Of a DNA stretch of 64,000 bases, positions 1 through 64,000 are shown piece after piece. Both the position numbers and the translations under genes were made by a program. The stretch's first letter is position 1. The number at the start of each line of letters is the position of its first letter. Origin of the DNA: Octopus vulgaris (lineage: Eukaryota); assembly GCA_951406725.2 (NCBI GenBank), contig OX597833.1, positions 24,428,001 to 24,492,000 on the forward strand, in the 5' to 3' direction. The notes under the pieces were generated by a model, which saw only the letters and a list, made by a program, of their open reading frames with translations, searched no databases and was not told the DNA's origin.

Positions 1-475
1 CAACAGAAAAAAGATGGTATAGGCACACACCAATACACACAGATAGAGAAATTAAGGCCAACAGACCAGATATAGTTGTCAGAGATCATGAAGAAAAAAA
101 TGCTTTCTAATTGATGTATAAATACCAGCAGATGACAACGTGGCTCTAAAAGAAATGGAGAAACTTTCAAAATTCAAAGACCTGGAAATAGAGGTAACCA
201 GAATGTGGAATCTAAAAACAGAAACAATTCCTATCATAGTAGGTGCATTAGGCATGATAAAAAAATATTCAGACAAATACATAACAAAAACACCAGGACT
301 TACAAACACATATAACACAGAAAATTGCACTACTAGGCACTGCACACATCCTACGCAGAACACTTTCAATACAGTAACCATCAGAGCATCACAACAAATC
401 ACAGCACATACCCAAGGCACACAGAGCTGTGCTCGGCAGTGAAGTGAAAGCACGCTATAAAAATAAAACTACTGA
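1..475 (+). mobile_element. 3' end of R4/Dong-like non-LTR retrotransposon (restriction-like endonuclease domain plus 3' UTR), disrupted
   Basis: Translates to IHTDREIKANRPDIVVRD...LIDV*IPADDNV...EKLSKFKDLEIEVTRMWNLKTETIPIIVGALG (RLE PD..D motif), with a stop and frameshift. Homologous to 47703-48383. Ends directly in a (TAA)n tract. Confidence 0.85.
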
Positions 476-478
476 ATA

Positions 479-520
<42 letters not shown>

Positions 521-548
521 GTAATAATAAAAAAAAATAATAATAATA

Positions 549-607
<59 letters not shown>

Positions 608-609
608 AA
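476..609. repeat. Compound (TAA)n/(GAT)n microsatellite
   Basis: Direct inspection. Confidence 0.95.
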
Positions 610-826
610 TAATCCTTTGTACTATAGGCACAAGGAGCCTGAAATTTTTGGAGAGGGGACTAGTCAATTACATCGACCCCAGTGTTTCACTGGTACTTAA
701 CTCATCGACCTCGAAAGGATGAAAGGCAAAGTCGTCTCTGCGGAATTTGAATTCAAAACGCAGCTGCAAACGAAATATTGCTAAGCATTTCGCCCGGCTT
801 GCTAACGATTCTGTCAGCTCGTTGCC

Positions 827-829
<3 letters not shown>
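610..829 (-). mobile_element. SINE family A (tRNA-like head; central GGTCGACTTTGCCTTTCATCCTTTCGGGGTCGATAA..AGTACCAG domain)
   Basis: Matches more than 20 other copies in the window (e.g. 41339-41572). Has GGCGAGCTGGCAGAA head and GTTCAAATTCC B-box on the minus strand. Confidence 0.85.
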
Positions 830-867
<38 letters not shown>

Positions 868-868
868 T

Positions 869-2140
869 AATTCTTTTATTGGCAACAAGGGCTGACAAAA
901 ATTAATTATAACACAAAGGGACAAAACAGGACGAAAGGTTACAAATGGTTTTGTCCGTTTGTAAAAAAACCGTGTAAAAACAGTGTAACAACGAAAAATT
1001 ATAACAACGAAAAACTCCCAATAGAGGGAGGCGTTACGAAAGGTTATTGGTGGAAAAACCCATAAAAGCCAATGGGGAGCCTGGTCAAAAAGGGGGGTAT
1101 AGAGCCCCTTACTCCTTTTGTAATACCTTTTTAAATTACAGGTGTATTCTTAGAATGGCTTCTTTCACACTGGCCATTCTTGCGACATTTATCCACCTTT
1201 CAGTAAACTTGCTATCGGACAGCACTTCCCTCTCTACTCTCACCTTCCTTTTCAAGTGAAACTTGAAAAAGTTGATGAGGCCTAGGCCAAAGAGGAAAGT
1301 GTCTGACCTTAGCCCTTTCAAACGGGTCCACCATACCACCTCTTTCGCTACAGCCACTAGGCAAAGGAAAACTGCCTTGCCCTCCCGGTTAAAGGAGGTC
1401 GGCAGGGCAATCTTCACTATGGATTCAGCTGATAGCCGGATCTGTCCTATACGCGACAGTAGCTGTTCGACATAAACCCATAGTTCAGCAATACTCGGAC
1501 ACTGGACGAGAGCGTGCAGAACGGTTTCGTCGTCCTGGCAGCACCTCGGGCAGGCCCGGCTGACGGCACTTCCGTGCCGGTAGAGTTTATCTCGAACAGG
1601 CAGAGCCCCTCGGTAACACTGCCAGGCGAGGGACCTCTGGAAATTATCAATTGGCCCCGGCCCGAAAGTCCTTCCGAACAGACTGCTCAGCTCGTTATCG
1701 TCAACGCCTAGAACGTCGTCGCACTTTTCTTCCACTAACCCTCTATAGAACGCTAGAGTGGAATTACTACCGATCGCATTTCCCGCTTGGCGGAGGGCGG
1801 AGAGAGCTTGACGGCACTCGAGGTGCTAAGCGCCCTTTCTCGGTCTGCATTTGATCCAGGTCTGCAGCTCTGTCAAAGAGACGAGCTGCGGAAATCGCGT
1901 CTGACAAAAGACGACCACACCTGTTCACCGTCTAGGAAACGCTTGTGATGCCGTAGCCTGAGCGCATGTCTGCGCATCAGTAACCACGGCATGCTAAGGC
2001 CTCCGTTCAGCGGTCGTTGACAGCAGATGGATCGCCTGACCAATGGTACCTGACCCTTCCACAAAAAGTCGAAGAGCAAGCGTACCAGCTTGGCGAACCA
2101 GCGTTCGGATAAGGGACGACGGTCAAGCGGTAATAGTAAT
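869..2140 (-). mobile_element. 5'-truncated Tx1/L1-clade LINE fragment (post-RT region, zf-RVT CCHC finger, 3' UTR)
   Basis: LFDFLWKGQVPLVRRSICCQRPLNGGLSMP (L1/Tx1 post-RT motif) and AWQCYRGALPVRDKL...CPRCCQDDETVLHALVQC (CCHC finger, ORF 1136-1735). Frameshifted. 3' UTR ends AATAAAAGAA then (ATT)n. Confidence 0.85.
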
Positions 2141-2706
2141 ATCGCCAGTTAAATTTCGTATGACTACTTTTGATTTTACGATAAACCACTGGCTTATATT
2201 GTTGGTGTATATTTTGACTTAAATGTCGCCTTTATGTGTATTGCAGTTCAAATGTTTAAAGTTTTTTTCTCCGCTGTGAAACATAATGAAAATTAAAAAT
2301 GAGATCGTGTTTAAACTAACTTATAAGTTTAGCGTTAAATGATTCTGAGGTTTCCCTCTAACTCTTCGCTCCTTTTCACCACTATTAAAAGATAAGTTAA
2401 AGGGGGACAAAACGCAAAGAGAATCGATCCTATTTAATTTTTAATTGATATAAACTAATTTCAGGTTCTCTATTGATGTTGTACTGACGAGCTCAGAATG
2501 AGGGCGAAATAGCGCTACCTTCAACTACTACAACTAGATGAATATCCAATAAATGAATTTTATGGAAATATGGAAATACACTCTTTCACGAATAGGAAAA
2601 AGTCCTTTCAAGATAAGGAAAAACAAAACAAAAGATAACATATGAACCCTGAAGCGGTTCTCTCTCTTCAAGGATAATTTTCACCCTCTATGTCATATGA
2701 TAGTCT

Positions 2707-2748
<42 letters not shown>

Positions 2749-3507
2749 CTCTCTCTGTCTCTCTTATGTAATAATAAGTAACATAAAGTGTATGCCTGGC
2801 GAAGTAGCCACGTGTATATTTGAAATAGTTAACTGCCAATAATTTCAAAATTCGGGCTAGAAATAAACTGAGTATTTGAAAAGGATCAGAGAGAAAGAGG
2901 AAACAGAGAAAAACCTACAATAAAGACAAAGGGAACAATAAGTAAATGTGAAGAAGAGTAGAGAAGGATTGAGAAAGAGACAAGCTTTATGTAAATCGCT
3001 ACAATAGCAACATTAGATACAAGGAGCTTTAAAGAGAAAAGAATATTTAGTTAAGTGATAGGAGGAGTGAGAAAGCGATTAAGAGTGTCTAAGGTTTCTA
3101 ACTACATAATTTACTACCAGAATGTAGAGCAACACAAACGGAGAAAAGAAAGAAAGAAGATTGAATTTGGGATTACAGGTATTTCGTAAGTAGAGAATTA
3201 GGAAGCAGAAAGGCATATTACAGAGAACGGGAGACATTCAGGAGAAATGCTTATATTTATGAGATATTACGTCATGTAGTGTAAAAGTGAATAAAGCAGG
3301 TTTTTATTTACATTATAAATATGATTTATAATGTAAATAACTGATTGTGGCCATCAGAAATAAAGTAAATGAGACGGTTGAAAGTATTTATGTTTTCAGA
3401 GTTTTCATCTGTCATCTCTGTTGTTTTGTAAAAGGAACATAAATAATTATCCGTAGATATTAGCTGGAATTTCACCAGTTTGGATAACCTTCATAATGTT
3501 GTATTAA

Positions 3508-3655
3508 CCCGTTTTAACCGATTTTAACCCTGTCGAAAATTTGAATATTGTTATATAAATAGGGATAACAAACATGGAAGCATCCACTTAACTTTTATTG
3601 CAGTGAATAAACCAAATACAACTGTCCTCGAACGAGGACAGTGGGTTAATATGGG
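3508..3655. mobile_element. piggyBac-like MITE
   Basis: TTAA|CCCGTTTTAACC ... GGTTAATATGGG|TTAA imperfect TIRs flanked by TTAA. Internal perfect hairpin ACTGTCCTCG-AA-CGAGGACAGT (3621-3642). Confidence 0.55.
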
Positions 3656-3740
3656 TTAACATATACTTTCGAGGATATAATTAATTTTGATTATATTTAT
3701 TTTGCAAGATTTTTGATGTGAAATCGTGTGTTGAAACAGA

Positions 3741-3797
3741 CATTGTTGTATTTAGGAAGGGTCATTTTGCCAGTTTAGCCAATAAAAATACACGCAC

Positions 3798-3873
<76 letters not shown>

Positions 3874-4281
3874 GTGGGTGTAAATACATGAACAAAATAA
3901 GAATAAACAAGAATAAACAAAAACAAAAACAAATTACACGAACGTATAAAGACAGGAGATACAAATATTACAGGCATCTCCCCCACCACCACACACTAAC
4001 TAAACACAGACGCACATAGAGGTATACACATGCGCAAATGAAGACACATACAATAGAAATACAAAATGGCTGAGGGTTAGTAAGGAGAGACACAAATAAG
4101 AAAGAAGAAAGCAAAGGACCACTGATGCGGTCACGAGAGTGTGACGAAAGAACTCTGGCCGAAATAAGATTAAGATTAATGTAAAAAATAAATAACGCTG
4201 AAGCAAAGTAGCACCAAATATATAGTGCGTGTGTTTTATTGGCTAAACTGGCAAAATGACCATTCCTAAATGCAACAATAT
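3741..4281. repeat. ~55-bp inverted repeat pair (3741-3797 / 4226-4281) enclosing (TAA)n and a degenerate HHR-like motif
   Basis: ATTGTTGTATTTAGGAAGGGTCATTTTGCCAGTTTAGCCAATAAAAATACACGCAC and its near reverse complement. Confidence 0.8.
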
Positions 4282-4298
4282 TAATTTTGATATTTTAT

Positions 4299-4916
4299 AT
4301 ATTTGATATGAGTTCTTGGTTTTGATTGTTTAAGCATAGTAGAAGCTGAGAAAGGAGCGAAGAAGAAGAAGAAGAAGAAGAAGAAGAAGAAGAAGAAGAA
4401 GAAGAAGAAGAAGAGTGTGTAGGAAAAGAAGAGGAAAAATAATAAAAAATGCGCGAGTGGTATGACAGTAGTAGGATGTTGGTGGAATCCTCTTAAATGG
4501 TCTTGTGACTTAAAAGTAGTCAGTGCATTAGTAAAGAATCATATTTTATTACAAAATATAAACCCCTTCTGAATGCGTCCATCACAAATGACGCTATTAC
4601 AAGGGCCTTAGAATAATACCCACCCAAATATTAAAAACGATATAGTCAGAGCAGTCACTACCCATAAATATATTCAGAACAATTCCAATCACTACTATTA
4701 CAAACGCAGCAGGTCACTTTTAGGTTACTTGACCATTTAAGAGGATTCCACTAACATCCTAAAGCAGTCATTTCACTCACGCATTTCTTCTTCTTCTTCT
4801 TCTTCTTCTTCTTCTTCTTCTTCTTCTTCTTCTTCTTCTTCTTTTTCTTCTTCTTCGTCGTCGTCGTCGCTGCTACTGTGCTTAAACAATCAAAACCAAG
4901 AACTCATATCAAATAT
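4299..4916. mobile_element. Foldback/MITE-like element with ~210-bp inverted repeats containing (AAG)n/(CTT)n
   Basis: 4299-~4517 is the approximate reverse complement of ~4716-4916. Spacer ~200 bp. No clear TSD. Confidence 0.65.
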
Positions 4917-5132
4917 TAGGACTACTACTACCTGCTACCAAGATCTCACATGAGTAAAAAAAAAAAGAGAGACAGAGACAGAGAGGAAAAAAGGAAAATG
5001 TCCCTTGCATTTGAAAACTCTGGAAATATTCAAAAACAACATTTCATTTATTTTTTCCACAATTTAATTGTTTTTCATGCTTTTCTCTAAGTTGAAAAAG
5101 TCAGAAGGCCTGAAATGGGTACTGAAATAATC

Positions 5133-7044
5133 GGTTAATATAGGGCGTTACGATTATCAGAAAATCAAAAAAAAATGTGTGTAATAGGTGTAAAACAACT
5201 TCCTATGAACGAATATGAAAAAAAAATTCGCGCACGCGAAAGGGGGGTGGGGGAGAGGCCTCGGAAAATTCACATCGGGAAGTTCCGAAAGCGTCTGAGG
5301 AGCTGACCCGGGCACCAAAACAAAAAAAAAATAGTGTAATATGTGTAAAACAACTTGCTCTAAACGAATATGACAAAAAAAATGCGCTCTCGCGAAAGAG
5401 GGGTGGGGGAGAGGCATCGGAAAATTTATATCGGGAATTTCCGAAAGCGTCTGAACCGGGCACAAAAACAAAAACAAAAACAGCGTAATAGGTGTAAAAC
5501 AACTTGCTCTAAACGACTATCATGAAAAAAATGCGCGCTCGCGAAAGGGGGTGGGGGAGAGGCTTCGGAAATTTCACATCTTCAGTCCACGGCCTTTAAA
5601 CTAAGAAAAAATAGTGTAATTGGTGTAAAACTACTTGTTCTAAACGAGTATCAAGAACACACACTCACACATGAATCATAAAATCATATTTCGCAAAAAA
5701 AAAAATAAATAAAGAGAAGAAATTCTGGAAAAAGTGAAGAAATGTTGGATCTCATTCCTTAGTTAAAGCTATTTTAAACATTAAATTTATGCTTTTCTTT
5801 GAAATAGTTCAGATATATGCAATTCTTCTCACTTATTAAGATGCATTTATCAGAAAAAATTATTATTTTGTGTCAATCCTTCCCTAATTATCCTTTATTA
5901 ATTAGTTTTGGCGTTTATTTTTTTCCCAAATTTATTTTTTCACCTTTACAACACTGTTTAGTAAAGCAATTAATTATCTTTATAATTTGCATATTTGACT
6001 TATTAATCAAAATTCTCTAGATGTAATATATACTAAGTAATGCATCCTTCATTTATGTGTTCCGTTCTGTATTATGCATGCGTGACTGTTTGTATGTAAG
6101 TGTGTTTAACTGTGCACATGAATGTGAATATTAAAGAACATATTTATTTACTATGATTGTTATTTTCAGAACAAATAAATCTTTTGGCTGTTATGTTATT
6201 GATGTTATTATTATTGCTAGTTAAAGGGTGGTGACTTGGCTGAATATTTTGAGTCTTGTAGTATGTAGTTGTGTTAGTCAATATTCTGAGTTCAAATCCA
6301 ACTCATTTCTTTATCATCATTATCGATGGACCACTCAAAGAGGTATGTATACATTATCATTTTCGTAACATAATTTCTGTAGTATTTCAAGATGTTTCTG
6401 ACACGTATTTTGATTCACATAGCGGAGATCCAACATTTCTTCACTTTTTCCAGAATTTCTTCACTTTATTTTTTTTTTTTTGCAAAATATGATTTTATGA
6501 TTCATGTGTGAGTGTGTGTTCTTGATACTCGTTTAGAACAAGTAGTTTTACACCAATTACACTATTTTTTCTTAGTTTAAAGGCCGTGGACTGAAGATGT
6601 GAAATTTCCGAAGCCTCTCCCCCACCCCCCTTTCGCGAGCGCGCATTTTTTTCATGATAGTCGTTTAGAGCAAGTTGTTTTACACCTATTACGCTGTTTT
6701 TGTTTTTGTTTTTGTCCCCGGTTCAGACGCTTTCGGAAATTCCCGATATAAATTTTCCGAGGCCTCTCCCCCACCCCTCTTTCGCGAGAGCGCATTTTTT
6801 TTGTCATATTCGTTTAGAGCAAGTTGTTTTACACATATTACACTATTTTTTTTTGTTTTGGTGCCCGGGTCAGCTCCTCAGACGCTTTCGGAACTTCTCG
6901 ATGTGAATTTTCCGAGGCCTCTCCCCCACCCCCTTTCACGTGCGCGAATTTTTGTTTTCATATTCGTTCATAGGAAGTTGTTTTACACCTATTACACACA
7001 TTTTTTTTTTGATTTTCTGATAATCGTAACGCCCTATATTAACC
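5133..7044. mobile_element. Non-autonomous long-TIR DNA transposon (Merlin-like or Foldback-like) with 8-bp TSD
   Basis: ~620-bp near-identical TIRs (5133-5753 / 6425-7044) starting GGTTAATATAGGGCG, with internal ~150-bp subrepeats. Flanked by the exact direct repeat AAATAATC (5125-5132, 7045-7052). No transposase inside. Confidence 0.85.
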
Positions 7045-7429
7045 AAATAATCTTCATAATAAAAGTATTTTAGCATTTTCTACCTTGTCTTATTTTGCTT
7101 ATATATATGTATATGTATGTATGTGTGTATGTATGTATGTATATATATATATGTATATATACACATATACTTTTCACACACACCACACACAGGCACACAA
7201 CACACATACATGCACGTACATGCACACACATACACACACGCACACATACACACACACGCACATGCACACGCACACACGCACACATAAACACACACATACA
7301 TACACACGGACATACACACACACACAACTTGCGCGCACGCACATACCTCATTCTCTTAAATTCTCCTCTCTTGGAAAGAACTTTTTCTTCACCCATTCCC
7401 CTCCGGTCATTTCAAAATGTAACCATATA

Positions 7430-7588
7430 GGAATCTGTCTTCCTTCCTATTGGTCTTTCTTCTGTTTCCGAAAAAGAGCGTTGCTCGAAACGTTAAACCA
7501 TCTTTCTTTCCTTCCCTGAGTGTCTGCTAATACTTTATATGTATCACATCCTCGCGTTGATTTTTTGTGTTTGTTCTTTTTCTGGATT

Positions 7589-7592
<4 letters not shown>
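7430..7592 (+). mobile_element. HHR family 2 repeat, degenerate copy
   Basis: TGTTTCCGAAAAAGAGCGTTGCTCGAAACGTTAAACC, homologous to 34745-34950 and 58540-58742. Core mutated. Confidence 0.65.
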
Positions 7593-7661
<69 letters not shown>

Positions 7662-7662
<1 letters not shown>

Positions 7663-7890
7663 CTTTACTACCCAAAAGGGGCTAAACACGAAGGGGACAA
7701 ACAAGGATAGACAAACGGATTAAGTCGTTTACATCGACCCCAGTGCGTAACTGGTACTTAATTTATCGACCCCGAAAGGATGAAAGGCAAAGTCGACATC
7801 GGCGGAATTTGAACTCAGAACGTAACGGCAGACGAAATACGGCTACGCATTTCGCCCGGCGTGCTAATGTTTCTGCCAGCTCACCGCCTT
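7662..7890 (-). mobile_element. SINE family A, full length, with Tx1-like tail
   Basis: Near-consensus copy between (TA)n tracts. Confidence 0.9.
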
Positions 7891-7893
7891 TTC

Positions 7894-7947
<54 letters not shown>

Positions 7948-8282
7948 AGGCGTTGGAGCAGCTGTGTGGTAAGTAGCTTGCTTACCAACCACATGGTTCC
8001 GGGTTCAGTCCCATTGCGTGACACCTTGGTCAAGTGTCTTCTACTATAGCCTCGGGCCGACCAAAGCCTTGTGAGTGGATTTGGTAGACGGAAACTGAAA
8101 GTAGCCCGTCGTATATAAGTATATATATGTATGTGTATGTTTATGTTTGTGTGTCTGTGTTTGTCCTCCCTACATCGCTTGACAACCGATGCTGGTGTAT
8201 TTACGTCCCCGTAACTTAGCGATTCGGCAAAAGAAACCGATAGAATAAGTACTAGGCTTACAAAGAATAAGTCCTGGGGTCA
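7948..8282 (+). mobile_element. SINE family C (tRNA head, CORE-like CCTTGG(G/T)CAAGT, internal TA/TG microsatellite)
   Basis: Homologous to 62322-62484 plus 63928-64000. A/B-box-like head (GGTTCAGTCCC). Confidence 0.85.
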
Positions 8283-8303
8283 ATATATATATATATATAT
8301 ATA

Positions 8304-8660
8304 TATCTAGATAGTGGACGCTTTTATTTCTAATTTTTACTTATTTACTGAATTTTAACGTGATTTAATATATCGCATTAAGTTTCATTTCACCTTCTTC
8401 CTTTATATGTATGTATATCTGCATATGTTTTCCAACCTTTTTTTGTATGACACGCCTTGTATGCGTGGGCCCTAATTACTATTAAAGAAAAATGTGGCTA
8501 TTGCTAGCCAAAATAAGGAAAATACGTACATATATATCTATCTATATATATATACATATAAAGGAAGAAGGTGAAATGAAACTTAATGCGATATATTAAA
8601 TCAGGTTAAAATTCAGTAAATAAGTAAAAATTAGAAATAAAAGCGTCCACTATCTAGATA
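8304..8660. repeat. ~108-bp near-perfect inverted repeat (8304-8412 / 8552-8660) beside (TA)n
   Basis: TATCTAGATAGTGGACGCTTTT...CCTTTATATGTAT and its reverse complement, about one mismatch. Confidence 0.9.
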
Positions 8661-10405
8661 GATTCAGAGTCTCACGACTGAGATGACGTACAAAATAACT
8701 GCATTATCCTACTTCTCCCCTGAGCTTCTTTGAGTTTGACAAAACCATCAGCTCTCTCACATCCTGCACATAGTAGTTTATTAACTACATATATAGACTT
8801 GCGTTTTTTCATTAGCAGATTCAGTTATGGGTTTGATAAATTCTTACTCGTATTTCTATGTCAGTTAGCACAGTATTTTCATCGTGTTCTTCAGTTCAGT
8901 CAGTTTCTTCATCAGGTTCGCTCACCCGACTCAAAAACCAGACTTGTCTCCATGAGGAACCCATATTTACTCACTTTTCTCACGCTTTATGTTCTTGTTG
9001 AGTTTTCACCCTTGTAACTCCAGCTCCTTTCCAATGTCGCAAGACCATCAAGAGAGGCATTGCGGATTGTAGCTTATGGCCACTCATAAATCGAAAATAT
9101 GTAATCAGTTAAAATGCCCACTCAAGTAATGGTAGACTCTCAAACATTTCAAAAGCTTTTCCTAAGACGTTCTTCAGTAAAACTAGAACAAAAGTACTTT
9201 TTTCACGAGCAATCCAATTAAAGTCAGATAATATAAGTATTAATAATGCTAATAACAATAATGATGATGATGTTGATGATAGTGGTGATGGTGTTGGCTC
9301 CAGAAGACAAACTTTTGAAAGAGTGAACAGCTGGTTCTATCGATTTAGTATTTGTATTACCAACTTTATATTTCTAGCCTTGAATGATGATGGGTAAAGC
9401 CGAATTTGCTTAAATTTGAACACTGAGCGTAAAGAGGGTAACTTAACACCGCAATGCATTTCACCACTCTACAAATACTGCCATATGGTACCCCAATAGT
9501 AACAACAATAATAAGTTGCCAACTCATCACAGCAACATTGACGTACATTGGAAAAAAAATTCTGTTCAATTCTTCACATTAATTAGCAAAATAAATTGCC
9601 TTTCTCTACACCAACTGTTAAGAATTCCTTATCAAAACTATTCCTTTTTTTCCAATTCCCGTGAGAGTAACGTTACTCATGTTAGAAATCTTTGAGAAAG
9701 CTATATTAAAGAGAATGAGAGACAGGGTAGATGAGACAGAGTGAAGGGTGAGACAGAGGGTGAGAGAAAAGTGAGAACGGAAAGATTGTGCGAAGTGAAC
9801 ATTGTTTTTGTACTATATACACAGAACATCTTTCTTGAATAATAAATCTCTGTGTGTCAAAGCTTTGCCTTGAACAAGTTACCATTTGCCTGTCAGTGTC
9901 ATATCGTTGTTACCAATGCAAGATTTGTTTACAGAAATCTGTTGCTAAAATTCCTTCATTATTTACAACTTGTATACAATCTATATATATGTGTGTGTGT
10001 GTGTGTTTGTATTTGTCAAGAGAGCCAGGATTTATCAGTAACAGATTACATCTTTCTTGCTGAACAACATACGACATGATTTTTTTTTCTTTCTTTGTAT
10101 TTCTTGTTGTTGCTGCTAATGTTAATGTTGCTGGATTGGTGGTCTGGTCATAAAAATCCTATATCACTTTTTAAAGTGGATGAGAGGAAATTGAGATTTT
10201 GTGTGTGATACTCATACACTCCTCAAAGACATTGGCAAGAGCTGCCTACCGATGATGAACGACAACCGCTTTATTGCTGCTCCGTCTCCAAGCAGAGATT
10301 TATAGTTCTTCACTTTCTTATGGCGAAATCAAATTTAAAATGAGCCTGAAAGTCAAATGAAGCGAAGTTTCATTATTGGTATTTCCAGTGGCATTAATCG
10401 TCCAA

Positions 10406-10668
10406 ATAAAATAAAAAATAAATGCGCCCTTTTAAAGTCTAGCCAGGCTCATGGGCTTGGTTTCCCGGTTTCAATTGCGTATATATTCCCCAGCTGAACA
10501 GGACGCCAGTCCATCGCAACGTTACTCATTTTTGCCAGCTGAGTGGACTGGAGCAACGTGAAATGAAGTGTTTTGCTCAAGAACACAACGCGTCGCCCGG
10601 TCCAGGAATCGAAACCACAATCTTACGATCATGATGCTGACACCTTAACGACTAAGCCACGCCTCCAC
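10406..10668 (-). mobile_element. SINE family B (tRNA-derived), full length with TSD
   Basis: Reverse complement of 21503-21766. TSD AATCGTCCAA at 10396-10405 and 10669-10678. Confidence 0.9.
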
Positions 10669-12109
10669 AATCGTCCAACTCTACAATCGTCCAATTGAAA
10701 CTAAATTTATTGTTGTTTTTTGGCCTTTAGTCAGCTAGGAAGCCGTGAATATCTTATCTCGAGCCAGTACCTCACCGGTAATTATTTTATCAACCCTGAA
10801 GGATGAAGAGAAAAGCCAACCTATTCACTGCACCAACCAAGTACAACTCAGAGATTGTCTTAAGAGTTGCATTCCCATATATAGCCATCTAACATAATGG
10901 TTCTCAAGCTGACAAATACTAGCTCCAGCAAGATATCAATTACTTCAACTTCACTTTTTACTAATGAGAATACAAAATAGGGTTTACATCCATATAAGCT
11001 TTCTTCCTGTGTCATAGAATTCGACAAGATTAAAATGCTTATTTGTTGTTGTCTAAATTGTATTAAATGCGGTAACTTATCTGCCCTCCTTTACAAACCT
11101 CAAAGCTACCCTTCGCTATGAGAAACACTGAAGTAACACACCTATAATCATAGGTGATCAATCATGTCCACCTCAGGCACCGATCAATCATATTCACTTC
11201 GATCAAAGATGAATTATGTCTACCTCATCGGGGTCTACGCTGTCAAATGTCGTCATTTTTTTTTTTGGACGGTGGGACTCGATTTAATATGTGTTCACCC
11301 AATATGGCTGACGAGAGAATGAGACTAATAAATCGGAAATACCTCAGTGAAGATGATTCCAGACGAGATATGAGTTACAAGAAGAAAGACAGATAACGAA
11401 AAAGCTTGTAACGATATACCTCAACACAATTTCTCCAATGCCTTATCAATTCTGCTACTGCACTATACTAAAACAAAAAGCATATAAAAATCTGATCCAA
11501 GGTTTCTCTCTCCGTATCACGCCCTGGTCGCTGATCGTTGAAATGACGTCACGATGACGTCAGCTTGAGCTACAATGACGACTGAAATAAACCCGTTTAG
11601 GTGTTCGACAAAAATCCGTGCCGAGATAACATATTGCTGCATCGTATAAGGTGTAAACAGCAACAGGACGTGAAGGTGTTGGTACTTCGATTCGATATCA
11701 TATGTCAATTTAAACTGGTATCTCAGTTTGTTTATACACACACACAAAAACATACATATACTTGTGCTTGCGTGAAAGCATGAATTTGTGTGTATGTGTG
11801 TGTATGTACATACATATACGTATACGTACGCACACACACACACAAACACAAATACATATGCATATATATACACACACAAACACACATTAGAGGTAGTAAA
11901 TTGGCAGAAACGTTAGAGCGCTGGATAAATTGCCTTGCGATTCCTACTCTGAATCTCGGAGTTGCCAATTCCCCTAAAAGTCACCTTCGAATCTCACGTC
12001 TTCGGTATTGATAAAATAATACAACTCAAGTACTGAAGTTCATTGTTTATTTTTTCATGTATGAATTGTAATTGACATTACTGCAGTTATATCTTTATAT
12101 ACCGTGATA

Positions 12110-12410
12110 ATGTGGAGGCGCAATGGCCCAGTGGTTAGGGCAGCGGACTCGCGGTCGGAGGATCGCGGTGTCGATTCCCAGACCGGGCGTTATGTGTGTT
12201 TATTGAGCAAAAACACCTGAAAGCAGGGTGGTGGTGGCGATTCCTGTTGTACTCTTTCGCCACAGCTTTCTTTTACTCACTCTTCATGTTTCTTGAGTAA
12301 CACTGCGATGGACTGGTGTCCCGTCCAGCTGGGAGGAACATATACGCCACAGAAACCGGGAAATCGGGCCCATGAGCCTGACTAGGCTTGAAAAGGGCGA
12401 CGTTTATCGT
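12110..12410 (+). mobile_element. SINE family B variant
   Basis: TGGCCCAGTGG A-box, GTCGATTCC B-box, shared GCGATGGACTGG..CCCGTCCAGCTGGG tail. Flanking repeat TATACCGTGA. Other copies at 29361-29469, 40008-40195 and 27530-27801 (-). Confidence 0.85.
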
Positions 12411-13454
12411 TATACCGTGAGAATACATTTTCGTGCGAAGTGTGGGGAAAGCGCGCGAAGACAAAATATAAGGCGAGAACGATAAAGCTTACATACATAC
12501 TGAAACATAAACGCTAACACGTACACATGCAAGCACGTACCACACGAATGTATTTATACACAAAGAGTGGGAGAGAGGAAGTGAGCGAGAGAAATGACGC
12601 GAAAGAGATACAGACAAACTGAAGGATTAAAACTCACACGCCTAGAATTTGTATTATCAGTTTAACAAACCACATCAGCGCGTAACAAAACTTACGAAAA
12701 GTGTCTATTGTTACATTTTGGGAAGTCCTCACGTCCGTCTTTCGTTCATTATCTTCTCTGTATTCCTTTTTAAGAATGACTGTTTTGTTTTCTATTTCTA
12801 TCCAATACAATGGGAAACATTTCGTTATCACATAACATACACATACACACAGACACACACACGCACATATATATGTATATACGCACACACACACACAGAT
12901 ACACGTATACATATGTATTCAAAAATAGACACACACATACTCACACACAAACACACACACACATACGCACCAGTAACTGACTCACGGGATGAGAGCTTAT
13001 ATGCATGACACTTACCAAACTGGCTTACCTATTTGATATCATGTACTAGATCCTCGAACATCGAACCACCTTGTAACTTTTCCTAAAAATTATAAAATAT
13101 GTATACATATGAACTGAGTTCTTATTCATTGTTCTACCAAATACGCACACACACACACATACACAAAATGCCATCATATGTGTGTAAACCGAAGGTAGAT
13201 CAAAGCGTTCACATTTTATGACATTTTTAATTTGGGTATGTCGTAAGTTTGAAGTAAAAATAGGTCGCAAATTGGTCGGTATACAATTTTATACACAAAT
13301 GTTCTCAACAATTTAATTTATAAAATTTTAATCACCAAATTGGAAGTATATGCGGCAATATTCTTTATGAAGTCGAGAATTTATCTTCGTGGAAAATGTT
13401 CGTGGAAATAGACGAAATATAAGACAAGGACAATAAAACATGCATATACAAAGG

Positions 13455-13710
13455 CACGGCAACTGTCTTCTACTATAGCCTAGGGGCGATCAGTATCTTG
13501 TGAGCGAGTTTGGTAGATGGAAACCGTGAGTAATCTCGTAGCATGTATGTATGTGAGTGCGCGCGTGTATGAGCGCGCGTGTGTGCTGGTGCGTGTGTGT
13601 GTGTACGTCAGTGTGCATGTGTCTGGGCCTGTGCTATGTTTGTCGCCACTACTGTTCCGCAGCCGGTATTGGTTTGTTTATGTCCCCGTACCATAACGGC
13701 ACGGTAAAAC
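13455..13710 (+). mobile_element. SINE family C, old and degenerate
   Basis: TGTCTTCTACTATAGCC...TTTGGTAGATGGAAAC...TGTTTATGTCCCCGTA. Confidence 0.65.
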
Positions 13711-13748
13711 ACACAAGCGCGCGTACGCACACATACACACACACACAC

Positions 13749-13798
<50 letters not shown>

Positions 13799-13800
13799 AT

Positions 13801-14042
13801 GACGGATAGTTGTCATCTTGTTTGTTGCTAACACAACGTTTCAGCTGATCTACCCTCCAGCCTTCATTAGGTGACTTGGGGAAATTTCGAACCTGGGTTC
13901 TCATTCCTAAGGTAGTTTTCGATGTTATAATAATAATAATAATAATAATAATTATTATTATTATTATTATTCAGGTCACTTGCTGGAATCGAACTCGGAA
14001 TCTTGGGGTTAGTAGCCCGGCCTCTTAACCACTACGCCATAT
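13801..14042 (-). mobile_element. tRNA-headed SINE-like element with internal (AAT)n and 3' minimal hammerhead ribozyme (HHR family 1)
   Basis: Minus strand: TGGCGTAGTGG A-box, AGTTCGATTCC B-box (13972-14042), microsatellite, then CAC-CTAATGA-AGGCTG..CAGCT-GAAACG-TT-GTG (13830-13875; core G-to-A mutated). Same layout at 47360-48763. Confidence 0.8.
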
Positions 14043-14648
14043 ATATATCCAAACAGATATTTGGTTACACACAAAATGATAAATTTAGGAGGTTTCAAAG
14101 AGAAAAGAATAGGTTCCATGCGTATAGAATTTGCTTTCTCTATCGTAACACATTTTAGAATAGGGTAATTACAGAAAATAAGTGTTTCTAAACTAGTGCA
14201 TTATTAAAATTATATGAACTATGACTATGTAAAGCTTAAAGATGTGACACAAAATTGAGAATTAAAAAATTTCGGGAGTCTAATTAAAATGAAAGACGTA
14301 GAAAAAAGTATACAAGTAAACGTATCAAACTGATTATCTGTACGGCCTCCGATTTTACAAGATCACATGTGAAAGTGGTTGAGAAATATGTGCCACAAAT
14401 CTAAGTATTACTTGTTCAATACAGTGTGTCGTTATTTACACAAAGCTTTCGTTAATTTTTTATGACCTATGTAGTTATATCTGTGCGTGCCTATAGTGCG
14501 ATATTTACACAAGTAACTGAATCAATTTACTTACGAGAATATGAAGCCACTCTCTACCCGAAGTTTGAAAGACATATTATTAATGCCCCTCTCCCACACT
14601 ACAAGAAATATGTCTTTTCCCTCTCACAGATTAGTTTTAAACCCCCCC

Positions 14649-14694
<46 letters not shown>

Positions 14695-14763
14695 AATCCA
14701 AACGGGAAAACAAAAAAACAACAACACGTGGAACAATTACAGATATATACACACACACACAAA

Positions 14764-14950
14764 CGAAGTGGTTCCTGGCTATAGGTAAAAGAAAATATAT
14801 ACAGGAGGATCAATTAATTATGGTTTTATTCAACATAATCCCCTCTCAGATTCACACACTTATTGCAGATCTTCTTCAGTTTTTCTAAGCCCTGTAAAAG
14901 AACTAAAAGCCTATACTTTTAAAGCCTGGAACTTTTCAGCACCTCTTCAT
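14764..14950. mobile_element. mariner-derived MITE, damaged left end
   Basis: Homologous to 24673-24889 and 46404-46623. Confidence 0.75.
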
Positions 14951-14995
14951 AAATATACATGCATGCATACATACATACATACATACATACATACA

Positions 14996-15026
<31 letters not shown>

Positions 15027-16699
15027 GTCTTTACATACGCGTGTAAGTGTGTGTTTGTGTGTGTGTGTGTAAGCACTCTATATATCGTGTTATATCATAA
15101 ATAATCAGAGTGTCTTGTATTTCCCCAGTAACAGTTCATAACGACGTCTTTCATAAGATATTGCATATTAATATGTAATAAATATTTATTATGAGTTGGT
15201 GATAGTATTGGGTGATTTTGGTGTTGGTGATGGTATCAATGATAACAGAGGCTTTACATTCTATTCTGTTGAAATTTATGCTGACTGGGTGGCCTTATCA
15301 TCTATTATCATTAGGGATGGATATGCGTGTCTGTACGTAAATATGCATTTACAAACAAACATATCTACATATGTATGTATGCATGTATGTATGTATGTAT
15401 GTATATATGTATGTATGTGTACATACATAACACAGATATGCATGCATATACATAACACATATATACACACATACATATCCACAATTGTATGCAATGAATC
15501 TGTGTAGACGTGTTCAGAATTCGTACGAATAGTCTATGTTTATTCATTTGCTTGTAACAACCGGTACGTTATCAAGATGACGGAGGAAGAACTGGCGCCT
15601 TTCGGCCTTTCGATGAGATTCCTTTCGTATTGCAGCGAATACCACCCCTCACCACTCGCACAGCCAAAACCACCGCAAATAATCCCACCCCACCACTGCC
15701 ATCGCCGCTGCTGGTGTTATTTCTTCGCCTTTACAAATACACGGTCAATGAAATCAACCGAAAGCATCTTCAATATTCTTGTCCTTGAGTTTAGATCAGA
15801 AGCAGTTATCACTAATGACCTTCAAGGGAGACTGGCATCTCTTTCGGTCGGGCATTGTGATTTGTGGAAGTTCTACCTTTACAGTACACAAGAGAGAGCA
15901 AGTGTGATGAGGTCCTCTGGAAAACTGACAACATAGACGGGGACAAATGGCCGAACTGTTTGTGACGATTTTCAAGGTGAAGTTTACTAAGAATAATCCT
16001 AAACCTGGCAGCACTTTCGAAGGGTGCTTCTGGTTTGAGACAAACTCTACAGGCATGGAAATGAAAAGGGAAGGGGATAAAAGCAAAAATGGAAGCGAAC
16101 ACGAATGGGAGAAAACGAGCGAGAGGGAGAATATGGGAGGTGGAGTTGCTCAAACTATGAATGTGTTTGAGAGTCTGTGTGTACATGTGTGATCGTGTGT
16201 AATGATGTATTGTTAAATGGGCATATATTTATTTATGAGATGTCTAGTAACTGTTTAATACGTGTCAAAAATGATAAAGTCCTTATAGTTATATGTGCTA
16301 CAGTAATTCTTGTAACAACGTAAATGTTAGCACGTATCCTTATATCCGGATACATACAAGCACACACACGCATACACACACATAAACACATACAACAGAT
16401 ACGAAGTCTAGTGGTTATGCTTATGCATATGTATAGTGAATGACTTTATGTAGTACAAGGGATAGGATTAATGTGTAGCAAATAAGGGACAGATGTGTGC
16501 AACATGTACAGAAACTGAGGGAAAATGTGTCGAGGTGATTATTGTAACGGGAGATGGTTTGCATATCAATAAGCAGTAAATAGTTATGTATGTGTACTTA
16601 TACGTGCTAAGTTCGGTCTCTGTGGATGTATAAATGTATAATGGATAGTGAATATGGTCCATGAGATATGTATAAGTGTGGTGTATTTATGATGGAGTG

Positions 16700-17310
16700 A
16701 ATAGTAGGAGGATGTAGTGATGTAACCAGAATTATGCTATTCATACTCGAATGGTAGGAGCTACTTTGGTTGACGATGAGGTTTTGTTCTTAGTGGTTGC
16801 GAAAGGTAAGGGATCCGTGAAATAACTCTCTAACTGAGAGATGGACAATAGCATATGCGGGCGAGTTTAAATGGCGACCGGTAGGTGGTGTGGTGTTGTT
16901 TAAGCGGATATCTCGTAGATGTTCAGAGATGCCATCCGATAACCCACGATTCATTTTTTCCAGTATATAAATCAACAAAACTGAGATTGAAGACACTTAG
17001 TGATTTTTTAGGGGTGTGAGTGAACTAATCAGAGATAAGGAAGCAACGATGAATAGGAACAAGGAAGGTTGTAGTATGTCGATATAAGGGCATGCTTTTG
17101 CAGCGAGCTCGGGAACAGGGGAAAAATTCGAGTTGGCCTTTGGAAGAAGTAGAAGAGTTGAAGACTAAAATGGTAGCAAAATTCCAATGACCATTGGTAG
17201 GCAGCAAAGGTGTAGGAATTGTGAGTATGAAATGAACGATTTGGAGTGGTTACGGTAATAAAAGGCAAAGTTGGGGTGAGAGTAGGAATCAAGCGAATCA
17301 TAGAAAACGG
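16700..17310 (-). mobile_element. Decayed Penelope-like element fragment (Cys-rich linker and GIY-YIG endonuclease)
   Basis: FPCSRARCKS.P.....TT linker, followed after frameshifts by LLIYILEKMNRGLSDGISEHLRDIRLNNTTPPTGRHLNS, resembling YIGET.R.L..R..EH..DI......P..RHFN. Confidence 0.7.
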
Positions 17311-17929
17311 ACATGGGTGTGTGTGCGCGCGCATATCTCTATATCTCTCTTTCTCCCTCTCTCTCTATAGAAAGAGAGAGAGAGAGAGACGAGGAGGAGG
17401 AGAAAGGTACACATCCACACAAACTTTTCTTTTACTAACTCTTTATTTTGCTTATTCTCTTTACCTTTATGTACATATGTAATATACTCCTACATACGAA
17501 GTAAAAAAATTTTCCAAATAAATCATTGAAAGATGTAGTTTTCCATATATAACGTGATACTATTAGAAGATAGAAGACAGACGACTTGACTTATTGAGGC
17601 ACAAGGTAAATAGCCGAGTAACCAGACACAACCACACGCACACATACATACACGGTTTCTTTCATGTTAACTTACCATCATCCACTAACATTGTTTATGT
17701 TGCGTGGAGAAAAGCGATGTAAAAATTAAGCTCTCTGCTTGCTAGCGTCTGGTCTGATTTTTTACCGTACCTCTCTTTCTCATCTCTCATGATACGTGTT
17801 GACAAGTTTGATACGAAAGAACATCATACATACCCCATTAAAAATGTTAATGTTTTTTTTTGCTTGCTTTACACACAGTTAATGAACAGACAAATAAAGC
17901 TATTATGGATGCAATAGTAATAATAATTA

Positions 17930-18140
17930 TTTCAAATTTTCGCTCAAGGCGGGTAATTTAGGTAGGGGAGTTAATCCTTTACATCGACCTTAGTTCTCGT
18001 ATCGTACTTTATTTTATCGACCTCGAAAAGATGAAAGGCATTGTTGACCTCGACAGGATTTCAATGCAGAAGGTAAAAAAAAAATGGAAGAAATCCGGCA
18101 AAGTACGGACGCTCTCTCGATTCTGCCACTTCTCTGCCGA
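17930..18140 (-). mobile_element. SINE family A, degenerate
   Basis: TTTTATCGACCTCGAAAAGATGAAAGGCATTGTTGACCTCG core. Confidence 0.75.
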
Positions 18141-18624
18141 TTAAACTGCTTTTAAAAATTAATTATTAGCAACGAAAGCAACATTCATACCAGAGGTAAC
18201 TTTTATGTCTTTACAGAACACCGAATACTGCGTTATTAGCCTGCAGAGATCCTCTTATATAGTCGCTTGGTGCATAAAGGCTCACGTATAGTTCGTATAT
18301 AGATGAGAATCATCTGTCATGGGCACCGGAATTCTCTTTTCACGGGATTTTATCCAACTGGAAATCATCAGTGGGAAGTATCCGGTCATCGCATACTAGT
18401 CAAACCTCGCTACTACCATATATAGGATATCACCATCTTTTCAGACACAGATGTCGCGAATAGCTTTCAGGGTTATTAAAAATTAATTATTTGCGATAGA
18501 AGCAGTATTAATATCAAATAGCAGTGTCTAGCACGATGATATTCTATATTCCGACGGGCGGAATAACGCTGAGCATTTCGTCCAGTGTGCTAACGACTCT
18601 GCCAGTTCACTACCTCCTCCTCCT

Positions 18625-18937
<313 letters not shown>

Positions 18938-18944
18938 AAATTTC

Positions 18945-19452
18945 AGTTTTTGCATGGATTGATTATAAAGGCCTTCGACAGCATACCGCATTCATGGATC
19001 TTGAAATCGCTGGATATCTTCAAAATTTCTCCCGTGATTTGAAGCTTCCTGAAGCACAACAAATCAATGTGCAATACGAATCTCCAATTATACCACCCTT
19101 ATGGAGTACTGACCACGAAAAATATTAATATCAACTGCGGCATTTTCCAAGCTGACTCACTTTCACCTTTAATTTTCTGCATAGTCCTAATACTTAATAG
19201 AACAGGGGTGGGTATAAAACTGGCGACTATTTTATATGGATGATTTAAAACTCTATGGTAAAGACGATAATGAGCTTGAAGGGCTACTACGTACTGTGAA
19301 AGCATTCAGTGACGACATCGGGATGGAATTTGGTCTTAATAAATGTGCCAAGGCCACTTTTCAGAAAGTGAAACTGAAGAATTCACATTCAGTAGTGTTG
19401 GATGCTGACACAGTCATAAAAGAACTCGAGCAGAAACAAACTTACAAATACA
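18945..19452 (+). mobile_element. R4/Dong-like reverse-transcriptase fragment, disrupted
   Basis: WIDY-KAFDSIPHSWI, GIFQADSLSPLIF, LYMDDLKLY and DIGMEFGLNKCA RT motifs, with frameshifts and stops. Confidence 0.85.
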
Positions 19453-19460
19453 TTATTTAC

Positions 19461-19542
19461 ATTCTTGAGATATCTTGTCCACTGTCAAACAAACAAACAC
19501 AACAGAAAACAATAACTCCGCCTTCGAAGGCGGAGGTAATAA
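19461..19542 (-). mobile_element. 5' portion of Helentron/HINE-like element
   Basis: Reverse complement TTATTACCTCCGCCTTCGAAGGCGGAGTTATTGTTTTC..(GTTT)n..AGATATCTCAA matches the start of 22901-23295. Confidence 0.7.
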
Positions 19543-19902
19543 GAAAATTATAGAAACTTAGTTCTCCAAAGAGGAGGGGTGCAACCCAAAGGCGACCAAG
19601 GATTTCCACAGATTCCGAGTTACTTTACTGATAAAATGTACCATAGCATGCGTGCTCTTGCCTGTACTTTACAAGCAGCAGGTTCATGTTTAGAGTACGT
19701 TCATTCATTGAAACCATTCTCGCCATATTGACCCACCTTTTTACAAATTTACTGGGATGGGAGTGGGAGCAACTCACTAGTTGAAAAGGAAGGTGCCTGT
19801 CTCACGTCCTTTCAGTCGGATCTGCAACACAATGTCATTCGCTAAGGTCACCAGAGAAAGAAAAACTGTCTCACTTCCTGGCAATTGTAATAAAAGTTTA
19901 AA

Positions 19903-20338
19903 ATTTTAGCACAAGACCAGCAGTTTTAAGGGGATGGAGTAAGTCGATTATATCAACCCCAATGGTCATCTGGTACTTATGTCATTTACCCATGAAGGAT
20001 GAAAGGTCGACCTCGGCGGAATTTGAACTCAGAACATAAAGACGGACGAAATACCACTAATCATTTTGTCCAATGTACTAATGATTCTGCCAGCTCGCCG
20101 CCTTAGTAATAATAATAATAATAATAATGATTATAACAATAATAATAATAATCCTTTCTACAATAGGTGCAAGGCCTCACATTTGCAGGGAAGGGGACTA
20201 GTCGATTACATTGATCCCAGTGTTTTACTGGTACTTAATTTATCGACCGTGGCGGAATTTGAACTGAGAATGTAGCAATGGAAGAAATACCGCTAAACAT
20301 TTCACCCGGTGTGCTAACGATTCTGACAGCTCGTCGCC

Positions 20339-20384
<46 letters not shown>

Positions 20385-20550
20385 CAACAATTTTAGCACA
20401 AGGTGAGCAATTTTATGGGAAGAGGGTCAGTCGATTACATCAACCCTAGCACTCGACTGGTACTTTTTTTACAGACCCAGAAAGGATGAAAGGCAAAGTC
20501 AACCTCGTCGAAATTTGAATCCAGAATGTAAAGACAGACGAAATGCCGCG
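19903..20550 (-). mobile_element. Three head-to-tail SINE family A copies separated by (TAA)n
   Basis: Copies at ~19903-20105, 20152-20340 and 20390-20550, same orientation. Confidence 0.85.
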
Positions 20551-20906
20551 AAGAAGAAGAAGAAGAAGAAGAAGAAGAAGAAGAAGAAGAAGAAGAAGAA
20601 GAAGAAGAAGAACTATAACAATAACAACGACAAAAACTCAGCGATACTGCGAAGAAAATGTTAACCAATCATCTATTATTTTTATTAGAGAGCAAACACA
20701 TTGTCAATTAAGCAATCTGTCTTATTTATCTGTCTCTGATAGCATTTAAGAAAGTTACTGGCTAATCAATTCCTTGCGAGTAAGGATATTGTTAGCATTA
20801 TTGAGTAAACACAATCAAAAGTCTCTCTTATATATTTATGTATGTACGTCTGTACGTGCGTGTGTGTCTGTATTTAAGTATGTTTGCGAATCAGTATTTA
20901 TGTATT

Positions 20907-20981
<75 letters not shown>

Positions 20982-21299
20982 ATAATGAAGTGCTTGATAG
21001 ACACAAACATGGTTCTGATACAGTAACCAAATCTTGAAAACATCGGTTAAGTAGGCTGTTGACAAACGTCGACGTAGGCCTGGAGTAAGAAATCTCAAGA
21101 ATATTGTTATTATTGCAAGCCTCCTTACTGAAAAATAAATTACTGAAGAGTATTTTTGTATATATACATATGTATATATATGTGTATGTATGTACATGTA
21201 TATACATATATGTATGCAAACATCATGAATCTGTATATTGTGTTGTGTGTGTATTTGTGTTTGTGGCTGAGTGGAGGAATATTGAGGGTATGCATGTCA

Positions 21300-21489
21300 G
21301 CCTGGTATTTCGTCTGCCGCTACGTTCTGAGTTCAAATTCCGCCGAGGTCGACTTTGTCTTTCATCCTTTCGGGGTCGATTAAATAAATACCAGTTGCAC
21401 ACTGGGGTCGATATAATCGACTTAATCCATTTGTCTGTCCTTGTTTGTCCTCTCTGTGTTTAGTCCCTTGTGGGTAGTAAAGAAATAGG
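21300..21489 (+). mobile_element. SINE family A, 5'-truncated, Tx1-like tail
   Basis: Consensus core and TGTCCTTGTTTGTCC...GTAAAGAAATA tail. Confidence 0.85.
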
Positions 21490-21502
21490 TATGTATGTCA
21501 GC

Positions 21503-21766
21503 ATGTGGAGGCGCGTGGCTTAGTGGTTAGGGTGTCAGCATCTTGATCGTAAGATTGTGGTTTCGATTCCTGGACCGGGCGACGCGTTCTGTTCTTGAGT
21601 AAAACACTTCATTTAATGTTGCACCAGTCCACTCAGCAGGCAAAAATGAGTAACGCTGCGATGGACTGGCGTCCCGTCCAGCTGGAGAACACATACGCCA
21701 TTGAAACCGGGAAACCGGGCCCATGAGCCTGGCTAGGCTTTAAAAGGGTGCATTTATTATTTTTTT
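21503..21766 (+). mobile_element. SINE family B, full length with 13-bp TSD
   Basis: TGGCTTAGTGG A-box, GTTTCGATTCC B-box. TSD TATGTATGTCAGC at 21490-21502 and 21767-21779. Confidence 0.92.
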
Positions 21767-22037
21767 TATGTATGTCAGCCTACAGAGTTAAGTAGTCAGA
21801 GCAGCAACGAGTCAAGAGTCTAACAGTTCATATTCTGTGACCGGTACTTCGTTGTGTCCGGGTCAAGTCTACATAGCGGTAAAGAGGTACCATATAATGG
21901 AGTAGAGTTTCATACTTCTATGACAACTATAATTCAGGTTTCGTTCTATAACTTCTTTGTGGTTGTCGCTGTTTAGCGCGAGATCAGTCTTGATAGAACA
22001 GTTCAGCACGAACACTTTTGTGATTTATTCATGCATA

Positions 22038-22097
<60 letters not shown>

Positions 22098-22900
22098 GTT
22101 TGCCTGTCTGCCTGCCTGCCTGTCTCTCTGTCTATAGAACATAATCAAATATGTGAACTTTTCAAAAGAACTGCAGGATGTAATTTGAAGGATATTAGGC
22201 TGATATTTCCAACAGAGTGGGTTAAAACATGGAGGCTAGCGCAGCTTGGAAAACGATGAGGAACTAACTCTCAGATTGGAGGCAGATGAAACAGAAGAAT
22301 GAGAGACTCTGAAGAAATATTAAGGAATCCGTGGAACTTATTTGTTCTGGAATAGTATGAATATATAAAAGCGAATTAAATGTACATAATATATGCATTA
22401 TTACCGTTTCACTGTTATAGCCACCAAAAAATTATTATTTCAATCGCGTTGTATCTCATTAATTTCTCTGCAGTTTGTACCACGTATGTTAATTTTCTCA
22501 GTCAAACTTAGATTGAACAGAAGAAGATCAAATATGCAAAATTGTATCTATATATAATTTATTACTTGGACAACAGAAAATCTTTTACTCCTCATTAGAA
22601 TAATTTTTCACTAACTCTAATGATTTTACTTATTACGCTTATATTTTCACTTCATTAAAAACTATTTTCGGTTCATCACGTTGTGTATGATAGCCTCAAC
22701 TTTACTGCGTGTGTGAGCCAATACACGCACACACACACAAACACACACACACACACGGTAACGTGGAAGCTACCATAGTTGACATGCTGAGCTGAAAATA
22801 GTTTTTAATCACTTGAAATTATAATACAAATGAGAAGCAGATCCATTAGCGCGGAAGGAAAAAAAGTTCTAATGCTGATCAAGGAAGAGAATTTCCATAA

Positions 22901-23295
22901 TTTTTACCTCCGTCTAAGCGAAGGTGGAGGTATTGTTTTCAGTCGTATTTGTTTGTTTGTTTGTTTGTTAGTCCGTTGACACGATATCTCAATAACCGTT
23001 GGATGGATTCGAATGAAAATTTCAGGGATGTTTTGGCCTCATAACTGGCACGAACTGATTAGACTCCAGTATCAATCCGGTACCGGAGAAGGATTCTAGA
23101 TTATCTTTTCTGTTTAAAAAAAAATTTTTTTTTTACAAAATTTTGAGAGCAGTCGGGTTCCTTTTTAGTATTCTCGTTTGTGAGAGCAGTCGACTTTATT
23201 TCCGATATTCTCATTTAAAAAAATCATCTCTGGCTAATCGTTGAGAGGACGTTGGTGTTGCCTTGGCGGAGGTTTGCGCTCTCTGAGTACTCTTG
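22901..23295 (+). mobile_element. Helentron-associated non-autonomous element (HINE/DINE-1-like)
   Basis: 5' subterminal IR ACCTCCG..., internal (GTTT)n, 3' subTIR GGCGGAGGT followed by a short stem-loop (GCGCTCTCTGAGTAC), T-rich flanks. Confidence 0.7.
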
Positions 23296-23754
23296 TTAAT
23301 ATTATTTTCTGTGCCTGTCGCAGTTATGTTATAGTCTTGTTGATGACACAAGATCAGACATTTTTTATTCAAATTTCACCTTGACTAAATAAACTTAAAG
23401 ATTCCATATAGTGCGTCAGGTGTGTCAGTCGATGACAACTGATAGTCTAATTTGAATAGTCGGAATCCACATTAGTAGTTGATATACTACATCTCACATG
23501 GTTGTAATGTAACTGATATGTTATTCTATATTAGTTTTTAGTATATTCTTTCATTTGCTTAAAAAATTGCGCCGTGACCGCGCGGTTTCTATGGTATGGT
23601 CAACTATACATCGACTCCAGGACTTATACTGATGATAAGCGTACGTATATGTTACGCTTCGAATGAAGTGAAACATATACGTAACAAATATGAACGACAA
23701 ACTGGACTTGGAAGGGATTTGTAAAACAAAACGTAGAATAACGTAACTGAATAT

Positions 23755-24122
23755 TGGTTTCAAGTTTTCCTACACGGCCAGCAATATCGGTGTGTGTGGG
23801 GTGATGGTAGTGGTGGTGGTGGTTGAAGTGATGGTAAGTCGATTACATCAACCCCAGTGCTTAACTGGTTGCAGAAGTAAAGTCGACCTCGGCAGAATTT
23901 GAATTTAGAACGTCAAGACGGACAAAATATTGTAAAGCATTTTGCCCAGCGAGTTAACGATTCTGCGACTCACCGCCCATCTCCCACCGTAAGCAAATAT
24001 TAATTTCAGATTTTGGCACAGGGCCAGCATTAGTGAGTTAGAGCTAAGATGATTACATCAACTTCAGTGCTTAACTAGTACTTATTTTACCGATCCCGAA
24101 AGAATGGAAGGCAAAGTCGACA
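23755..24122 (-). mobile_element. Two tandem SINE family A copies
   Basis: Core motifs at ~23835-23980 and 24005-24122. Confidence 0.75.
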
Positions 24123-24129
24123 ACGTTGT

Positions 24130-24660
24130 TATGATGAAAACTTTTTCAAGGCTGAGGAATGAAACAATACTTCCAAAGGTTATATTGATATTGTAAAATA
24201 TAATGCGTAAAATCGAAAAAATGTAAATAAATAAACTAATGAATAAATGCAAAATAGAAATAGATTTAGGAGCAGAAGAAGAAACAAGAAATAGAAAGAA
24301 GAAAGGACGTATCCTTTACTTGTAGGAAGTTTTTTAAAAAACTCCATCTCTGCCGAGAAAGGTAATTTTAGAAGAAAATAAAACAGTGAAATGCAGACAT
24401 GATGTAAATGAGATAAAGTTGTAATTTAATTGTGTATGAAACTTGATAGACAGTGATAGATATAAAAGGAAAAAGTTGGGGTAAGAAAAGTATGAGTTTA
24501 AGGTATAAAATAGAAATTCAAGCTGAGATTTTGCTGAAGAGAGATGGTTGTAATAAGATTAATAGGTTTTAAAGAACGAGAGATTTTAAAAAGTATCTTT
24601 TAGTTAAACATTGGATTTTTGTTTACGAAGTTCACAAATAAATTGTAAATAAATTTAGAA
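24130..24660 (-). mobile_element. Possible highly decayed Penelope-like RT C-terminal fragment
   Basis: With frameshift correction reads NYLS..EMEFLKNFLQV.GY, resembling the PLE thumb motif E..FLK..F..NGYP. Weak. Confidence 0.3.
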
Positions 24661-24672
24661 GTCCTTAACTTA

Positions 24673-24889
24673 CGAGGGGGTGCTGAAAAGTTCCTGACTT
24701 TTGGTAAAAGAAAATACAGTAGGATAAGCTAATTGTGATTTTATTAAACACATTCCCCTCTCTGATTCACACACTTATTGCAGCGGTCCTTCAGTTTTTC
24801 TAAGCCCTGTAAAAGACGACGGAAGTTTGGGCCTCCAGCCATGCCTTCTGCGACACCCTCAAAACCAGGAAGTTTTCAACACCTACTCG
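24673..24889. mobile_element. mariner-derived MITE
   Basis: TA|CGAGGGGGTGCTGAAAAGTTCCTG ... CAGGAAGTTTTCAACACCTACTCG TIRs. Internal remnant of a mariner transposase C-terminus (CNKCVN.RGE.V) on the minus strand. Confidence 0.8.
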
Positions 24890-25199
24890 TGTCTTCTTAA
24901 AAGTGCCCTAAACTAATATTTTGCTTAATTTAATTTTTTTTTTAGAATATTTAACTATTTTAACAATACTAAAAATACATAAAAATACAAAATTATTGCC
25001 TCTTATCTGCAAAAACAAGCGCTTTAAGAGCTCATTTTATTATGTTTTGTGCTAAGTTAAGACATTCTCCGATAAAGTTTGGTTATTCATTTTCATATCA
25101 TTAGAGCGTTGAACAAAACGTTTTGCGGTATTTGTTGCGGCTCATTACGATCTGAGTATGATGTAGATATAACAATGTAATATAGGGCGATTTAATAAT

Positions 25200-25400
25200 T
25201 TCCATTATGGGTACAAGGCCTGAAAATTGGGAGAGGGGATTAGTCGATTTCCTCGATCCTAGTAGCTGACTGGTACTTATTTTATCAATCTCGAAAGTAT
25301 GAAATACAAAGCCAACTAAAAAGGAATTTGAACTCATAATGTGAAGCTAGAAGGAACACCGCTGAGCATTTTGTCCGGCGTGCTAACGGTTTTACAAGGT
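25200..25400 (-). mobile_element. SINE family A, degenerate
   Basis: Similarity to family consensus. Confidence 0.7.
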
Positions 25401-26307
25401 CATCGCGTATGGGTCAATTCAATTGATTAATGATCTTAAAGTTTCTTGATTACTAATGACACAAGTGAGACCTTATGTATTCACAGAATCTGGAAGGCGT
25501 CTGATGAAACACCTTGGGATATTCCTTCTTGTTCTTTACATTCGGAGTTCAAATCCCGATGATTTCAACTTCGTTTTTCATCATTTCGGATAAATGAAAT
25601 AAAATACTAGGGTCAATATAATCGACTATTCGCTTTCACCGCAAGTTTCAGGCCTTCTGTGAACGTGAGAGTCAATTACTTGAATGCTATACTTCAAAAC
25701 TTGAATTCAATTCAGTTCAAAAACCAATCGATAGCTTGATATCCCTCTCACTCATCTAGCACCTTTAATTACTTATATCGATTTACACTAATCACATATT
25801 TACTATACACTTCACATTAATATTATTTTTTCTGTATTCTATAGGCATCAGTGTGTCGTTCAGAAGTTCGCTCTCCAATCACACAGTTTCAGGTTCACTC
25901 CTACCGCGAGGCACTTATGGCAGTTAAGGTCTACTATAGCCACTAGTGGAGCAGTTCCTTGCGAGTGAATTTAGTAGTAGACAGAAACTGAGTGGAAGAT
26001 CACCGTATATGTGTGTGTGTGTGTGTATATATATATATAGCCTCCACAGCTCTACGATAAAGATTCAGTCGAATTAGCTGGTAAATAGTTAGGCATTCCG
26101 CTGTGTGTAGCATGGTCGCATCACTTGAAATTCACGTACAATATCCAGCCCAGGAGCTCCTACATAGTTTCTGTTTACCCGGGTGCATTCAAAACTTAGG
26201 GGTCGACCGAAAGTTAAAATGACATTTGCACAAGATCTCACATGTTATGCTGAAACACTGGACCTCGTAGTTACGAAGCGTCTTCACTACAGGACCATAC
26301 AGCCCCT

Positions 26308-26346
<39 letters not shown>

Positions 26347-26399
26347 TGCTTATATATACTTATCCACACATATGTAACTATATGTGGACTGGCGATATT

Positions 26400-26578
26400 T
26401 TATCCTCCTTCCTTCTGTTTTTTTTTTTGGACATTCCTATGTCACGTGTTTCCGAAAAAGAGCTTTACTCGAAACGTGAAACAGCCGCTCTTTCTTTCCC
26501 TCTCTGAGCGTCTTATTATTACTTTGTATTTACCATATACTCGCGTTGTTATTTTTCTGTCTCTTTTTTTTATTAATC
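26400..26578 (+). mobile_element. HHR family 2 repeat, degenerate copy
   Basis: GTGTTTCCGAAAAAGAGCTTTACTCGAAACGTGAAACA plus shared downstream TTCCCTCTCTGAGCGTC...CTCGCGTTGTT. Confidence 0.6.
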
Positions 26579-26610
<32 letters not shown>

Positions 26611-27799
26611 ATATACATACATACATACATATACATATATACATGTATTTATATATATCCATATATACGTATTCTGAGCGAAAACACCTTAAGTTCTAAA
26701 AGGCTCTAGCTAGGGCTGGTGGCGAATCCTGCTGTATTCTTTCACTACAACTTTCTTTCACTCTTTCTTCCTGTTTCTGTTGTACCTGTATTTCAAAGGG
26801 TCAACCTTGTCACACTCTGTGTCATACTGAATCTCCCCGAGAATTACGTTAAGGTTACACGTGTCTGTGGAGTGCTCAGCCACTTGCACGTTAATTTCAC
26901 GAGCAGTCTGTTCCGTTGATCGAATCAACTAGAACCCTCGTCATACCCCTCCCCCACAATGTATGTACATATACATGACAAAAGGACAGGAATATATAGA
27001 GCTCTAAAACCTTTCTGTAACTATGCAAAATAATGATAGATAGATAGAATTTAGTGAGCCTTTGAGACTGCCATCTTTATCTATGGTTGTAGCACGGTTT
27101 TTCGGAATGGCATATGAGTAACAAAGAAATAAAACTTGCAATAAAGTTTTAATATAACTTTCATCCACACACATAAAAATAGAAGTTTTTTGTATATTAA
27201 ATATGTCTGTTCATGGTGGGACGCATGTTTTTTTGAGAATCGAAGTGTGTCATGGGATAAAAAATCTTGACGTCTCGATAAACACTACTAAAGATTAACT
27301 GAAATATAGCGAGGAAAGAATCGGTGTTTTAGTGAAGGTTAGTAACTGAAGCTTAAACTTTTAGCATTTAAACCAGCCATATCCAGCACAAATATTCTAC
27401 CTGTTTTCGGCTCCAACACTAAAATTACATCATCGAAAAATCGAAACTATGCGATAATGCATACTCAGTTCGAAGCAAGTAATCAGGATGCTTTATATAT
27501 ATATATATATATATATATATCTTCTTAATCCTTTTTGCCCATTGTGGAGCATAGGGCCGGTTTCCCGGTTTCCTTGGCGTATAGGTTCTCCACCTGGACA
27601 GGACGCCAGTTAGTTGCAGATGAGCTGCAAGATGCGGGAGGAAAGAGTGAGAGAAAGTTGTGGCGAAAGAGTCAGCAGAAGTTTGCCGTTACCTTCTGCC
27701 GGAGCCGCGTGGAGGGAGCTTAGGTGCTTTGCTCATAAACACACACATCGCCCGGTCTGAGATTCGAACCCGCTGCTGTAACCACTTGGCTATGTGCCT

Positions 27800-27852
<53 letters not shown>

Positions 27853-27918
27853 GGTCCCGGGTTGATTCGGGGTTAACCACAGTAAATAAGGTACTCAATA
27901 CATAGCAGAGTAAAATTA

Positions 27919-28044
27919 ATTTATTATATAGAAGGAGCTTCTACAGGACTAGAACTGTTTCATTCAAGAGAAATCTTCAGGAAGCTCCTGAAGATTTCTC
28001 TTGAATGAAACAGTTCTAGTCCTGTAGAAGCTCCTTCTATATAA

Positions 28045-28049
<5 letters not shown>
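27919..28049. repeat. Perfect 64-bp-arm palindrome (3-nt spacer) within an insert in (TA)n
   Basis: Arms 27919-27982 and 27986-28049 are exact reverse complements. Confidence 0.95.
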
Positions 28050-28085
<36 letters not shown>

Positions 28086-28374
28086 ATGTGTCACACGTAC
28101 ATATATGTAACGTCGTCATGGTTTTCAAACGAAGATCGCAATGCTTCGAAGTCCTAACCAGAAATTATTTCTTGTAGTTTGTATTCGGATAGGCGAATGG
28201 TCCATCAGTAAAATGCTCGTAATAAATTACTTCCTTTCAAGTGGAACACAGCGGCAGTTCTTGATATTCCTTTTTATCTCCTCCCCATAATTCTCATAAA
28301 AATTGCTGTGGGTAGGTCTATCATTAAAACTAATGTGCGTTGTCTTAACGAAAGAAAATACTTATTTATATTGA

Positions 28375-28552
28375 TTTCAAATTTTGGCACGAGACCAGAA
28401 ATTGCGGGGGAATGGGTAAGTCCATTACAAAGACCCTAGTGTTCAACTAATACTTATTTCATCGACCTCGAACGGATGAATGCAAAGTCGACCGCTGCAT
28501 AATTTGAACTCGGAACGCGAAGATAGACAAAATGCGGCTAAGAATTTTTTTC
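28375..28552 (-). mobile_element. SINE family A, degenerate
   Basis: Similarity to family consensus. Confidence 0.7.
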
Positions 28553-29479
28553 GTTGTTGTTGTCGTTCTTCATTTCACAGGAAGAAATCATTTGTGATGA
28601 GACATGGAGAAGAATGGGCACTAGCAGCAGGTTTCAGCTGCCCAAAACAAGTCCCGTATGTCGACGCAGTCGTCTCGAATCCAAAAGGAAATGATGACTC
28701 AAAACAAAGCAATGTACCTATTTTGTCAACTCCAGAAAGAGGGAAAAACAACTTCGATCCCAGTTTAAAGAAGAAAAAAAATATTAAACACAGGGCGTGG
28801 GTTGCAGTGATAATCCATAGTCAAACAGAGTTAGCGGTATTATGGTAATATGTTGGCAAGCTTGCGGCTGGATGTGCTTTTGGTAAATACATCGGCAAAC
28901 ATAACACTGAGATTATGTATTCATAAAGCCATTGGCAAACAGTAAGTTGACGTTATTGTGATATAATTCCTTTCGGTAAACGTGAATTGGAGTGGGATAA
29001 TGAGAGGGTCAACATAATATCAGCGAAAAAAATCTGTCGGGAAGAAAATTATGTTAATTTAAAACTCGTGTCTGGTTTACACACTCGTAAAATGAATAAT
29101 GTTTCTGCTTACATATCTTTTATGAGATGTGTACAAGTGAAAAGCAAGATTTAATTAATTTTGGAGAAGTAATTCTGATTTCTCTGTACTGGAAATATCT
29201 AAAGAAACATACATTAAGTGGCTGTTTAATTCTCTCTAGGTCTAGCTAAATCGATCAAACTTACGATTAAAGACATTCTAACTCTGACCACCCTGATTTT
29301 TTATATCCGGTTTATATAGATTGGGTGTTCTTTTTTAATATTGCCCACTTTTTACCTATATGTGGAAGCGCAATGGCCCAGTGGTTAGGGCAGCGGACTC
29401 GCGGCCGGAGGATCGCGGTTTCGATTCCCAGACCGGGCGTTGTGTGTGTTTATTGAGCAAAAACACCTATATTGCAACT

Positions 29480-30060
29480 AATGAAATATTTCGAGTAATA
29501 TAAAAGAAATGAAAAGGGGGCGAGCAGGCAAAATCGTTAGCAGGCTGGATAAACACCTGCTGTTGCATTGGAGAAGAGTACAACTGTCGAGCGAATCTGT
29601 AATAAGGATCGTTCCGCCGACCTCCCTGAATAGGGAAGAGCCAGCCTGTTTTCTCTCGGTAGTTGATGTTGTGAAAGAGGTAGTATGGAAGATGAGAGTG
29701 AAAGGAGTTGCAACAGGCATGTTCATCTCCAGTATCGAGCTAATCGACTTTTTGGTCTTCCACATGGAACGGAAAATAAGGCTGGAGAAGAAATGCTTGT
29801 CGCGAAGTGTATTTCCTAAAAGATGGAAGTCTATAGCAAGTATGTTGCGAGTGAAAGAACCTGCCTAAACGAGAATATAAAAAGGACAAAGCAAAGTCTT
29901 CAGTGTGAGTATGTGGTTTGTGGGGTCAAATTTAATTGTATATATTTTAATTGTTTGTTTATTCATACGTTTCGTCTTATTCGATACCCTAACCCCAATG
30001 TTTGTTTTGTCTGTCCTCGTATCGTCTCCTCTTTTTCTCAACCTCATGATTAATAAAGAA
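29480..30060 (+). mobile_element. 3' fragment of a second Tx1/L1-clade LINE subfamily
   Basis: VQLSSESVIRIVPPTSLNREEPACFLSVVDVVKEVVWKMRVKG...FHMERKIRLEK aligns with the C-terminus of ORF 1136-1735. 3' UTR ends AATAAAGAA. Confidence 0.8.
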
Positions 30061-30133
30061 ATTGACTGCAATATTCCTGTACTACAAGATAGTTTGCATG
30101 CCATATTTTTGTAACCATACATTTACGTTTTGC

Positions 30134-30233
30134 NNNNNNNNNNNNNNNNNNNNNNNNNNNNNNNNNNNNNNNNNNNNNNNNNNNNNNNNNNNNNNNNNNN
30201 NNNNNNNNNNNNNNNNNNNNNNNNNNNNNNNNN
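30134..30233. other. Assembly gap (100 N)
   Basis: Run of N. Confidence 1.
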
Positions 30234-30243
30234 ATTGACAAGA

Positions 30244-30460
30244 CGGCGAGCTAGCAGAATCGTTAGCACGCCGGACAAAATGCTTAGCGACATTTTGTTC
30301 ATCCTTACCTTCTGACTTCAAATTCCGCGTAGGTTAACGTCGCCTTTCATCCTTTCGGGGGTCGATAAATAAAGTAGCTGTTCTGCACTGGTGTTGATAT
30401 AATCGACTTAGTTCCTTCCCCAAACTTGCTGGCCTTGTGCCAAAATTTGAAACCAATATT
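30244..30460 (+). mobile_element. SINE family A, full length
   Basis: GGCGAGCTAGCAGAATCGTTAGCACGCCGG head, core and CCTTGTGCCAAAATTTGAAA tail. Confidence 0.85.
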
Positions 30461-32174
30461 AGGTATTGACTAATTACTATCTTTGTTTCCAACGCATAAA
30501 TTATTTCTAGTTGAGTTTTTAATCTCCTACTGTGAGATTATTTGGGCTGCGGCGTTACTATTAAATACAACATTTTCCCGTTTGCTTTTTGTGTTTGTGT
30601 AGTTATATTTTTAGGATTACTTTATATGTGAATGTATTAATTCATACATTCATTTCTTCCTGCTTTGCTGCCAGACCATGAGTGCGGATCTTTTGAGGAT
30701 TCATTGGAAGAATTTTAATTGTTTTAAGTGTTATCAGATTTTCCATAAGAGGGTCATAAAAGTCACATCAGAAAACTTTTGACATCTCGCGTTTAATTGT
30801 GACTGTTCTAACGCTGTTGTTATTATTTTTATTTTCAGTATGGCTTACAGGGGTCATCGCGGACATGTTTGACGTTGATGATAATTTTATGTTTGTGACA
30901 CAGATAAAAAAAATATATAACCACTCCCATTAACCCTAGCACAACAATACCAAAACTACATAAAATAGAACAAGGTCTAACACTTGATGGAGCACTCTAA
31001 CTACTTACAAAGGCGCCATAGAGTAGAGTCGGCGGAGTGTCGGAAAAAATTCCTTTAAAGTACATAGTTACGTATCTACGTTTCTGAATTAAAATGCCAT
31101 TGTGGTCGACCTCGCCTTTCGACTCTTCTGGTTCGATAATAAGTGAGGTTGATTTAATCAAGTAACTCACCGCCGCCACTACTGCAATGTTAAAAATGTG
31201 TTGAGGTGGCAACATTTCTTCGCACGTCTTATATTCAGAGTTCAAATCTCGCCCTTGATGTCTTTGTCTTTCAATACTCCAACAATAATTCAAACTAGCG
31301 GGACCTGTGAATATTTCATGGAATTAATGGTAAACCTTATTGGGTTATTTCTGAAAACCTTATCCAAAAAACCTGAAAGAGTAGCCTGTGTTGTGTCTGT
31401 ATGAAAAGTTAGTCGCTCATCTGCTAATCATTGAAAAGTGAAGGAAATTGGAATGCGATGATTAACTTAATGCACTTAATATATACACTTTATATACTTT
31501 ATATACAATTTTATAGACTTAATATATAGTAGTCATAAAATTAATGGTAACTCTTATTTTTCTATTTTTTCCCTAAACAAACAAAAAATCCCGTACATAT
31601 GATACAGCCTTTAGTTGCGTATATCTACCATATACATAAGCATGAATGTCATGGAATTGCACTTATGCGCATGCGTTAAGTGATATCTATATATATATAA
31701 AACTTAGTTCAATTAAAAAAAGAATACACTTTTCACTATCCAATCACCTCCATCTCCACCACCACCGCATCATCTCTCTCTGTCTCTTCCTCTCTGTCTC
31801 CCTCCTCTCTGTCTCTCTCTGTGCCTTTCTTTAACCTCACCATCAGAACATCAGTCCACTGCTAAAATGATTACGTTCCCCCTACTTCACGTGATGGATG
31901 CTTCTCTCTGTCTTTCTTTCTCCCGCTGTTTCACTCTTCGCCTTATCCTCTCCTTCTCCTCTCTCCTTTTAGTTTCTCCTCTCTTTCCCTTCAAAAATCA
32001 CGTGAAAGCGTTGCAGTTATATTCCCTCTATTTCACGTTATGGGTTCTTCTCTGTCCCTATTTTCTTTCTTCCTTTCTTTTCTCTAATCACGTGAAAGCG
32101 TTACCGACGGGTTAAGTAACGCAATGACAAACTGAATCATTATCAGATGATTATCATTTGATATAGAGTCAACA

Positions 32175-32830
32175 TTTTAAGAAGGGGCTAGTCGATCAAA
32201 TCGATCTCGTATTTGATGGGCACTCCGTTTTACTGACCCTTGAGGAATCAAAGACTAAGTTGACCTCGGGCAGTTATAAATTCTGAACGTATAGGGCTGC
32301 TCTATCGATTTTTGCTAATCGCAATGATTGATTCAAATTTCTTCCGACATTTTAACGATTCTGCCAATTCACCAGCCTCAGCGATAATCATTCCTAATTT
32401 AAGCATAAAACCAGCAATGTTGGTGGGTCAAACGATACCGTCGACCCCAGTACTTGACTGGTACATTCTTTTGCTGGCACCGGAAGGATGAAAGGAAAAG
32501 TTGACCTCACTGTCATTTGAACTCAGAACGTAAAAATATGAAATTGCCGCTAAGCATTTTGTCCGGCGTGCTTAATGAGCCCAGCAGCTCGCCGCCTTAC
32601 TATATAATAATAACAATTCTAATTTAGGCACAAGACATCAAATTTTGTGGAAGTGATGCTCGTCGATTATATTGGCTCCATAGCTCAAATGGCTCTTATT
32701 TTATCGACCTTAAAAGGATGAAAGGCAAAATCGGTGTCTACGAAATTTGAACTCAGTACACAAAGACCGACGAAATGCCGCTAATCACTTTGTCCTCCAT
32801 GCTAGTGATCCAATCATATTACCACCTTTG
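32175..32830 (-). mobile_element. Three head-to-tail SINE family A copies
   Basis: Copies at ~32175-32380, 32395-32600 and 32620-32830. Confidence 0.75.
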
Positions 32831-33445
32831 CTGGTCAGAATAATGATATCTATCACTCATCGGTGTAACGGGATTTGAACACAGAAAGGAAATCTAGAAT
32901 GCTGGAGACAACATGAAGTTGATATACATAACTAAAAAAATACCCGAAGAAGTTAATCTTTTCCACCACTACGCTTCCACGCAAGAGACATATAAATAAA
33001 GGTTAAATATATCTGACAATGCTTACAACGTTTTAGCACAATATTTACACCCGAGACGGAACTGATCTGAGAAACACAATCCTGAGGTAGCAAGAAACGA
33101 TATGTCTTCGTGTAAATCAGTAGATCCTGCACGTGTATATACGGTAGTAACCGAATATCTTGCATTGAGACTTGCGATATTCGGTTGACGTTTTATTTTT
33201 TTTATATATTTACTGTGCAAAATCAATCTTCAAGTATTTTATTACTGGTTCAAGTTACAGAGTTAAAAGCTATATCTACAATAAACCATAAACACATCTT
33301 CATCTGTCACTTGGTGGTTCTTTTTGATATATAGACTTACACGCACACACACACATACACACAAACGCATTCATATATACAGTGCATGTGAATGTGTATA
33401 TATACTTGTGTGAGGATATATGTATATATATATAATGAAGAGTAA

Positions 33446-33476
<31 letters not shown>

Positions 33477-34117
33477 ACATATGTATATATATTATATAAT
33501 GTATGATACATACATATGTCATATGATATATATATTATATAATGTGTGATATATACATATGTTATATAATATATATATTATATAATATATGTATATATAT
33601 TATGTAATGTATGGTATATACATACGTTAAATAATACATATATTTATATACATTATGTAATATATATATACACACATATAGTATCCATACACATATATAC
33701 ATGCATATATATAATGTGTAAATATTTATCACACACACATGTGCACACATACAACCACATACATACACACACATATGCGCGTACACAAACGCACACACAC
33801 TCATGTTTATGCAAAGACATAATTTTACATATACGTGTTAGTGTGTTTACATCACCGTAACCTAGTGGTCCGGCAAAAGAAACTGATAGAATAAATACCA
33901 GGCTTTGAAAATTAAGTAATGGGATTGATTCTTCGTTCTACTGAATTTTTTTATGGCGGTGCTCCAGTAAGGCCGCAGGCTAATGGTTGAAATAAATAAA
34001 AGAGTATGTATATATATATAGGTTTATGCACCTGTTTTGCAAGATTCCTGATGTGGAAATCTGTGGAAACAGATATTGCTATACTTGGAGATGGTCATAT
34101 GTTTTGCAAATTATAGT

Positions 34118-34200
34118 GCACCTGATGAAGGCCGGAGGGTATATCAGCCAAAACGTTGTGTTAACAAACGATAAGGACAAATATCCGTCAAAGGTAAATA
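34118..34200 (+). ncRNA. Minimal type I HHR (family 1) with tail, headless copy, core mutated
   Basis: GCAC-CTGATGA-AGGCCG..CAGCC-AAAACG-TT-GTGT (GAAA changed to AAAA), followed by the family tail AGGACAAATATCCGTC. Confidence 0.65.
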
Positions 34201-34295
34201 ATCACTTATATATAGAACTGTATTATAGTTCTGACCATCCCACTAATATAACAATATATATAAATCCAAATTGAGGGAATATAGTGGCCCCAGCT

Positions 34296-34363
34296 TAATA
34301 TTTATAGCAACCTTTCTAGAGTTGCAGTGAATGCGAATTCTAGAAAGGTCGTTATAAATATTA
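34296..34363. other. Isolated 68-nt hairpin (pre-miRNA-sized)
   Basis: ~31-bp stem with 2 G-U pairs, 1 mismatch, 1 bulge and a 5-nt loop. Confidence 0.6.
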
Positions 34364-34681
34364 TTTACTCAATCAAATTTGATTTTTATTCACGTTCGTA
34401 ACAACTCTATTTGCTAATCGTGAGCTATACAGACATTTTGAGCTAATCAAATTTTCTCGAAACGTCGATATGGGAAGAAGTGTATAACGTTCGACGCCTA
34501 TAAATTCTCATATATGTATGTATATATACATACATACATATATGTATAATCAGCCGAAATTGCGAAGATTATCTGGTTCTTGACTGATGACTGAGAGCTT
34601 CTGACTGTGTTTTTTGTCGTTTTTTTGTCGTCTTCTAAATGTTTCACGTTCTTGTCCCAGTTTGTGTATTTTTTAAACTTT

Positions 34682-34744
<63 letters not shown>

Positions 34745-34746
<2 letters not shown>

Positions 34747-34950
34747 AGTTAATCCAAACATGAACAAAGAGAAACAAAACAACGCGGGGACGTGGAACAA
34801 GTATAGTGTTATTGGATTCTCAGGAAAGGAAAGAAAGAAGGAGGATTTAACGTTTCGAGCGGAGCTCTTCGTCAGAAACATAGAAAAAAAGGAAAAGTCC
34901 AAGGAAGGGAAGACGGGGAAAGAAAATCGCCAATGATACAAACGCGGTCA
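34745..34950 (-). mobile_element. HHR family 2 repeat with intact minimal hammerhead core (34845-34880)
   Basis: Minus strand TTT-CTGACGA-A-GAGC-TCC-GCTC-GAAACG-TT-AAA. Located between (TA)n and (CA)n. Confidence 0.75.
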
Positions 34951-34991
34951 CACACACACACACACACACATACACACACACATATGTATGT

Positions 34992-35052
<61 letters not shown>

Positions 35053-36272
35053 TAAGTGTGTGTCTTCGTGTTTCTTTCCCACCCCCTCTTGACAACCGGT
35101 GTTGATATGTTTGCGTCTCCATAACTTATCCGTTCTCTTGAATAAGTACTAGGCTTTAAAATAAATTAGTATACTGGGGTCTATTCGTTCGATTGAAAAC
35201 ATTTCAAAGTAATGATATCAAAGTCCAATCGAAAAGTAGTCAAGTTTTCGGCATTGAGCAGCAAACAGTGAATAACTTAAGGGATGGATTGAAGAAAGAT
35301 ATTGCCGGGTGAAAAAGAGATTTAAGATGTTGCATAAGGATTCTGGGCAAAGAGGGCTGGTAAGAGGAAAGTTATAAAACACCAGTTTGAAACTTAGAGA
35401 TGTTACGAAATCTATGTCACCATATTGTGTTTCTTATTGAAAGTGTTTCGATATGAAAGAAGAGTTCACCAAACGGACCAAATGCACTAATGACAATGTT
35501 GTTTATAGCAATGTTGTTATAAAGTTTGTAATATTGCTTATAATATTCAAGTGGTTCTTTATTTCAATATGGCGTCCAGTGTTATCTGGCATTTTCATTG
35601 AGATTTAAGCCTACTTATAAAGGACCAGTTTAAAGGTAACTGGATTTGCTCGAGTCATTCTTCATTATAATTTAAGGCTGCCAGTAACATCTCACAATGA
35701 AATATCTGGGTATATTATATATATTTTCTGAATCTTTGGAGCACTATGTTCATGCCATTTTGTGTGTGTGTCCCTGATGTTCTTAGACACCACAAGACTG
35801 AAACAATGTAAGACAAAAATTGGTGAAAAATTTGTCAATAGCGGTTTGAAGTGTGCAAAGGAACTCTATATATATCTATGAAGATTCTCAACAAGGCTTG
35901 AAATAAGGCAAAGAATGTACCCTTCGTTAAAACGATACTAAACACTAAACGCAATATTATAAAACTTTGAAAAATGTCCTGACCTTTAGCTTGGACCAGG
36001 ACATTCACTAGCACCTAAAATGCGATATATTCTATTGAAGACCTTGAATATGAACGAAGTGTTGCATGAAATGAGCTAAAGTCCAAATGATTCGAATTGG
36101 CTAAAGAATTCTCCAACCAGGAATCCGAGGTTTAGTCATGAACGATGTGGTCTAACAAAAACAAATGCTGTCAGTTTTCCGAATAAGAGCCGTTATACAT
36201 GGTGCAACCAAACTAAAAGATGAGGGCAGGATTACTTGCAAGGAACAGCTAAACATGGAGGAGTTGGAGCTA

Positions 36273-36417
36273 TTGTATGGCGGGAGGAGGCAGTTCGTGC
36301 GTTGTATGGCGACAGGAGGCAGTTCGTGCGTTGTATTGCAGGAAGAGGTAGTTTGCTCGTTGTATGGCAGGAGGAGGTAGTTTGTGCGTTGTATGGCGGG
36401 AGGAGGCACTTTGTGCG
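36273..36417. repeat. 29-bp minisatellite, 5 diverged copies
   Basis: Unit TTGTATGGCGGGAGGAGGCAGTTCGTGCG at 36273, 36302, 36331, 36360 and 36389. Confidence 0.9.
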
Positions 36418-37036
36418 TTATGTGGATCGCGACTTATCTTTGTTGAAAAACTTTTAAATGGCTCAAAATACTTCAAGAGGTTCTAGTACTTGTTTATTCC
36501 AACGAAACGATTGATAAATCAACCAGTTTTCCTCGATTCCCTACAAAGTATCACAAGCTTGGAAAAGAATATATACTTTCATCGCTAAGTTAATCGATTC
36601 CTGCTTGATCGGATGGAAGCTGCGGTGATATTAGATAAAATATGCCCTACAAAATACTGAAACAAAATTTCGTTCATTTTCGATAGTTTTTCACAATGTT
36701 GTTTTATTGTTACTGCAAATGATACGGTTTAATTGCAAGTTCGCATATATATATTCGTTTTTAGAAAACTCCATTTGCCTTACTGTCCATGCGGTATCCT
36801 GTGTATGAATATTATGTGGACAAGCCATCTGGCCATATTTGTTTTCGTCGAAGAACAGTTTTGACCTTAACGTCAAAATTCATCTTCTCATGAAGCAAGA
36901 AATTATTATATTTTACGACTTTTATTACCTGTTTCTCTCGTAGAATAGCTGTCTGACAAGCAGGCTCACTTAAATTCTCTCTCTCTCTCTCTCTCTCTCT
37001 CATTCACAGCTTAAGTGTTCTGTACTCAACAATCAG

Positions 37037-37090
<54 letters not shown>

Positions 37091-38317
37091 CAATGCCATC
37101 ACCACCATTCTTCTGCCACCACCATATGATTAGTATAATATATATGCGATGATTATACTTTAAGAAAAACACTAACCTGGGTTTCATCATAGAACACACC
37201 ATTTCTTCGAAACGTAATTCAACCAATTATGGCGCCCACTTATATGCACGGCTGGATACGAATGGGGGATAATAAAATAGTAATGGATTCTCTTCCCCTT
37301 ACCCGCAGAACTCCCAAAGAGATAATGTTTGGAAGTGTTCCACAATCTCCGACCTGGAAATCTACATCAACATCGGAAATCTAAATCAACATCTCCCAGA
37401 ATATTCTCAAAATACATTGTTGTTTATACCATTCATTAATGGTATAGAAAATGTATGTATTGAATGCAGTTATTCTTGTACTTGGCTTGTTAGTTTCCTT
37501 CACCTCGAAAGAATGCAATTCTAAGTTGACCACGATGAGATTTGAACTCAAGACAGGGAGAGTCGAAATAAATATACAAATATTGTAAGACATTGTTCTT
37601 GACGCTAAACCAGTTCTGTTAATCCCCCAGTATTTTATATACAGGCGGAAGGCCGCATATTTTGAGAGGTGCAACAGTCGCTTATATCAACAACAAAAAT
37701 TCTGAGGGAAAAAGATTAGTCGATTAAATTGACACTAATATTTTGCCTGATATTTTATCCTTAATAATATCTAACATATCCATAATTATTTCTAGTATAG
37801 ACAGTTTTACTGGTCCCTGAATTGAATCTGGTGGCGTGATACGAAAACTCGCGCGCGTGCGTACGCACGAAGAGGCGTAAGTAATCAAAAAAATTGTTGG
37901 ACGTTTATAGTTCTGCCACCAAGTGAATTATAGAAATGACAAGGCCAACAGATTTAACATGGAATCTAACTTTGCTATCTCAGGAAATAACACTGAGATT
38001 ACGAAAATGAAAACATTTCAAGGAGTATTCTGTATAAATTACACAAGTTAACTGACTGCAAGCAAATTCGTGCTTATATACATACATACAGACATACATG
38101 TATGCGTATATGTGTGTGTGTATACGGTGTGTGTGTGTGTGTGCGTGTGCGTATGTGTGCATGCATGTGTGTGTTGCCTTCAAGATATGTATGTATAGAG
38201 GTTGTATGTATATGTAAATGTATGTAAATGCCTCTCGCACTCTCTCTCTCTCTCCTCCTTTCTCATTGCTCGACACATACAAACATATACTTGTATGTAT
38301 GCATGTATGTGTGTATG

Positions 38318-38359
<42 letters not shown>

Positions 38360-38881
38360 TAGATAGATATATGTTCATTTATTTTTATCCGGTGAACTAA
38401 TACAGTAGTTAAAACTTGTCCCACCCGTGTTGTCTTGTTTTTGTGCTCCATTTGTGTGCATGTGTGTGTGATTGAGAGAGAGAGAGAGAGAGAGAGTGTG
38501 TGTGTGTGTGTGTGTGAGAGTGTGTATCCTCATCTTTCCTGCTTTACAACCTCAAAACCAAGTCAGGCAGTTGTAAAACTTATCAGTAAAAAACAAAAGC
38601 TTCAAGAGTGTCTGTCCGACAGACATAATAAAATCAAGTATTTCGGGAGAAGTATAGGGGAGCAAAGGTACCACAACGACGCCAAACTCTCCATGGAGTC
38701 GCGTTTGGTGTGTATTTGGCTAGTTCAAACATTAATAGTACTGAGAGTGATTGTGGCACTTGCAGGAGTGGTGTAGGTAGTGGTTGTAGTGGTAGTGTTG
38801 ATTGTGGAAGCAGTAACGGTAGTGGTAGTTTCTGAAGTAGCAGCAGCAGCAGCAGTAGCAGTAGTAGTAGTAGTAGTAGTT

Positions 38882-38914
<33 letters not shown>

Positions 38915-38934
38915 ATGTGATAGCAGTAGTGGTT

Positions 38935-39300
38935 TCAGGTTATGACCCGGGGCCAGCAATTTCGTGGGGAGTGCGTATGTCAATTACTCAGAACATAAAG
39001 ACGGAAGAAATGCCTCTGTAACGATTCTACTAGCGCGCCGCCTTCGTATTAGGAATAGTATTAGAAATAAGTATAGAGACAGTAGAAAAGCGGCGTGCTG
39101 GCAGGTCCGTTAGCATGTCGGGCAAGATGCTTAGTGTCTGTCTGTACGTTCTGTGTTCAAATTCCGCCGAGGTCGACTTTGCCTTTCATCCTTTCGGGAT
39201 CGATTAAAATAAGTCCCATTTGAGTACTGGGGTTGATGTTATCAACTTACCCTCTCTCTCAAATCTACAGGCCTTGTGACATTAATTTGAAACCAATATT
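38935..39300. mobile_element. Two SINE family A copies in divergent orientation
   Basis: Internally deleted minus copy ~38935-39045 and plus copy ~39090-39300. Confidence 0.75.
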
Positions 39301-40499
39301 CGAGATAGCAGCAGTAGTATTACTAGCAGCAGCAGTAGTAGTAATAGTAGTATACAATGGGGCGAGGATTTACGGGTCACGGCCATTTTCCTTTTGCCAA
39401 CTACGAAGTGAAGGCTTCTTTCTGCCGGCCTGAAACATGCGATGTTGCTGCATTTTTTCAAAAAGTAATTGGATTTAAAAGTAAAATACGATCTTCCTGG
39501 ACCCAGATAGTGGGTCTGTGGTTCTTGAAGTGAGCAGCGGTAGTTTCCGCTGCCCCACAACGCTGACGAAGGCCAGACAGCCAGATTTCTTCGCGAATTT
39601 TCTTTAAATGTCTCGCTCGTTAGCATGAGTAGGTGGCTCACGATTACATCTAAATAGACTTGGATAAATTACTGCAAAGCATTTAGTTGTCGGGATTGCA
39701 CAGACTTGTACGAATCTGACTACAGTGCCAACGACAAGCGCCAACTTCGCAAAATCTTTGGCAAAAAGTCTTTCTTGGGCTTGAAATTGAGGAGGTCCCC
39801 ACTCTGCAGCGTCACCACTTTCCAGTTTGTGTAATTTCGAAGATTACCATTTTGCTGCCAATTGCATTAGACATCTACCATTAAAAGATTTGACATATCT
39901 GGCTTATAACAATAAAATTTGTCCATCCAGAAGGGCTGCGGTCTAATGATTGAAGCAAGTAAAAGATCAGGGCTAACCTGACGGTAAGATTGCGCAACAA
40001 GAACAGCGTGGAGGGGCAATGGCCCAGTAGTTAGGGCAGCGGACTCGCGGTCGTAAGAACGTGGTTTCGATTCCCAGACCGGGCATTGTGAGTGTTTATT
40101 GAGCAAAAACACCTAAGCTCCACGAAGCTTCGGCGGTGGGGTGATGAACCCCGCTCTACTCTTTCACCACAACTTTCTCTCACTCTTTCTTCCTACTTCT
40201 GCCACAAAGCAGAGGAACCGTGGTGTAACCCACTATGGTGTAGTAAACTTTCAGACCCTAGTCTAGATTGCGAATCCTCTGTACCACATAATGGTTCAGC
40301 TCTCCATCCGATGAAAGCCACCGTTTAAGGAATGAGGATAACAACGTAGCTTTCGCGCCCGTGCAACCGCCAGTCTATCGCATGTGGTGGGTGGATCTTC
40401 ACGCTACCACACGCATTCTTAGTAGCTTAGAATAGGCTCGAATTAAAGATTATTCTTTGTGGCTAATGGCGTGAGTCCTGATTGGAGAAGAAGAAGAAG

Positions 40500-40531
<32 letters not shown>

Positions 40532-41338
40532 GAAGAAGAAGGCAACAACATCAAGAACAACAACAGCGACAACAAACAACTATAGACATTCTTCCATCTT
40601 TATTGCAAGAATGCCTTAGATATCAGAGACCCTTTCAAAGACCAAGGGTCACGTTTTTTCCCTCATACAACAATAAAGGCAATATAACCATCAAAAGTAC
40701 CATTTTTTTTACTTGATTGACCGATTGACAAATGTTTGCTTCTTCTTGTAGTATTTTCTCTTCCTTATCTTGTTTCTTAAACCTTTTCTATGTCTGTCAA
40801 CATTGGCAGCACAGCCGTAAGTAAACAGAGAAAGAAATCGAGAAAGATTAAACTAGAAAAAAAGTAAAAAGAAACACGATGATGACGGTGGTGTCTGTAG
40901 TGAAAGAGTTTGCGTGAAAAGTTTCTCGAAGCCAGCTGTAAGTAAGTCTTTCAACAAGTTAATTCGTTGCTGCAGAATATCTCACCGAAGTTGCTAGAAG
41001 CCCCTACCTAAACGTCCCCTTCATTCTGCCCATTTCTCTCTTGACTTCACAACTTATGTCTCTCATCTGTCTTTTTCTATTTTCTCTCCCCACCCTCTCT
41101 CTTTCAGAAACACATTTAATCGTCAGGGAGATTATACATTGTAGCTTACTCATCAGGAAAAAGCAACCAAATTTCCCTCAATCATTGTGAAAGGGAAGGG
41201 TACACTAAATACTATAGTTCACGATACGCACTGCCAGACAGCTGGGTGTGATAGCCATCCCTGGAACGGCTTTAGTGATGGGATCGTTAGGGTGAGCATG
41301 ACTGAAGGTTTAAGAGCAGCAGAAACAAGAGCAGTATA

Positions 41339-41572
41339 AGGTGGTGAGCTGGCAGAAACGTTAGCACGCCGGGCGAATTCCTTAGCGGTTTTTCGTCTGT
41401 CTTTACGTTCTGAGTTCAAATACCGCCGAGATCGACTTTACCTTTCATCCTTTCGGGGTCGATAAATTAAATACCAGTTACGCACTGGGGTCGATGTAAT
41501 CGACTTAATCCGTTTGTCTACCCTTGTTTGTCCCCTCTATGTTTAGCCCCCTGTGGGCAATAAAGAAATAAG
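41339..41572 (+). mobile_element. SINE family A, full length, Tx1-like tail
   Basis: Best-preserved plus-strand copy. Ends GGGCAATAAAGAAATA. Confidence 0.9.
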
Positions 41573-41850
41573 TAACAACAGTAGCAACTTAAAGCTAATA
41601 ATGGATTTACTTGTTCGTAAAACTAATAACTCTTGTTTCGAGTAATACAGCGTTTATTTTCATTTTTTATTTTATTACGACCTGAAAGATTCTTGTCTAT
41701 GAAATGCGTGAATAATCGCACTTAATCAAATTTATTAACTGATTTTATTGAATTAAGTACCAGTTGCGGTACAGGAGTCAATCTAATCGACTGGCCCTTC
41801 CCCCAAAATTTCGGGCTTTGTGTCTAGAGTAGAAAAGATTATTATTATTA

Positions 41851-41910
<60 letters not shown>

Positions 41911-42252
41911 ATGCGTATGACCATGCAAGTAGGGTCCAGTTAGAATTTTGTTCAGGTCGTGTAACCCATCCCTCTCAAAAGATCCCTGAATAAGGGTTGT
42001 TTAAGGGTGATGAACAAAACACCCATGTTTCCAGAGGTGAATTATTCAATACCCAAAGAATTTCTCTCAACACATAGCTATGATGCCCCTCACCACTCCT
42101 GTTCGTGATCAGAGATGCACAAAACGTCAGCCATTAAGGGACATGTTCAACTGGTTAAGGTCGAACAACTGATAAGCAAATCTGTGGTATTGAGCAGAAT
42201 ATTTGGTGTTCATGATAACACTGAATGTATGCAAATATATATTTGCAACAAA

Positions 42253-42296
<44 letters not shown>

Positions 42297-42355
42297 GTAT
42301 TTATACACACACACATACATATATTAATACATATTTGTGTATACATACATTATAT

Positions 42356-42409
<54 letters not shown>

Positions 42410-42463
42410 TATTTATGATATGTTCAGAATACATATATATACTTATATACACACACTCACACA

Positions 42464-42583
<120 letters not shown>

Positions 42584-43107
42584 ACTCTAAGGAGTGAGAA
42601 AGAAGAACGGTAGCTGTTAATATAAACGAATAAGCAGAAGTAAGAAACGAAGTGAGGTGTGAATGGATCGTTTCCAGCCTTTGAATGATTGACATCTTCA
42701 AGAAATCAAGTCAGCGAGTATCTAAACCATCACCACCCTCTACCAACCATTCCATTTCGCACCCCATTCTCTCGCCATTGCCATTTAGCTTGAGCCTTCA
42801 CTTACATACTTTCCTTATTTTACAGGACTACTTAGCCTACATTTAAGAATTAATGTTCATACAAATTTCACACTTTATACAATGTGTGTAACTGCATACA
42901 TAATACATACAGTTATACGTATATACTGGCACACAGTTATGCGTGTGAGTGTGTGTGTGTGTGTGTACAATGCATTTATGTGACTATGTATGTGTCAAAG
43001 AGCTCATGTGTGTGAGTGTGTGTTTAAAGTTACATCCGTTGCTTAATGTTTTTAGATTTTATTCATATACTTAATCGATTCTTTTTACTACCGCACACGT
43101 ACACAGA

Positions 43108-43174
<67 letters not shown>

Positions 43175-43283
43175 ATATAATCATTTATATATGTCTATAT
43201 ATACATATATATATATTTATACATACATATCTATATATATACATATATATAGATACATACATATATATATATATATACATACG

Positions 43284-43319
<36 letters not shown>

Positions 43320-43411
43320 TGTATGTATGTATGTATCAATCTATCTATCTATATATATGTATAAATGCGCACATGTACTATACCCACATCTGTCTAGATA
43401 TTGATACTGAT

Positions 43412-43478
<67 letters not shown>

Positions 43479-46403
43479 AATATGTGTGTGCGCGTATCTG
43501 TGTTCGATTACACGGCACGTTGGACATGTGTGTTCTACTCTAATAAAAACAGAAAATGACTTCTACAAATAAACTCAAGTGGGCCAATGCCATGAATCTT
43601 GATAAACAGTTGAAGGGTAATTAGTCTTCGTGCCAGACCACATTTCGGCACCATTCAAAGGTAGCACAACTTATTTATAGCTTTTCAAAATTTACATGTC
43701 TGTAGATGTTATTCGGGTATGGTAACGATTCTGGGTGGCGTTCATGAAGTTATAATCTATTAAAATGTATCGCATATCGCATTTTTGATGTTGGTGCATA
43801 TCCTGGTTCAAAGTGATGTTCAGGACATTTTTCAATGTTTTATAGTAACACGTTTAGTGTTTTATATAATTTTATAAGATGAGACCTTATTCAAGTCGTG
43901 TTGAGATTCTTCCTCCTACAAGCCGTGCTGAGATTCTTCCACGCGTTTTCCCTCAAATTTTGTCTTAATTTGTTTTAATCCTGTTTTATCTAGGAACATC
44001 AGGTACACGAAGCACGCACCTCCGCATGCTCACAAATACACACTCATGTTTTCGATACTACAGTACTGTAACCTGCGCACCGCTATGCCTGTCAGATCAT
44101 TTGGCTGGGTTTGTTGCTTGGCAATATGCATCAATGCAATAATTGCATGTTTCCAGTTCCATGGCTACAACTGATTCGAGTATAGAGCTTATCCAGTGTC
44201 CGACTTATCATCATCGTTTGTGAATCCATAACCAGTAGGGCTTGATGCTTCAGAGTTAACTTGTAGATGGCACTTTCAAAATGGTGTTTGATAGTTGACT
44301 GGTTGAAAATATACGAACAGGGGGACTCTACAGGCACTAACAGTGTCGTAGATGTTTTTAAGTGAGCTTACCAATGTGCTGATGTCAACAAGTCGCGTAA
44401 GGTTGAATTATTAAGTGATGTTCTAGAAGCAAAGACGAAACCATCATCAAACTCCTTAAGTGTGATAACTGCCTTTGAGTCCTATTTGCTGATGCAGGTA
44501 GAGCATGGACAAACAGACGTGTGTTAATTTCATGCTAGGGGTGCAACTCAGATACTTCCCCACACTCATCTTCTGTCAATTTACTGTTTGTGTATGCATG
44601 TAAGCGGTTTAGATACTGGTTCAACTGATTTCTGTGTAAGCGAAGACAGTATATGGAAATTTTGGTTTCATATTTTAAAGGAATTATCATTATATGTGAC
44701 TCAAGATTTTATGTTATTCATACATTTTAAAACTATTGTTTTCTGCTAGTCCAATGCTCATGGACAGCATGTTTTTGAAGAGAATAATTAAATAAAAGAC
44801 AAGCGATTAATATTTATAATATCTATGTAATTGTCTTAATTTTAAATAAGATATTTAGTGAGTGAGAAAGAAGTCATAAAATGTCAGTTGGAATCACACA
44901 TAGTTTTAGAGATTAACAGAAAGAATTTTCAATGTATGTAACTCATTTCTTTTTCTGCTCGTCGAAAACAAGTAGTTAAATTTCGAATCGAATTATGACA
45001 ATGATGTTTTCCAAAATTAATTTTTCTTAAGTATCGTGTGTGTACGTTATAAATAGTTGAATTATAACTAAGTGAGCGAGTCACGTATACGCAATCTTCT
45101 TTTGTTGTTTACGAAGAAGGTCCGTGAAGGTCTGTGAGCATACCACACGTTTTGTCATAATATGGGAACTTTATCTCCAGCAAGTGACTAGTTGTCATGC
45201 ATAGATAGAGCAATGGTTCAAGCCCAATATCTCTTTTATTACCGAATAAAACTGTGTTAGTTCTTGAAAAGTGTCATGTAGAATGCTTAGTGAGTAAGAC
45301 GGACCTAGCCTCGTCCACTCTAGAATAGTTCAGTTTTCATCACCATGGTCTCAACACGGACCAAAATTTCTTGGTCCAACACTACTTATCTTACCACCTC
45401 ACACCTATTTACACTATTACTACGTTAGATGTCAATCTAATTAATGATTATAATAATGGTCAGCAGTGTAAAATATATGAAAAACATGATCTCATATGTA
45501 GATACAAAAGTTAGTATCAAACACTGTTTGCCAATTCAGTTTTATCCAGAACATGGTTGTGGAGTACGAGACTGGTATCCTTTCATTTTACTCCCCACTA
45601 TCCTAATTGCTTTGATTCTCTTACCTACCCTGTATGCTGTTTCCCCTATGTAGGCTGTAGTAAGGTTTTAGCAGTATTCTTCTAAGAACCACATACACTA
45701 AATATGTTTCTAATTCAACAGCTTGCCCGTGGGTTAGTTTGCTAAGTCTATCATTGCTATTAGTACGGTTTTCTCTTAAATCTGACTAGTTTCGCTTCGC
45801 ATAATATCTTTCCAAGTTTGTAAGCTAGTCCACTTCTGGCTGTAACATCGATACACTCTGCACCATAAAACTTACGACGTTTTTAAAGCCTATGTTGTAT
45901 AGTTGTTTTCTTTTACATTCGAATCTTATCCATAATTTACTCCCCTGTATGTGGTGTTTTCATTCGCATCATTTCTGATGGTAGTTCAAAGGTCCTTTTG
46001 ATGACTAATCTACACAACATCAAATGCTCCTGTTGGGTATATTGTGAGAAGTACATCATGTGATTGTTGCAAGGTTGAGGAATGCAGGATACATTTCTCA
46101 TCACAGTTACTAGATTTGCTATCGAAATGTTTACCTATACATTCTCTGACATTGCGGAGCTGTGTGAAATAACGACAATTACTCGCGCAAACGAAAACGA
46201 TGTTTTTCATGACTCTATTTTTTAACTATAGTAATATATGTATATGATCTTCTATTGAGTTGTCTGGAGGAGTAACCAATGGTTATTTTGATGGTCTAGT
46301 AGGTGATCCACTTTATTCAGATCTGTTAGGGAGGACTTGATGATGTTGAAGATATTTCCATTTTATTTGCATAGAAGTGTGTGTGTGTGTATGTGTGTGT
46401 GCA

Positions 46404-46623
46404 CGAGGGGGTGCCTAATAGTTACTAGGTTTAAGGATATCGCGAAAGGTTTGGTTGGAGGTCCAACATTCAGAGATCTTTTTCAGGGCTTAGAGGAACT
46501 GAAGGACTGCTGAAACAAGTGTGTGAATCTGAGAGGGAAATACATAAGTTGAACGAAATCATAATTAACTGATCCTCCTGTATTTTGTTTTACCCGAAGC
46601 CAGGGACTTATCAGCACCCCTCG
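46404..46623. mobile_element. mariner-derived MITE
   Basis: CGAGGGGGTGC...GCACCCCTCG TIRs. Inverted homolog of 24673-24889. Confidence 0.8.
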
Positions 46624-46633
46624 TGTGTGTATG

Positions 46634-46668
<35 letters not shown>

Positions 46669-46929
46669 ATATATGTATGCATGTATGTATGTATAAAACG
46701 AGAGTTGGGTCTAATAAGTATCAAGTTGCGAATGTCTGTTTGTGCAAATATGTCTGTCAGGGTAAATGAATTTTCTTTCATTGTTATCTTTTTTTGTTTC
46801 CTTTAAAGCTGATAAAAATTTTGGGTGGGATTGAAAATGTTGATACAACCTTTCCAGAAAACTCCTTCTAGCATCATCTCAGTGGATGTCTTATTGGTAA
46901 ATATTAAATACATGTATATATATATATAT

Positions 46930-47129
<200 letters not shown>

Positions 47130-47359
47130 TAAGCATGTACGTCGGCATAACGTATATTCATTTCGAAATGTAAAATAATCACTTCAAATGTTACCACAAA
47201 CAATGAAACAAGCTTCATTGGTTAACCTGACATTTTGTTTTTCAAACCTCGGCAGCTCACAAATAGTATGTTTGGTGTGGACAATTCCAGTAATAATAAT
47301 AATGCAGTTCAAGATTTAAGAGATGAGGAATTATGTACATAGTTTTCTTTATTTACAAC

Positions 47360-48610
47360 TGACGGATATTTGTCCTCATCTTGTTTGTTGTTAACTCAAC
47401 GTTTCGGCTGATACACCCTCTAGCCTTCATCAGGTGTCTTGGGGAAATTTCGAACCTCGGTTCTCATTCCTAAGGTATTTTTCGATGTTGTTGTTATTAT
47501 CATTATTATTCTATGTTTGACTTTTGCTTTACATTTGCACAAGCTGACTCCAAGTTTCACCCAGAGACCTCAAGAGACAACAATTTGGAAGTTCCTGTTG
47601 GTGTTATGCGTAGGGTGCCATATATTTGGTTTTGTACTTAGTGTTGTACTAGTGAATGCCTAAAAAGCCATACGAAAATTATGTTTGTTTTAAAACTTGA
47701 GATTACATAGAAAGTATTTTGCGTAGGATATGAGCAGTTCCCATGAGCACTATCTTTTGGATTTCTGCCATTTTGGGGTTTCCTGGTATCTGAGTTAGGT
47801 AGCAATCAGCCCCTTTTGCTATCACTCCCAGGGCACCTATGACAACAGGTATTGTTTTAGTCTTCAGGTTCCACATTTTGCTGATTTCTATTTCCAGATC
47901 TTTATATTTGCTCAGTTTCTGGTAGGTTTTGACAGATACGTTTATATTGATTGGGACAGTCATATCAATGAGGTGGCATGTTTTTTGTCTGAAGTCTTTT
48001 ACTATGATGTCTGGCCTATTCGCGTCTATCTTTCTCTCAGTTTGAATGGTGAAGTTCCAAAGGAGTGAGATGTGGTCATTTTCAAGCACTGGAGGTGGTT
48101 TGTGTTCCCACCAGTTTTTATCACGGGGCAAGTCCAGGCTTTTGCAAATTATCCAGTGAATATATTGTGCAGCTCTGTCATGCCTGTTGATATACTCTGT
48201 AGGTGCAAGAAGACTGCACTTGGAGACAACATGATCAATGGTTTCATTTTGTTGTTGACATACACGACATGTTGGGCTACTGCCGTTCTTGAATATGTTG
48301 ACCTGGTAGTTCCTTGTAGGTAGGCATTGATCTTGAGCTGCTATGATAAACCCTTCTGTTTCAGATTTTAAGCCAGAGGCCATAGCTATTGATGTGTCAG
48401 GGCTTTATCAACATCTGCATTATTCACTCTCTTTGGGTATTTGCCATTGAAAAGTTTTTCTTGCCATTTATCATTCAGAATATCTAAGGCAGCAGTTTTA
48501 ACACGAGTTTTCATGTGCTTAGCTTTTTCTGTGCTTGTTTCTTGTGTCTAATTTCGAAATTTGTTGTATTCGGGATTCACTTAGATATTCCTTTGCCTGT
48601 TTTGTTACTG

Positions 48611-48692
<82 letters not shown>

Positions 48693-48763
48693 TCACTGCT
48701 TGGAATCGAGCTCGGAATCTTGGGGTTAGTAGCCCGCACTCTTAACCACTACGCCATATGCCC
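47360..48763 (-). mobile_element. tRNA-headed HHR SINE (family 1) split by a Dong-like LINE; intact HHR core at 47393-47438
   Basis: Head 48689-48763, (TAA)n, LINE insert, then body 47360-47510 with GACAC-CTGATGA-AGGCTA..CAGCC-GAAACG-TT-GAGTT. Collinear with 13801-14042. Confidence 0.8.
47511..48613 (-). mobile_element. 5'-truncated R4/Dong-like LINE (CCHC finger, RLE endonuclease, 3' UTR)
   Basis: ORF 47703-48383: ETEGFIIAAQDQ, CRVC...ETIDHVVSKC, YINRHD, RPDIIV...LIDMTVP, KLSKYKDL, PVVIGALG. (TAA)n on both sides. Confidence 0.92.
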
Positions 48764-48914
48764 GTGGGTATATGGCGTAGTGGCGAAGAGCGCGGAAGGA
48801 TGAAAGATAAAGATACTCTCGGTGTAATACGATCTCAGAAGATAAAAATTGGCAGAGCAAATATTACAAGGTGTTTTGATGAATGCTCTAGTGATTCTGT
48901 TAATTCATTGTTTA

Positions 48915-49128
48915 ATTTCTAACTCAGGAACAAGGACATGTAACTTGAGGGGAGAATATAAATGGATTACATCTACCCCACTACTTGGTTTGTACTATTT
49001 ATTGATCCTCAAGAGGATGAAATGCAAAGCTATTCTCGGCAGTAGTTCAACTCAGAACGTAAAGACCAAGAACAAATAGTGCAGGGCATTTTGTTCGACG
49101 CTCTGATGAATTTGTCAATCCACCGCCT
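48915..49128 (-). mobile_element. SINE family A, degenerate
   Basis: Similarity to family consensus. Confidence 0.65.
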
Positions 49129-50873
49129 GTTGTCAATACATGGCTAAAAATTATACCTCGTAGTTACAAGCCCATCAGGAAGGAAATATTCTGTGTTTCT
49201 GACTTATTTAAGGGGCAGAGGATATATATATATATATATATATATAGCTTATCACTAGACAGGGTGTTAACTCTCGGCAGCTATTAGTATTCAGTTATGT
49301 GTGAGTGGACTGGACCAGCGAGAAAAGAAAAGAAAAGTCCGGCCTCACTTTCTAACTCCCAGATCACGCAACTTCATCATTCATGCTTACAATAGAGAAA
49401 TCCAATATATAGTAGTTGTATATATGCGGAGAGAGATAAAAGCAAAATCACACACACATATTAGGGGTAGTGGATTTTCTGTTAGGAAGAAGAAAAGTAT
49501 AGGTAGAGACAGTAACAGAATCAGTCACATTGGCATATATAAAAATAATGCAAATTTAAAATTCAGAATAACTAGATACTTATTTTAAATGCATAATCTT
49601 CTTCCGCAAAGAAGATATTGTGATCATACTAAGATTGTAAATAACCACTTAAGATATTAGCAGGACGCTGCTCTTGTGGGGGACAGTCAGCTTTATGTTG
49701 TCCTTTTATATGCGGTCTTCTACTTCTTTATATGCGTTTCTTCTATTTCTTTCTACATCCCCGCCATCATCACTTCCATTCATACCCAATCTCATATTTC
49801 TTGTCGCATGGGACGTTACTATGAGAGGCAACGTGTGCAATGTAGAATGAAGCGTTTTGCTCAAGAGAAGAATGCGTCGTTTGGTCCAGGAATTGAACTC
49901 ATAACGTTATGAGAGTGAGTCCAATACTTTAACCATTAGACTTAGTGGTTAGGACCCCCCTGTATATATGTGTGTATGTGTGTGTGTGCATGTACATGTT
50001 TGTGTGTCCTTGCATGCGTGTTTTTTTATGTGTGTATGTGTGTGTGTGTGAATATATATATATATATATCTGTTGATTGCGGGTGACTACACTTGAGACA
50101 TCTTGGTAAAGATTGTAGTGTGTAAGCAGAAAACATACAATAGGAGAAAACGAAGAACAATTAACTAGAAAAAGAAAACAACACGTAAAAATCATATTGA
50201 AATATTGAAGGTGGAGGAGGAGGAGGCGATCAAACGCCTTCCGAAGACATGAAAGAATTTTTTTGTCTTATAACATTCCAGCTTTAACCCGCTCCTACCG
50301 TAGAGCAAATTTTTCGAGTTCTTTCGTTGATTTATTTATCGTAGGAAGACGTGCTGCGGGTTGTTTGGCACTTTTGATACTGTCTTGTGTAATTCATGAA
50401 TGATTCAAGCATGTACAAACCGAGGTGGCCATCATTCTTTCATACAGTTCAACAGCAGGAACAGAGGAGTGTATGTGTAGTTGGATAAGAATGCGAAGAG
50501 AATGTGTGTATGTGTGAGCATGTGTGTGTGTGTGTGTATGTATGTATGAATTGTAAATGAGTGCAGTGTATGTGTAAGGAGCCATCAAAAGCACAAACAC
50601 GCAATACGTAAATTAATCTATCCACCAGGCTGCTAGTATCAATTTATGACTGATTTTAGAGTAGCTGATCTATGCTGATGTTTGGAGAGGGAAGAAGGAA
50701 ATATTTACTATGAGGAGTAGTTAACAAACCATGAAACGCGTCACTAGAGACACGCTCTTTAGTTTTCCACATATAGCATCGAAAATATGTGTTTACATTC
50801 GTATTTCACCTGCAGTGATACTTTTAAATATCTAAATTCATTTCAGTTGTCCACATTTCTGCTGTGTCTTGCA

Positions 50874-50946
<73 letters not shown>

Positions 50947-51221
50947 GTATATTCGGTTAGGAACGTGGCAGAGTAGAGTATAGAGCTCGTCCACCCTCAG
51001 AATTACTCAATACTATCCTCTAGCATAAAATTGAAGAAATTGGAGTCAGCCAGAAGGAGTAAGGTTGAACAGTTATTTTTTTAATCACTACAGTTGTTTC
51101 CACCTAATGTGGTTCTCCAAAAGTACAGGTATTTGATTAGGAAACTGTTTGCATAACGTGATTCAGGTGTGTTTCCTCAGGTGATATTCAAGTGTTGTCT
51201 CCGTTAGTTTAAGATCTTCAT

Positions 51222-51380
51222 GTAGATTCATGTTGTTTGGCGGTAGAGTGTGTCTGTTGGACACATTCTGCCACCAAACAACATGAATCTACCAACTGCT
51301 ACAAAATTCTAACCAGGATGGATGGATGGGAGTCCAATAAACACACCCTGCTACCAAACAACATGAATCTACCAACTGCT
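51222..51380. repeat. Short inverted plus direct triplication
   Basis: CTGC(C/T)ACCAAACAACATGAATCTACCAACTGCT at 51268-51300 and 51348-51380; inverted copy at 51222-51262. Confidence 0.85.
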
Positions 51381-52244
51381 TAATATACCTATAAAAACCT
51401 ACCTTCTTATCTATCTTTATATGTGTGTGTGTGTGTGTGTGCGTGTGCGTATATATATATTTTCTCATATCTATGAAGAAATTTATATAATGCACATATA
51501 CCCACACACATATGCGCTCACACAACACACGCGCGCGCACACACATAAACTCACACACACATACAGATATATTTATGTTGTATACATATACATGCACATA
51601 TTTTCCCCATCCATTAATGGGGACCTACACTAAATTTAACCAGCAAAAAATATACACGTACACGCACAAAAACACACTAATGAAACCACATACAAGCGTT
51701 CGAACACATACATTTAAAACGGTGTGATTGAAACCAATGAACAGAGAATAACATGAACGCAATCAATTTTCGTACGCAAAGAAGACATTTAGTTTATCAA
51801 CTCATGGTGAATGTTCTTAAATAGTGATATATATTGGGATGTGAATCTTTTTAAGAACATATTCCAACAACTAGATAAACAACCCAATATTAGTTTACTG
51901 TGGAATAAAATAGTATTATTGATGTTAGTGCTGACAAAAGTTCATCAGTTTCGCTTCATTGAGTTTCTTGAAACTCATTTAGTTGCTTAATCTGTATATA
52001 TTGTTCAAGTTTGTTTGGCTCTATTTTCCGTTTATTTTTGTTCTGTTTTTTTTTTCGTCAATCGTATGGTACGTATTCATCAGCCTTTAATAACAAACGG
52101 TAGATTTTTTCTTCACTATAAACATTTAGTTAGACTTCAGTTGCCGATTCAGTGACGGATATTTTTTATGTAAACGTATAATAGGGTAATCATGGAAACA
52201 TATATACAATAGTTATTTTAATAAATCCTCTTATGTGTAATTAT

Positions 52245-52308
<64 letters not shown>

Positions 52309-52321
52309 GGGTGTGTGTGTG

Positions 52322-52363
<42 letters not shown>

Positions 52364-52364
<1 letters not shown>

Positions 52365-52772
52365 TAGGTTGAGGAAAAAGTTTGTTTGCCGTGTTAAAAT
52401 AATGATTTTTTATGCAAGAATTTATTCAAAAACAACGACAACAACTATTCTTCAAAATAAAGAGGAGCATTTTCCACGACCTTCTGCCAACGATCTGCAA
52501 GCTTTCGGATTTGGTCAAAGTACCAATCCTTCGGCTTTGAGTGGAATAATTCTTGACAGGTTTCTTCAACTTCATCGAATGATTCAAATCAGTGACCTTT
52601 CATAAAGTACTGCATTGATCGGAAGAGACCGTAGTAAGATGGAGCAACGTCTGGACACACACAGACTGAGTCACCATTGAACATGACATGAACTGAATGA
52701 GCACACACAGCACAAAAATATATAAAGAAAGCATTATTTTAACACGGCGCAATAACTTTTTCCTCAATCTAA
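52364..52772. mobile_element. Internally deleted mariner-type element
   Basis: TA|CTAGGTTGAGGAAAAAGTT..GCCGTGTTAAAATAATG / CATTATTTTAACACGGC..AACTTTTTCCTCAATCTAA|TA TIRs. Minus-strand LADRWQKVVENA.LYFEE resembles a mariner transposase C-terminus. Confidence 0.8.
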
Positions 52773-52789
52773 TAGATGTATATATATAC

Positions 52790-52960
52790 TATTTTACTCT
52801 TTTACTTGTTTCAGTCATTTGACTGTGTCCATGCTGGAGCACCACCTTTAGTCGAGCAAATCCACCCCAGTACTTATTCTATCGGTCTCTTTTGCAGAAC
52901 CGCAAGGTTACGGGGACGTAAACACACCAGCGATGTTGGGGCGACAAACACAGACACACA
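52790..52960 (-). mobile_element. SINE family C, 3' half
   Basis: Reverse complement of GTTTACGTCCCCGTAAC...GACCGATAGAATAAGTACT. Confidence 0.75.
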
Positions 52961-52973
52961 AACGTATACACAC

Positions 52974-53021
<48 letters not shown>

Positions 53022-53032
53022 ATGTATATATG

Positions 53033-53113
<81 letters not shown>

Positions 53114-53811
53114 TATAACCAACAATGGTGGCGAAGAAAGAGGGAAAGAGTGAGTAAAAAGTAGTTTGTGCATTTGAAGAAAATCCGCTGTAAGTTAGAT
53201 GCAGACAAATGTTTTTCAAACGTCCGTTGATAAAAAGTGGAATTTCAGTAGAAAGAATATGTATAGGATCTCCTATTTGTTATTATTCAGACAAAGATTG
53301 AAATGCTATGTATGTCTTATTTAATAAAGAAGAGTAAAAGAGTAAAGAGTATACATACATTTGATTACTGGAACATGCAGTTGTGCTTCACAAGTACAAA
53401 GCTTAGATTAAAACCGCATTTTGTACATGTTTATATGAAGATATTTATTATGTCCTCAACAATTATGCACGCGTCGCATCACAACGCTAAGACAAAATTA
53501 TTTCACCTCACCTGGTCTTGTTTAAAATCAAGGAGAAGAGCGATAACTATAGACGCCTTCTTTGAAACATCCAGATTATTAATTCCCATTTATGGCAACA
53601 ATAACTGATAATAACTGTGACAATCTATATAAGCTAGGGTTTTCAGAAAAAGAAATCAACCAACTAACGCACACATTACAAGTACAATTTGTAACTGGAA
53701 TAGTATGAAATTGTTTTTCTTACATACATCCCAAAGATGGAGATTTTATATCTTTGTTAGAAAGCAACTCATTTCTCAGAGGAAGAATTCAAATAATTAA
53801 AAAACAGAGTA

Positions 53812-53928
53812 GAACATACACATCACGTTCAAAGTACCGGTTCTCGTTTGGTCACCGAAGTTAAGCAACGTTGAGCCTAGCTAGTCCTCAGAAGGGCGAC
53901 CGTTTGTAGAGGTTAGCTATTGTAAGCA
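53812..53928 (+). pseudogene. 5S rRNA pseudogene
   Basis: CATCACGTTCAAAGTACCGGTTCTCGTTTGGTCACCGAAGTTAAGCAACGTTGAGCC..TAGTCCTCAGAAGGGCGACCG matches invertebrate 5S rRNA with many substitutions. Single copy, no oligo-T terminator. Confidence 0.85.
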
Positions 53929-54061
53929 TCTCACATTTATAAGCGCAGTTGTGGCTGCGTTGTAATAAGTTTGCTTCTCGACCAGATGGTTCTGGATTCA
54001 ATCCCCAACTGCATAGCACCTTGCCACGTACATACATGAATATATATATATATATATATAC

Positions 54062-54167
<106 letters not shown>

Positions 54168-54349
54168 AAACATACATACATATATATAACAGGGCTCTCC
54201 GTCGGTTACGACGACGAGGGTCCCAGCTGATACGGTCAACGGAACAGCTTGCCCGTGAAAGCACTCTACAAACACATGTACCCCTAACGTAGTTCTCTGG
54301 GAGATTCAGCGTGATAGAGTGAGTTACAAGGCTGGCCCTTTGAAATACA

Positions 54350-54822
54350 GGTACTACGCAATTTTTGCTAGCTGAGTGGACTGGAGCAGAGTGAAATAAA
54401 GTGTCTTGCTCAAGGACACAACGCCTAGCCGGGAATTGAACTCACGACCTTACGATCGTGAGCCGAATGCCCTAAACACTAAGCCATACTTATGTATGTA
54501 TGTATGTATGTATGTATGTATGTATGTATGTATGTATGTATGTATGTATGTATTTATGTATGTATGTATGTATGTATGTATGTATGTATGCATGTATGTA
54601 TGTATGCATGTATGTATGTATGTATGCGTGTATGTGTTTTTGAGTTTGTATTTGACAGCTTGGCAACAAGAGTTGGTTTGTTTACATACCATAGTTTAGC
54701 AGTTCGACAAAAATACGGTCGAATAGAATAAGTTTCAGTCGATTTGCTTGACTAAACATTCAAGGCTGTGCCTCAGCCTGGCCGCAGTCAAATAAATGAA
54801 ACAAGTGAAAGAATAAAATAAC

Positions 54823-54853
<31 letters not shown>

Positions 54854-55330
54854 AGACAAGCAACCGCTGTTTGTCTACGTCCTAGTAAGCTACCGGATTG
54901 GCAAAAGAGTCCGATAAAATAAGTAGCAGGCGTAAAACTTATGAAATAGGGATGACCATATTCCCTCGAAGTGGTGCCTTAGCATGGTCACAGTCCAACG
55001 ACTGAAATAAGTACAAAGTAAAAAATAAACATACACCATACATACGCATGTATGTTCGTACATACATAAATAAAAAAGTAAAAAAAAAAGATTAGCTGTC
55101 CTTCTCGAGCCATACACTTATGAGGTCGGGTTCCCGGATTCTGTAGCGTGTATGTTCCATCCGGGGACGGAACGCCGGTCCGTCACAAAATTACACAATC
55201 TTGAAGGCTGAGTAACGTGAAAAGAAGTGCTCTGCTCAACAACAGATCGCATGTCCTGGTCCAGTAATCGAAACCACAACCTTACGATCATTAGTACAAC
55301 GCCCTAACCACTAAGCTACGAGCCTCCACA
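54350..55330. mobile_element. Cluster of old SINE B (54350-54487 -, 55100-55330 -) and SINE C (54630-55010 +) fragments
   Basis: Similarity to better-preserved copies in the window. Confidence 0.7.
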
Positions 55331-55907
55331 TATAAACAAGTACATATAATGCATACATACATATACATATATATCCATGGCAAACATGATATAAGCGGGT
55401 TTATATTATAGCAGGTCGTTAAATGTTATGCGATAGTTTAATTTTACAAGCAGAAAAAAACATTTTAAAAGGAAGAAAGAAAGGAAAAGAAGGGAATAGT
55501 AGCAAATGAAGAGAAGGAAGAAAAAGACATGGATTAGTAATAGAGAAGAGGTAGATGGAAGCTAAAGGCGGGAAACAGAAGCAGCTATCATTTCGTGTAA
55601 CTATTTACTCTTTCTGTCATCTGTACGTACATGCATACAGAGATACACGTATACGTATACAAGTATATATGTGATTCTGCGTCTCATTGTGTATGTTTGA
55701 TGGCATGCACACATGTAAAAGTATGTGTACACTTGCGCACGCATGCTTCAATGTTGTATATTCGTTTCAGTATAAACCAATGAATTCATTACTAGGTCAT
55801 CGCAAACCGACCATTTGATTTAGAAGTTACATAAAACAAGTCTCTCTTTCTCTTGCTCTCAATCTATCTATACGCACAGATTCACATATATACTGCATAC
55901 AAACGTC

Positions 55908-55965
<58 letters not shown>

Positions 55966-55966
55966 T

Positions 55967-56033
<67 letters not shown>

Positions 56034-56042
56034 CATACATAT

Positions 56043-56115
<73 letters not shown>

Positions 56116-56116
56116 C

Positions 56117-56148
<32 letters not shown>

Positions 56149-56687
56149 AATATCTTTATATACGCGTATATGCATACGAGTGAGTGTATTTATTATTTAT
56201 GTGTCTTTCGTTTGTGTACATAGTTTCACAGCTAATATATATAAGATTGTGTGCGTGTGTGAGTCTGTGTTTGTCTTTACACATCTGTAGTAACTCAATG
56301 TAGCTCGCCACTTAGTTTAACGAAGTGTTAGAAGGATAATAAATAGTGAACGAAGATTACTTGATACCAGATGTCATACAACTTTTAACCATTCACATGC
56401 ACGCACAAAATTTCAGACACATATACATTCACACACACACACATACACGTGTATAAGCCCCCCATTAGATATTACAGCCTTCATGCGGTTTCCTTCTACG
56501 AATTTGCTCTCAAGGCATTGGACGACTCGAGGTTTCAGTGGGGTAATAGAAGAATAGAAGATATTTATCCAATCCAAGGTGCTATGAAGTGAGACTGAAC
56601 ACGAAATCACATGGAGATAAAGTGAAGTTGTGAATCACACACGCTTGCTTGTGCCATATACATAATGTGCACACATACATACATACC

Positions 56688-56749
<62 letters not shown>

Positions 56750-56752
<3 letters not shown>

Positions 56753-57780
56753 TTATATATATAAAACTGAGAATGTGTGTCTGTCTGTCTGTGTGTTTCC
56801 CTATAAATTTGAGAACTACACAACCAATTTCATTCAAATTTTACACATGCCTTACTTAGGGTCCATGTAGTTTCATGGGCCAAAAAAAGTGTTCAACTTC
56901 TTGCCTAGAGCGAGCCCATAGCAATATCATATCTTCTCCACTATCTCAGAATTACGTGTCAAAAGTGAAACAAAAATATTTCTCTATTTTATGTCAGATA
57001 CTTTCACTTTAACAATAAAAATTATAATAACAATTGAATTATATGTAGTAAGTAATAATTAAAATCAAACTAAAGCATAATATAATCGTAACATAACAAA
57101 AGTAAAAATAGCAATTGGTATAAAATTGCATGAATGACTTGAACTTGAATAAGTGGTTTCACATGAATGGGAATAAATTAAAAATAAAATTAGCGTGCAG
57201 AAATGGAATAGTCCAGATGGCTAATAAAAAATTAAATTAAAGAAAAGACTATTGTCTATAAAGTATACAATGTAGAGATAAAAGAAGATTTGAACACATG
57301 GAGGAAAGCACCTTCGAAAAGTGTCTTGGTGCGACTATGAAAGATATCTAATCAGAGGCGGTAAATTCGCCACAATAGGAGCAAGGTTCAAGTCAACGGA
57401 GCGTGCAAGGGAGTACTCGACTCGAACTTGCAAAGTGGAAATATTTTATTTTTACCTTTATATCTGGGACATTGGACGTCCCGGAAAAAAAGTTTAAGTG
57501 CCCCCCCTCCTCAGAAGTAGAGGTAGACTGGATTGTAGCCACACTTCTATACAAAAGGGAGGACAAGATACAATTGATCAAAATTACAAGAGACGGGCTA
57601 ACAATTCCAGTCTGTTATATATTTTGAGTTATCACTAGCGATATCAAGATATAACTTTGTATTTTGCATTTTATGTGTAGATGTATATATATAGATATAC
57701 ATGTAATATGTACACATATATATACACATATATACATGCACTAGCACTATCACCCGGCAACGACGGGTCTTTAATGCTAG
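56750..57780 (+). mobile_element. Non-autonomous Helitron
   Basis: A|TC 5' end (TCTTTATATATATAAAA...(GTCT)n), 3' hairpin ACCCG-GCAACGA-CGGGT just upstream of the terminal CTAG|T. No TSD. Confidence 0.75.
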
Positions 57781-57801
57781 TATATATATATATGTACATA
57801 C

Positions 57802-58209
57802 GCAAATGAATAGTAACAGATGATGGATAAATGTCAGCTCATTACAGCAGCTTCTTACGCTTTCTTATTTTAATAGAAGAATGAGTACATTACATCTCTT
57901 CAAAAACCCGTATTAATCAGATGAAACATAATTTCAAAACAATAGAATATCCCATGAACATGAGGGGAACATGCCTGAAACCAGTCGAAGCTGAAAATGA
58001 AATTGGAGAAAAGCAAACAAAATTTGGCTGTTATGAGATATTCTGTTATGGGCTGTTCTTGGGATATTCAATTGTTTTCAAATTATGTTTCATCAGATGA
58101 TTACAGTTTTTTGGAATGATGTAATGTTCTCAGTCTTCTATTAAAAAGATGCGTAAGAAACAGCTGTAAGGATGTGACAATTATCCATCGCATGTTATTA
58201 ATCATTTGC
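57802..58209. mobile_element. Old MITE/foldback with diverged ~155-bp inverted repeats
   Basis: 57802-57960 is the approximate reverse complement of 58054-58209 (e.g. GATGAAACATAATTT / AAATTATGTTTCATC). Confidence 0.65.
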
Positions 58210-58423
58210 TTATAATACACCATTGGGATTCACGGCACGTCGGACACCCTGGAATATACTAAACAAACTAGGAACAACACAGCGTGTATTTTGGACCTAG
58301 GGGAGGTTCTCTCTATGGATACAACCTGAATATCCTACTGGATATTTAATCGGCCATAGGTGGTGACCAAGGGTTTATCAAACCATACCTGGTACGTATT
58401 CTTTTAAGAAACTGATTATATGA

Positions 58424-58462
<39 letters not shown>

Positions 58463-58472
58463 GGTACGTATG

Positions 58473-58537
<65 letters not shown>

Positions 58538-58539
58538 AA

Positions 58540-58742
58540 AGTTAATCCAAACAAGATAGCACAAAGAAACACAACAACGGGAGGACGTGGAACAAATATA
58601 GTACTATCGGACGCTCAGGAAAGAAGGAAAGAAGGAGGGTTTAACGTTTCGAGCGGAGCTCTTCGTCGGAAACATGGGAGAAGGAAAGATCCAGAGAAGG
58701 GAAGACAGAGGAAAAAAATCGCCAACGGTACACAGGCGGTCA
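58540..58742 (-). mobile_element. HHR family 2 repeat (motif 58639-58673, CCGACGA variant)
   Basis: Minus strand GTTT-CCGACGA-A-GAGC-TCC-GCTC-GAAACG-TT-AAAC. Homologous to 34745-34950. Flanked by (TA)n/(CA)n. Confidence 0.75.
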
Positions 58743-58748
58743 CACACT

Positions 58749-58857
<109 letters not shown>

Positions 58858-58934
58858 ACATATATATACATATATATGTATGTATGTATGTATATATATA
58901 AATAATTATAAAACCATATATATATATGTATATA

Positions 58935-58994
<60 letters not shown>

Positions 58995-61254
58995 CACACA
59001 CATTCTAGCATACAGGTATAAAAGAAGGTGGAGAAAGTAGCAATCAAATGCGAAAAGGACCAGAGAAACCGCTGTTCTAAACTCAGCTCTCGTAAAGTTT
59101 TTCAGTTTCAATAAAACATTATATCTAAATGTTTATATATATATCTTTGTGTGTGAGTATTTGCGACTATGTGTATGTGTACATTTGAGTTTGATCATGC
59201 ATACTGTTTAGGACAGTAAAACAGTTTAAATAAAAATAAAATGAGGCAAGGGAAATAACTGAAGCGGGTGAAGGTGATGTACTCAATGACGGATCTGTTT
59301 TGGTCTTCCTGCAGTAAGTAGCAGCTAATTATCTTAGCTTAGTCTACTTATGGTTGCTTTGATCGATCGTCTCGAGTGACGCTTTAATGGGGTCATACTT
59401 TTGAGCCCGAATTGAGTTTATACCCGAGTGGGAAGGAGCAAATACAAGGGCTTGCCCCAGACAACACACACCCTAACTATGCCACTGCTGCTGGAACATC
59501 GTGTAGATGTAATACAAATTGCAGTTGTGTTATTGCTGTTGTGTTATTGCTGTTGTTGTTGTTTAATTTCAGGTCAGCCTTTGATCTTGCAGCCTTATAA
59601 TTAAATTTAACTTCGAATGTTATCAACAATACATAGAACTGGTCTATCACTTGCCTCCCTTTTTTTTTCAGTTGGAAAAGTGATGAAAGACTGAGTGCAA
59701 TTTATTAAGCTTTGAACTTCGACACATAAGCGATACAACAAACAAGTGTAACATAATTATAAGCACCAAGTAACTATGTTGATGCCACTGGGTGTTAGAT
59801 ATCAAGTTAACCATGACCTGATCACAACGACGTTGCCTGCTGGCTTCAGTATGTGGTTATCCAGTTTATAAAGTTTTATTTTTTACTATATGTGAATGCA
59901 TACATGTAGAACGCACCCCTGAGGCATTTTACTTCAGCCATATTGTTGATATATATGTATGTATTATGTGAGTGTGTGTGTGTTTGTATGACAGCAATAA
60001 GTGTGTGTATTCGTGTATATTTGTGTATGAGCTCACATGCTGAGAGTGGAATTTCGTTCTCCACGAACTCTGCTGGAATGTGATAAATTAGAGTATGTCA
60101 ATCAGGTTTTTATCACAATGAATGTAAGTACTGTTGATGATAATGGTGATGCTAATGATGGCATTACTTTTGTTGTTGTCGTTGATGATGATGATAATGA
60201 TGATGAGGATGATGATGGTGGTGTTGCTGGTGTTATTGATGATGATGATGGCGATATCTCTTCTACTACCGATGTTAATGAGAATAATGAGTAGGAGGAT
60301 GATGGCAGTTGGTTATCATCATGATGACCAACAAATTGTATGATATATTTCATCAAGTCTCTTTCTAAGTTCAAATCACACCAATATCGATTTTGTCTTT
60401 CATTGATAAAATAAGTAGTAGTCACGTATTTGTAGCTGATTTAATCGACCGCACTCACTCGGAATAGACCGCACTCAACCTTGATACAAGTGACATTGTA
60501 TCGAGGTTAGAAAATGATGATGTCGTTGTGGTATGAATCTACCTCTTAACAAAACCGTTCCCCCAAATCCGGATTTTTGACAAGTTTAATGAATGAAAAT
60601 TGTTCTTGTTACAGACTATTTTGCAAAAAAGAGAAAAATAAAAGAAATCTTCTGAACGTTTGGAGATTTACTTGAGGGAGAAGGAAAGATGTGGTTATAG
60701 ACATATTTTTATTTATGTATTTACATTTATTTCAATATGGCTTCTCGCTCTAGAGGAGCGCGAAACGCAGCCTCAAATAACAATGAACATAACAATACCA
60801 AGTACAAACATAATAAAAAAAATGACAAACTCAATTATACAGACGAACACACTTTGACACTTGAAGATATCATGACATCTGTTAACAAATTTCAAGGTCC
60901 AACTAAAACTATTAACAAGGTTAACAACACTTTTGCTTGCGTGGATATCCAAAGAGAGCTGTGTAAGGGTCGAAAGGCATTTACGCTCTGAATTCAAATC
61001 CTGCCGAGGTCAACTTTGCCTTTCATTTATCCGGGTTAGTTATTTTGAAGTACCAGTCATACACTGGCATCGATGTAATCGACTAATATTCTTCTTTAAA
61101 TTTCAGGACAACAATTATAAATGATGACAATGGCAATGATAAAGATTATGGTGATAATGATGATGATGATAATAATGAGGATGATGATGATGATGATGAT
61201 GGTGGTGGTAATGGTGGTAGTGGTGGTAGTAAGACGACGGTATAGAGAATAATA

Positions 61255-61458
61255 ATCCTTTCTAATTTTGGCACAAGGCCAGAAAATTTGAGGCGAGTCG
61301 ATTACAGCGACCCCTGACCTCAGCTCGTAGTTATTTTATCGATCTCGAAAGGATGAAAGACAAAGTTGACCTCGGTGGAATTTGAACTCAAAAGTAAATG
61401 TGGAAAGAAACGGTGCTAAGCATTTTGTCCGGTGTAGATTCTACCACCTCCCCGCCTC
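61255..61458 (-). mobile_element. SINE family A
   Basis: Similarity to family consensus. Confidence 0.8.
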
Positions 61459-62011
61459 CAATACAGAAAATGATAATGGTAATAGTGCTACTGTTGCTGA
61501 TATTAACGATGATAATGAGGTTTATGGTGATGATGAAAAGAACGATGAAAATGGCGGTGATGGTGGTGGTGGGGATGATGATGATGATGATGATGATTGT
61601 ACACATCAATGAAAAACGTAATGAAGAGGTCAGAGCACAGTTGGCGGCCAATACGTATAACGACATTCTGGCATTGTCAGTGATTGCAGTTTTGCAAAGA
61701 ATTAAGTACAGTTAAATGCAAAACACTTCAGTGCCTGAGTACAATATTGCTGATAATTAATTCTAACGATTGCCACAGATATGAGCAGAGTCTACGACCT
61801 GGAAAGCATGAGCTCAGAAGGTGCAGTTGACGAAACTAAATCTTTCATGGCATTAGCTGCGTTAAGTCAGGCGCTCTTTTATTGCTACTCTTAATCTATC
61901 ATCAATCACTTGTAAGAGCTTAATAATATTTCATAAGATTGAGATGGGGGTGAAAAATAGAGATGACGGAATATAATTAGTAATTAACGGTTTAATTATT
62001 TAATACATAGT

Positions 62012-62056
<45 letters not shown>

Positions 62057-62126
62057 TTGTATATGTGTATAAATATATACTTATATAACTATATATATAC
62101 AATTATATGCATATACGTATACTTGC

Positions 62127-62201
<75 letters not shown>

Positions 62202-62483
62202 TATATATACAGTTATCCATCTATCCGTACATACGTACAAAAGTACAACACACACACACACAAGCACACACATACATATACTGTATATGAAGGCTAAGTG
62301 TGATTTGAGTATATATATATAGGCGCAGGCGTGGCTGTGTGGTGAGAAGCTTGCTTCTCAACCACATCGTTCTGAGTTCAGCCCCACTGCGTGGGACCTT
62401 GTGCAAGTGTCTTCTAATATAGCTTCGGGCCGATCAAAGCCTTGTGAGCGGATTTGGTAGACGGAAACTGAAAGAAGATCGTC

Positions 62484-62537
<54 letters not shown>

Positions 62538-62742
62538 GAGAAGGGTAGTAATATTATTTACTACCAGGTGCCCAGCACAAAAGACGAATTAGTCATAAGA
62601 CAAAAATATTATTCATATAGAAAAATATTATTCATGTAGTTATACAATTAAGGGCTCCTAAATAAAGATGCCGAGTGCTGGGAACACAAAAAGGGGATGA
62701 ATTTATCGAGAGTGAAAATCAAAAACGTTTACCGATAACTTT

Positions 62743-62824
62743 AACAACTCGTACCGCGGTTTCTGCTTCTTTCTAGCAAAACACAGAATATGTTTGCTAA
62801 GGCCAGCTTCATCAGCGAGTCGCC
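62743..62824 (-). ncRNA. Type I hammerhead ribozyme (inverted unit)
   Basis: Exact reverse complement of 63242-63323. Confidence 0.85.
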
Positions 62825-63241
62825 TAAATTTAATCGAGGTCTGCAGCGATGTGGGACTATGTGTTGAACCCGACTACTAGCAGATCTTAACTTTTCAAAT
62901 CTCTGCGCAGACGCAAAATTTACACGGGCATGCCGGGAAGAATTTTACGAATAAATCCATCATGTAATATGCGAATATAAACTACATGAATAATATTTTT
63001 CTATATGAATAATATTTTTGTCTTATGACTAATTCGTCTTTTGTGCTGGGCACCTGGTAGTAAATAATATTACTACCCTTCTCGTTTATATTCGCATATT
63101 ACATAATGGATTTATTCGTAAAATTCTTCCCGGCATGCCCGTGTAAATTTTGCGTCTGCGCAGATATTTGAAAAGTTAAGATCTGCTAGTAGTCGGGTTC
63201 AACACATAGTCCCACATCGCTGCAGACCTCGATTAAATTTA

Positions 63242-63323
63242 GGCGACTCGCTGATGAAGCTGGCCTTAGCAAACATATTCTGTGTTTTGCTAGAAAGAAG
63301 CAGAAACCGCGGTACGAGTTGTT
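63242..63323 (+). ncRNA. Type I hammerhead ribozyme
   Basis: Stem I GGCGACTCG/CGAGTTGTT, CTGATGA (63251-63257), long stem II (GCT..TAGCAAA/TTTGCTA..AGC), GAAA (63303-63306), short palindromic stem III ACCGCGGT, cleavage triplet GTA (63312-63314). Confidence 0.87.
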
Positions 63324-63686
63324 AAAGTTATCGGTAAACGTTTTTGATTTTCACTCTCGATAAATTCATCCCCTTTTTGTGTTCCCAGCACTCGGCATCT
63401 TTATTTAGGAGCCCTTAATTGTATAACTACATGAATAATATTTTTCTATATGAATAATATTTTTGTCTTATGACTAATTCGTCTTTTGTGCTGGGCACCT
63501 GGTAGTAAATAATATTACTACCCTTCTCGTTTATATTCGCATATTACATGATGGATTTATTCGTAAAATTCTTCCCGGCATGCCCGTGTAAATTTTGCGT
63601 CTGCGCAGAGATTTGAAAAGTTAAGATCTGCTAGTAGTCGGGTTCAACACATAGTCCCACATCGCTGCAGACCTCGATTAAATTTA

Positions 63687-63768
63687 GGTGACTCGCTGAT
63701 GAAGCTGGCCTTAGCAAACATATTCTGTGTTTTGCTAGAAAGAAGCAGAAACCGCGGTACGAGTTGTT
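63687..63768 (+). ncRNA. Type I hammerhead ribozyme (second tandem unit)
   Basis: CTGATGA at 63696-63702 and GTA at 63757-63759. One C-to-T change in stem I keeps pairing (U-G). Confidence 0.87.
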
Positions 63769-63862
63769 AAAGTTATCGGTAAATGTTTTTGATTTTCACT
63801 CTCGATAAATTCATCCCCTTTTTGTGTTCCCAGCACTCGGCATCTTTATTTAGGAGCCCTTA

Positions 63863-63933
<71 letters not shown>

Positions 63934-64000
63934 GTGTGTCTGTGCTTGTCCCCTCACCATCGCTTGTCTCCTCACCATCGCTTGACGGTCGATGTTGGTG

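Follow-up and report, generated by a model that had tools for sequence, protein, structure and literature searches.

A young hammerhead-bearing insertion in Octopus vulgaris, probably a non-autonomous Penelope-like retrozyme

Animal non-LTR retrozymes are described as non-coding tandem units of 150–450 bp with a GC content under 50% (PMC7229834; bioRxiv 10.64898/2026.07.22.740005), and the hammerhead ribozymes (HHRs) of invertebrate retrozymes usually have an 8-nt palindromic stem III (PMC7229834). Their identity with non-autonomous Penelope-like elements (PLEs) has already been proposed (bioRxiv 10.64898/2026.07.22.740005; Li, Clavereau and Pollet); the preprint argued the Penelope link from co-occurrence and from pLTR phylogeny in vertebrates. 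Among the PLEs, the HHRs of the Hydra clade frequently show a T/T left unpaired where stem II begins, and stem III palindromes of 8–10 nt (PMC8557442, File S2). At the 3′ end, non-autonomous Chlamys elements such as MRC1 generally look like the autonomous family they belong to; canonical HHRs are missing from most Chlamys (PMC8557442). A tail that is often present at one end only is already on record for PLEs (PMC8557442, Fig. 2 legend), and Poseidon PAc of Anolis has an optional tail, delimited by two internal start sites of the RT (Frangieh et al. 2024, PMC11167929).

How does a hammerhead array in the octopus genome compare with these systems? The array lies towards the right-hand end of the 64,000-nt stretch that was analysed (the window). 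A preliminary description took it for a young HHR-bearing tandem element mobilised in trans, a view that the dispersal of its family and an empty copy of its target site bear out. We put at about 85% the probability that it is a recent non-autonomous PLE copy, that is, a non-LTR retrozyme consisting of a pLTR-like unit without an ORF, inserted in one event and in trans by a PLE RT/GIY-YIG endonuclease.

The insertion and its target site

The insertion is bounded by two target microsatellites identified with TRF, (TA)25 on the left (62485–62534) and (TA)31 on the right (63867–63929). Between them TRF reports a period of 445 bp at 62980–63870, in 2.0 copies at 99%. We took 63426–63870 as the reference unit and numbered its positions 1–445. 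The two direct units, 62981–63425 and 63426–63870 on the plus strand, differ at four positions (63105, 63165, 63244 and 63339). In size and composition they are what a retrozyme should be: non-coding tandem units of 445 bp with a GC content of 37.5%. The longest stop-to-stop frame within the array is 67 aa, and three PLE proteins gave no tblastn match at E ≤ 1e-4 to the dimer, in keeping with the earlier view of the units as non-coding.

That view had also counted three ~99% identical units of 445 bp. The two direct units are indeed such a pair, but the third is an inverted, permuted arm of 453 bp (62530–62982, minus strand), which runs from unit 104 to 445 and then from unit 1 to 111. In blastn, 63084–63536 aligns with 62982–62530 at 99.6% identity. 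The two arms meet 5′ to 5′ at 62981–62982 with an overlap of 2 nt. The 3′ end of the inverted arm, at unit 111, is a tail end and adjoins the left (TA)n, while that of the second direct unit, at unit 445, is a short end and adjoins the right one. The first reading overlooked this inversion, together with the fixed 3′ ends and the tail of 111 nt.

The tail region, unit 1–111, lies between the two fixed 3′-end sites and occupies 63426–63536 on the plus strand. It holds a 19-bp duplication (63427–63464) that is present in this family and absent in its sisters B and E. An 8-bp hairpin (63501–63522, plus strand), 14 nt upstream of the tail end, is kept in family B with a compensatory change and may serve as an RT-positioning element. 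A conserved tail motif has 1,228 matches in the genome, against none for its control.

What did the insertion interrupt? To its left, at 62318–62486 (plus strand), lies one part of a host repeat that we take to be SINE-like, and to its right, from 63930 to 64000 on the same strand and on past the end of the window, lies the other. Elsewhere the two parts are 20–76 nt apart, over a TA/TG linker, in 26 listed cases among 74 matches to the left part, some loci being duplicated in that listing. One uninterrupted copy, at 7945–8281 of the window, provides the empty target site. On sequence grounds, we conclude that 62530–63870 was inserted as a single retrotransposon, and that its target was the (TA)n linker within a common host repeat.

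The window contains other repeats. An element of about 1.9 kb at 5136–7045, with long terminal inverted repeats (arms 98–99% complementary) built from subrepeats of about 150 bp, has the look of a young DNA transposon of foldback or MITE type. Frames of 229 and 233 aa at 1139–1825 and 47706–48404, both on the minus strand, match zf-RVT (E 2e-9 and 3e-5), by which we identify them as the 3′ ends of LINE-type retrotransposons. Dispersed repeats of about 200–260 bp, about 90% alike and in opposite orientations, lie at 7649–7890, 10406–10662, 21305–21769 and 41338–41570. No tRNA gene was found in the 64-kb window.

The hammerhead motif and the family that carries it

Three HHR cores of sequence CTGATGA, each followed by GAAACCGCGGTA, start at 63251 and 63696 on the plus strand and at 62815 on the minus strand; the tandem pair is thus exactly 445 nt apart, as first described. 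The motif of the first direct unit (63242–63323, plus strand) is of type I. Its stem I, read from the sequence, pairs 63242–63250 with 63315–63323 through nine base pairs, six Watson–Crick and three G·U. CUGAUGA occupies 63251–63257 and GAAA 63303–63306, and stem III is a perfect palindrome, ACCGCGGT, at 63306–63313. The motif recurs in the second unit at 63687–63768, so that, as expected of a retrozyme, two consecutive units carry it, and in the inverted arm at 62743–62824 on the minus strand, where its ends were placed by offset from the plus-strand copy. Cuts are predicted after the GUA ending at A63314 in the first unit and at A63759 in the second, which would yield a 445-nt monomer, and after 62752 in the inverted arm.

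Is this a complete hammerhead? The preliminary description said so and was right about stem I, the two core strings, the palindrome and the unusual length of stem II. Stem II, however, is broken by an internal loop, and its base is an A·A mismatch between A63258 and A63302, positions 10.1/11.1 in HHR numbering. The predicted active fold of the monomer has an energy of −20.8 kcal/mol, 2.0 above the minimum of −22.8 kcal/mol, and the intermolecular duplex of the palindrome is predicted at −14.1 kcal/mol. As a linear molecule the monomer pairs with itself little more than chance would give (z −1.39, 8 of 100 shuffles equally stable), which differs from the highly self-paired monomers of non-LTR retrozymes. 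Cleavage is probably weak, or occurs as a dimer through the palindrome, or is aided by a protein.

The Rfam search suggested earlier returned no hammerhead among 42 matches at E ≤ 1 in 56000–64000 of the window, and at the gathering score it returned none in four other loci, which included Hydra and Neptune elements. We regard the missing match as uninformative. The case for the ribozyme consequently rests on the motif and on its covariation. In an alignment of 13 rows, 9 of the 12 named pairs change on both sides, although these are not independent events, since the rows come from just four families. Stem I is paired in 98% of cells. Stem III is palindromic in all of them, taking the forms ACCGCGGT, ACTGCAGT, ACCATGGT and some of 9 nt, so that the palindrome noticed in the window is kept as such across the sister families. 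The 10.1/11.1 pair is unpaired in 11 rows, G–C in one and A–U in one. We read these changes as selection on the HHR stems across sister families.

Contigs from four sequencing runs contained neither joints nor pile-ups of ends; such contigs carry no information on ends, strand, level or circles. A candidate intron 3′ of the HHR, from a GT at 63335 to an AG near 63388, was noted by eye, and no corresponding joint is listed in the run contigs.

How widespread is the element? A DNA search of the 2.8-Gb host genome gave at least 129 matches, with the best 40 of 845 candidates scored. The youngest HHR variant occurs exactly 48 times, and a 20-mer of the HHR, with up to two mismatches, has 231 matches (control 0). 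The copies are dispersed over many contigs. We mapped 71 distinct loci, chosen as best-scoring or HHR-pattern matches; this choice favours young HHR-bearing copies, and older or shorter ones are under-sampled. Their insertions range from 0.4 to 9.8 units in length. The three copies in the window have a C at unit 103 that is absent from every other one of the 71 loci. For 60 near-full units, drawn from 39 loci, divergence averages 0.64% inside a locus and 2.2% from one locus to another.

Besides this family there are sister families, three or more in number and all older, with covariation in the stems of their HHRs. Family B, reached through a relaxed HHR pattern, has a period of about 430–450 bp and the same two classes of end; over its full length it is 64% identical to the present unit (score 356, against 106 ± 12 for shuffles). 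Two further families are represented by single copies in L146 and L186. A separate and older repeat family (L131–L134, L136, L138–L140) has an HHR with a short stem II, and shares with the present one the ACCGCGGT palindrome and an A·A or A–U at the base of stem II. Further distinct HHR motifs with long stems II lie in the flanks of L014, L054, L059, L090, L122, L137, L160, L168, L190, L203 and L212. The octopus genome, to judge from these motifs, seems to be rich in HHR-bearing PLE ends.

Could the array be a local satellite or palindrome, produced by DNA duplication, unequal crossing-over or misassembly, its HHR-like motif being accidental or dead? Near-identical tandem units, the absence of an Rfam match and the A·A mismatch in the core are what one would then expect. 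But the copies are dispersed over many contigs, their ends are fixed, an empty target site exists and the HHR covaries. Moreover, at the four positions where the direct units differ, each through changes of its own, the inverted arm keeps the base of the family majority. The ends, the haplotypes, the covariation and the empty site largely refute this explanation, which we hold to be very improbable.

The family is a new one of a known kind, since both retrozymes and non-autonomous PLEs are already known. It adds one more animal retrozyme, and in the literature searched, most of it outside subscription journals, we found no report of one in octopus. The family may already stand in the curated repeat library of PMC13282606, because that study counts 31 recently active Penelope-like families among octopus repeats.

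Ends, arms and the RNA template

Where do the copies end? In the 71 loci we located 109 outer 3′ ends, in the sense of the HHR. Fifty-seven of them fall at unit 109–120, 36 at 444–445, four at 424/427 and 12 elsewhere; 95 of the 109 adjoin TA-rich DNA. There are thus two fixed 3′-end sites about 111 nt apart, the main ones falling on TATA/ATAT words of the unit; the precise junction is blurred, as alignments run on into the (TA)n. Outer 5′ ends, of which there are 33, are scattered.

Two arms are present in 38 of the 71 loci. All 38 inner junctions are head-to-head, with an overlap of 1–9 nt in 23 of them. Classing 3′ ends at unit 424–445 as short and those at 109–120 as tail, we found one short and one tail end in 31 of the 38 and an atypical end in seven; short with short and tail with tail did not occur. 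At an expectation of 0.5, 31 of 31 classifiable pairs has a two-sided p of 9e-10. In family B the pairing is short with tail in eight of ten two-arm copies, short with short in one and atypical in one. For this strict pairing we found no earlier report in the literature searched, mostly outside subscription journals.

Do the two arms derive from the same RNA? Haplotype comparisons within loci are concordant in 660 of 676 cases. When the arms are compared at 13 subfamily-diagnostic sites, 179 of 183 positions match and 33 of 35 loci show no disagreement; the discordant L019 and L033 count against our reading. Arms taken from different loci, as a control, agree at 931 of 2110 positions (44%).

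What served as template? The proposal that a released linear 445-nt monomer was reverse transcribed has not survived the mapping of the copies. None of 116 5′ ends lies at the HHR cut site (unit 335), two lie within 330–340 and 132 aligned pieces run through the site, which rules the linear cleaved monomer out. Rare variants are mostly either common to all units of a locus (21) or confined to a single one (92), six being partial; the six partial against 21 all-unit variants disfavour unequal crossing-over after insertion as the main source of arrays, with L040 and L049 as possible instances. In L049 (G000:C5:72143300-72147700), an array of ten units, one unit bears at 281/282 both alleles of another subfamily, which suggests a mixed template, conversion or an effect of assembly polishing.

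Within the preferred reading, it is quite possible, though short of an even chance, that HHR cleavage and ligation produced the template as a covalently closed circle of 445 nt, with multimers arising by rolling-circle reverse transcription. The model is that of the preliminary description and of Cervera and de la Pena (PMC7229834). Seamless arrays of up to 9.8 units, the lack of 5′ ends at the cut site and the conservation of the HHR across families only 64% identical would suit a circle, as would the variant counts, which star-like arrays made in one go predict. The same pattern is, however, predicted by uncut linear multimer transcripts, and in vitro the dominant PLE substrate was unprocessed RNA (PMC11167929). 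The weak self-pairing of the monomer, the mixture of some diagnostic alleles in L049 and the failure of eight of nine Xenopus retrozyme dimers to cleave in vitro (bioRxiv 2026.07.22.740005) likewise speak against it.

Fixed 3′ ends, frequent 5′ truncation, partial tandems and an inverted 5′-truncated copy at the 5′ end, the marks of a non-autonomous PLE, are all present in the family, and an optional tail at one end is a further one, its 109–120 nt comparing with a published 30–40 bp. In our analysis these marks match published PLE features (PMC8557442, and PMC11167929 for two RT start sites). Because inversion of one arm, fixed 3′ ends and a tail of 111 nt make up a Penelope-like signature, 'retrozyme' and 'non-autonomous PLE' mean the same thing here.

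The (TA)n target, the fixed 3′ and variable 5′ ends, the head-to-head inversion, the pairing of short with tail ends, the single haplotype and the read-through of the cut site are all seen in genomic copies. The mechanism that we propose from them is as follows. A PLE RT/GIY-YIG endonuclease, acting in trans, would nick both strands of the (TA)n target, and each 3′-OH would pair with a short UAUA/AUAU stretch on the RNA. Priming would take place at unit 445, the upstream site, for one strand and at unit 111/119, the downstream site, for the other, and both strands would copy RNA from a single source, presumably an uncut multimer or a circle and not the linear cleaved monomer. The two 5′-truncated cDNAs would then be joined by microhomology. 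The length of the tail, 111–119 nt against a published 30–40 bp, counts against our reading. The mechanism itself, with its TATA microhomology and strict asymmetry, has against it the non-homologous priming and the absence of a strand difference in vitro described in PMC11167929.

A bolder reading, which we think doubtful, sees protein-free circular RNAs that parasitise Hydra-type PLE enzymes, forming an old lineage that renews itself and is inserted by asymmetric twin priming. Such a lineage would have been kept through at least four families, down to 64% identity, without an autonomous counterpart. A dimeric RT would prime both target strands at two fixed sites flanking the conserved hairpin and roll round one RNA source, and the HHR palindrome would serve to dimerise the RNA no less than to cleave it. 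Were it true, the copies would be a direct genomic record of the unresolved Penelope steps of second-strand synthesis and tandem formation.

Candidate helpers and known relatives

If a PLE enzyme inserted the element in trans, which one was it? We sampled three PLE clades in the genome: Neptune, Poseidon-like and Hydra. The Poseidon-like family is mostly decayed among the top matches of a protein search. A young Neptune PLE, found through a search for the GIY-YIG family, has an ORF of 781 aa and many copies 98–100% identical; it ends in (TA)n, with the two-end pattern and a tail of about 36 nt. In its loci L081–L088 (e.g. L084:768-4468) an extra ORF of up to 479 aa lies upstream of the 781-aa RT-EN frame, and a minimal HHR with a U3–A8 core variant is apparent by eye.

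A young Hydra PLE has an intact ORF of 717 aa with RWK, DKT and CxCX5C, likewise in many copies 98–100% identical; the ORF has no Pfam match. This element targets (TA)n and has two 3′ ends about 70 nt apart, and its two-arm copies pair short with tail in 12 of 14 cases. In its HHR-like motif stem II is long and interrupted and stem III is a palindrome of 9 nt, and ATTGTATA precedes the short end both there and in the present family. The core in L237–L251 (e.g. G000:C8:30168300-30174300) is CCGAAGA or CCGATGA instead of CTGANGA. A 20-mer of the published Hydra-1_oBim ribozyme has 343 matches in the genome, against 13 for the control.

Is either of these the parent? A DNA profile of the four families matched neither the Hydra loci L207–L251 nor the GIY-YIG/Neptune loci at E ≤ 1. 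Local alignments of the present family, made against five pLTRs, stayed at z ≤ 2.0; for the sister families the highest score (z 4.9) fell to a Neptune 3′ region and not to Hydra. In the Hydra, Neptune and Poseidon families sampled, the search for an autonomous element whose pLTR is homologous gave no result, and motif searches of the PMC8557442 supplement gave nothing except a chance match in a Chlamys element.

We rank the Hydra-clade PLE as the most likely helper, followed by Neptune and then others. The odds on Hydra are slightly better than even; Neptune is possible but distinctly less probable, and that young Neptune PLEs likewise target (TA)n with two ends counts against Hydra. The absent profile match, the z ≤ 2.0, the best sister score being to Neptune and the fact that 8-nt palindromes are usual in invertebrate retrozymes make the assignment, drawn from sequence comparison, a leaning and not a result.

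The copies might instead be 5′-truncated 3′ ends (pLTRs) of an autonomous PLE, and not a self-standing family. PLE insertions are mostly 5′-truncated (PMC8557442) and our sample is part of the family. Furthermore, degenerate PLE ORFs are joined on the same strand to family sequence in L109 (1070–2144; a Neptune remnant) and L167 (127–1897; a Hydra remnant, next to family B). Both ORFs, however, are cut just before the C-terminus and far more decayed than the element. In multimers the tail continues straight into the next unit with no ORF, and tblastn with the three PLE proteins gave matches in only 4 of the 71 loci, among which the fragments in L102 and L122 lie near the element but are separated from it by microsatellite. 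We consider this alternative improbable. The joins in L109 and L167 are candidates for insertion with deletion or for template switching. As parents, L109, L167 and L174, where PLE ORF remnants touch family copies, were rejected and read as independent or chimeric insertions.

The value of the family is mechanistic: its structure (tail, inversion and target) ties retrozymes to Penelope-type insertion. Its interest lies less in the ribozyme than in two testable rules with a quantitative form, namely that two-arm insertions have one short and one tail end and that their arms copy one haplotype. The strictness of the pairing and the single source constrain models of second-strand synthesis by PLEs. 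Because an intact candidate enzyme, the 717-aa Hydra ORF, is present in the same genome, both rules are testable in vitro; the young intact Hydra PLE of L237–L251 is a good candidate for such work.

How, finally, does the octopus family stand beside the described systems? Like non-LTR retrozymes, it carries a single type I HHR in each unit, with a stem III that is short and palindromic, and forms arrays from dimers to multimers. Unlike them as described, its insertions show an inverted 5′-truncated arm, two fixed 3′ ends and a (TA)n target; the word 'inverted' is absent from the main text of PMC7229834. Its stem II is long and interrupted and its monomer weakly self-paired.

It shares with Hydra-clade PLEs (PMC8557442; Hydra-1_Obim) the (TA)n target and the (TA)n insertion with an HHR near the 3′ end, the palindromic stem III and the base of stem II, which in that clade is often unpaired, and with the resident Hydra element the interrupted long stem II, the two 3′ ends and the pairing of short with tail. 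It differs from them in the length of its tail (111–119 against about 70 nt), in that comparison of the DNA detects no homology with the Hydra pLTRs that were examined, and in having no ORF, and hence none of the RWK, DKT, CxCX5C linker and C-terminal GIY-YIG features of a Hydra-clade ORF. Being without an ORF, it is not filed as Hydra; it is Hydra-like in its HHR and its ends only.

The Chlamys elements of MRC1 type differ from it in that the octopus family has an HHR motif and no matching autonomous 3′ end was found among the families sampled. With PAc (PMC11167929) it shares an AT-rich target, and it would also share two internal RT start sites, the cutting and extension of both strands and an insertion for which HHR cleavage is not needed. 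The two part company at the ends: PAc has a tail of 30–40 bp and, as reported, non-homologous priming and no strand bias in vitro, whereas the octopus family has TATA/ATAT ends and a strict pairing of short with tail.
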